A DNA stretch of 41,107 bases from a virus (Duplodnaviria > Caudoviricetes), in the IMG/VR virus record IMGVR_UViG_3300012878_000052, positions 1 to 41,107 of that record; one strand, 5' to 3'. The notes below the pieces were generated by a model, which saw nothing but the letters and a program-made list of their open reading frames with translations, was not told the origin of the DNA and did not search any database. Below, one piece after another: positions 1 to 41,107 of this stretch; the stretch's first letter is position 1; each line of letters starts with the position of its first letter. The translations under genes were made by a program, and so were the position numbers.

Positions 1-408
1 ATGAGGCTCCCGGGTCGAAGCCTCTACCCTGCCTGCCTTACGTGACCTCCGCTGGACTCGATCTTAGGCCAAAAGTGGATACCAAGCCGATGGGTGGTGC
101 GCGTATGCGATCAAGCGTCATTGGGTGCAGCACACTTGGGCTTGTCGATAAACTGACCAGTAGGCACCACCATCACTTGGAGTCCTTCGGTCGTAGTTGT
201 CGCCTAGCCGATGCTGAGGCACTTCAGCATAAGTTGGCCGCAGCCGGCAAAATTACCATTTACGGCCCATAAGTGATTGAATCGCCTAGGGCGGCAAGCT
301 TCCTGAGGCCGCAAACCGGCCAACTTGTGCTTTAGGCTTTAGTACAAGCTGGCCGAAACGGCCAACTTATGCTCTCGCCCACACATGCGGCACTACGGGA
401 TGCTGATG

Positions 409-453
409 TGGTGGGCCCACCAGGATTCGAACCTGGAACCAAAGGATTATGAG
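409..453 (-). repeat. att site: displaced 3' half of tRNA-Ile2
   Basis: tggtgggcccaccaggattcgaacctggaaccaaaggattatgag matches 38253-38297 at 41/45. Identity ends exactly at the anticodon loop (CTCATAA). Confidence 0.95.
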
Positions 454-495
454 GCAGCTACCGAATCGAGTCGGATCAATGACATAGCCCTCTCC

Positions 496-560
496 ATTGT
501 TCCGGTGACGGCTCGTGAAACCATTGACCCGTAAGGCGCGGCGGCGCGGTTGTTCCGGTT
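496..560. promoter_or_regulatory. Candidate integrase arm-type sites (left attP arm)
   Basis: ATTGTTCCGGTG (496-507) and GTTGTTCCGGTT (549-560) match tandem 12-mers ATTTTTCCGGTC/ATTGTTCCGCTA at 38184-38207 inside the other end. IHF-like GATCAATGACATA at 475-487. Confidence 0.55.
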
Positions 561-570
561 GCTGGCCACC

Positions 571-846
571 TTAGAGAACGCCCTGGTCGCTTCCCGGACG
601 ATTGCGAAACCGCCTCACCCCTTCCCTACTCGGCACCTCTGGAAACAGCCGCGCAGCACACCAGCGTTCTGCATATCGTCTGGCCTGGTCGACGCTGGCC
701 GCCCGCGCGTGGATGACCTGCCACATCTTCAATGCGCACAGCGTCATCTGCGCGGATCCGTCTGGCTGCAGCACGACCACGGCGACGGATCGGTTGCCCC
801 AACGCAGATCCCAGCGGCCGGCGCTGTACTCCCACCCGTCGTGCAT
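571..846 (-). CDS. Hypothetical protein (91 aa), resembles small Xanthomonadaceae prophage-end proteins with a RYAERWCAARL motif
   Basis: Protein-like composition and GAGGG upstream of the ATG. Family resemblance is from memory only. Confidence 0.6.
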   Translation of the reverse strand: MHDGWEYSAGRWDLRWGNRSVAVVVLQPDGSAQMTLCALKMWQVIHARAASVDQARRYAERWCAARLFPEVPSREGVRRFRNRPGSDQGVL

Positions 847-1020
847 CGCAGTGCCCTCGATCGCTCAGCGAGTCATAGCTTAGCGGCGGGAGCGCCGTGG
901 CCAGCGCCGGTGATCGAGCACTGACGGCGGCTGCGCTGATAGAGGGTGAGAGCGCGGCGGCAGTGGGCGTAAGGGCCCCTTCGCACGTTTAATGGCAAAT
1001 ATTTGGATGCCCACCGGGAA

Positions 1021-1299
1021 CAGGTAACTTAGGTAACCACCCCTGAGAGAACCCGTATTTGTTCAATTTAATCAATAAGTTATATAGATATATCAAAGGT
1101 AATTTTAGGGTAACGTCCGGGTAATCTGATTACCTTTCCGTCAGGTAATCAGGGGTCTGAAAAAAGTCCTTATAAATCAATGACATTACTTGTCGCCAAT
1201 CTGGAAATTACCTCAAATCACCCAGAGAGGTAACCTCTGGAAAGCCTTGTGGCACTGGGCATTCCCTCGCTTTTCCGGACCCTGATTACCGCGTTACCT
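1021..1299. repeat. AT-rich iteron-like array (GGTAA[C/T]), candidate replication origin
   Basis: About 11 GGTAAY/RTTACC copies, mostly rightward on the left and leftward on the right. Perfect IHF consensus AATCAATAAGTTA at 1070-1082. Confidence 0.6.
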
Positions 1300-1494
1300 A
1301 GTTCCGGTGGGACTCCAAATAATTTGGGTCGGCCGAACCCTCGCTAGGGCTTCCTGGACGCGCATGCAAAGCAGGCCTTTGCCGCAGGGTTCCGCAGGTA
1401 TCGGGGCGCCCCCGCGAGGGCCGTCAGCAGCAGCTGCGGCGGCCTCCCGGGAGCTGCTGCAGGGGTGCGGAAAAACAGGGGGAAAAAGACCGCA

Positions 1495-1520
1495 GGCGTG
1501 GCGGGGCGACGACTGCGCGC
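1495..1520 (+). other. cos (cohesive-end) site, P2/186 type
   Basis: GGCGTGGCGGGGCGACGAC-TGCGCGC resembles P2 cos GGCGAGGCGGGGAAAGCAC-TGCGCGC and lies downstream of the portal operon as in P2. Confidence 0.85.
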
Positions 1521-1796
1521 GCCGGGGCCTGAGGGGTCCTGCCGGCAGCGATGGGGGCTTTCGCCACAGTCCCGGCCTCCCCTCGCGCTTCACCGCCCCG
1601 TCTGCCGCCGGACAGCCGCTCTGCGCCCCGCCCTGCCTTCGTCCGGACAGCGAGCGCGCCTGGCGTACGCTCGGCCGCACGTCGCCGCTCACGCGGACAG
1701 GCGCCATGGTGCTTGCATGCGCGGGAGTTGACTGACACCGTAGCGTTGGGGTTTTTCAGCTGATCGAAAGGTCGGCGCTTCGCGTGGGTGGACAAC

Positions 1797-1821
1797 AAAA
1801 AAGCCACCCGGGTGGGTGGCT
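1797..1821 (-). terminator. Rho-independent terminator
   Basis: Stem AGCCACCC-gggt-GGGTGGCT followed by a T-run on the minus strand. Confidence 0.6.
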
Positions 1822-1899
1822 GCATGTCTACCTGTCAGGAGATTTCAGACGTGGGCCGCCGGCGTACCATCGCGTACACCCACAGCGAGTGAGCAACAC

Positions 1900-2349
1900 A
1901 TGACCCAGGCGGACCCCAGCAACATCACCATCCAGATCAACCACGCCGAGCTACTGCTACCCACCCGCGACGATGAAAGGCCAGATCTGGTACTGAAAGG
2001 GCGAATTGTCAGTAACCTACGGATCGTTACCGAAGGCGGCGACGACGACATCTCCAGGTACACGGGAGAGGTGAGCATTACCCGTAGCGACGAAGAGCGA
2101 GATCACGTGGGAACTGCGTGGGTGGAGCACAAAACCAAGATCGTCGGCGCCCAGATTTTTGCCGGTGCTGAGTCCTTCGACCGCATCGTCGCTCAGCTTT
2201 CAGGCGCGCCGACAGAGCAGCAGATGCAGCTGGGCCTGGCCGGACTCAGCAGCACGGATGAAGAAGGCGGAACCTTGAATTGGCACGGCGAGGGCTCGAC
2301 CTTTGCCCAGTCGCTGCTCTCCGCCCAGCTGAGCGCAAGGCTCTTCTGA
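1900..2349 (+). CDS. Hypothetical acidic protein (149 aa), moron next to cos
   Basis: ATG at 1900 in ORF 1816-2349, opposite to the portal operon, flanked by hairpins. Confidence 0.7.
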   Translation: MTQADPSNITIQINHAELLLPTRDDERPDLVLKGRIVSNLRIVTEGGDDDISRYTGEVSITRSDEERDHVGTAWVEHKTKIVGAQIFAGAESFDRIVAQLSGAPTEQQMQLGLAGLSSTDEEGGTLNWHGEGSTFAQSLLSAQLSARLF

Positions 2350-2370
2350 CGGCGCCGCGTATTGCGTGCA

Positions 2371-2392
2371 GAAGGCCCCGTCAGGGGCCTTC
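2371..2392. terminator. Hairpin between convergent genes
   Basis: GAAGGCCCC-gtca-GGGGCCTTC between stop codons at 2349(+) and 2405(-). Confidence 0.6.
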
Positions 2393-2404
2393 CGTCTTCC
2401 TTCC

Positions 2405-3115
2405 TTACAGCGCAGCGACGCGCTCGCGCGCGACCTGGGCGTAGTGCTCAGTGACCTCGCACCCGGTCCAGGCAAAGCCCTCGAGCTGGGCGGCGACCAA
2501 GGTGGTACCGGACCCGGCGAACGGGTCCAGGATGCGGCCGCCCGCTTCGCAGATCCGCACGACCTGACGCATCAGCTCGGTAGGCTTGCCGGTCATGTGC
2601 AGCTTGTCGTCGCGGCGCACTCTGGCTTTGATGACGCCCGGCAGCGTGGGGGCATTGCGGTCCAACGGCATTCCGCCCTTGCTACCCCAGACGATGTATT
2701 CAGCTTGGTTACGGAAGCGGCCTCGCTGTGGGCGCACGCCCTCGGTCTTGTCCCACACCGTGATGCCCCGCCATGTGATGCCTGCGCACTGCAGAGCGTC
2801 CGTTGTCAGCGGCAACTGGCGCCAGTCAGTGAACACGCACACCGGGGCGCCGTCCTTTAGCAGGCGGGCGCATTCGGAGAGCCACATCGTCATCCACTGG
2901 AGGTGCGATCGCTGATCGCGCTCATCGCCCAGGAAGTCGGCGTGCAGCGCCGGCCGGCCACCCTGCGGGTACTTCGCGGATGGTGGCTTCTGCCGGGCGG
3001 CAGCGTTTACCCCACCACTTGCGTAGGGCGGGTCGGTGATCAACGCATCGAACGAACCGGCTTCAAGAGTCGGCAGCAGGGACAGGGCGTCGCCCTTCAA
3101 CAGCAGGTTTTGCAT
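2405..3115 (-). CDS. DNA methyltransferase (N6-adenine/N4-cytosine, beta class)
   Basis: TDPPY catalytic motif near the N-terminus, HMTGKP and LDPFAGSGTT SAM-binding motif near the C-terminus. Start could be 3133. Confidence 0.92.
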   Translation of the reverse strand: MQNLLLKGDALSLLPTLEAGSFDALITDPPYASGGVNAAARQKPPSAKYPQGGRPALHADFLGDERDQRSHLQWMTMWLSECARLLKDGAPVCVFTDWRQLPLTTDALQCAGITWRGITVWDKTEGVRPQRGRFRNQAEYIVWGSKGGMPLDRNAPTLPGVIKARVRRDDKLHMTGKPTELMRQVVRICEAGGRILDPFAGSGTTLVAAQLEGFAWTGCEVTEHYAQVARERVAAL

Positions 3116-3284
3116 GGCAGGAGCCTTCTTCATGTCGCTCGGGGCGAACTGAGGGGAGGCTCTCGGCCTTCATGTGATTGAGCGTGCCGCAGCGCGGGCA
3201 CTTGATTTGTAGCTCGGCGAAGCCAGAAGCCCGGGCCAGCAGCTTGGCGCATTCGCCGCAACGCAGATTCTGCAGGGAAGCCAT
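3063..3284 (-). CDS. com: Mu Com-family zinc-finger regulator
   Basis: LRCGECAKLLA...LQIKCPRCGTLN motif. ATG overlaps the portal stop (TGATG) and the ORF overlaps the MTase start. Confidence 0.85.
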   Translation of the reverse strand: MASLQNLRCGECAKLLARASGFAELQIKCPRCGTLNHMKAESLPSVRPERHEEGSCHAKPAVEGRRPVPAADS

Positions 3285-4294
3285 CACGCAGCCCCGCCCA
3301 AGGTCTTCGGATCGAACGGAGCGAACTGGATCACGTCGTCGCCGACCCAGTCGTTCACGCGCAGCATCCGGGTCTGCAGCGCGGCCAGCTCGGTCTCGCC
3401 CCAAACGGCATAAGCATCGCGGATGGACCCGAAGCCGCCAGCATTCTGCGGCACCACTCCCAGCAGCTGCGGGGGGATCCGCAGCGATGCCAGGACGTCA
3501 TCGCGCGTGACGCTCTTGATGCCCGTGAACTCATCCTTGGCCGCGACCTCGCTGACAGGAATCAGCTGCAGGCCGTCCTTCTTGCCGGCGGGCGAATGAA
3601 GGAACAGGTTGCGGAAATTGCCCACCCCACGGGTGCTCTTGAGCGATTCGCGCAGTGCATCCACGTCATCGTCATCGATCTGGTCATCGGTCAGGTACAG
3701 GATGAATCCCGCGTGCGAGCCGTTGTTGTAGTACTTGCGGCGGAACAGGGTGGCCGATTCGTTCAGCAACGCGGACTGCAGCGAGGCCATCCATTCGGGA
3801 AGGCCGTAGATCTCCTGGTTGACGTCGACCTCCCGCAGCTGGAAGACGGTGTCGCGCTCGAACTCGTGCTCATCCTTCCAGCCGCGGACCTGGAAGAACG
3901 TACCCGGCTCCACGCCACGCCGCATGTACTTCGCCAGCGGGGGCACCAGCGCCATCGCCGTGCCGAGGACCGAATTGCGGCGCTCGAAGTAGCCCATGCC
4001 GAAGTGCACCCAGTCCATGGAGAACTGCTCGAACGCCTCGCGGCTCAACAGGCGGTGCGGCTTGAAGCTGCGCACCAGCATGTTGGTCTTGAAGCGCAGC
4101 CCCGAGCCGAGGTACACGTTGGCCCTGGTCGCACGCGCCAGGCCGTCCAGCGACACCGGCGGCTCGTAGTAGCGCCCGTTCTGCCAGCAGTGCACATAGT
4201 CCAGGATGCCACCGGACTCCAACACCGGTACCGGATCCCCAAAGGTGAAGCTGACCATGCGAGAGGGTTCCGCGCTGGCGGCGACGTCATTCAT
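3284..4294 (-). CDS. Q: Portal protein (P2 gpQ-like, PBSX family)
   Basis: FTFGDP, QEIYGLPEW, LLNESATLFRRKYYNNGSHAGFILY, GGFG motifs. Confidence 0.96.
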   Translation of the reverse strand: MNDVAASAEPSRMVSFTFGDPVPVLESGGILDYVHCWQNGRYYEPPVSLDGLARATRANVYLGSGLRFKTNMLVRSFKPHRLLSREAFEQFSMDWVHFGMGYFERRNSVLGTAMALVPPLAKYMRRGVEPGTFFQVRGWKDEHEFERDTVFQLREVDVNQEIYGLPEWMASLQSALLNESATLFRRKYYNNGSHAGFILYLTDDQIDDDDVDALRESLKSTRGVGNFRNLFLHSPAGKKDGLQLIPVSEVAAKDEFTGIKSVTRDDVLASLRIPPQLLGVVPQNAGGFGSIRDAYAVWGETELAALQTRMLRVNDWVGDDVIQFAPFDPKTLGGAA

Positions 4295-6060
4295 GCGTTG
4301 ATCTCCAATTTGCTGCGCCGCGCCGCCGCGTGGGGGCGCTCAAGCGGTTCGTTTTGCAGGGCGTGGAACAGCGCCCAGGCAAGGTCGGCGTGGCCGGTCT
4401 CATCGGTACGCCCTGCCGTGTAGGTGATTTGCCGCTGGCTCTTGGTCATGGTCTTCTTGATGGCCATGATCGACTGGGTGAGGTCGTGCATGCCGGCGTC
4501 GTATTCGAGGCGACCGTTGCTGATGACGTCGTAAGCCTTCAGGACCAGCTTCGACTTGACCTCCGGCGAGTAGCTGAAGGTGACCAGGTTGGGGAAGAAG
4601 GTCTTGACGATCTGCGCCACGCCCGTACCCATGCCGGTGGTGTCGATACCGATGTAGGTCACCCAGTACCGCTGCGTGATCTTGCGGATGGCCTCGGCCT
4701 GCCCAGCAAAGTCCTTGCCACGGAATTGGAAGCGCTCCAGGACGCGGAACTTGCCGCCCTGCTCACTGGGCGGTGCCACAACCACCAGGCCGGCGGAGTC
4801 GCCGGTTTCGGCCGGGTCGTAACCGATCCAGACCGGTCGATCCCCGTAGGGCCTGTTGGCGAAGGGCCTGTAGTCGCCCGCCCATTCGACGTAGCTGTCG
4901 ACACCGCAGGTCTGCAGCAGACTGAGCGGGAAGACGCTGGCGCTGTCGTCCACGAACCCGCACATCAGAAGATTCTCGAATGCGTCCGCGCTGTATTCTT
5001 CGCGCAGCTCTTCGATGTCGAACAGGTCGCAGCCGCGCCGCTCAGCATCGAGAATGTTGACGATCTGCCGCCAGAGCCGATCCGGGCCCAGGCTCCCACG
5101 AGACAACGCGTCGTGTGAGACGTCGATCTTGATCCGCTTGTCTGCCGGCTTTCCTCGGTTGCGTCGCTCCCCGGTCCAGAAACTGTACGCCTGGTGCGCC
5201 ATGGTCGAGGGCGTGCTGAAGTAGGTCTTGCGCCATTTCTTGTGCATGGCCATGCCGCTGGCCACCTTGTTCAGCTCATCGAACCCATGCGTCCAGAAGA
5301 ACTCATCGAAATAGAAGTTGCCGTGGTAGCCCTGCGCGGTGCGGGCGTTGGTGCCCAGAAAAAACAGCTCTGCGCCGTTGGCCAGGACGATGCTGTCACC
5401 GCCCTTTAGATCCTTGTCGAGCGTCTCTCGGACGAAGGCCTGCATGTACCCACGGAACAGGTACGCCTGCGCCTTCGATGCACTCAGGAAGATCTGGTTG
5501 CGCCCGGTCTTGATCGCGTCGATCAACGCCTCGCGGGCGAAGTAGAACGTCGCACCGATCTGGCGGGATTTCAGGATGGCGCGTGTGCGCAGGTTGCTGG
5601 CCTTATACCAGTCCAGCTGGTAGTCAAAGCACCCGTCGACAAACGCCGTGGTCAGCCGCTCGACCTCATCTTCGCTGAACTCGTTGCGGCGCTCCTTCTT
5701 CTTGGGACCGGCGTTGCGGTTGGCCACGGCGGGGTTCAGGTCAGTCTCGTTGCCGCCGCCCTGGTACCGCTGGATGCGAGCCTGCCGCTCCAACTGGCGG
5801 TGCAGTAGATCGATTTCCTTGAAGTCGCCGCCGGTCTTACCTTCCTTCAGGATCAACTGCACCAGGCGCTGCTCTAGCGCACCACCGATGCGCTCCACAT
5901 TGTCGGCGCGGTCCCACTCGTCACGCGCCTTCCAGCTGTGTATGGTTTTCTCTTTCTCGCCGATGGCTTCGGCAATCTCTGTGACACGCCAGCCCATCCA
6001 GTACAGGAACTTGGCCTGTCTGCGGCTGTCGGTGGGAAGTTGGGCGGCGACGTCATTCAC
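4291..6060 (-). CDS. P: Terminase ATPase subunit (P2 gpP-like)
   Basis: AKFLYWMGW N-terminus, LKSRQIGAT Walker A variant, YFDEFFW, GYDPA, GHADLAWA. GTG start at 6060 inferred. Confidence 0.96.
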   Translation of the reverse strand: MNDVAAQLPTDSRRQAKFLYWMGWRVTEIAEAIGEKEKTIHSWKARDEWDRADNVERIGGALEQRLVQLILKEGKTGGDFKEIDLLHRQLERQARIQRYQGGGNETDLNPAVANRNAGPKKKERRNEFSEDEVERLTTAFVDGCFDYQLDWYKASNLRTRAILKSRQIGATFYFAREALIDAIKTGRNQIFLSASKAQAYLFRGYMQAFVRETLDKDLKGGDSIVLANGAELFFLGTNARTAQGYHGNFYFDEFFWTHGFDELNKVASGMAMHKKWRKTYFSTPSTMAHQAYSFWTGERRNRGKPADKRIKIDVSHDALSRGSLGPDRLWRQIVNILDAERRGCDLFDIEELREEYSADAFENLLMCGFVDDSASVFPLSLLQTCGVDSYVEWAGDYRPFANRPYGDRPVWIGYDPAETGDSAGLVVVAPPSEQGGKFRVLERFQFRGKDFAGQAEAIRKITQRYWVTYIGIDTTGMGTGVAQIVKTFFPNLVTFSYSPEVKSKLVLKAYDVISNGRLEYDAGMHDLTQSIMAIKKTMTKSQRQITYTAGRTDETGHADLAWALFHALQNEPLERPHAAARRSKLEINA

Positions 6061-6106
6061 CGCACTAGGGTCGCGTTCGCGGCCGAATTCATACACAAAT
6101 CAATGA

Positions 6107-6165
6107 CGTAGCACAGAGTTTTACAACTCGGCTGCGTTGCTGCTGTTTGTCGCTCTGCCGACCAT
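6107..6165. promoter_or_regulatory. Divergent Ogr-dependent late promoters (P and O operons)
   Basis: CGTA-N11-TACA (6107-6125) with -10-like GACCAT 34 nt to the right and GACCCT 34 nt to the left. Confidence 0.75.
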
Positions 6166-6217
6166 GGACCTGTTGAAGCGCGATCCGCGCACACGGCCAA
6201 AATCAGCAGAGGACACC

Positions 6218-7102
6218 ATGTCGGATCCCAAGAAGAAGTACCGCAGCAAGTTCTTCCGCGTTGCCGTGGAAGGCGACACCACCGATGGCCGTGTGATCGA
6301 GCGCGGCTGGATCCAGCAGATGGCCGCCAGCTACAACGCGGATCTGTATGGCGCGCGCATCAACCTGGAACACATCCGCGGCATCCTGCCCGACAGCCCG
6401 TTCAAGGCGTATGGCGACGTGCTGGCGGTGAAGGCCGATGAAGTCGAGATCGACGGCAAGAAGAAGCTGGCGCTGTATGCCCAGCTGGAGCCGACCGACG
6501 CGCTGGTGAGCATGGTCAACAACGACAAGCAGAAGATCTACACCAGCATCGAGGTGTCGCCCAACTTCGCCAAGACCGGCGGCGCCTATCTGATGGGCTT
6601 GGCCGTCACCGACAGCCCGGCCAGCCTGGGCACCGAGAAGCTGTCCTTCGCGGCCAAGCACCCCGACGCCAAACTGTTCGATGACCGCAAGCTGCACGCG
6701 GACAACCTGTTCACTGCGGCCAGCCAGGCCGCCATCGAGCTGGAAGAAGTCGGCGCCGAGTCTGCTGACCCGTCCAGCAAGCTCCTGTCGGGCCTCGCCG
6801 CACTGATCGAGCGCTTCACCGGCAAGCCCAATCCGGACCCCGCACCGGCACCGGTGCCTGCCCCCCAGGATGCCGGCCCGGGCGCGCAAGCGTTCGCCGG
6901 CGTGGCCGAGGCGCTGACCGGCATCGCCGACAGCATCAAGGCCCAGGGCGAGCAGTTCGCCGCGCTGCGCCGGGACGTTGATGAAAGCCGCGCTGAGTTC
7001 AACGCGTTGGAGCAGAAGCTGGCCAGCACCACGTCGCCGACTCAGCACTCCCGTCCGGTCGTCAGCGGCCGCACCGACAACGCCGCTGTGACCGACTGCT
7101 GA
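6218..7102 (+). CDS. O: Capsid scaffolding protein (P2 gpO-like)
   Basis: SKFFRVAVEGDTTDGRVI, YGARINLEH, YLMGLAVTDSPASLGTE, terminal TDC. RBS GAGGA before 6218. Confidence 0.96.
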   Translation: MSDPKKKYRSKFFRVAVEGDTTDGRVIERGWIQQMAASYNADLYGARINLEHIRGILPDSPFKAYGDVLAVKADEVEIDGKKKLALYAQLEPTDALVSMVNNDKQKIYTSIEVSPNFAKTGGAYLMGLAVTDSPASLGTEKLSFAAKHPDAKLFDDRKLHADNLFTAASQAAIELEEVGAESADPSSKLLSGLAALIERFTGKPNPDPAPAPVPAPQDAGPGAQAFAGVAEALTGIADSIKAQGEQFAALRRDVDESRAEFNALEQKLASTTSPTQHSRPVVSGRTDNAAVTDC

Positions 7103-7156
7103 CGCGAGCGCGTCTCGCAGTCGCATCGCCCTTTCCCTGCTTTCCGGAGACCCTCC

Positions 7157-8176
7157 ATGCGTAACGACACCCGCCGCCTGTTCACGGCATACCTGAGCCA
7201 GCTGGCCACCCTCAACGGCGTCGACAACGCCACCCATGTGTTCAACGTCGACCCGACCGTCCAGCAGACGCTGGAAACGCGTATGCAGGAGTCCAGCGAC
7301 TTCCTGGGCCGCATCAACATCATCGGCGTGAACGACCTCAAGGGTCAGAAGGTCGGCATCGGCGTGTCCAGCACCATCGCTGGCCGTACCGACACCACCG
7401 GCGCGGGCGAGCGCTCGCCTCGCGACGTCTCGGGCTTGGACAACCAGGACTACGAGTGCAAGCAGACCAACTTCGACACGGCGATCCGCTATGCCCTGCT
7501 GGATGCCTGGTCGAAGTTCCCCGACTTCCAAGCCAAGCTGCGGGACGCCATCGTCAAGCGCCAGGCTTTGGATCGCCTGATGATCGGCTTCCACGGCACC
7601 AGCGCGGCAACCACCACCAACCGCACGACCAGCCCGAACCTCGAAGACGTCAACATCGGCTGGCTGCAGCAGTACCGTGCCAACGCCGCTGCGCGCGTGA
7701 TGAACGAAGTGAAGCCCGGCTCCGGCAAGGTGGAAATCGGCGGCGCCGCCGGCGATTACAAGAACCTGGACGCGCTGGTGTACGACGCGGTGAGCAACCT
7801 GATCGATCCGTGGCATCGCAAGGATCCGGGCCTGGTGGCGGTTGTGGGCCGTGGGCTGCTGCACGACAAGTACTTCCCGCTGGTCAACGCCGACCAGCCC
7901 GCCACCGAGAAGCTGGCTACCGACGTCATCCTGTCCCAGCGCCGCCTGGGCGGCCTGCAGGTCGCCGAGGTGCCCTACATCCCGGATGGCACCGTACTGG
8001 TCACCTCGCTGTCCAACCTGTCGATCTACTGGCAGGAGGGTGGCCGTCGCCGTCACCTGGTCGAGAACCCGAAGAAGAACCAGATCGAAAACTACGAGTC
8101 GTCCAACGACGCCTACGTGGTCGAGGACTACGGCTTCGGCTGCGTGATCGAGAACATCGACATCGCCGAGGACTGA
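7157..8176 (+). CDS. N: Major capsid protein (P2 gpN-like)
   Basis: MRNDTR start, QESSDFLGRIN, RQALDRLMIGFHG, DVNIGWLQ, YESSNDAYVVEDY. Confidence 0.97.
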   Translation: MRNDTRRLFTAYLSQLATLNGVDNATHVFNVDPTVQQTLETRMQESSDFLGRINIIGVNDLKGQKVGIGVSSTIAGRTDTTGAGERSPRDVSGLDNQDYECKQTNFDTAIRYALLDAWSKFPDFQAKLRDAIVKRQALDRLMIGFHGTSAATTTNRTTSPNLEDVNIGWLQQYRANAAARVMNEVKPGSGKVEIGGAAGDYKNLDALVYDAVSNLIDPWHRKDPGLVAVVGRGLLHDKYFPLVNADQPATEKLATDVILSQRRLGGLQVAEVPYIPDGTVLVTSLSNLSIYWQEGGRRRHLVENPKKNQIENYESSNDAYVVEDYGFGCVIENIDIAED

Positions 8177-8180
8177 TCCC

Positions 8181-9014
8181 ATGGCCAACAGTCCCGCAAA
8201 ACGCCACCTCAGCCGCATCCGTGCGGCCGAGGAAGCCACCAGGCGCCATGGAGCGGCGCCTATGGCCGATGCCTCCGAGTACGAGCTGCAGATGATGCAG
8301 CTGCAGGACCATCGTGTGCGGCTCAAGCAGATCCAGTCGGACGAAGCCAAGGCCGTGTTCAAGGCAGGCATCCTGGCCGACTACGCCCCGTACCTGCAGG
8401 GCGTGCTGGCAGCTGACGTCGGCGGCGAGGATGAGGTGGTGACCACGTTGATGCTGTGGTGCATCGACGCCGGTGACTTCGCCCAGGCTCTGCCGGTGGC
8501 TGCCTATGCCCTGCGTCACGGTCTCAAGATGCCCGACCGGTTCGCCCGTAAGACCGGGTGTCTGGTGGCCGAGGAAGTGGCCGAGGCCGCGCTCAGGGCG
8601 CAGGTCGCAGGCACCGCGTTTGACCAGTCGATTCTGGATGCGACGACGGCGCTGACGGCTGACCACGATATGCCTGATCAAGTGCGCGCCAAGCTCTACC
8701 TGGCCGCCGGCCGCAGCGTCATCCGGGCCGATGATGTCAATGACAATCCCCCGCCGTTTGAACAGCTGCAGCAGTGCGTGGCCAACCTCAGCCGTGCGCT
8801 GGAGCTGGACACCAACTGCGGTGGGAAGAAAGACCTGGAGCAGGCCACCCGGCTCCTGAAGAAACACGCTCCCCCGTTGGCCATTGCCGAAGCACCGTCC
8901 GATGCAGCACCGGACAGCCGCGGCGAACACGGTACCGGCGCCACGCCCGGTGTCGAAGCTGAAGCCGGTACCGGTAGCACGCCGGCTGGTGACTGCGCCA
9001 ACGACGGGAGCTAA
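8181..9014 (+). CDS. M: Terminase endonuclease subunit (P2 gpM-like)
   Basis: SPAKRH, RLKQIQS, LWCIDAGD, DMPDQVRAKLY, GGKKD motifs. Confidence 0.93.
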   Translation: MANSPAKRHLSRIRAAEEATRRHGAAPMADASEYELQMMQLQDHRVRLKQIQSDEAKAVFKAGILADYAPYLQGVLAADVGGEDEVVTTLMLWCIDAGDFAQALPVAAYALRHGLKMPDRFARKTGCLVAEEVAEAALRAQVAGTAFDQSILDATTALTADHDMPDQVRAKLYLAAGRSVIRADDVNDNPPPFEQLQQCVANLSRALELDTNCGGKKDLEQATRLLKKHAPPLAIAEAPSDAAPDSRGEHGTGATPGVEAEAGTGSTPAGDCANDGS

Positions 9015-9115
9015 CCGAGCGTCCCCGCAACCCCCGCCGGCTCGGGGCTGATCCGCAACGACCTCTCTCCCGTTGCGGTGACGCCCCGACCACCGGCGAC
9101 TATTTCGAGGTCCTT

Positions 9116-9580
9116 ATGTCTGGATTCATCGCACCCGCCAAGAACGCCCCCAGCGACGCAATCACCTCGGGCGTTTGGTGGCCGGCCGTCTCGCCGGCGA
9201 AGGTCCGCGAGGACATGAGGATCCCCGGCTCAGTCACCGAGCCGCGTTTGCGCACCACCTTGATCAACGCCATCACCACGGTGAACGAAGCGCTGGCCAC
9301 CTGGTCCAGCCGTCACATTGCCGATGGCCACGCCACGTTGGCCGACGTACCGGCTCCCCAGGTCGGCGGCACTTCCCGCCTGGTCACGCTGTATCAGCGT
9401 GCGGTGGCCACCTACGCCGCCGCCGAGCTGACCGAGCGCTACCGCTCCTACGACGCAACCGACAGCGCCAACCAGCGTGCCGATGACCTGACGCCGTCCA
9501 TTTCGGAGATCCGCCGCGATCACCGCTGGGCCATGCGCGACCTGAAGGCCCGGCCCCGTACCACGGTGGACCTGCTCTGA
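9116..9580 (+). CDS. L: Head completion protein (P2 gpL-like)
   Basis: WWP, LYQRAV, ERYRSYDAT, RWAMRDL...TVDLL. Syntenic position. Confidence 0.92.
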   Translation: MSGFIAPAKNAPSDAITSGVWWPAVSPAKVREDMRIPGSVTEPRLRTTLINAITTVNEALATWSSRHIADGHATLADVPAPQVGGTSRLVTLYQRAVATYAAAELTERYRSYDATDSANQRADDLTPSISEIRRDHRWAMRDLKARPRTTVDLL

Positions 9581-9789
9581 TGCTCGTGACCGCTGCCCAA
9601 GGCGACACCCTGGACGCCATCTGCTACCGGTTCCTCGGCACTACCGCTGCGTGCGTGGAGCAGGCTCTGGCACTTAACCCCGGCTTGGCCGAACTCGGCC
9701 CCGTCCTGCCCCAAGGCACCCCCGTGGTGCTCCCCGACATCACCACCCCGGCCACCGCGACGCGCGAGCTGGTCCAGCTTTGGGATTGA
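9580..9789 (+). CDS. X: Tail protein X (LysM-like)
   Basis: AAQGDTLDAICYRFLG...ALNPGLA...VQLWD. Confidence 0.93.
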   Translation: MLVTAAQGDTLDAICYRFLGTTAACVEQALALNPGLAELGPVLPQGTPVVLPDITTPATATRELVQLWD

Positions 9790-9791
9790 CG

Positions 9792-10145
9792 ATGACCGAA
9801 CCCACCTCCACCGGCACCCTGATCGCGCTGGCCACCAGCGTTGGGCTGGCCTCGCTTCTGCCGGGGATCAACCCCGATGCCCTGATCGGCTCCTTCGCTG
9901 GCGCGACGCTGTTTGTGGTGTCCGCCAAAGACCTGCTGCTCTGGAAGCGGCTGTTCTACCTGGTCATCAGTGTCGTGCCCGGGTACATGGGCGCTGCCGA
10001 TGTGATGCGACGCACCGGCTTGGAGTCGGCCGGGCTGTCCGCTTTCCTGTTGGCCGCGTGCGTGGTGACCATCACGTTGCGGTTGATCGAGGGCAGCGGA
10101 AGCATCGACTTCAAGTCCTTCCGACGCGGAGACCGCAATGGCTGA
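9792..10145 (+). CDS. Putative holin/antiholin (membrane protein 1)
   Basis: MTEPTS start, multiple hydrophobic helices, GSFAGA motif, first gene of the lysis cassette. Confidence 0.8.
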   Translation: MTEPTSTGTLIALATSVGLASLLPGINPDALIGSFAGATLFVVSAKDLLLWKRLFYLVISVVPGYMGAADVMRRTGLESAGLSAFLLAACVVTITLRLIEGSGSIDFKSFRRGDRNG

Positions 10146-10416
10146 GATCACGACCTTCCTCGCCCTTCTGGCCAGCCTGGCCATCTGCGTGCGCCTGCTG
10201 ACCTACCGCGCCCACGACGGCGCGACCCACCGCCCCGGGGTTTCGCTGGTGGCATGGGTGCTTATCGCTTCCACCGGTGGGCAGGCGCTGCAGATCCTGC
10301 TGTATGGCCCGCGTGCACACGTCAGCCCGTGGCAGCTCGGCCTGCTGCTGGTCCTGCTGGTGCTGACCTTCCAATCCAAGGGCAACGTGGCCCGCATTCT
10401 GAGGACCGACCCATGA
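10138..10416 (+). CDS. Putative holin (membrane protein 2, 3 TM)
   Basis: RLLTYR...ATHRP...GNVARIL pattern with three hydrophobic segments, directly before the endolysin. Confidence 0.8.
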   Translation: MAEITTFLALLASLAICVRLLTYRAHDGATHRPGVSLVAWVLIASTGGQALQILLYGPRAHVSPWQLGLLLVLLVLTFQSKGNVARILRTDP

Positions 10417-11084
10417 TCTTGACCGACGACATCCTTGCCCGCGCGATGCAGATGCCGCTCGCACGTGTTCAGCGCTGGACCAAGCCCCTCAACGCGGCGA
10501 TGGCTGCGTTCGGCATCACCACCCGCCGTCAGGTCGCCTATTTCCTCGCCCAGCTCGGGCACGAGAGCGTGAGCCTCACCCGCGTTGAGGAAAACCTGAA
10601 CTACAGCACTGCCGATCGCGTCGTGGCGGTGTTCCGCCGCTTCGACCTTAACGGCAACCGGAAGATCGAGCCGGCCGAGCTGGCCTTCGCCAAGGGCTTC
10701 TTGGGCCAGCCGCAGAAGCTGGCCAACTACGTCTACGCAGGGCGTGGTGGGAACGGAGACGTCGCCAGCGGTGATGGCTGGCGGTACCGGGGGCGTGGCC
10801 CCATCCAGAACACCCTGAAGAACGGCTACGCCCGCATGGGTGTGCTGCTCGGTCTGCCGCTGCTGCAGAATCCGGACCTGCTGCTGGATCCGGTGAACGG
10901 CGCGCGTGCGGCGGCGGCCTACTGGAAGGACAACGAGCTCAACCGCTGGGCCGATGAGGGTGACGTGCTGGCGCTGAGCCGCGCCATCAACCTGGGCAAC
11001 CCGCGCGCCAAGGCGACGCCCGAGGGCATGGAAGACCGTATCGCCCGCACCAACCGCGCCGTGACGCTGTTGGAGGCCGCGTGA
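10413..11084 (+). CDS. Endolysin, glycoside hydrolase family 19 (chitinase-like)
   Basis: FLAQLGHES, ENLNYS, GDGWRYRGRGPIQ motifs. ATG overlaps the holin stop. Confidence 0.92.
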   Translation: MILTDDILARAMQMPLARVQRWTKPLNAAMAAFGITTRRQVAYFLAQLGHESVSLTRVEENLNYSTADRVVAVFRRFDLNGNRKIEPAELAFAKGFLGQPQKLANYVYAGRGGNGDVASGDGWRYRGRGPIQNTLKNGYARMGVLLGLPLLQNPDLLLDPVNGARAAAAYWKDNELNRWADEGDVLALSRAINLGNPRAKATPEGMEDRIARTNRAVTLLEAA

Positions 11085-11662
11085 TGCGCCTGAGCCTGGA
11101 CCCGATCCTGCCCTACCTCAACGCCGTCAAATGGGCGGCAGCGCTGGCGGTGGCGGTGGCCTTTGCGTGGTTCTGGCACAACCTTGGCGCGGACAGCTGG
11201 CGAGGCAAGTACAACGCCGAGCGCAGCGCGCACCAGGCTGCGCTGGCAGCCCACGCCGGGGTGCTGGATGGGCTGGCCAAGGCCACGGCCGAAACGGCCG
11301 CCAAGGCCCGCTTGGCCTCGCAGGCGCTGGCCGCCGAGCGTACCGACAACGACAACCGCTACAACGAGAAGGTGTCCGATGCGAAACAAGCCCGTAGTGA
11401 TCTCGCTGCTGCTCTGCGCCGTGGCGACGTGCAGCTGCAGCCGTGGTGGCAGTGTGGTGCTGCGGCCGGAGCCGACCCCGATGCGGCTGCAGCCGCTGCC
11501 GGCGGAGAAGATGCTTCCGCCCAGCTTCGGGCAGAGGGTGCGGCAGCGAATGTTGAAGACGCCGACCACGCAGATGCCTGGATCGGCTGGCTCCAGTCCG
11601 AACTGAGCAGCACCAGGCAACAGGCTGTTGCGGCCGGGTGCGCAGCGCAGGCCGGGCCGTGA
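11084..11662 (+). CDS. Inner-membrane spanin (Rz/LysB-like)
   Basis: Single N-terminal TM helix followed by an Ala-rich coiled coil, directly after the endolysin. Confidence 0.8.
   Translation: MRLSLDPILPYLNAVKWAAALAVAVAFAWFWHNLGADSWRGKYNAERSAHQAALAAHAGVLDGLAKATAETAAKARLASQALAAERTDNDNRYNEKVSDAKQARSDLAAALRRGDVQLQPWWQCGAAAGADPDAAAAAAGGEDASAQLRAEGAAANVEDADHADAWIGWLQSELSSTRQQAVAAGCAAQAGP
11379..11606 (+). CDS. Embedded outer-membrane spanin lipoprotein (Rz1-like)
   Basis: Alternative frame inside the i-spanin: MRNKPVVISLLLCAVATCSC signal/lipobox, Pro-rich mature part, GAGAAGG upstream. Confidence 0.72.
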   Translation: MRNKPVVISLLLCAVATCSCSRGGSVVLRPEPTPMRLQPLPAEKMLPPSFGQRVRQRMLKTPTTQMPGSAGSSPN

Positions 11663-12072
11663 AGAAGCCGGCCTCCCTCCGCGCCGCGATCGAGGCGGCC
11701 GTTCCGGATCTGGCGATCGACAAGGACAGGCTGCTCGCGTTTATCGACAACGGCAGCATCGTCAGCACCGGCGCGCCTTCCCGGTCCTTCGAGTGGCGCT
11801 ACACCATGAACCTGCTGATCACCGACTATGCCGGCGACCCCAATATCCTGTGGAGCGCGCTGCTCGATTGGGTACGGGTGAACCAGAGTGCGTTGCTGGA
11901 TGCGCACAGCCTGCATGAGCAGATCCGGTTCGAGGTCGACATCCTTGCCGACGACAAGGTCGACCTGGACATCAAGCTGCCGCTGACCGAGAACGTCCTG
12001 GCCGGCTTCGATGGCGACGGCCGGCCAACGGTTGAAGCCGCGGACGAACCGACTCCCACATGGATGACCTGA
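11659..12072 (+). CDS. R: Tail completion protein (P2 gpR-like)
   Basis: KKPASLRAAI, LLAFIDNG, SFEWRYT, WVRVNQ, LPLTE. GTG start overlaps the upstream stop. Confidence 0.92.
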   Translation: MKKPASLRAAIEAAVPDLAIDKDRLLAFIDNGSIVSTGAPSRSFEWRYTMNLLITDYAGDPNILWSALLDWVRVNQSALLDAHSLHEQIRFEVDILADDKVDLDIKLPLTENVLAGFDGDGRPTVEAADEPTPTWMT

Positions 12073-12512
12073 CCGCACTTGAGGACTGGGTGGCGCCGTT
12101 GCTGCGCCGTCTTGAGCCTGCCGGGCGTGCCCGCCTGGCCCGCCGAATCGCCCAGGATCTGCAACGCGCCCAGAGCGAGCGCATCGCCCAGCAGCGCGCT
12201 CCCGATGGCAGCCAATATGCCCGCCGCAAGAACCAGAAGCGGCTGAAGGCCGGCCGCGTCCGCCGGCGAAAAATGTTCGCCCGCCTGCGCCAGTCCCGTC
12301 ACCTCAAAGCCCGAGGCACCGCAAGCGAGGCCTCGGTGTTCTTCGTTCGTCGCGCGGCGGCCATCGCCCGCGTCCATCAGGAAGGTCTGATCGACCAGGT
12401 GCGCCGCGACGGCCCGCGCGTGCGTTACGAGCGCCGGGTACTGCTCGGGTTTGGTGCCGATGACCAGCAACGGATCATCGACACCCTGCTCAATCACCTG
12501 TCCGGGTTGTAG
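12060..12512 (+). CDS. S: Tail completion/virion morphogenesis protein (P2 gpS-like)
   Basis: RIAQQRAPDGSQYARRK, MFARLR, IARVHQEGL, RVLLGF. Confidence 0.92.
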   Translation: MDDLTALEDWVAPLLRRLEPAGRARLARRIAQDLQRAQSERIAQQRAPDGSQYARRKNQKRLKAGRVRRRKMFARLRQSRHLKARGTASEASVFFVRRAAAIARVHQEGLIDQVRRDGPRVRYERRVLLGFGADDQQRIIDTLLNHLSGL

Positions 12513-12566
12513 CGCACCCCCATACAGCGCCAGCTGCTGTCGCGCGCGCGTGGCGCTGGCCACCAT
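12508..12566 (+). promoter_or_regulatory. Ogr-dependent late promoter for the J operon
   Basis: TGTA-N11-TACA (12508-12526), 34 nt, then CACCAT (12561-12566). Confidence 0.78.
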
Positions 12567-12572
12567 GACAGT

Positions 12573-13466
12573 ATGTCTACCTTCTCCGCCGTCGACCTGT
12601 CCCGCCTGCCCGCCCCCAGCGCGGTTGAAGTCCTGGACTTCGAGGTGATCCTGGGCGAGTGGCTGGCCGCCATGCGCCAGCGCGACCCGACCTTCACCGC
12701 CGTTGTCGAATCAGACCCGGTGTACAAGCTCGCCGAGATCGGTGCCTATCGCGAGATGCTGCAGCGTCAGCGTGTCAACGAGGGTATCAAGTCGGTGCTG
12801 CTGGCGTACGCCGCTGATTCGATGCTGGACCACCTCGGCGCCTTCTTCGGCGTAGAGCGCCGAGTGGTCGCCGAGGCCATCCCAGCCCAAGGCGTCGCAG
12901 CGGTGATGGAGCCCGACGAAGAGTTCCGCCGTCGCATCCAGATGGCCCCCGAAGGCTTCTCGACCGCCGGACCCGCCGGCGCGTACATCTTCCATGCTCT
13001 CGGCGCCGATCCTCGGGTGTTGGATGCATCCGCCGACAGCCCGCAGCCGGGCCACGTCTCGGTCTACGTCCTTTCCCGCGAAGGAAACGGCACTGCCCCC
13101 GATGACCTGCTCGCCAACGTTGCCAAGGCCGTCAACCACATCGATGTCCGCCCGCTTACCGACTTTGTGACCGTGCTGAGCGCGTCGGTGATCGACTATG
13201 AGATTGAGGCGGTGCTGGACATATACCCCGGGCCGGATCCTGCCGTGGTTCTGAAGGAGGCGCAGGCCCAGGCGGCGGCGTATGCCCAGCAGAATTCCCG
13301 CATGGCTCGCCTGGTGAGCCGTTCTGCCCTCGACCGCGCATTGCACCAGGAGGGCGTCATCGACGTCACGCTCATCAGCCCGGCCGCCAATGTTGCCGTC
13401 GGCGTGGGCGAAGCCAGCCGGTGCACCGCTATTCGGATCACCCACCGTACGGTGGCAGATGTCTAG
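12573..13466 (+). CDS. J: Baseplate protein J
   Basis: VDLSRLPAP, ESDPVYKL, EGFSTAGPAGAYIFHA, VRPLTDFV. Confidence 0.95.
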   Translation: MSTFSAVDLSRLPAPSAVEVLDFEVILGEWLAAMRQRDPTFTAVVESDPVYKLAEIGAYREMLQRQRVNEGIKSVLLAYAADSMLDHLGAFFGVERRVVAEAIPAQGVAAVMEPDEEFRRRIQMAPEGFSTAGPAGAYIFHALGADPRVLDASADSPQPGHVSVYVLSREGNGTAPDDLLANVAKAVNHIDVRPLTDFVTVLSASVIDYEIEAVLDIYPGPDPAVVLKEAQAQAAAYAQQNSRMARLVSRSALDRALHQEGVIDVTLISPAANVAVGVGEASRCTAIRITHRTVADV

Positions 13467-14112
13467 CCTGCTGCCCCCCAACGCCACCAAGCAAGAGGTG
13501 GCGTTTGCAGAGGTGATGGCCAGGACGTCCGCAGTGCCGGTTCCCTTCGCCGAAGCACTGGACCCCATGCGCACGTCCGAAGAGATGCTGCCATGGCTGG
13601 CCTGGTGGTTCAGCGTGGACGCATGGGGCACCGACTGGCCCACTTACGTTCGCCGGCGGACCGTGCAGCAGTCTCTGAGGATCCACAGGCGCAAGGGCAC
13701 GGTAGGCGCGCTGCTTGATGCCATTGATGCCATCGGTGTGCCAGTTGAGATCGAGGAATGGCACCAGCGCAATCCGAAGGGCGCTCCTTACACGTTCCGC
13801 GCGTTGGTCGACGCCGTCTCCACGCCATTCCAAGAGAAAGACCTGCAACGGCTGCTGCAGGCGATCGAGGACAACAAGAACCTGCGCTCGCACATGACCG
13901 AGCTGGTTCCGGGCCTGAGCAGCTATGCCAACCCGTTCGTCGGCGGGCTGACATCGATTGGAACAGATCGCCAGGTGCAGGCGCGGTTCCAGGACATTTC
14001 ATTGCTGCTGGCTGCGATGGAAGAAGGCGACCAGGTGATCGCTGATTCCGTTGACCGACTTCATACCCATCTCAACTTCACGATGCCCGACAGGGCCAAG
14101 GAACAGCCGTGA
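13459..14112 (+). CDS. I: Baseplate/tail protein I with C-terminal extension
   Basis: SLLPPNAT, LPWLAWWFSVDAW, HRRKGTVGA, IEEWHQ...PYTF, KNLRSH. Confidence 0.93.
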   Translation: MSSLLPPNATKQEVAFAEVMARTSAVPVPFAEALDPMRTSEEMLPWLAWWFSVDAWGTDWPTYVRRRTVQQSLRIHRRKGTVGALLDAIDAIGVPVEIEEWHQRNPKGAPYTFRALVDAVSTPFQEKDLQRLLQAIEDNKNLRSHMTELVPGLSSYANPFVGGLTSIGTDRQVQARFQDISLLLAAMEEGDQVIADSVDRLHTHLNFTMPDRAKEQP

Positions 14113-16238
14113 GCGTCAGCAACAAGGTCGACCAGTTCATCAAGGACAGCGATATCGCCCATTCCATCGTGCACGGACGCGCCACGGAAACCATCGAGAC
14201 AGAGGGCGGCCCGGTGCCGACCTTTGCCCGCGCGGTGCAAGGTCTGACCGACCTGCCCGAGCGCGTGCAAATGCTGGAGTCACTGCAGGGCGCAGATCGC
14301 GTCGGCTATGCCACCTGGACGGAGGCCGTCGCGGCCGCTGCCCGCCCGCTCGGTGCGATGGTTGAGATCCCCGTGGAAACCGATCCGGGCTCACACGTCG
14401 ATCCGGTGAAGCCAGGCAATCAGATCGTTCCCAACGGCGGTCTGTACATCCAGCGCCAAACGGGTCTGGAATGGATGCGCCCCGATACGCTGGCGGCAAA
14501 GGCCAATCGGACGGATCTGGTGCCGCTTAAGCAGCAGATGCCCACAAAAGCCGAGCGTGAGCCGCTGGTCGAATCGTTGTACCTGGTGGAATCGCCCATG
14601 GTTCCGCTGGTGGGCGTCACCAGCAAAACCGGAGAAGTGCAGATCCCGCTGCTGTATGACCCGGCGTCGGGCGACCTCATCAACCGCGGCCGAACCGTGC
14701 TGACCGATATCGGCGCGGGTGAGCATCTTGCAGATCTGCATCAGGCCGAGGTCGGCGATGTCGTGCCGATGCTAGGCGTTGCCGACAGTCAGGGAATGAT
14801 CCAGGTCGCCGTGGGCTACAACCCTGCGCTTGGCGCCCTGATCGTTGATGGGCGCCCCCTCGGCGAAGGGGAGTACCCGCTCACGTATGCGGACGCGACC
14901 GCTACTATCGATGGCACCAGCGTCATTGTGCGCGGCGCGCTGCGCACCGCGTCCGGCCTCATCCCGATCAACGGGGTGCTCGACATGGCTCCGCCAGCAC
15001 CGGTGCCGGTCATCGACACCGCCTATACGCTAAAGGCCAACGGCGAGCAGCGTTGGTACGTCAACGACAACGCACCCCTGCCCTATCGCTTCATCACCGA
15101 TGTGTCCTGCCGACACAACAACGCGCTATTGGCAGAGGGTGCTGACTTCCACGTCTGGTACACCGGCGGCAAGCTGCGCGGCGTCGTCGGTAGCGGCACG
15201 CGGGAGGTCTTGCTCACCTATAAAGGCCTTCCCCAGCGCTATGACCTGATCGTGGCCGACGCCATCACCGGCACACTGTCGGTCGTACGCGGCATCGCGC
15301 GCAACGTGGACCCGCAGGAGTACCTGCCAACTGTCCCCATCGGCAAGATCGCGCTGTTCTCTGTGTTCTGCTACGGCCAGACCGTGCGCCTGTATAGCAA
15401 GACGCGTTGGCAGGGCATCACCAAGCGCGGCCGCGACATGAACGCGCTGCGCGAGTACAACCGGAAAGCGCTTGCGCCAATTCGTGCCGCCCTGGCGCAA
15501 CGCCGCGATATCACCTTGGTTGGGTACGGCGATTCGATTACCGCGATGGGTGGGTTCGCACCGCACACCGCCCCGAACACTGCCGCCCGCGATCTGAGGT
15601 CCTTCTTCGTGCAGATGCCGGCCGACACGTACGCCGCAATCCCAGCGCTCGATTTTGGCGACGGCGGCGGCGCCATCCATAGCGACCTGGGTTGGAACAG
15701 GCAGCTGAAGGCATTTCTCGAACACACCTACGGCATGCAGGTGGAGTACCTGAACTACGGCATCGGCGGAACCACCAGCGGCACCGGCGAGAACGCGGCC
15801 CGTCCCAACGGCCTCAACCCGGTTCGCCTGCAGTACGTGGTGGAATCTGTCGAGCAGTCCAGCAAGCCCGTCCTGGTCAACCTCGCCTTCGGAATGAACG
15901 AGCTGGGCAATGGCGCCACGGTGACCAACATGACTGAGCTGGTGCGCACCTTCCAGGCGCTGGGTGCAACGGTTCAGATCCTCGGCGTCCCCCGTCCCAG
16001 CAGCTACGGCGGGTTCGGCAGTCTGCCCGCGTGGCGCTACACCAACGACACCCTCCATGCCGTGGCCATCGCCACCGGCGCGGCGTTCTCGCCCACCGCG
16101 CCTTACTTCGATGAGGAACAGCTCGGCTACATGGGCATTGCTCCCGAATCCTTCGCCGCCGCCGGCAACATCAACCACGCCGGACCGGCCGAATTCCGCT
16201 TTCTCGCCCAACCCATCATCGCCAACTTCGAGATCTGA
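14109..16238 (+). CDS. Tail-associated protein with C-terminal SGNH/GDSL hydrolase domain (putative polysaccharide esterase spike)
   Basis: SGNH blocks GYGDSIT, NYGIGGTTS, AFGMNE and NINH. Translationally coupled to I. Confidence 0.8.
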   Translation: MSVSNKVDQFIKDSDIAHSIVHGRATETIETEGGPVPTFARAVQGLTDLPERVQMLESLQGADRVGYATWTEAVAAAARPLGAMVEIPVETDPGSHVDPVKPGNQIVPNGGLYIQRQTGLEWMRPDTLAAKANRTDLVPLKQQMPTKAEREPLVESLYLVESPMVPLVGVTSKTGEVQIPLLYDPASGDLINRGRTVLTDIGAGEHLADLHQAEVGDVVPMLGVADSQGMIQVAVGYNPALGALIVDGRPLGEGEYPLTYADATATIDGTSVIVRGALRTASGLIPINGVLDMAPPAPVPVIDTAYTLKANGEQRWYVNDNAPLPYRFITDVSCRHNNALLAEGADFHVWYTGGKLRGVVGSGTREVLLTYKGLPQRYDLIVADAITGTLSVVRGIARNVDPQEYLPTVPIGKIALFSVFCYGQTVRLYSKTRWQGITKRGRDMNALREYNRKALAPIRAALAQRRDITLVGYGDSITAMGGFAPHTAPNTAARDLRSFFVQMPADTYAAIPALDFGDGGGAIHSDLGWNRQLKAFLEHTYGMQVEYLNYGIGGTTSGTGENAARPNGLNPVRLQYVVESVEQSSKPVLVNLAFGMNELGNGATVTNMTELVRTFQALGATVQILGVPRPSSYGGFGSLPAWRYTNDTLHAVAIATGAAFSPTAPYFDEEQLGYMGIAPESFAAAGNINHAGPAEFRFLAQPIIANFEI

Positions 16239-16239
16239 C

Positions 16240-17004
16240 ATGGCCCGCGTCCTCTTTCCCGTAGCCCCCCTGGGAATCACCATTCCCGGCGCACCTGTGG
16301 TCAATGCCGTGCCGGCGTTCCCCTACGAACCGAGCCTGATCGCCGGCGCAGTCGGCGACTGGATCTTCGGTCCTGACCAAGTGTCGCTGGCGACGATCTC
16401 CGGCGATGCCACCTTGGCCGCGCAGGCAGCAACCCATACCTGGAGCGACAACAGCGTCACCGTGAAGGCCTTGGGAGAAGCTCTGGTCACCAACGTGCTG
16501 GAACCGGACGCAATGACGTTCTGGGTGGCGTTCAGGTGGCGCAACAGCACCGGCAAGAACAGCATCGTGGTGGGCAACATCTCTCCCCCGTTGCCCGCAG
16601 GGGGGTTCGCACTGGCCAACAATCCGGCCGGCGAGGTACGCATCGCCACTTACGGCCCCAACCCCAACAGCCTGCCTGTCTCTGACCACGGCTCAGTGCC
16701 GGCCGGTCTGCGGGACGGCGATTGGATCCTGGTCCTGGTCAGCCTCAACGGCCAGCGCGTCATCACGCGCATGACCGGGTCTACTGTCGTGACTGCGCCA
16801 TTGGTCAACCCGCGCGTCAAGAATTCGGTGAATCGAATCGCACTGGGCAATGCGTTCTTCACCGGTAACGCAACCTACACGCCCGTCGATGTGACGGCGG
16901 CCATGTTCGGCTGCATGGATACGAGCCTGGACGCCGAGCGTTTGGAGACCCTGTACGGGATTCTCCAGCGCCGCCTGGCCCATCGCGGCATCGTCGTGCG
17001 CTGA
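16240..17004 (+). CDS. Putative LamG/concanavalin-like beta-sandwich tail accessory protein (254 aa)
   Basis: Beta-rich pattern (MTFWVAFRW, DGDWILVLVSL, IALG, LDAERLETLY). Follows the SGNH gene. Confidence 0.6.
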   Translation: MARVLFPVAPLGITIPGAPVVNAVPAFPYEPSLIAGAVGDWIFGPDQVSLATISGDATLAAQAATHTWSDNSVTVKALGEALVTNVLEPDAMTFWVAFRWRNSTGKNSIVVGNISPPLPAGGFALANNPAGEVRIATYGPNPNSLPVSDHGSVPAGLRDGDWILVLVSLNGQRVITRMTGSTVVTAPLVNPRVKNSVNRIALGNAFFTGNATYTPVDVTAAMFGCMDTSLDAERLETLYGILQRRLAHRGIVVR

Positions 17005-17013
17005 GGGACTGTC

Positions 17014-18465
17014 ATGGCCAACTATCGAACCATCCATACCCGCAAGGGTCTGATGAAACTCAACGCCGCCCGCCTGGGAGGCGCCTCACTGATCGTTGCG
17101 CAGATGGCCTTCGGGGATGGCAATGGCAACCCCGTGGACCCGCAGGAAGGCGATACAGGGCTGGTACGTGAGCGTTTCCGCACCGCCATCAATCGCGTCT
17201 ACCAAGATCCAGAGAATCCGCTGATCTATTACGCCGAGGGCATCATTCCAGCAACCGCCGGCGGCTTCGTCATCCGTGAAATCGCAGTGATCGACAGCGA
17301 TAACGATGTGTTCGCCGTGGCCAACACGCCCGAGGTTTACCAGCCACTGGCAACCGAAGGCGCTATCGGCGATGGCATCTACCGCGTCGCCTTCGCCGTG
17401 GCAAACGCCGGCAACGTACAGATCACGTTGGATCCAAACATCATCGTCGCCTCGCGCGCGTGGGTGCTCAACACCATCGACGCAGGCCAGGTCGCGCCTG
17501 GAGGCACCACCGGGCAGGTCTGGACCAAGCTGAGCAACGCTGACGGCGATGCCGATTGGCAGAGCGCGGACGGAATCCAGGTTGTGGTCAACACTATCGA
17601 AGAGCGGCAGACGCTGGTGGCCAGCCAGCGCACGGTGGATCTGAGCGTTACCACCACGACGGGCCTGGCCGTGTACGTCAACGGCATACGCATTGGGCGC
17701 GGCACGGGCGCCGATGAGTGGAATCCCGACGATGACCTGCTGACCCGTCTTCAGTTGGGCAAGGACTACCCGGACGGAACCCGTCTGATCGTCGTCCAGA
17801 ACGAACCAGCAGGGAGCATGCCGCACGCGCTGGAACGCTCCGCGAACCTGGACGACGTCGCGGACAAGTCCGCGGCGCGCAGCAACCTGGGCGTGTTCAG
17901 TCGGGACGAAACACGGCAGATGGCGCCGGCCGGGATGGTGGCCACCTTTGCCGGCCCGAACGCGCCTACGGGCTGGCTCAGGGCCAACGGCGCTCAGGTC
18001 GCCAAGGAGGCCTATCCTCATCTCTACGCGGCCATCGGCGACACCTACACGCCGGCTGGCCAAGCGCCCGGCGTTGGTGCGTTCTTCGTACCTGATCTGC
18101 GCGGCCTTTTCCCTCGTTTCCTGGACGACGGTCGCGGCCAGGATCCGGGCCGACCGCTCGGCAGCAATCAGGGAGACCAGCTCGCCGCGCACACCCATGC
18201 AGGCCGTACCAGCGAAGCTGGCGATCATGCGCACGATTCCTCCTTCGGCGAGGGCAACAAGTACACGGCAGCTGCCCCCTACGGCATGAGCCCGCACCGC
18301 CCTGGCAACCGCAACGCGGGCGCGAGCGGCGGCATCGACTACGACAACTATGCCTGGCAGACATCGACCGATGGCCGGCACGCACACGACTTCGTGACCA
18401 GCGCAGCCGGCGGCAACGAGACACGCCCCAAGAACGTAGCGCTGCTGGCGTGCATCAAGTACTGA
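17014..18465 (+). CDS. H: Tail fibre protein (P2 gpH-like N-terminus, tail-collar domain)
   Basis: MAFGDGNG, GGFVIREI, VASRAWV. Collar motif PTGWLRANG...PDLRGLF, HxH motifs, ETRPKNVALLACIKY. Confidence 0.92.
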   Translation: MANYRTIHTRKGLMKLNAARLGGASLIVAQMAFGDGNGNPVDPQEGDTGLVRERFRTAINRVYQDPENPLIYYAEGIIPATAGGFVIREIAVIDSDNDVFAVANTPEVYQPLATEGAIGDGIYRVAFAVANAGNVQITLDPNIIVASRAWVLNTIDAGQVAPGGTTGQVWTKLSNADGDADWQSADGIQVVVNTIEERQTLVASQRTVDLSVTTTTGLAVYVNGIRIGRGTGADEWNPDDDLLTRLQLGKDYPDGTRLIVVQNEPAGSMPHALERSANLDDVADKSAARSNLGVFSRDETRQMAPAGMVATFAGPNAPTGWLRANGAQVAKEAYPHLYAAIGDTYTPAGQAPGVGAFFVPDLRGLFPRFLDDGRGQDPGRPLGSNQGDQLAAHTHAGRTSEAGDHAHDSSFGEGNKYTAAAPYGMSPHRPGNRNAGASGGIDYDNYAWQTSTDGRHAHDFVTSAAGGNETRPKNVALLACIKY

Positions 18466-18467
18466 CC

Positions 18468-18686
18468 ATGGCAACCCGAACCGTCTACCTCGTGGATACC
18501 GCCGGCCTGTTGGCCGGTACCGCCCAGGCCGATGAATCGCCGCAGCAGCCGGGCACCTGGCTGCTGCCGGCCGGTGCGGTAGAAACTCCGCCGCCCATCG
18601 ATGTGCCGCCCGGGCGCTGGCCTCGCTGGATCGGCGGCTCGTGGGTGCTGGCCACCGCGCCACGGTCGCGCATCGCAACGCTGTAA
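18468..18686 (+). CDS. Small tail-fibre assembly-like protein (72 aa)
   Basis: VYLVD...ADESP...LLPAGAVETPPP...W pattern, directly after H. Confidence 0.65.
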   Translation: MATRTVYLVDTAGLLAGTAQADESPQQPGTWLLPAGAVETPPPIDVPPGRWPRWIGGSWVLATAPRSRIATL

Positions 18687-18740
18687 CTGCCGCTGCTACA
18701 CCCCATGCGCCGTGCGCGCCCTCGCGCGCACGAGCAGCAT
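18682..18740 (+). promoter_or_regulatory. Ogr-dependent late promoter for the V operon
   Basis: TGTA-N11-TACA (18682-18700), 34 nt, then CAGCAT (18735-18740). Confidence 0.78.
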
Positions 18741-18746
18741 GGGGAT

Positions 18747-19331
18747 ATGGCACTCGACCTCGCCCGCCTTATCTCCAATCTGATCCGAAACGGCTTCGTT
18801 TCGGCGGTGGACGTGGATGCAAAGCTGTGCCGCGTCACCTCCGGCGAGCTGACCACCACCTGGATCCAGTGGCTCACCCTGCGCGCAGGCGCCACGTCCA
18901 CTTGGTCTGCGCCCTCGGTGGGCGAACAGGTCATCTTGCTTTCTCCCGAGGGCGACACCGCCAACGCTGTTGCGCTATGCGGGCTGAACTCTGACCAGTT
19001 CCCCGCCCCGGCCGGCAGCGATGCGCTGACCCTGATGCGCTTCGCCGATGGCGCAGTGCTGCGCTATGACGCGCAGGCACACGCACTGGCCGCGCAGCTG
19101 CCGCCCGGTGGCACCTTCGCTGTCACCGCAGACGGCGGCACCACCATCAACGGGCCGCTGACCGTCAACGGGGAGACCACGCTCAACGGCAACACCGCCG
19201 TGGTGGGCGATGCCTCGGTGACCGGTACCGCCACCGCCCAGGTCGACGTGGTTGGCGCCGGCAAGAGCCTCAAAGATCACAAGCACACCGCTGTGCAGGC
19301 CGGCAGCGGCGTCTCGGGGCCGCCGCAATGA
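18747..19331 (+). CDS. V: Baseplate spike protein V
   Basis: RLISNLIRNG, WSAPSVGEQV, FADGAVLRYD, terminal HKH iron-binding motif. Confidence 0.95.
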   Translation: MALDLARLISNLIRNGFVSAVDVDAKLCRVTSGELTTTWIQWLTLRAGATSTWSAPSVGEQVILLSPEGDTANAVALCGLNSDQFPAPAGSDALTLMRFADGAVLRYDAQAHALAAQLPPGGTFAVTADGGTTINGPLTVNGETTLNGNTAVVGDASVTGTATAQVDVVGAGKSLKDHKHTAVQAGSGVSGPPQ

Positions 19332-19681
19332 GGGGGATGTCCGCCACCACCGGCCGCGCCATCGATGGCGCCGCGCATCTGGCGCAGTCAATCGCCGATG
19401 TGCTGACCACCCCGCTCAACACCCGCGTGATGCGGCGCGACTACGGTTCGTTGCTGTCCGAGCTGGTCGACCAGCCGTTCAACGGGCAGACCCGCACGCT
19501 GCTGTTCGGCGCGGTGGCCACGGCGCTGATGCGTTGGGAGCCGCGGATCCGCATCAAGAAGCTCTCCATCTCGCAGGGCGATGCGCCCGGCGCGTTTGTC
19601 CTGGACGTGGAAGGCACCCGAACCGACGTCACCCAGGGCAGCGGCTACACCCGCCTGACCATCCCCCTCCGCTTCCGCTAA
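19328..19681 (+). CDS. W: Baseplate protein W (gp25-like)
   Basis: HLAQSIADVLTTP..TRVMRRDYGS, RWEPRI. Confidence 0.95.
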   Translation: MRGMSATTGRAIDGAAHLAQSIADVLTTPLNTRVMRRDYGSLLSELVDQPFNGQTRTLLFGAVATALMRWEPRIRIKKLSISQGDAPGAFVLDVEGTRTDVTQGSGYTRLTIPLRFR

Positions 19682-19694
19682 TTGGAGATAACCC

Positions 19695-20858
19695 ATGGAC
19701 TACCACCACGGCGTCCGCGTCATCGAAGTAAACACCGGCGTCCGCCCCATCCGCACCGTGGCCACCGCCGTCATCGGCCTGGTGGTCACCGGCGATGCTG
19801 CTGACGTGACCGTGTTCCCGCTCAACAAGCCGGTCGTGCTGACCGACATCGCCACCGCCATCGGCAAGGCCGGCGCCACCGGTACGCTGAAGCCGTCCCT
19901 CGAAGCGATCGCGGACCAGACCAACCCGGTGCTGGTAGTGGTACGCGTCGAGGAAGCAGACAACGACGGCGAGCAGACGCTCGCAGTGATCGGCGGCAAG
20001 ACCGGTGGCGAGTACACCGGCCTGCAGGCGCTGCTGGCCGCTGAGGCGCAGCTCGGCGTCAAGCCGCGCATCATCGGCGTCCCCGGCCTGGACACCCAGC
20101 CGGTAGCCGCAGAACTGGGCGTGGTGGCCAAGAAGCTGCGTGCCATGGCCTACATCAGCGCGGGCACGGCCAAGACCGTCACCGAGGCCACTGCCTACCG
20201 CGAGCAGTTCGGTGCTCGCGAGCTGATGATCATCTGGCCGGACTTCACCGCGCTGGACAGCACCAGCGGGCAGATCGGCCCCGCCTTCGCCGTGGCCCGT
20301 GCGCTGGGCCTGCGCGCCCTGATCGACAAGGAACAGGGCTGGCACAAGAACCTGTCCAACGTCACCGTGGCTGGCGTCACCGGCATCTCCCGCGACGTGC
20401 ACTTCGACCTGCAGGATCCGGCCAGCGACGCAGGCCTGCTCAACGCCGGCGACGTGACCACCCTGGTGCAGATGAACGGCTACCGCTTTTGGGGCTCGCG
20501 CACCTGCAGCGATGATCCGCTGTTCGCCTTCGAGACCGCCACGCGCACCGCTCAGATCCTGGCCGACACCATCGCCGATGCCATGGCCGTGTACGTGGAC
20601 AAGCCGATGCATGCCTCCCTGATCAAGGACATCATCGAGAGCATCAATGCCAAGTTCCGCGAGCTGAAGGCCAGCGGCTACCTGATCGACGCCAAGGCCT
20701 GGTACGACCCGGACGTGAACACCCAGACCACGCTGGCCTCTGGCGGCCTGGTGATCGACTACGACTTCACGCCGGTCCCGCCGCTGGAAAACCTGCAGTT
20801 GCGCCAGCGCATCACCGACAAGTATCTGGCCGGCTTCGCTTCGGCCATCGCCAACTGA
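19695..20858 (+). CDS. FI: Tail sheath protein FI
   Basis: DYHHGVRVIE, GVKPRII, GWHKNLSN, GYRFWGSRTCSDDPLFAFE, DYDFTPVPPLENL. Confidence 0.97.
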   Translation: MDYHHGVRVIEVNTGVRPIRTVATAVIGLVVTGDAADVTVFPLNKPVVLTDIATAIGKAGATGTLKPSLEAIADQTNPVLVVVRVEEADNDGEQTLAVIGGKTGGEYTGLQALLAAEAQLGVKPRIIGVPGLDTQPVAAELGVVAKKLRAMAYISAGTAKTVTEATAYREQFGARELMIIWPDFTALDSTSGQIGPAFAVARALGLRALIDKEQGWHKNLSNVTVAGVTGISRDVHFDLQDPASDAGLLNAGDVTTLVQMNGYRFWGSRTCSDDPLFAFETATRTAQILADTIADAMAVYVDKPMHASLIKDIIESINAKFRELKASGYLIDAKAWYDPDVNTQTTLASGGLVIDYDFTPVPPLENLQLRQRITDKYLAGFASAIAN

Positions 20859-20917
20859 CCCCCTTCGCCGGCGGCGGTTGCGCCTGACCGCCCCGGCACC
20901 GTTTCGGAGATACCCAC

Positions 20918-21427
20918 ATGGCACTGCCCCGCAAGCTCAAAGGCTTCAACGTATTTTCCGCCGGCGAGAGTTTCCTCGGTGAAGCCAAGACCATCACCCT
21001 GCCCGAACTGAAGCGCCTCATGGAGGCCTACCGTGGTGGCGGCATGAGCGGCCCGGTCAAGATCGATCTGGGCCAGGATGAGATCCAGCTCAAGGTCGTC
21101 TACGGCGGCTTCATGAAGTCGATCCTGCGCCAGTACGCAGCGACCACGCACGACGCCGTGCAGCTGCGCTTCGCCGGCGGCTACCAGCGCGACGACAGCG
21201 GCCTGATGGATGCGGTCGAGATCGTCGTTCGCGGCCGCCACGAAGGCTTGGAGTTCGGCGATGCCGAAGCCGGCTCAGACACCGAGTTCACCGTCACCAC
21301 GGCCTGCAGCTACTACAAGCTGACCTGTAACGGCGAAGTCCTGGTCGAGATCGACCTGATCAATATGGTCGAGAACGTTGGCGGCATCGATCGCCTGCTG
21401 GCACTTCGCACCGCCATCGGCGCCTAA
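20918..21427 (+). CDS. FII: Tail tube protein FII
   Basis: MALPRKLKGFNVF, YRGGGM, LRFAGGYQRDD, YYKLT...EIDLINM. Confidence 0.97.
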   Translation: MALPRKLKGFNVFSAGESFLGEAKTITLPELKRLMEAYRGGGMSGPVKIDLGQDEIQLKVVYGGFMKSILRQYAATTHDAVQLRFAGGYQRDDSGLMDAVEIVVRGRHEGLEFGDAEAGSDTEFTVTTACSYYKLTCNGEVLVEIDLINMVENVGGIDRLLALRTAIGA

Positions 21428-21495
21428 CCACCTGACCCGCGCCGGGCGCGCCCCGCCCGCTCGCATCCCATTACCTGTTCCCTCGGAGAGACACC

Positions 21496-21831
21496 ATGAC
21501 CGCCACCACCATCCCCACCATCGAGCCCAAGGCTGCCCGCAAGGCCAACGTCACCCTCGAAGAGCCGTTGCAGCGTGGCGACTCCCTGGTCAAGTTCGTC
21601 GAAGTCCGCCGCCCGGGCGCCGGCGAACTGCGCGGCCTGAAACTGGTCGAGGTCCTGAACATGGACGTCACCGCGCTGTGCACCCTGTTGCCGCGCATCA
21701 CCAACCCGACGCTCACCGGTGCGGACGTGGTCGGTCTGGACCCGTCCGACCTGCTGCAGTTCGGCATGGAAGTGGCCGGTTTTTTCATGACGCGGGAACA
21801 GGCAGCTGCCCAGGGCTACCCGACCGCGTAG
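21496..21831 (+). CDS. E: Tail assembly chaperone E
   Basis: LEEPLQRG, RRPGAGELRGL, LLPRITNP, GFF. Confidence 0.93.
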   Translation: MTATTIPTIEPKAARKANVTLEEPLQRGDSLVKFVEVRRPGAGELRGLKLVEVLNMDVTALCTLLPRITNPTLTGADVVGLDPSDLLQFGMEVAGFFMTREQAAAQGYPTA

Positions 21832-21956
21832 AGGACGCGATGGCCGACGTGGCCAGCATCTTCCACTGGGGACCGTCGGAGATGGACCGATGGTCGGCAG
21901 AGGAACTGATGGAGTGGCGCGAGCGCGCCCGGCAACGCAGCGGCGCCCCCGATTGA
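21496..21956 (+). CDS. E': E+E' product via programmed -1 frameshift
   Basis: T6 run at 21780-21785 (GGT TTT TTC). The -1 frame encodes MADVASIFHWGPSEM...ELMEWRERA, as in P2 E'. Confidence 0.85.
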
Positions 21957-21968
21957 GGGCGCCGTTTT
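21941..21968 (+). terminator. Weak terminator-like hairpin before the tape measure gene
   Basis: CGGCGCCC...GGGCGCCG followed by TTTT. Confidence 0.4.
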
Positions 21969-21987
21969 ACTTACGGAGACCTGGTAG

Positions 21988-24849
21988 ATGAGTGAAAACA
22001 TGCGGCTGCGCGTCCTGCTGGATGCGGTCGACAAGGCCACCGGGCCGATGCGGCGCATCCTGGGCGGTAGCAAGACCCTCACCGAATCGCTGCGCACGCA
22101 ACGGGAAGCCCTGCGCGGGCTGAATGCCCAGCAGCGGGACATCGCAGCCTTCCGCGAGCAGGCCGACGCATCCCAGCGCGCTGCAGCGGCGCTGAAAGCA
22201 CAGCGCGTTGTGGTGAAGCAGCTGGCCCGGGAGATCAAGTCGGCCGGCCAGCCCAGCGAAGAGCTGACCCAGCGCTTTGAGGCCGCCCAGCGCTCGGCTG
22301 GCCGGATGAAGTACCAGTTCCAGCAGAGCGAGAAGCGGCTGCAGGTGTTGCGCGGCCAGCTCACTGCCGCCGGCGTCAGCACCCGTGACCTGGGCGCCCA
22401 CGAGCGCCGCCTGCGCACCGACATTGGCAGTGCCAATGCTGCGATCGAGCAGCAGCAACGACGCCTGGCCGGCTTGGCCGCCGCGCAGAGACGCGCACAG
22501 GCCGTCCAGAGCGCCGGGCTGAAGGCCACAGCGCTTGGTGCCGGCATGGCCATTGGCGGGCGTCAGGCGCTCGGCGCGGCCATGCTCCCGGTCAGCGAAG
22601 CGGTCGGCTTCGAGTCAGCCATGGCCGACGTGCGCAAGGTGGTGGATTTCGATACCCCCCGGCAGTTCGCCCAGATGGGCCTGGACATCGAAGACCTGTC
22701 GCGCCGCCTGCCGATGGTGCCCACCGAGATCGCCAAGATCGTCGCCGCCGCCGGTCAGGCATCAATCCCGCGCAAGGAGCTGCTGCGGTTCGCAGAGGAC
22801 GCGACCAAGCTGGGCGTGGCCTTCGATACCACCGCCGAAGACGCCGGCCAGACCATGGCCACTTGGCGCACCGCCTTCCGCATGGGGCAGGCCGAGGTCG
22901 TCACCTTGGCCGACAAGATCAACTACCTCGGCAACACCGGCCCAGCCAGCGTCCAGAAAATCAGCGACGTGGTGAACCGCATCGGCGCTCTGGGTGAGGT
23001 GGCAGGCCTGCAGAGCGGGCCGCTGGCGGCGCTGGGCGCGACCGTGGCGGGCATGGGCATAGAGTCGGAGGTATCCGCAACCGGCATCAAGAACATGCTG
23101 CTCACGCTCTCTTCCGGCGAGGCGGCAACGAAGCGGCAGCTGGTCGCCTTCGACCAGCTGGGCCTGAGCGCCAAGTCGATGGCGCAGGACATGCAGAAGG
23201 ATGCAGGCGGGGCGATCCTCAACGTGCTGGAGCGACTGAAGAAGCTGCCGGCAGCGTCCCAAGCGGCGACCATGACCACGCTGTTCGGCCGCGAGTCCAT
23301 CGGCGCCATCGCACCGCTGCTGACGAACCTCGACCTGCTGAAGACCAACTTCGACAAGGTCACCGACGCGCAGAAGTACGCCGGGTCCATGGAGCAGGAA
23401 TACGCCGCGCGCGTGGCCACCTCCCAGAACGCCATGCAGCTGGCAAAGAACACCGCGTTGGTGATGGCCGGTACGCTCGGCCGCACGCTGCTGCCTGACA
23501 TCAAGGCCGCTTCCGAGGCGGTGGCCAAGGTGGTCGGCCGCTTCATCGACTGGACCCGGCAGAACCCACAGCTGGCACGTGCGCTCACCATCAGCGCCGT
23601 CGCCGGCGCCGCCCTGGTCACGGCGCTGGGCGGCCTGCTTACCGTGGGCGGTCTGGCCGCGATGGCCTTCGGCCAGATCCACGGCGCAATCGCGCTGCTG
23701 TCAGGCGGTGGCGGTATTGGCGCGCTGGTCGCCCGCTTCGGGACGCTGGCTGGCCAGGTGCTGCCCACCCTGCTGAACGTGGGTCGCGCCCTGATGGTGC
23801 TGCTGGGCGGGGTTAGTCTGCCGGTGCTGGCCATCGCCGCGGCGGTCGCCGTCGTGGCGGCGGTGGTCTGGAAATACTGGGGGCCAATCAAGGCCTTCAT
23901 GGTCGGCGTTTGGCAGGGCCTGCAGGAAGCATTCGCGCCCGTGCTGGCCGAGCTGCGCACCGCGCTGGCTCCGCTCGCACCGCTCTGGGATCAACTCTCG
24001 GCGGCCATTGGCAAGGTGTGGGACTGGATTACACAGCTGTTTACCCCGTTCCAGGCGACCACCGAGCAGCTGGAAGGCGCCACCAGCGCTGGACGGACCT
24101 TCGGGCAAATCCTGGGCGTGGGCCTTACGGTGCAGCTGCGCATGGCGGTGAAGGCCATCGGGTGGCTGGTCACGGCGGCCACCACCATGCAGGCGGTGGT
24201 GATGCGCGTGGTAGGCGGCCTGGGGCAGTACCTGGGCGGCGCATGGTCGTTGATCGTGGGGTTGTTCACTGGCAACGGTCAGCGCATCACCCAAGGCCTG
24301 CAGAGCATGTGGACCGGCATCAACACCCTGATGGCGAGCTGGCCAGCGCGGATGATGCAGGCCGGTACCGATATGGTCATGGGCCTGGTCAACGGCATCC
24401 GGTCGAAGATCTCGGCGGCCACTTCGGCCGTGTCCGGTGTCGGCCGGGGCGTGATCGACCAGTTCAAGGGCATGCTGGGGATCCACAGCCCCTCACGCGT
24501 CTTCGCCCAGCTGGGCGGGTTCACCATGCAGGGGCTGGCCAACGGCCTGCAGGCGGGCCAAGGAGGCCCCCTGTCGGCGCTGGAGGGCATCACCCGCCGT
24601 ATCCAGCAGGTGGGCGCTGGCGCGGCGCTGGCGGCCTTGGCGGCCCCGGTGGGAGCAGTGGACACTCGGCCTCCCGTATCGGCCGCTCGCAGCGCGCCGT
24701 CGGCGGCACCTCAGCAGATCGTGATCAACATCTATCCGCAGGCCGGGCAGGACGCCGGCGACATCGCTCGCGCGGTTCGCGCCGAGTTTGAAGCACTGCA
24801 ACGACAGAAACAGGCACGCGGCCGCTCCGCGTTGGCCGATGGGGAGTAA
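21988..24849 (+). CDS. T: Tail tape measure protein
   Basis: 953 aa helical Ala/Gly-rich. LDAVDKATGP, FESAMADVRKVVDF, LFGRES, LGIHSPSRVF. Confidence 0.96.
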   Translation: MSENMRLRVLLDAVDKATGPMRRILGGSKTLTESLRTQREALRGLNAQQRDIAAFREQADASQRAAAALKAQRVVVKQLAREIKSAGQPSEELTQRFEAAQRSAGRMKYQFQQSEKRLQVLRGQLTAAGVSTRDLGAHERRLRTDIGSANAAIEQQQRRLAGLAAAQRRAQAVQSAGLKATALGAGMAIGGRQALGAAMLPVSEAVGFESAMADVRKVVDFDTPRQFAQMGLDIEDLSRRLPMVPTEIAKIVAAAGQASIPRKELLRFAEDATKLGVAFDTTAEDAGQTMATWRTAFRMGQAEVVTLADKINYLGNTGPASVQKISDVVNRIGALGEVAGLQSGPLAALGATVAGMGIESEVSATGIKNMLLTLSSGEAATKRQLVAFDQLGLSAKSMAQDMQKDAGGAILNVLERLKKLPAASQAATMTTLFGRESIGAIAPLLTNLDLLKTNFDKVTDAQKYAGSMEQEYAARVATSQNAMQLAKNTALVMAGTLGRTLLPDIKAASEAVAKVVGRFIDWTRQNPQLARALTISAVAGAALVTALGGLLTVGGLAAMAFGQIHGAIALLSGGGGIGALVARFGTLAGQVLPTLLNVGRALMVLLGGVSLPVLAIAAAVAVVAAVVWKYWGPIKAFMVGVWQGLQEAFAPVLAELRTALAPLAPLWDQLSAAIGKVWDWITQLFTPFQATTEQLEGATSAGRTFGQILGVGLTVQLRMAVKAIGWLVTAATTMQAVVMRVVGGLGQYLGGAWSLIVGLFTGNGQRITQGLQSMWTGINTLMASWPARMMQAGTDMVMGLVNGIRSKISAATSAVSGVGRGVIDQFKGMLGIHSPSRVFAQLGGFTMQGLANGLQAGQGGPLSALEGITRRIQQVGAGAALAALAAPVGAVDTRPPVSAARSAPSAAPQQIVINIYPQAGQDAGDIARAVRAEFEALQRQKQARGRSALADGE

Positions 24850-24855
24850 CGACAG

Positions 24856-25257
24856 ATGATGATGTGCCTTGGAACCTTCGTTTTCTCGCTTCGCGATGGC
24901 GCGTATGAGCAGCTGACACATGACCTGTCCTGGCGGCACGCCCGCACCGAACGCGTGGGCGCGATCGCTGCCTCGCAGTTCGTTGGGCCCGGCGATGACA
25001 GCATCCAGCTGAGCGGACTGATCGCCCCGCCACTGACCGGCCAGTACTCTTCCCTGGCCACCCTGCGGGAGATGGCAGACACCGGCCGCCCGTGGGCGCT
25101 GGTGACCGGTGATGGCCTGCTGCTGGGTGCGTTCGCCATCACCACGCTGAAGGAGACACAGAGTCTGTTCTTCCCCGACGGCACACCGCGGAAGGTCGAG
25201 TTCCAGCTCGGCCTGGAGCGTGTGCCCGATGAAGCCATGGCGGAGGCCCAGCCATGA
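24856..25257 (+). CDS. U: Tail protein U
   Basis: MMCLGTFVF, QFVGPGDDSIQLSG, FFPDGTPRKVEF. Confidence 0.95.
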   Translation: MMMCLGTFVFSLRDGAYEQLTHDLSWRHARTERVGAIAASQFVGPGDDSIQLSGLIAPPLTGQYSSLATLREMADTGRPWALVTGDGLLLGAFAITTLKETQSLFFPDGTPRKVEFQLGLERVPDEAMAEAQP

Positions 25258-26309
25258 CCAACCGCATGGGCTACCCCATCCCCGCGTGGCGCGTCACCCT
25301 GGGCGGCAGCGACCTCACCGACCGCATCGCCCCTCGCCTGATCGAGCTGACACTGAAGGAATGCCGGGGCGGCGAGGCTGACCAGCTGGATCTGCGGATC
25401 CACGACCATGACGGGCGCATGGCACTGCCGCGCAAGGGCGTCACCATCGCAGTGGCGATGGGGTGGCGAGACGGCGGCCTGGTGGACAAGGGCACCTTCG
25501 TGGTCGATGAGGTCGAACACAGCGGCCCGCCAGACATCATCACGATCCGCGCCCGTAGCGCGGAGCTGACCAAGACCATGCGGACCCGGCGTGATCGAAG
25601 CTGGCACGACACCACCGTCGGGGCGGTCATCAGCGCGATCGCCGGTGAGCACAGTCTGCGTGCGCGGGTGGCATCGGACTTGGCCAACTTGGATCTGGAT
25701 CACCTGGACCAATCCAACGAGAGCGACGTGGCGCTGCTCACCCGGCTGGGGAAGCGCTTCGATGCGGTGGCCACGGTCAAGGCCGGCTCGCTGTTGTTCG
25801 CCCCGATCGACAGCGGCACCACACCCGCTGGTATCGAACTGCCGCTCGCATCGATTACGCGCAGTGACGGGGACAGCCACAGGTTCAGTGCGAGTGAGCG
25901 AGACACCTACAGCGGCGCACGCGCGTACTGGAACGACAAGAAAGGCGCCCGCCGCAGGTCGGTGCTGGTGGGCACGGCCACCAACGCCAAGACGCTGCGG
26001 GAGACCTTCGACAGCGAGCGAACCGCGCGGGAGCATGCGGATGCCGAATGGAAGCGCGTGCAGCGCGGCGCGGCAAAGCTGGAGTACTCGCTGGCGCTGG
26101 GCCGGGCAACCCTCTACCCCGAGCAGCGCATCGACGTGTCCGGATTCAAGCCCGACATCGATGACCGCACCTGGCTGATCGCCGAGGCAACCCACAGCAT
26201 CACGGGCAGCAGCGGCTTCACCACTTCACTGGTGCTGGAAACCTCAATTTCCACTGGTAGCCCTTTCGACACTGCAAGCGATGCCTCCAGTGATGCTCAG
26301 GCTATCTAG
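25254..26309 (+). CDS. D: Tail/baseplate hub protein D
   Basis: RGGEADQL, KGTFVVDEVEHSGPPD, DQSNESD, SGFKPDID, GFTTSLVLE. Confidence 0.95.
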   Translation: MTNRMGYPIPAWRVTLGGSDLTDRIAPRLIELTLKECRGGEADQLDLRIHDHDGRMALPRKGVTIAVAMGWRDGGLVDKGTFVVDEVEHSGPPDIITIRARSAELTKTMRTRRDRSWHDTTVGAVISAIAGEHSLRARVASDLANLDLDHLDQSNESDVALLTRLGKRFDAVATVKAGSLLFAPIDSGTTPAGIELPLASITRSDGDSHRFSASERDTYSGARAYWNDKKGARRRSVLVGTATNAKTLRETFDSERTAREHADAEWKRVQRGAAKLEYSLALGRATLYPEQRIDVSGFKPDIDDRTWLIAEATHSITGSSGFTTSLVLETSISTGSPFDTASDASSDAQAI

Positions 26310-26781
26310 CAACATCCTTGAAAACATTGGAACAGTAATTTCGCCACACGGCATCCTGAACCTGGACAATGATCTCCCGCCGCGTGGCGTTGAAGAACAC
26401 CGTCTCAAGAACGCTCTGCGGCACAAAGATCCCGACAGAATTGTGCGCGGCCACTTCGCATGGAAAGAGGTCATCAAAGCCGTAGTTGCGGAGGCTCGAC
26501 ATCACCCAACCAGGATGGCCGTCGAGCCTCTTGTAAGCCCACGCGTCCTTGATCTTTGCCATCAAGCCCACCTTGCGCCACGGATACAGCAACGTTACGG
26601 CTCCAACATGGACAACGTGGGAGGAAAGATTCTGGATTGAAATATGGCAACCGGTTTGCCCATCTTCTAGGGCACATACAACAACAACTTTGATATTTGG
26701 TCGGCTCGACTTCCACTGCCAAAAGAACACCACAGTGGAGAGCAGCGCAGCGTAAAGAGCGATGATATCGGTGACACTCAT
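26302..26781 (-). CDS. Hypothetical protein with N-terminal TM helix (moron)
   Basis: IIALYAALLSTVVFFWQW TM segment, lower GC, convergent with D. Start at 26781 or 26802. Confidence 0.75.
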   Translation of the reverse strand: MSVTDIIALYAALLSTVVFFWQWKSSRPNIKVVVVCALEDGQTGCHISIQNLSSHVVHVGAVTLLYPWRKVGLMAKIKDAWAYKRLDGHPGWVMSSLRNYGFDDLFPCEVAAHNSVGIFVPQSVLETVFFNATRREIIVQVQDAVWRNYCSNVFKDVAR

Positions 26782-26917
26782 GGAGTTCGGCCCCGTTTTC
26801 ATGTACTGACTGTTTTTTGCGGATCGTGGCTAGAGCATCCCTCGCTCTGCGACTGGCTTCGGAGGCACCAGCGGCTCTATGACTTGTTCGGCCATCAAGG
26901 TAACCCTACGCCTTAGC

Positions 26918-27835
26918 CTACGCAGGCTCCCGATCAAAGAGCATGCCGTTGAGGGTGTACTTTCTTTTCTTGTGGTCCAAATAGCGATAGGCGCCCTGCT
27001 TGGGACCACTGGAATTAGACCAGCCGGACAGGTCTTTCCACTTCGCTTGATCAAGACGGTCCACATACTCGATCGGATAGTCGAGGAAGCCCATGATCAC
27101 CTTTACGGAATTAACCTCCAAGTTGAGCGACACAGGCTCCCGCACATTGTGATTGTCGCTTACCGCCTGGACATGCACTCCGCCCGATGTGGCGATCGCG
27201 AGCTGGTCAAGAGTGTACTTGGTAGTTTCCCAGTCCTTCACCCCAAAAAAGAACGCGGGGGGCAGCGCGGGTCGCTCAGGCCCATCTGTTTTCTGGCTCA
27301 GAACCTCGTAGAGTCTAGCCCGAACATCATCCTCAGCCAGCTCGTATGCCAGCCGGTATTCTTCTGTCGTGATGGACTGAGTTAGATGCTTCACATTGAG
27401 TATCAGCCTCGCCGCGCGAATCCAGGTGATCCGGTCGTTGTTGCGGTCCTTGAGGAGATTGTGGGCCGATTCAAGCCCTTGCTTGCACTGCTCGTAAATG
27501 ATTCTCGAACGCGCATCGGCACGATCACGTTCGATTTTTCCCTTGTCTCTAGCAAAAGCCAGCACAGCAATGAGCACACCGGTAGCAGCCACAGTGGGCG
27601 CCACAAGATCCTTGGATGATGCGAGAGCCGCACCGAGGGTCGAGTCGCGCACAATCGCAACTACTAACACGACGATCATTACTATCCACATAGACGATGC
27701 CAACAGAATTCCGAACCTTACGTCGTTGCCGCCTGGTGCCCTCTTCGACTTAAGGTCGGTGTTGCAAGCCCACCTGATAAATTTTTCCACCCCGATCGAG
27801 GTTGCTTTGTTTATGTAGTAAACAGTCGATTTCAT
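26918..27835 (-). CDS. Hypothetical 2-TM protein with large soluble domain (moron)
   Basis: 305 aa, two hydrophobic helices then a helical domain (NNDRITWIRAARL), lower GC. Confidence 0.8.
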   Translation of the reverse strand: MKSTVYYINKATSIGVEKFIRWACNTDLKSKRAPGGNDVRFGILLASSMWIVMIVVLVVAIVRDSTLGAALASSKDLVAPTVAATGVLIAVLAFARDKGKIERDRADARSRIIYEQCKQGLESAHNLLKDRNNDRITWIRAARLILNVKHLTQSITTEEYRLAYELAEDDVRARLYEVLSQKTDGPERPALPPAFFFGVKDWETTKYTLDQLAIATSGGVHVQAVSDNHNVREPVSLNLEVNSVKVIMGFLDYPIEYVDRLDQAKWKDLSGWSNSSGPKQGAYRYLDHKKRKYTLNGMLFDREPA

Positions 27836-27864
27836 AGTCGCTATAGCTCAATATTCTTCCGGCA

Positions 27865-28248
27865 TCACTGCCATTTGCGCTTACGTAGGATGATCCGCAT
27901 TGACCTCGCGAGCACCCCTTCAAAAGTGACGGTGTTTGAACGAACTACGATCCCCGCGACGAGGAAGAAGGCCGCGTGCGTAAGGTGCGATGCCGGCTGG
28001 AGATCGGCAAGTGGGAGTGCCAACCATGCCTGCCATATCGCAACGGTGAGCAGGGCAGTGGCCAACGGTCCGTTACCAGCCCTCCGCTCATTGCCTTGAT
28101 CGTCTTGCCGCACGTGCTTTGCCGCGATGGGGCATGTGATTTGTACATGCCCAGTGAACACCTGCCCGATGGTTGCACCATCAAACACCGTAGTACCGCT
28201 GCACCGGCAACCCGCCGGCAAACCGTTATCCGTACTGCTACACCGCAT
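27865..28248 (-). CDS. Small 2-TM protein with an N-terminal motif shared with the repressor C-terminus
   Basis: 127 aa. TVFDGATIGQVFTGHVQI motif, two hydrophobic segments, basic tail. GGAG/AAGGA upstream. Confidence 0.7.
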   Translation of the reverse strand: MRCSSTDNGLPAGCRCSGTTVFDGATIGQVFTGHVQITCPIAAKHVRQDDQGNERRAGNGPLATALLTVAIWQAWLALPLADLQPASHLTHAAFFLVAGIVVRSNTVTFEGVLARSMRIILRKRKWQ

Positions 28249-28325
28249 AGTCCTTCACACTCCAATCGCGCACTCTCGCGCCCCCTGTTGGAGAGAAGTA
28301 AACCGGGTCCAGTACGGAATAAAAG

Positions 28326-28763
28326 TTAGCGCGCGGGCTTCTTGGTTGCGCCGCTGCCTTTGACGGTCAGCTTCTGATTGCGCAGATCCACATCGCCGCT
28401 GAACTGCTGGCCGATGGTGGCGTCGGTGAAGGTTGTGCGCGGTGCGGCGCCAAGGGCGCTCGCATGCGACACGCTACCGGTCAATGCCGTCAACGCGGCA
28501 GCACGGGCCGGAGCGGGCGCAGCGCGCCAGGCGTCCAGCAGTTCCACGTCGGCCGGTGCCAGGCGCTCGCGGTTGCCGGTCAATACGTATGCAACATCTG
28601 TGCCTAATTCATGGGCCGCAGCGAGGTAGGACGCACTCGCGCCGACACTGTCCTGCTCGTAAAAGATCTGGGTGCGCTTGGTCACTCCGCACGCCACAGC
28701 CATCACCTCCTGGGTAAGGCCCAGTCGCTTCCTTTCTTCCTTAAGCCTTGTGCCCACACTCAC
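28326..28763 (-). CDS. Immunity repressor (XRE HTH) with C-terminal extension
   Basis: VGTRLKEERKRLGLTQ...GVTKRTQIFYEQ...YVLTG. AAGGAGA RBS 7 nt before GTG 28763. Divergent from the early operon. Confidence 0.9.
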   Translation of the reverse strand: MSVGTRLKEERKRLGLTQEVMAVACGVTKRTQIFYEQDSVGASASYLAAAHELGTDVAYVLTGNRERLAPADVELLDAWRAAPAPARAAALTALTGSVSHASALGAAPRTTFTDATIGQQFSGDVDLRNQKLTVKGSGATKKPAR

Positions 28764-28775
28764 GCTCAAATCTCC

Positions 28776-28823
28776 TTGACAGGTGAATGATCTTTCACCA
28801 ACATTGGTGAAAGAAGTTTCACT
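28776..28823. promoter_or_regulatory. Early promoter with two palindromic operators
   Basis: TTGACA-N17-CAACAT (28776-28804). GGTGAA-N6-TTCACC (28782-28799) and GGTGAA-N6-TTCACT (28806-28823). Confidence 0.75.
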
Positions 28824-28858
28824 AACAGCTCGCTTAGCTTTTACACAGGGGAAACGGA

Positions 28859-29170
28859 ATGGCTGCAAAACGGACTGGTGTAAAGAAGCTACGCACACCA
28901 GAGCAAGCCCGACAGCATCTTCGCGACAACGGGATCACTGTCGTTGAGTTCGCTCGGCAAAACGGCTTGGATCGCCATGCGGTCAACGACGCGCTTCGGG
29001 GCGTCGGCAAGGGTAACTTCGGCAAGTCGCACGAAGCAGCCGTTGCGTTGGGCATCAAGCGCGACCCCAATTCTTGCACAAATCCCCCCACTTCCCGCCA
29101 GACACCCACGCGTGGCGCCAAGGCTGGCAAAGCTGCTGCAGCGAGGGCCGGGAGCGCGAAGAAGAAATGA
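28859..29170 (+). CDS. Cro/Cox-position DNA-binding protein (BcepMu gp16-like)
   Basis: RTPEQAR...GITVVEFARQNG...GKSHEAAVALGIK. First gene of the early operon. Confidence 0.85.
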   Translation: MAAKRTGVKKLRTPEQARQHLRDNGITVVEFARQNGLDRHAVNDALRGVGKGNFGKSHEAAVALGIKRDPNSCTNPPTSRQTPTRGAKAGKAAAARAGSAKKK

Positions 29171-29544
29171 GCGCTCCAACCAGCAGCCGCGCCACATTCT
29201 GCTGCGAAGCCTGCGATACGCCGTTGATCAAGCGCACCAGTCGGCTGCAGCACCGCCATCTGCGTTCGGATATCTGGGTGTGCCCGAACCCGGTGTGCGG
29301 GGCCAGCTATGCCGGCATCTCCGAGCTGACCAGTATCGCCAGCCCGAGCGGCATTCCGGACGCACCGTCGTGCGAGCTGCCGCCTACGCCGGCCTACCAG
29401 CGAGCGCTGCTGCAGATGGCATGGAAGCTTGAGCATGGCTCCAGGCAACTGGACATGCTCGATGCGATCGCGGTTGTCGAGAGCGCCCGGCAAGAATCCA
29501 TGAGCACCAACGACCCACGGTCGCAGCAGCCCGCCGCGCCCTAA
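29167..29544 (+). CDS. ogr: Ogr/Delta-like late transcription activator
   Basis: CEAC...RTSR...CPNPVCG...IASPSG C4 zinc finger. ATGA overlap with the upstream gene. Confidence 0.88.
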   Translation: MSAPTSSRATFCCEACDTPLIKRTSRLQHRHLRSDIWVCPNPVCGASYAGISELTSIASPSGIPDAPSCELPPTPAYQRALLQMAWKLEHGSRQLDMLDAIAVVESARQESMSTNDPRSQQPAAP

Positions 29545-29662
29545 CGGTCAGATCCAACGCTTCCCTATTGCTGGTCTGTCGGCCCTGCCGACGGTGACGG
29601 AGTACTGCGCTTTGAACGTTCTGCCCCTTGAAAACCGTTCCCACACTTTCCCTCAATCACCC

Positions 29663-29760
29663 TTGACTTCTTTGGGCATGGGGAGCAGAGTTTGCCGCAA
29701 GGAGGCTCAAAACTCCGAAATCACAGCGGCATCCGCGCCCGACAGCATCGCGGTTTTTTT
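29663..29760 (+). promoter_or_regulatory. Promoter, upstream antisense target pair and attenuator
   Basis: TTGACT-N17-CAGAGT, CTCAAAAC (29706) and ATCACAG (29720), then CCGCG...CGCGG plus T7 terminator (29733-29760). Confidence 0.65.
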
Positions 29761-29794
29761 GCGCCTGCATTTCGAGCGCACCGACGCTTTCTGC

Positions 29795-29874
29795 GTCGGG
29801 AGGGCGGCAGCCATACAACACCCGAAAGGGGAAAACTGCCCGCCGGTCTGTGATCCGGTTTTGAGCCTCCCGAC
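29795..29874 (+). ncRNA. c4/CI-type antisense RNA (P1 c4, P4 CI-like)
   Basis: Closing stem GTCGGGAGG/CCTCCCGAC, inner hairpin with CCC-GAAA-GGG. Loops CTGTGAT and GTTTTGAG are complementary to target pairs upstream (29706-29726) and downstream (29891-29927). Confidence 0.8.
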
Positions 29875-29938
29875 ACCCTCGGTGCGACGACTCAAAACGT
29901 CTCCCCGAGGAAAATCCTCGATCACAGGAGACGTCTCC

Positions 29939-30178
29939 ATGGCGCATGACGCCCATCCCACGCCCGGCTCCAGCCCGGCGCGTCAGATTTCGCTTGTCTT
30001 CGGCTTCATCGCCGACACCCTCGAATGGCCCCATGCCGACTACCAGGCGCTGATCGTGCGCCTGGAGGCCACCGGCAAGCCCGTGCTGACCATCACCCTC
30101 GATGATGTCCTGACTGCCTACACCGCGCAGCTGAAGGCACGCGGCGGCGAGGTCGGCGGCACCCGGGGGGCGCACTGA
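29939..30178 (+). CDS. Hypothetical protein (79 aa), c4-controlled position
   Basis: AGGAG RBS overlapping the downstream antisense target. Coupled to the next ORF. Confidence 0.75.
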   Translation: MAHDAHPTPGSSPARQISLVFGFIADTLEWPHADYQALIVRLEATGKPVLTITLDDVLTAYTAQLKARGGEVGGTRGAH

Positions 30179-30480
30179 TGTCCACTTCAGATGCGCAAGC
30201 CACACATGCGCTGCGCCCCGTCATCGAACTGGATACGCCCGTCACCGGCGTCGTCCTGCGCTGCTCCTTCGACCAGCGCGGCATGTTGTACCTGGCCCTC
30301 GTACACCTCGCCAGCGATGCAGCCTTGACCGTTTCGGCGCACACCACCAGCAGTGTCCGGGCTGCGGCCACCCATAGCCTGCAGTGCGGCTCGATGGTGT
30401 ACCTACTCGCCGCCGGCGAGGCGGAGCGATTCCTTACGTGGCTCCGCAACGGCGGCAGCACCCCGACCGGAGTGAACTGA
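30178..30480 (+). CDS. Hypothetical protein (100 aa)
   Basis: TGATG coupling at both ends. Confidence 0.75.
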   Translation: MSTSDAQATHALRPVIELDTPVTGVVLRCSFDQRGMLYLALVHLASDAALTVSAHTTSSVRAAATHSLQCGSMVYLLAAGEAERFLTWLRNGGSTPTGVN

Positions 30481-30731
30481 TGGACAAGCGTAATCACCTC
30501 CCTCCCATGCGTAACCCCGGCCCGATGCCGGCGGATCACGCCCAGGTGGTCACCAGCGACGACTACGACCGGCTGTGGCGCATCGCGTATGCCGTGGAGT
30601 TGCTCGCCGCGCTGCCGGCCGAGGCCGCGAAGGTGCTGGGAATCACCGCCGACCATACGTCGGCCGTCGCTGAGTACATCTCCGACGACCTGCGCGGAAT
30701 CCTCAGCCGCTCCACCCCCGTAGACGAATAA
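30480..30731 (+). CDS. Hypothetical protein (83 aa)
   Basis: TGATG coupling, GGAG RBS, amphipathic helices. Confidence 0.7.
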   Translation: MDKRNHLPPMRNPGPMPADHAQVVTSDDYDRLWRIAYAVELLAALPAEAAKVLGITADHTSAVAEYISDDLRGILSRSTPVDE

Positions 30732-30853
30732 CTCAGTACCGCCCTGGTCCTGCGGCGCGCCAACGCCGCTGGTACCAGGACACCCCGCTCAGGAGAGAGC
30801 CGTGCACCACCCAAACACCACCGCCACATCCGCGGCGAGAGGCTGACCTGGCC

Positions 30854-33556
30854 ATGCAAGAAGACATCCGTCAGCAAGTCCTGCAGCGCGTGGAGCGGGA
30901 CTACGGCCTCAAGCACCGCAGCAGCACCGACTACATGCGGGGGGGCAAGTGCCCCCACTGTGGCAAGAAGGAGCTTTACACCAGCTATTCCAAGCCGTGG
31001 GTGCTGCGCTGTGGCCGTCAGGCCAAGTGCGGCCAGGAAGTGTTCGTCAAAGACCTCTATGACGACCTGTTCGATGACTATTCCAAGCGCCATGTGCAGA
31101 CTGAGGCCAAGCCCAACGCAGCGGCCGATGCCTACCTGCTGACGGCGCGCGGCTTCGATCTGCGGCCTCTGCAGGGCCTGTACACGCAGGACAACTATTA
31201 CGACCGGCGGATCTCTGCCGGTACCGCCACGGTGCGATTCCCGCTGGCCAAGGGCGGCTGGTGGGAGCGGCTGATCGACCGCCCGCACCGCTTCGGCAAG
31301 CAGAAGGCTCGCTTCGCGCCTGGACAGAGCTATGCCGGCGTTTGGTGGGCTGCGCCAGCAGCCATCACCGCCCTGCGTGACGCACGCGAACTGTGGATCG
31401 TGGAGGGCATCTTCGACGCGATCGCGCACTTGCAGCACGGGAACTGCGCCGTATCGGCCATGTCGAGCAACGCCTTCCCCGAGGCTTCGCTGCGTGAGCT
31501 GGCCGCCTCCCGCCCGGGCAACCTGCCGACCCTGATCTGGGCACTGGACAACGAGCCGGGCGCGCGTGCGTACATCCAGCGGCACGCCAAGCGCGCCGAG
31601 AAGCTCGGTTTCAAGTGCAAGGCGGCGCAGATCGTTCAGCGGGATGGCAAGAAGACCGACTGGAATGACCTGCACCTGCGTGCCTTGGCCGCCGATGACC
31701 AGCAGGCACAGTGGGACGCCGACCTGGTCGAGGCTCGCTACCAAGGCGACCTGCTCATGGCGCGCACGGCCATGGACAAGGGTCTGATCGTCTACGGCCA
31801 CGACAAGCAGACCGAGTTCCACCTGGAGCACCATTCGCGGCTGTACTGGTTCGAATTCGACCCGCAGCGGTTTGAGAAGCTGTGCCGCGATCGTGCCGTT
31901 GATCGTGACCTGAGTGACGACGACGAACTGGAGGCCGACGAGCTCGCCAAGATCCAGCGCGCCGCAGCATCTGTGCGCCAGATCGCCAACTGCTACCCAG
32001 AAGCGCTGTACTTCCAGCGCCATGAGGCCACCGATGAAAGCTGGTACTTCTTCCGCGTGGACTTTCCCCACGACGCTCCCTCGGTCAAGGGCACCTTCAC
32101 CGGCCCCCAGGTGGCCAGCTCCACGGAGTTCAAGAAGCGGATCATCAGCTTGGCGCAGGGCGCGGTGTTCAGCGGCTCGGGCCACCAGCTGGACCGCATG
32201 ATGGAAGACCAGCTGTTCAACATCAAAACCGTCGATACCGTCGACTTCGTCGGGTACAGCCCGGACCACGGGGCGTACATCTTCGGCGACATCGCAGTGC
32301 GGAATGGAGAAATCAGCCTGGCGAACGCCGAGGACTATTTCGAGTTCAACAAGCTGCGCCTCAAGACCACGCAGAAGTCCATCCGTATGGACATTCAACG
32401 CGACGCAGAGGCCTTCCGCACCGAGTGGCTGGAGTGGCTGTGGTTGTGCTTCGGCACACACGGCATGATCGCCCTGACGTTCTGGTTCGGGTCGCTGTTC
32501 GCCAACCAGATCCGCACCGCCCACAAATCCTTCCCCTTCCTCGAAGCCACCGGCGAGGCGGGCGCGGGCAAGACCACCCTGCTGACCTTCCTGTGGAAGC
32601 TGCTCGCGCGCAGCGACTACGAGGGCTTCGATCCGGCCAAGTCATCCAAGGCCGGGCGCGCACGCGCAATGGGCCAGATTTCGGGCATGCCGGTTGTGCT
32701 GCTCGAGGCTGACCGCGATACGCCCGACAAGGCCCATTCCAAGTCGTTCGAATGGGATGAGCTGAAGGACTACTTCGGCGGCGGCACCCTGGCCACGCGC
32801 GGCGTGCGCAATGGTGGCAATGACACCTACGAGCCGCCGTTCCGGGGCACGATCGTTATCAGCCAGAATGCGGCAGTCGACGCCAGCGAAGCGATCCTGA
32901 CCCGCATCGTGAAGCTGCACTTCCGCAAGCCGACCGTTACCGCCGAGAGCCGCATCGCGGCCGACAACCTCAACGCGCTGCAGGTGGAAGACCTGAGCCA
33001 CTTCCTGATCAAGGCGGTGCGCTCCGAGGGCCAGGTGCTCAAGAAGTTCAAGGAGCGCGTGACCTACTTCGAGGCCCGGCTGCGCGAGAAGACCGATCTG
33101 CGGCTGGAACGCGTCATCAAAAACCATGCGCAGATGCTGTCTCTGCTGGACTGTCTGCGTGACGTGGTGGAAATCCCCGAGCACATGGTCGTGGCAACGC
33201 GTGACGCCCTGGTCGCAGCGGCCATGGAACGTCAGATGGCCATCAGCGCCGACCACAAGATCGTCAACGAGTTCTGGGAGACATACGAGTATCTCGAAGG
33301 GCTGACCAACGGCGAGCGACCGATGCTCAACCACTCGCGCGACCCCCACAAGATCGCCATCAACCTCAACGAGTTCGTTGCCCAGGCGGCGAAGCACGGG
33401 CAGGCGGTGCCTGACCTGGTCGACCTACGCAAGCACCTGACCGATTCACGGCGCTACAAGCTCATCAGCGCCAACACCGCAGTGAACAGCAACATCCGCA
33501 ACACCATGCTCGGCAGCAGCTTCACGGTGAAGTGCTGGGTATTCAAAGCGAAGTAA
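30854..33556 (+). CDS. Primase-helicase replication protein (Zn finger, TOPRIM, P-loop; P4 alpha-like)
   Basis: CPHCGKKE...CGRQAKCG, WIVEGIFDA and ALDNEPG (TOPRIM), KTDWND, Walker A GEAGAGKTT. Confidence 0.92.
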   Translation: MQEDIRQQVLQRVERDYGLKHRSSTDYMRGGKCPHCGKKELYTSYSKPWVLRCGRQAKCGQEVFVKDLYDDLFDDYSKRHVQTEAKPNAAADAYLLTARGFDLRPLQGLYTQDNYYDRRISAGTATVRFPLAKGGWWERLIDRPHRFGKQKARFAPGQSYAGVWWAAPAAITALRDARELWIVEGIFDAIAHLQHGNCAVSAMSSNAFPEASLRELAASRPGNLPTLIWALDNEPGARAYIQRHAKRAEKLGFKCKAAQIVQRDGKKTDWNDLHLRALAADDQQAQWDADLVEARYQGDLLMARTAMDKGLIVYGHDKQTEFHLEHHSRLYWFEFDPQRFEKLCRDRAVDRDLSDDDELEADELAKIQRAAASVRQIANCYPEALYFQRHEATDESWYFFRVDFPHDAPSVKGTFTGPQVASSTEFKKRIISLAQGAVFSGSGHQLDRMMEDQLFNIKTVDTVDFVGYSPDHGAYIFGDIAVRNGEISLANAEDYFEFNKLRLKTTQKSIRMDIQRDAEAFRTEWLEWLWLCFGTHGMIALTFWFGSLFANQIRTAHKSFPFLEATGEAGAGKTTLLTFLWKLLARSDYEGFDPAKSSKAGRARAMGQISGMPVVLLEADRDTPDKAHSKSFEWDELKDYFGGGTLATRGVRNGGNDTYEPPFRGTIVISQNAAVDASEAILTRIVKLHFRKPTVTAESRIAADNLNALQVEDLSHFLIKAVRSEGQVLKKFKERVTYFEARLREKTDLRLERVIKNHAQMLSLLDCLRDVVEIPEHMVVATRDALVAAAMERQMAISADHKIVNEFWETYEYLEGLTNGERPMLNHSRDPHKIAINLNEFVAQAAKHGQAVPDLVDLRKHLTDSRRYKLISANTAVNSNIRNTMLGSSFTVKCWVFKAK

Positions 33557-33640
33557 GGCGACGTGCAACAAAGCGGTCCGGCGGGCGGTGCGCCAACACC
33601 ACCCCAAGGCCATCTACCAACAGAAGCTCAGGAGAGAGCA

Positions 33641-34066
33641 ATGCACATGATGAACGGCGAAGCCGCAACCACCCACACATCTCCGCTGGATTCCAGCACC
33701 GGACCCGGGGCGGAGGCTATCACGGGTGTGGGGATTGTGGGGATTGATAGGGGGGACGGGGAAGACTGCAGCGCCACCCTGGTGCTGCACATCACCCACA
33801 ACAAGGTGATCGTCACGGCGACTCTGAACATGGGCACGATCAAGGTGGCGCAGCGGGTGCTGGAGCGCCGCAAGGGCAACAGGAGCGGCTGGGTGGTCAC
33901 GAAGGGCAGCGAGGAGTTCGCCCAAGACGCCGGCTGGATCTCGGCGGAGTTGGCCAAGCTGGCCGATCGCCTTCCCTTCCCCTTCGAGGTGGCCAACATG
34001 CTGCCGGGCCGCAAGGCCACGCAGGCTGCGGTGGCGCAGGCCGCCCAGGAGGTGGCCCATGGCTAA
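33641..34066 (+). CDS. Hypothetical protein (141 aa)
   Basis: AGGAGAG RBS. Ends in EVAHG overlapping the next start. Confidence 0.7.
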   Translation: MHMMNGEAATTHTSPLDSSTGPGAEAITGVGIVGIDRGDGEDCSATLVLHITHNKVIVTATLNMGTIKVAQRVLERRKGNRSGWVVTKGSEEFAQDAGWISAELAKLADRLPFPFEVANMLPGRKATQAAVAQAAQEVAHG

Positions 34067-34331
34067 GTCCGTCGTGCTGTACGGCCCTCAGGGCAGCGGC
34101 AAAACGCTCCACGGCTCCGCTATCGCGAAGAATCTGGGCCTGCGCCAGGTGATCGACCTTGAAGACATCCAGCTGATGGGCGAGCGTCTGCAGCGGCAGG
34201 GCTTCCTGTACCTGTCGTGCAGCCAGTCGTACGCGCAGCGGGCGGCGAACCTACTCGGTACCGAAGTCGTCCACATCACCCATGCACTGACCGCCATCGG
34301 CGTGAATGCCGGGGAGGTGGCCCATGGCTGA
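34059..34331 (+). CDS. Small P-loop protein (90 aa)
   Basis: VVLYGPQGSGKT Walker A, GGAGG RBS. Confidence 0.75.
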   Translation: MAKSVVLYGPQGSGKTLHGSAIAKNLGLRQVIDLEDIQLMGERLQRQGFLYLSCSQSYAQRAANLLGTEVVHITHALTAIGVNAGEVAHG

Positions 34332-34500
34332 GCTACTACTGGTCCTGATCGGCCCCGCCGCCGGCGGCGCACTGCTCTACCACCTCTGGACGACCCGGCC
34401 GGCGCCCCGGCGTCACAGCGGGTTGGCCGTGGGACAGATTCCGCAGCGGCTGCGCCGTCGCCCGCAGATGGCCGTGCGCCGCGCTGGGGGTGCAGCATGA
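34324..34500 (+). CDS. Small single-TM basic protein (58 aa)
   Basis: GGAGG RBS, hydrophobic N-terminus, overlapping start/stop junctions. Confidence 0.65.
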   Translation: MAELLLVLIGPAAGGALLYHLWTTRPAPRRHSGLAVGQIPQRLRRRPQMAVRRAGGAA

Positions 34501-34727
34501 ACCTTGACCGAGTGATTCAGGTGGCTCTGTACGCCATACGCAATGACGGCACCGGCCCGCTGTCCACCGGCGAGGCGCTTACCGCCGCCCTGGTGCTGAA
34601 CCGGCACGACTGGCTGACCGAGATGGACTACACCATCGCCCAGGCTCTTGATCGCATTGATGAGGACACCATCCAGCACCTGGCCGATGCCGCACGCAAC
34701 GTCGCGGAGGGCTTCGATCATGGGTGA
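34497..34727 (+). CDS. Hypothetical protein (76 aa)
   Basis: ATGA coupling. LSTGEALTAALVLNRHDWL...YTIAQALDRI. Confidence 0.75.
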   Translation: MNLDRVIQVALYAIRNDGTGPLSTGEALTAALVLNRHDWLTEMDYTIAQALDRIDEDTIQHLADAARNVAEGFDHG

Positions 34728-36513
34728 GGTCTTCGAAATCCGCCATGCCGGCCTGTTCGCAGGCCTCGGTGCTGGAGCCAAGGGGTTCAACCAGGCACGA
34801 CCGGACATTGGTTCGGCGCGTGCCACGTTCCGGTGCATCGGCGGCATCGATGTGGATCCGGCAGCCATCGCCGACTTCGGGCGCATCGCCGGTGTACCGG
34901 GCACCGTCATGGATCTCTTCTCCCTGCACCAGTACCGCGCGTTCTGGGGCTGTGAGCCGCCGCCGGGCTGGCGTGAGGCTGGCACGGCCGACGTGCACCG
35001 CGCTTTCGGCTACGAGCACCCGCACGTCGTTTTCCTGTCGGCTCCTTGCAAGGGTTTCTCCGGGCTTATGTCGGAAACCAAGAGCAGGACCGCGAAGTAC
35101 CAGGCACTCAACGAACTGACGCTGCGTGGCATCTGGCTCACTTTGGAGGCCTACAAGGATGATCCGGTCGAGATTCTGCTGTTCGAGAACGTCCCCCGCA
35201 TCGCATCGCGCGGCCGCCACCTTCTGGACCAGATCACGCAGCTGCTCCGTGCGTACGGCTACGTGGTGGCGGAGACGACCCACGACTGCGGCGAGTTGGG
35301 CGGACTGGCGCAAAGCCGCAAGCGGTTCCTGCTGGTTGCCCGCCATGCCGAGAAGGTGCCGCCCTTCCTGTACGAGCCAGTGAAGCGCCCCCTTCAGTCG
35401 GTGGGTACGGTGCTCGGCCGCATGCCGCTCGCCGGCGACGTGGAGCGCGCAGGTCCAATGCACCGCGTCCCCTCGCTGCAGTGGAAGACGTGGGTGCGCC
35501 TGGCGTTCGTCGAAGCCGGCAGCGACTGGCGCAGCCTGAATCGCCTTGCGGTGGAAGACGGCGTGCTGCGCGATTACCTGATCCTGCCCGAAAGCCGCGG
35601 CGGATTCCTGGGCGTGCGTAGCTGGGACGACCACAGCGGCACCGTGGCAGGGGAAAGCCTTCCGTCCAACGGCGCGTTCAGCGTTGCGGATCCCCGTGCA
35701 GCTGCCGGTGCGCCGCAGTACCAGCAGTACGGCGTGATGAGCATGGGCGACACCGCTGGCGCGGTGATCGGCGTCAAATCGCCTGGACAAGGTACGTTCT
35801 CTGTCGCTGACCCCCGCCACGGTGGCCCGGCCAAGCACAACAACGAGTACCGCATCGTGGCCTGGCAGGGCGCTGCAGGCGCCGTTACCAGTGCGCATGG
35901 CTCTGGCCAGTGCGTGCAGGATCCTCGATCGCATGGGGTGTTTGAGGGCGCTGGAAAGTACCCGGTGGCGCCATTCGACGCACCTTCGCGGACCGTGATC
36001 GCGCGTAGCGACACCGGCCACGGGGCGTACGCCGTCGCGGATCCCCGCCCGGCCAATCAGCGCCAGCAGGGCGACGCCTATCTGACCAACGGCCACTACG
36101 GCGTGGTGCAGTGGGATGCGTCGAGCGGGGCTGTCAGCGCGGCAGCGGGCCATGACAACGGGAAATGGTCGGTTGCGGATCCCCGATTGCCCGACGCGCG
36201 CAAGAACCTGGTGTGCGTGATTCGGAGCACTGACGACACGTGGCACCGCCCGTTTACCACCTTGGAACTGGCCGCCCTCCAGTCGTTGATCGAGCCTGAA
36301 GAGAAGCTGGAGCTGGATGGGCTGAGCGATCAGGCATGGCGCGAGCGGATCGGCAACGCTGTGCCGCCGTCGTCTGCCCAGGCCATCGGTGAAGAGATCG
36401 GCCGCACGCTGCTGCTGGCCTGGACGGGGCAGACCTTCGCGCTGTCCAGCACGCCGATCTGGGTGCGCGACGTCGCTGTGGCAATGTCACTTCCTGCCGG
36501 GGGTTCCGCATGA
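34720..36513 (+). CDS. C5-cytosine DNA methyltransferase with repeated variable region
   Basis: Motif I LFAGLG, IV SAPCKGFS, VI FENV, VIII QSRKR, X IGNAVPP. GGAGG RBS before 34720. Confidence 0.92.
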   Translation: MGEVFEIRHAGLFAGLGAGAKGFNQARPDIGSARATFRCIGGIDVDPAAIADFGRIAGVPGTVMDLFSLHQYRAFWGCEPPPGWREAGTADVHRAFGYEHPHVVFLSAPCKGFSGLMSETKSRTAKYQALNELTLRGIWLTLEAYKDDPVEILLFENVPRIASRGRHLLDQITQLLRAYGYVVAETTHDCGELGGLAQSRKRFLLVARHAEKVPPFLYEPVKRPLQSVGTVLGRMPLAGDVERAGPMHRVPSLQWKTWVRLAFVEAGSDWRSLNRLAVEDGVLRDYLILPESRGGFLGVRSWDDHSGTVAGESLPSNGAFSVADPRAAAGAPQYQQYGVMSMGDTAGAVIGVKSPGQGTFSVADPRHGGPAKHNNEYRIVAWQGAAGAVTSAHGSGQCVQDPRSHGVFEGAGKYPVAPFDAPSRTVIARSDTGHGAYAVADPRPANQRQQGDAYLTNGHYGVVQWDASSGAVSAAAGHDNGKWSVADPRLPDARKNLVCVIRSTDDTWHRPFTTLELAALQSLIEPEEKLELDGLSDQAWRERIGNAVPPSSAQAIGEEIGRTLLLAWTGQTFALSSTPIWVRDVAVAMSLPAGGSA

Positions 36514-36779
36514 CTCAACGCGAGTACTCGCCTACCCGGCCTCTGCACGCGTGCCCGCAAGGCCACAAGGCTCGTTACATGCTCGACGGGCGCCGTTTGG
36601 AGGCCAAGGGTGGCCACTTCATCGAATGCCGCTGCAGCAGCACGCAGAAGTGCGCAACGTTCGACCTGGCCTGGGCGCACTGGCACAAGATGCACGGTCT
36701 CCGTCCTGAAGAAGCCCCGGCAGCAGCGGCGAGCAATGTGGTGCAGCTCGGGCTGCGATTCACGGGGGGCGCGGCGTAA
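36510..36779 (+). CDS. Small Cys/His protein, possibly Lar-like
   Basis: LHACPQGH...FIECRC...AWAHW. ATGA coupling. Confidence 0.6.
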   Translation: MTQREYSPTRPLHACPQGHKARYMLDGRRLEAKGGHFIECRCSSTQKCATFDLAWAHWHKMHGLRPEEAPAAAASNVVQLGLRFTGGAA

Positions 36780-36997
36780 TGCAAGAGGTCGTGCCCTTCT
36801 CTGCCCTGCAGCGGCTGTGCCGGCCTGCAGGTCCGGTACCGAGGGTCTCCACGGTCTGCCGTTGGGCAGACCGTGAGGGAATCCGGTACAAGTACGACGC
36901 GCAGGGCGGCATATGGACCACCGGGGCGGCGCTCAACGCCGCTCTCGGGCTGGGCAGTGCTGGCCCTGAGATGGAACGTGAAGAGGATTTGATCTGA
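36779..36997 (+). CDS. Putative excisionase-like small DNA-binding protein
   Basis: 72 aa, VCRWADREGIRY wHTH-like segment, coupled to the integrase start. Confidence 0.65.
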   Translation: MQEVVPFSALQRLCRPAGPVPRVSTVCRWADREGIRYKYDAQGGIWTTGAALNAALGLGSAGPEMEREEDLI

Positions 36998-38184
36998 TGG
37001 GTGTCGGCAGGAAGCGCAAGTTCAACCCGGATATTCCGGCGCATATCGACCAGCTCGCGCTGCCGCGCGGGATCTACTGGCACGACGGCCGCTGGTTCAT
37101 CTACACACCGCACGCTGAGGGTGGGCGACGTGTTCGAAAGACTGTCGCCTACCGAAGCGCGAGGCTTTCGGATCTGCACGCCATCGTTGAAGCCCAGGTC
37201 AACGGGCATCAGCGAGGCACCTTGCGCTACCTGTTCGACCGCTTCCACGAATCCATGGAATTCAAAGAGCTGACCATCGGCACCCAAGCTGACTACCGGC
37301 GCTACGCTGACGCGTTGTCAGCCTACGTTCGCCGAGATGGCAGCAGTCTGGGCGACGTGCAGGTCGAACGGATCACCACACCGGTGGTGCAACGTCTGGT
37401 CGAGGTGTTCGCGATGGGGCGGCCAGCCAATCGCCAACAACCGTCGCTGCCCGCGACACCCAGCAAGGCCAATCACCAGTTCCGCTATCTGCGCCGCACG
37501 CTCGCGTGGGGCGTCCGCAACGGACACTGCACCCACAACCCGGCCGCCGGCGTTCGACAGGCCAAAGAGGCCAAGCAACACCGCATGCCGACGCCAGATG
37601 CCTACGACGTTGTCCTGGCGTTCGCACGAGCGCGCGGCGCGTTTCCATCGCACACGAAGGGCAGCTGCCCTGCATACATCGCCCCGGTCATGGTGCTGGC
37701 CTACAGTGCGCGACTGCGTGGCATCGAGGTATGCACACTGACGGACGCCCACCGGCTACAGGAGGGCGTCCATGGCCAACGCAGGAAGGGATCACGCGAT
37801 TCCGTGACCGAGTGGGATGACGCGATGACTGACGCTTGGGAAGAACTGGCCGCGCGTCGCAGCGCGATATGGAATCGCGAGGGCCGGAACTTCGCAGTGC
37901 CGCTGAGGCCCGAGCATCGCGTTCTACTGGTCGAGCAGACGGGCAACCCGATGGCAAAGTCGTCGCTGGAAAGCGCCTGGCAGCGCTTCATCACCATGGC
38001 CATGCGCGAGGGTGTCATCGAGAAACAGGATCGCTTCTCGCTCCATGGCCTGAAGCACCGAGGCGTCACGGATACCGTAGGCAACCGCGGCGACAAGCAG
38101 GATGCGGCGGGCCATCAGTCGCCCACGACGACAGGGCGCTACGACCACGCTCTGCCCGTCGTGAAACCTCCACGACGCCGCTAA
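36997..38184 (+). CDS. int: Tyrosine integrase
   Basis: ARLRGIE (Arg I), RKGS, FSLHGLKH, AAGH, RYDH (catalytic Tyr). Ends next to att. Confidence 0.93.
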   Translation: MGVGRKRKFNPDIPAHIDQLALPRGIYWHDGRWFIYTPHAEGGRRVRKTVAYRSARLSDLHAIVEAQVNGHQRGTLRYLFDRFHESMEFKELTIGTQADYRRYADALSAYVRRDGSSLGDVQVERITTPVVQRLVEVFAMGRPANRQQPSLPATPSKANHQFRYLRRTLAWGVRNGHCTHNPAAGVRQAKEAKQHRMPTPDAYDVVLAFARARGAFPSHTKGSCPAYIAPVMVLAYSARLRGIEVCTLTDAHRLQEGVHGQRRKGSRDSVTEWDDAMTDAWEELAARRSAIWNREGRNFAVPLRPEHRVLLVEQTGNPMAKSSLESAWQRFITMAMREGVIEKQDRFSLHGLKHRGVTDTVGNRGDKQDAAGHQSPTTTGRYDHALPVVKPPRRR

Positions 38185-38213
38185 TTTTTCCGGTCATTGT
38201 TCCGCTAGCTCTT

Positions 38214-38253
38214 ATCAGGCACTTCGGGGAAACCCTAAGTGCCTGATTTCTTT
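38214..38253 (+). terminator. Hairpin/terminator between int and the tRNA 3' end
   Basis: ATCAGGCACTT...AAGTGCCTGAT followed by TTCTTT. Confidence 0.65.
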
Positions 38254-38328
38254 GGTGGGCCCAGAAGGATTCGAACCTTCAACCAAAGGATTATGAGTCC
38301 TCTGCTCTAACCGTTGAGCTATAGGCCC
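38253..38328 (-). tRNA. ileX: tRNA-Ile2 (CAT anticodon, lysidine-modified); tRNA-Met not fully excluded
   Basis: 76-nt cloverleaf GGGCCTA...CTCATAA...TTCGAAT...TGGGCCCACCA. C4-G69/C5-G68 TilS determinants. Location near rpoD as for E. coli ileX. Confidence 0.9.
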
Positions 38329-38385
38329 TTGCGGCTGCACAGTGTAGTGGAGCCCCCTGCACGCTTTCCACTGCACACCCAAACA

Positions 38386-39786
38386 TCATCCAAAACGCTG
38401 CCCCATCGCCTGCACCCGGCGTGCATTCTCCGCCGCCAGCTCGCGCAGTACCGCCGAGCGCAGCAGCGTCGATCCCGCCACGCGCTGCCAATAATCCGCT
38501 GCCAGCGGTGCCGCCCACTGCAGGTACGCAAGCTGGCCGCTGCGCTCCGGGGCGACGGACGCCAGCGGCGTGGGCGCGCGCAGTACCCCGGTGCGCGAAG
38601 GCGCCAGTGACATCGGCAGCATGTCGTAGACCGGTGCCAGCGCCAGCGGGCCGCGATCGACCAGGTGAAAGCCGAGATTGCCCTGATGCATGTCGCTGTT
38701 GCCGATAAGCCGGCCAAACGCGTGCAGTCTGCCCATGGTGGCCTGCGCGTCGCGATCTACCCAGCCCTGCGACAGCAGCGCGTCGCCTGACGTTCCCCAG
38801 TCCAGGATCGCATCGCCCACGAAGGCCGATGACAACGCCAGTAACGAGACGAAACCACGCCTCCCGAGCACGTCGACGGTGCGGTCGAAGCGCTGCACCT
38901 CCAGGAAGGTATGCGTGTCGGTCTGGAGGATCTCCGAGGCTGCCGCCTGCATGCCGGCGTCGCGCAGGCACTGCAGGGCCAGGTGCTCGCAGACCAGCAG
39001 GTCCGCCCAGCGCTCTGCGGCCTGCCCTGCGGTGGGCTGCGCGAACTTGACCAGCGCCGCGTAGCGGCCACCGTCATGCTCCACCGTGGCGGTGAACTTC
39101 GGTTGCTCGCCACCGGGCGACGAGCCGACGTCTTCGCCTTCCAGTGCAGTCGCGGCACGCTCGGGATAGCGGCGTGCACGTTCCCCCGCCGGAACCCGGT
39201 CACCGGGCGCGTCCAGCCCGCGCAGCGCCATCTGCACCGCATCGCCGCCGAGCAGGAGGTCACCGATTTCAGTTCCGCCTGCACGGACGAGTGCCTGTAG
39301 GGTATCGGCCAGCTGCCATCGGTTGAGGTCGTCGGGAACGCCCAGATCCCGGCCGCGACGATGCGCGAAGGTGCGACCGAGAAATCCCTGCGGACGCAGG
39401 TCGTCCAGGTACCACGGCAGCCCCGGGAAGTGGCCTTCGACCGTCTCGTCCGGCGAACGGGTCAGATTCGGGCGCGCGGCGTTGACCGCGACGTGGAAGG
39501 TGTCGCCCGTGAGTGCCACGACCGTGCCCAGCTCTTCGAGGCTGGCATCGGGCCGCAGCCGGAACAGCGGCCATTCGCTGCCCGCTGCGGTGTACTGCCG
39601 GACCGCATAGGCCGTGGCGCGGGTGCGGCCAATCCGGACGATGCGCTCCCCCGCCTCGGCCACAAGACGACTCAAGGTTGTGCGGGTGACCCCGAGGCGA
39701 TCGATGAGATCGGCCGCGGACACCACCTCCCCGGCAGGCAGGCTGTCGAACAGCGTCTGGAGCTGAAGCGTGCGGGGACGGGCCAT
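38386..39786 (-). CDS. yjjJ: HipA-family Ser/Thr kinase toxin, YjjJ-like (host)
   Basis: N-terminal HTH, DLRPQGFLGR, SSPGGEQPKF, GNSDMHQGN, LAPVYDMLPM. Confidence 0.9.
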   Translation of the reverse strand: MARPRTLQLQTLFDSLPAGEVVSAADLIDRLGVTRTTLSRLVAEAGERIVRIGRTRATAYAVRQYTAAGSEWPLFRLRPDASLEELGTVVALTGDTFHVAVNAARPNLTRSPDETVEGHFPGLPWYLDDLRPQGFLGRTFAHRRGRDLGVPDDLNRWQLADTLQALVRAGGTEIGDLLLGGDAVQMALRGLDAPGDRVPAGERARRYPERAATALEGEDVGSSPGGEQPKFTATVEHDGGRYAALVKFAQPTAGQAAERWADLLVCEHLALQCLRDAGMQAAASEILQTDTHTFLEVQRFDRTVDVLGRRGFVSLLALSSAFVGDAILDWGTSGDALLSQGWVDRDAQATMGRLHAFGRLIGNSDMHQGNLGFHLVDRGPLALAPVYDMLPMSLAPSRTGVLRAPTPLASVAPERSGQLAYLQWAAPLAADYWQRVAGSTLLRSAVLRELAAENARRVQAMGQRFG

Positions 39787-39953
39787 GACCTGGGTTTTGA
39801 GACGAATTAAGTTACGAATCTATACGCCAACTTCTGGTCGATCGCAAGCCACATCAATTCATAACTAATTGATTGATATATGTTCAATCCCAGCGTAGGC
39901 GTACAGAACCCCGAAATTAAGGTACGAAACGAGAAACGTAATATCAGCTCGAC

Positions 39954-40628
39954 CTACCGGTCTTCCAGCCGCTTCATCAGCCGCTCCAGCCGCTCCTCAA
40001 CCGCCCGGCTGCCGTAAACGCCCCGCAGGCTGTCGGCCGGGGTGGCGCACTGCCCGTTGTCGGTCACCACCAAACTCGAGCCCTGCAGCGAGGCTCGCGC
40101 CTCGCAGGGCGCCTCACCCAGGAACAGTTCTTCACCCATCGGCTCGGCGCTGCCAATCAGCCTGCCGGCGCCCTTGCCACCCGGTGGCAGCATGCTCATC
40201 TGCAGCGTGCGTCCCTCGGACCGGATCTCCAGCACGCGACCACCGCGCCCGTCCCAATACCCCAGCCAGCTGGTGAAGTCGGTTTCGGCCATGTGCCCGG
40301 TCTTCATGACACGCTCGGCTGGCGCCCAGCCCGCCACGTCCTTGCCAGGGGGAAGCACCTGCACGCAGTAGTAGTCGTTCCAGCGGCTGCCGATCACCAG
40401 GCTGCTGCCCGGTTCGACGTCATCGCCGCTGCGGCAGCCGTCCTGCGGCGTGTCCAGGCAGCCGGGGCGCTCCCCGACCAGCGCAACGTTGCCGGCATCC
40501 ACGACGCGGCCGACCGTGAGGTCGGGTTGGGTCTGGAAGAAATCCGCTGCGTTGCAGGTAGGCTGCCGAGGCTCCGCGGCCAGCGCGGCGAAGGGGCACA
40601 GAGCAAGGACAAGCACGCTTTTTTTCAT
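39954..40628 (-). CDS. Hypothetical exported protein (host)
   Basis: MKKSVLVLALCPFAALA signal peptide, paired cysteines. Confidence 0.75.
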   Translation of the reverse strand: MKKSVLVLALCPFAALAAEPRQPTCNAADFFQTQPDLTVGRVVDAGNVALVGERPGCLDTPQDGCRSGDDVEPGSSLVIGSRWNDYYCVQVLPPGKDVAGWAPAERVMKTGHMAETDFTSWLGYWDGRGGRVLEIRSEGRTLQMSMLPPGGKGAGRLIGSAEPMGEELFLGEAPCEARASLQGSSLVVTDNGQCATPADSLRGVYGSRAVEERLERLMKRLEDR

Positions 40629-40720
40629 CGTCATTCCATTGATCCACAGGTGTAAAGCGACGCGCATCCTACCGCATCCGCATGCGGGCCCGCTGCGCAC
40701 GCGGCGACACCTGCCGCCCC

Positions 40721-40750
40721 AAAAAACAAACCCCGCTTGCGCGGGGTCTG
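40721..40750 (-). terminator. rpoD terminator
   Basis: ACCCCGC...GCGGGGT stem followed by TTGTTTTTT on the minus strand. Confidence 0.75.
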
Positions 40751-40780
40751 TCGGATTTCAACGCGAACTGCCGGGATCGA

Positions 40781-41107
40781 TCAATCGATATCCAGGAAGC
40801 TGCGCAGCTGCTCGGACCGGCTCGGGTGACGCAGCTTGCGCAGCGCCTTGGCTTCGATCTGGCGGATACGCTCGCGGGTGACGTCGAACTGCTTGCCCAC
40901 TTCCTCGAGGGTGTGGTCGGTGTTCATGTCGATGCCGAAGCGCATGCGCAGCACCTTGGCTTCCCTCGGGGTGAGGCCAGCCAGCACGTCGCGCACGGTT
41001 TCAGACAAGTTGATGTTGGTGGTGTTCTCGATCGGGGACTCCACGTTGGTGTCCTCGATGAAGTCGCCCAGATGCGAATCCTCGTCGTCGCCGATCGGGG
41101 TTTCCAT
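40781..41107 (-). CDS. rpoD: RNA polymerase sigma-70 factor, 3' part (truncated by window)
   Basis: [64 protein letters not shown]. Confidence 0.98.

Follow-up and report, generated by a model that had tools for sequence, protein, structure and literature searches.

A terminal motif shared by a P2-like prophage repressor and the product of the next gene suggests a link between the lysogeny switch and the cell membrane

The putative immunity repressor of a P2-like prophage ends in an 18-residue motif that recurs near the start of the protein encoded just downstream. Judged from their sequences, repressor and partner form a real, widespread and co-evolving module, for which a mechanism can only be proposed. 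The pairing likely marks a physical connection, apparently not described so far, of the lysogeny switch with the cell membrane. We propose, with a probability of about 0.5, that the motif is a homotypic beta-stacking dock through which a predicted membrane partner would capture and release the repressor, thereby tuning lysogeny and induction.

The repressor locus and its partner ORF

The window, i.e., the whole 41-kb stretch of DNA analyzed, carries a P2-like prophage with portal, baseplate and tail genes, gpD, a divergent block of repressor, HTH and ogr genes, a 900-aa replication gene, an integrase and a tRNA-Met (38253-38328). An XRE-family repressor gene (28326..28763, minus strand, 145 aa; Pfam, PHROG and AF2 model) lies between gpD and the replication gene; its named homologues are from Stenotrophomonas and the nearest named phage is Smp131. 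An operator-like inverted repeat (28783..28822, 19-nt arms, 84%) separates the repressor from the divergent early gene and is a putative operator. The divergent small HTH gene (28859..29170, plus strand; phrog_925 by Pfam/PHROG) is likely the lytic counterpart of the repressor and is followed by an Ogr-like gene. P2-like (Peduoviridae, Smp131-like) immunity repressors are encoded by XRE HTH genes transcribed divergently from a small HTH gene and ogr, and by this layout we assign the XRE gene of the window to them, its repressing activity being putative.

The repressor consists of an HTH, two further helices, a disordered tail and a basic end. Its N-terminus is an XRE-type HTH (phrog_8, E = 2e-9; Pfam HTH_31, E = 6e-5, a match below the curated cut-off), and the AF2 model, obtained with a 53-row alignment, is helical up to residue 102 and has no secondary structure beyond (pLDDT 57-72). 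No S24 peptidase domain was detected by Pfam in the 145 residues, which places the protein outside the LexA/CI-type self-cleaving class.

Elsewhere in the window, we noted two DNA methyltransferase genes (2405-3133, minus strand, and 34648-36513, plus strand), of N6/N4 type (E = 3e-30) and C5 type (E = 3e-13), respectively. A 709-aa gene of the tail region (14109-16238, plus strand) has a GDSL-like hydrolase domain (E = 1e-6) and is a candidate tail-spike esterase. Beyond the tRNA-Met, a HipA-like kinase gene with an N-terminal HTH (38386-39786, minus strand) is probably outside the prophage.

The repressor tail holds the motif TTFTDATIGQQFSGDVDL (residues 110-127; 28383..28436, minus strand), which is kept across homologues. 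The partner ORF (27865..28248, minus strand, 127 aa) begins 77 nt downstream, and motif comparison located TVFDGATIGQVFTGHVQI in its N-terminal region (residues 20-37; 28138..28191, minus strand). The coordinates, the 77-nt distance and the 10 identities over 18 residues given in the initial annotation were all reproduced, and its remark that shared residues use different codons held as well, with only 4 of the 10 identities encoded by the same codon. It had described the partner as starting with the motif; the motif is indeed N-terminal, but begins at residue 20, after a Cys-rich leader. Over the whole proteins, the local alignment score of 49 was reached by 0.32% of 20,000 ORF shuffles, and no third copy of the motif was found in the 41-kb window. 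The spacer (28249..28325, minus strand) contains an RBS-like GAAGGA (28256-28251) just 5' of the ATG and can form an RBS-covering hairpin (-21.5 kcal/mol, a raw energy without shuffle control). No terminator-like site was found in this spacer, and a promoter and terminator scan gave no score above shuffles.

Behind its leader and motif, the partner has a linker, one or two hydrophobic helices and a basic C-terminus. Helix 1 (residues 62-80; 28009..28065, minus strand) is a predicted TM segment with a KD of 1.69 over 19 residues, and helix 2 (residues 86-102; 27943..27993, minus strand) is a weaker TM candidate, with a KD of 1.72 over 17 residues but 1.37 over 19. Because of this last value, the two TM helices initially assigned to the partner are plausible but not firm: the first passes and the second is borderline. 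Searches of Pfam, PHROG, PADLOC and NCBIfam with the window partner gave no significant match, the ESM Atlas gave no usable one, and a PDB sequence search with the partner family gave no meaningful one. The protein has neither a Flk-like nor a periplasmic domain.

A motif-bearing ORF was present in all 64 distinct 600-nt contexts of the window's repressor family (81 loci), and the lack of conservation that the initial annotation had considered as a ground for dropping its proposal was not observed. Over 51 alleles, the partner motif showed a pS of 0.615 and a pN of 0.127 (pN/pS 0.21), with third positions variable at 19 of 19 codons; the shifted frames of the same strand gave pN/pS ratios of 1.8 and 2.6. 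Conserved cysteines flank the motif, CxC before and C after, each in 52 of 55 variants, and in an alignment of 27 window-family partners only the start, the motif and these cysteines were invariant or nearly so. These data suggest that the partner ORF is probably a protein-coding gene, under protein-level selection, and the claim that the motif is kept at the protein level stands, in its own frame only. In Smp131 (JQ809663; L017:3001-3420), the motif ORF behind the repressor is present but unannotated, and the repressor frame is broken after ~35 codons in the public record, where it is annotated as 54 aa.

Recurrence and co-variation of the pair

We gathered 476 loci, including the window, and kept 457 of them (14 had no downstream DNA, 2 were truncated and 3 were too short). 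Clustering at 60% sorted the repressors, which belong to P2-like and Mu-like phages, into 135 groups. Each ORF that starts within 250 nt was then scored, over its first 75 residues, with an HMM made from repressor tails only, and counted as a motif-bearing neighbour if it passed the 99th percentile of the scores of 1,804 opposite-strand windows. Such a neighbour was found at 42 of 80 tailed repressor clusters versus 0 of 55 tail-less ones (Fisher p = 1e-12, for loci sampled by similarity to tailed repressors and clusters related to one another), and at 1 or 2 of 57-59 tail-less clusters when stricter tail thresholds were applied. The motif thus recurs, as had been predicted, as pairs of a repressor C-terminus and a neighbour N-terminus. 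A relaxed rule, which adds cognate similarity, placed a partner beside 54 of the 80 tailed clusters and left 26 without an adjacent one; five of these 26 had a partner further downstream, two from Xanthomonas had only a tiny ORF, and the others had no partner within the DNA examined. When the 9,491 other ORFs of the representative loci were scored for the motif, the top seven all came from tailed loci, and five of these loci had been classed as partner-less.

The pairing of tailed repressors spans P2-like and Mu-like phages of Stenotrophomonas, Xanthomonas, Burkholderia, Ralstonia, Pseudomonas, Aeromonas and enterobacteria. Named phages with matched tail and head variants include KS5, AP3, phiE094, RsoM1USA, BcepMu and B3, and no motif was found in the gene next to the tail-less repressors of Dobby, Fc22, U11, Milagro, YO004, Acica and Alfacinha1. 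Tail and head of a given locus carry the same form of the motif: Burkholderia and Ralstonia phages have F-x-G-x-[VI]-G-Q, B3 and enterobacterial prophages have G-x-x-N-R-x-A-G-R-D, and a Comamonas locus has N-V-Q-x-G-N. The absence of an S24 domain had been advanced in support of a role for the motif. We discarded this argument, as 49 clusters of short repressors without a tail are too short for S24 as well.

Two kinds of atypical loci were recorded. In one tail-less cluster (L229 and L232), the next gene encodes a Flk-like helical domain plus a G/N-rich beta-like stretch, which by its sequence is an exception to the pairing of tail and partner. In addition, a second motif-bearing ORF occurs in L278 (+695 from the repressor stop), in L213 (upstream, on the opposite strand) and in L086, so one repressor may have two partners at these loci.

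Tail and head sequences co-vary, as the initial annotation had anticipated. Over the 42 uncurated pairs, cognate motifs had a mean score of 39.4 versus 26.2 for swapped ones (z = 10.4; 0 of 100,000 permutations), and the cognate outscored a swap with the nearest relative in 35 pairs. Tail similarity still predicted head similarity once HTH similarity was removed (partial Mantel r = 0.45). In a quick HTH tree (98 columns), tail status switched 23 times; only three independent pairs were supported, too few to give a test of independence any power.

The cognate motif ranked first in only 11 of the 42 pairs (median rank 5), and many non-cognate pairs score like cognates. This could be expected from a decoy, i.e., a partner that traps the tailed repressors of other, related phages or prophages so as to change their choice of lysogeny and matches its own repressor by descent only, and both the motif-only peptides of 21-51 aa that occur among partners and the anti-repressor-like domain of many others are compatible with it. 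However, the own repressor is the one matched best on average, which a decoy should avoid, and we regard this explanation as very unlikely. Alternatively, the motifs may not bind each other, each of them self-assembling or binding a common third factor. Tailed repressors without a partner, fusions that keep a single motif and the two motif-bearing neighbours of L278 would fit such a scheme, but direct contact is the simplest account of a co-variation that exceeds HTH relatedness and of the near-absence of partners beside tail-less repressors; a third factor would, moreover, need to change in step. We consider this alternative quite unlikely.

Cognate motifs shared codons slightly more often than codon usage predicts (147 of 301 versus 123.7, z = 2.8), so some tail-head pairs may have been seeded or refreshed by duplication. 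The same small excess would agree with the head being a relic, a functionless copy of the repressor 3' end, or with a chance likeness. Yet half of the identical residues differ in codon, purifying selection acts on the partner motif in its own frame only, and the motif persists in all 64 contexts, the remainder of the ORF being divergent. The relic or chance reading is thus largely refuted and, in our opinion, extremely improbable.

Partner bodies and effector fusions

The 82 non-redundant partners comprised 20 of the window type, 38 with a helical domain and 24 that were other or very short; a TM-like segment was present in 51 of them at KD >= 1.6 and in 60 at 1.4. The partner motif is constant and the body is replaceable: the motif may precede hydrophobic helices, a domain like Flk/ORF6C, or an in-frame PIN or TIR domain, or stand in a tiny peptide. 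With the motif constant and everything behind it swappable, direct homotypic contact is the simplest reading.

Helical-domain partners of enterobacteria and pseudomonads match Flk (NF007987, E down to 5e-18; also Flk_N), far under the equivalog cut-off (65 versus 353 bits). Flk (Fluke/RflH) is described as a tail-anchored flagellar switch regulator of Salmonella (PMC13344023). The window partner matched neither NF007987 nor PF27202 and does not show the Flk arrangement of an N-terminal domain and a C-terminal anchor; in its relatives, which match the domain but stay below the cut-off, the Flk-like domain implies no flagellar role. Several helical-domain partners match anti-repressor PHROGs 245/2127 (E = 6e-7 to 8e-3), with weak matches to ORF6C and the Ant family, and many Burkholderiales partners carry an extra small Cys-containing outer domain that is DUF1496-like.

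A Foldseek search with the model of the L139 Flk-like partner returned nothing at E <= 0.001. Its best rows were, in the PDB, the Sak/Stl complex (E = 0.7) and the Red-beta C-terminal domain (E = 2.6) and, in BFVD, an ORF6C protein (E = 0.002); together they are no more than a weak lead. This helical domain (L139:2913-3539) weakly resembles the C-terminal domains of the Sak, Erf and Red-beta annealing proteins, which may point to a protein-binding role. One-gene forms were also recovered: P0237 joins HTH, motif and helical domain (E = 3e-11), and P0271 joins HTH, motif and two TM segments in a single metagenome contig that could be an artefact.

In the window family, cargo genes insert directly behind the partner ORF. 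The slot between partner and gpD is a cargo hotspot, occupied in the window by two variable ORFs without family match (305 aa and 166 aa; 26302..27835, minus strand), outside the conserved pair, and in relatives by PIN_8, ParA-like ATPases, TIR or other genes. At five window-family loci, the motif ORF is in frame with PIN_8 (L039:3012-4601, L048:3009-4574 and L053) or with a CAP12/Pycsar TIR (L031:3014-3988 and L051), and a search for longer forms yielded two more motif-PIN proteins, P0274 and P0275. The partner helices are lost where PIN_8 (3 loci) or TIR (2 loci) is in frame and kept where PIN is separate (7 loci). The in-frame linkers are free of stops and only 4-8% identical among the three PIN loci; a stop-free linker has a chance of 0.33-0.48 per locus, and each of the fused effectors possesses an internal ATG that is preceded by a purine-rich stretch. 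From their sequences, these ORFs are suggestive of real fusions without being proof of them.

The fusions bear on the possibility that the pair is an amyloid-signalling defence, in which the phage's own repressor, or that of an incoming related phage, would act as a template for the partner, and the partner would kill the cell or halt its growth via its membrane helices or via a fused PIN or TIR domain. A BASS-like layout and composition (see below), the five in-frame loci with their stop-free linkers, the further motif-PIN proteins P0274 and P0275 and the position of the partner at a cargo hotspot would all suit a defence role. Against it, PIN stands apart as its own gene at 7 of the 10 PIN loci, the internal ATGs and the chance of an open linker weaken the case for fusion, neither the window partner nor two Flk-like partners have a PADLOC match, the polarity is reversed relative to BASS, and to let a repressor that is always present nucleate a toxin would be hazardous. 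We thus find a defence function unlikely, and membrane toxicity triggered by the repressor, the first option of the initial annotation, is weakened by the replaceable body, the missing PADLOC match and a BASS polarity that makes the repressor the target.

A separate observation concerns Xanthomonas-type loci (L081-L099, L123, L124, L128 and L129), in which A_AAA_AAG encodes the basic end of the repressor in 19 of 19 distinct contexts. The -1 frame at the repressor 3' end is open for 23-47 codons and contains a motif-like I-x-[LVI]-x-I-G-Q-L-[VL]; this mini-ORF has a pN of 0.31 versus a pS of 0.35. In three of these contexts the overlapping codon is a non-start codon (GTA, CTG), so that a -1 frameshift might yield a longer repressor, at a site confined to two related clusters and in lysine runs that make such heptamers likely.

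Comparison with amyloid pairs and proposed capture of the repressor

Bacterial amyloid signalling pairs include BASS1-10, with Bell and NLR proteins (Dyrka et al., 10.1101/2020.01.06.895854), and BASS11, the Bab/Agp pair of E. coli (Ibarlosa et al., 10.1101/2024.11.07.622273). Like these, our pair has a motif of 20-25 residues rich in G, N, Q and V, which one product carries C-terminally and its neighbour N-terminally; the two copies match within a locus, and varied domains, TIR included, are joined to the motif. The motif is rich in Q, N, G, V and I and poor in L, P and K; in HMM-defined segments, G was 0.15 versus 0.06-0.09, N 0.06-0.08 versus 0.02-0.03 and L 0.01-0.02 versus 0.10-0.11, K being high in repressor tails because of the basic end. 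Unlike BASS and Bab/Agp, the pair occurs in temperate phages of proteobacteria and lacks Bell, NLR and TPR-GreA-PIN domains; Pfam, PHROG and PADLOC found no NLR or TPR-GreA/B-PIN sensor domain in repressor, partner or neighbours. The C-terminal motif sits on an XRE HTH protein, the lysogeny repressor, rather than on a Bell, TIR, CHAT or hydrolase effector, and TIR and PIN are joined, at five loci, only to the protein with the N-terminal motif.

The motif is also comparable to RHIM, fungal PP and BASS3 in being a short, beta-prone, homotypic motif. The tetrad [VI]Q[VILC]G, which we take to be of the RHIM type, is present in 4 of 80 tails and 3 of 82 partners, and Pfam RHIM gave no match at E <= 0.1 in window proteins. 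Unlike RHIM and BASS3, whose signature is G-phi-Q-phi-G (10.1101/2020.01.06.895854), the window motif lacks this core and reads I-G-Q-x-F-x-G. The shared motif had been presented as a hallmark of amyloid signalling: the layout and the enrichment in G and N with depletion of L agree with that view, but sensor, effector and core do not. On its sequence, the pair is therefore not a member of BASS or RHIM, and has a layout like that of amyloid pairs. The word "repressor" is absent from the main texts of both BASS reports (10.1101/2020.01.06.895854 and 10.1101/2024.11.07.622273). No account of a motif shared by a repressor and its neighbour was found in a literature search mostly confined to journals without subscription, and the supplementary motif tables of the two preprints could hold such pairs.

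A second protein that would bind and remove a transcription regulator recalls the membrane sequestration of Mlc by PtsG and of sigma-E by RseA, and also phage anti-repressors of the ORF6C type, weakly matched by some partners. Anti-repressors are usually soluble and separately controlled. All these systems bind through unlike folded surfaces and not through a motif common to both proteins.

In BASS and Bab/Agp, the N-terminal motif belongs to the sensor and the C-terminal motif to the regulated protein (10.1101/2024.11.07.622273), which by analogy makes the partner the input and the repressor the regulated protein. With the partner as input, we favour capture that tunes lysogeny over a repressor-triggered toxin, self-assembly, a decoy or a relic; tethering of the repressor, the second option of the initial annotation, is thus our preferred reading. 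Both genes would be expressed from one lysogenic transcript. The repressor tail would be disordered when alone and adopt a beta-arch fold only when stacked on like motifs, and such stacking might also join repressor dimers into larger units, replacing the C-terminal domain of CI-type repressors. By joining the stack, the partner motif would hold the repressor at the inner membrane, and a change in the state of the partner would shift the level of free repressor. Candidate changes are clustering and an altered redox or metal state of the cysteines next to the motif, and a periplasmic cue may be the input in relatives with an outer domain. As the outcome of capture, we lean toward de-repression rather than buffering. 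Points against capture are the tailed clusters without an adjacent partner, the partner-like neighbour of one tail-less cluster, the small number of pairs in which the cognate ranks first, the slight excess of shared codons and the absence of Flk-like and periplasmic domains from the window partner. A bolder version, a prion-like amyloid relay that runs the lysis-lysogeny switch of temperate phages across the Proteobacteria, appears doubtful to us: a membrane sensor would nucleate a cross-beta repressor tail and cause an all-or-none, possibly heritable inactivation free of RecA and of cleavage, some relays having been rewired to PIN or TIR defence.

How prophages with non-self-cleaving repressors sense the state of their host is largely open, and the pair offers a candidate input. 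It also offers a candidate interface of two peptides that a single proline could alter. The link to the Flk domain provides a lead on how a flagellar regulator arose. Should the motif prove amyloid, amyloid signalling would reach from cell-death immunity to a transcriptional switch.
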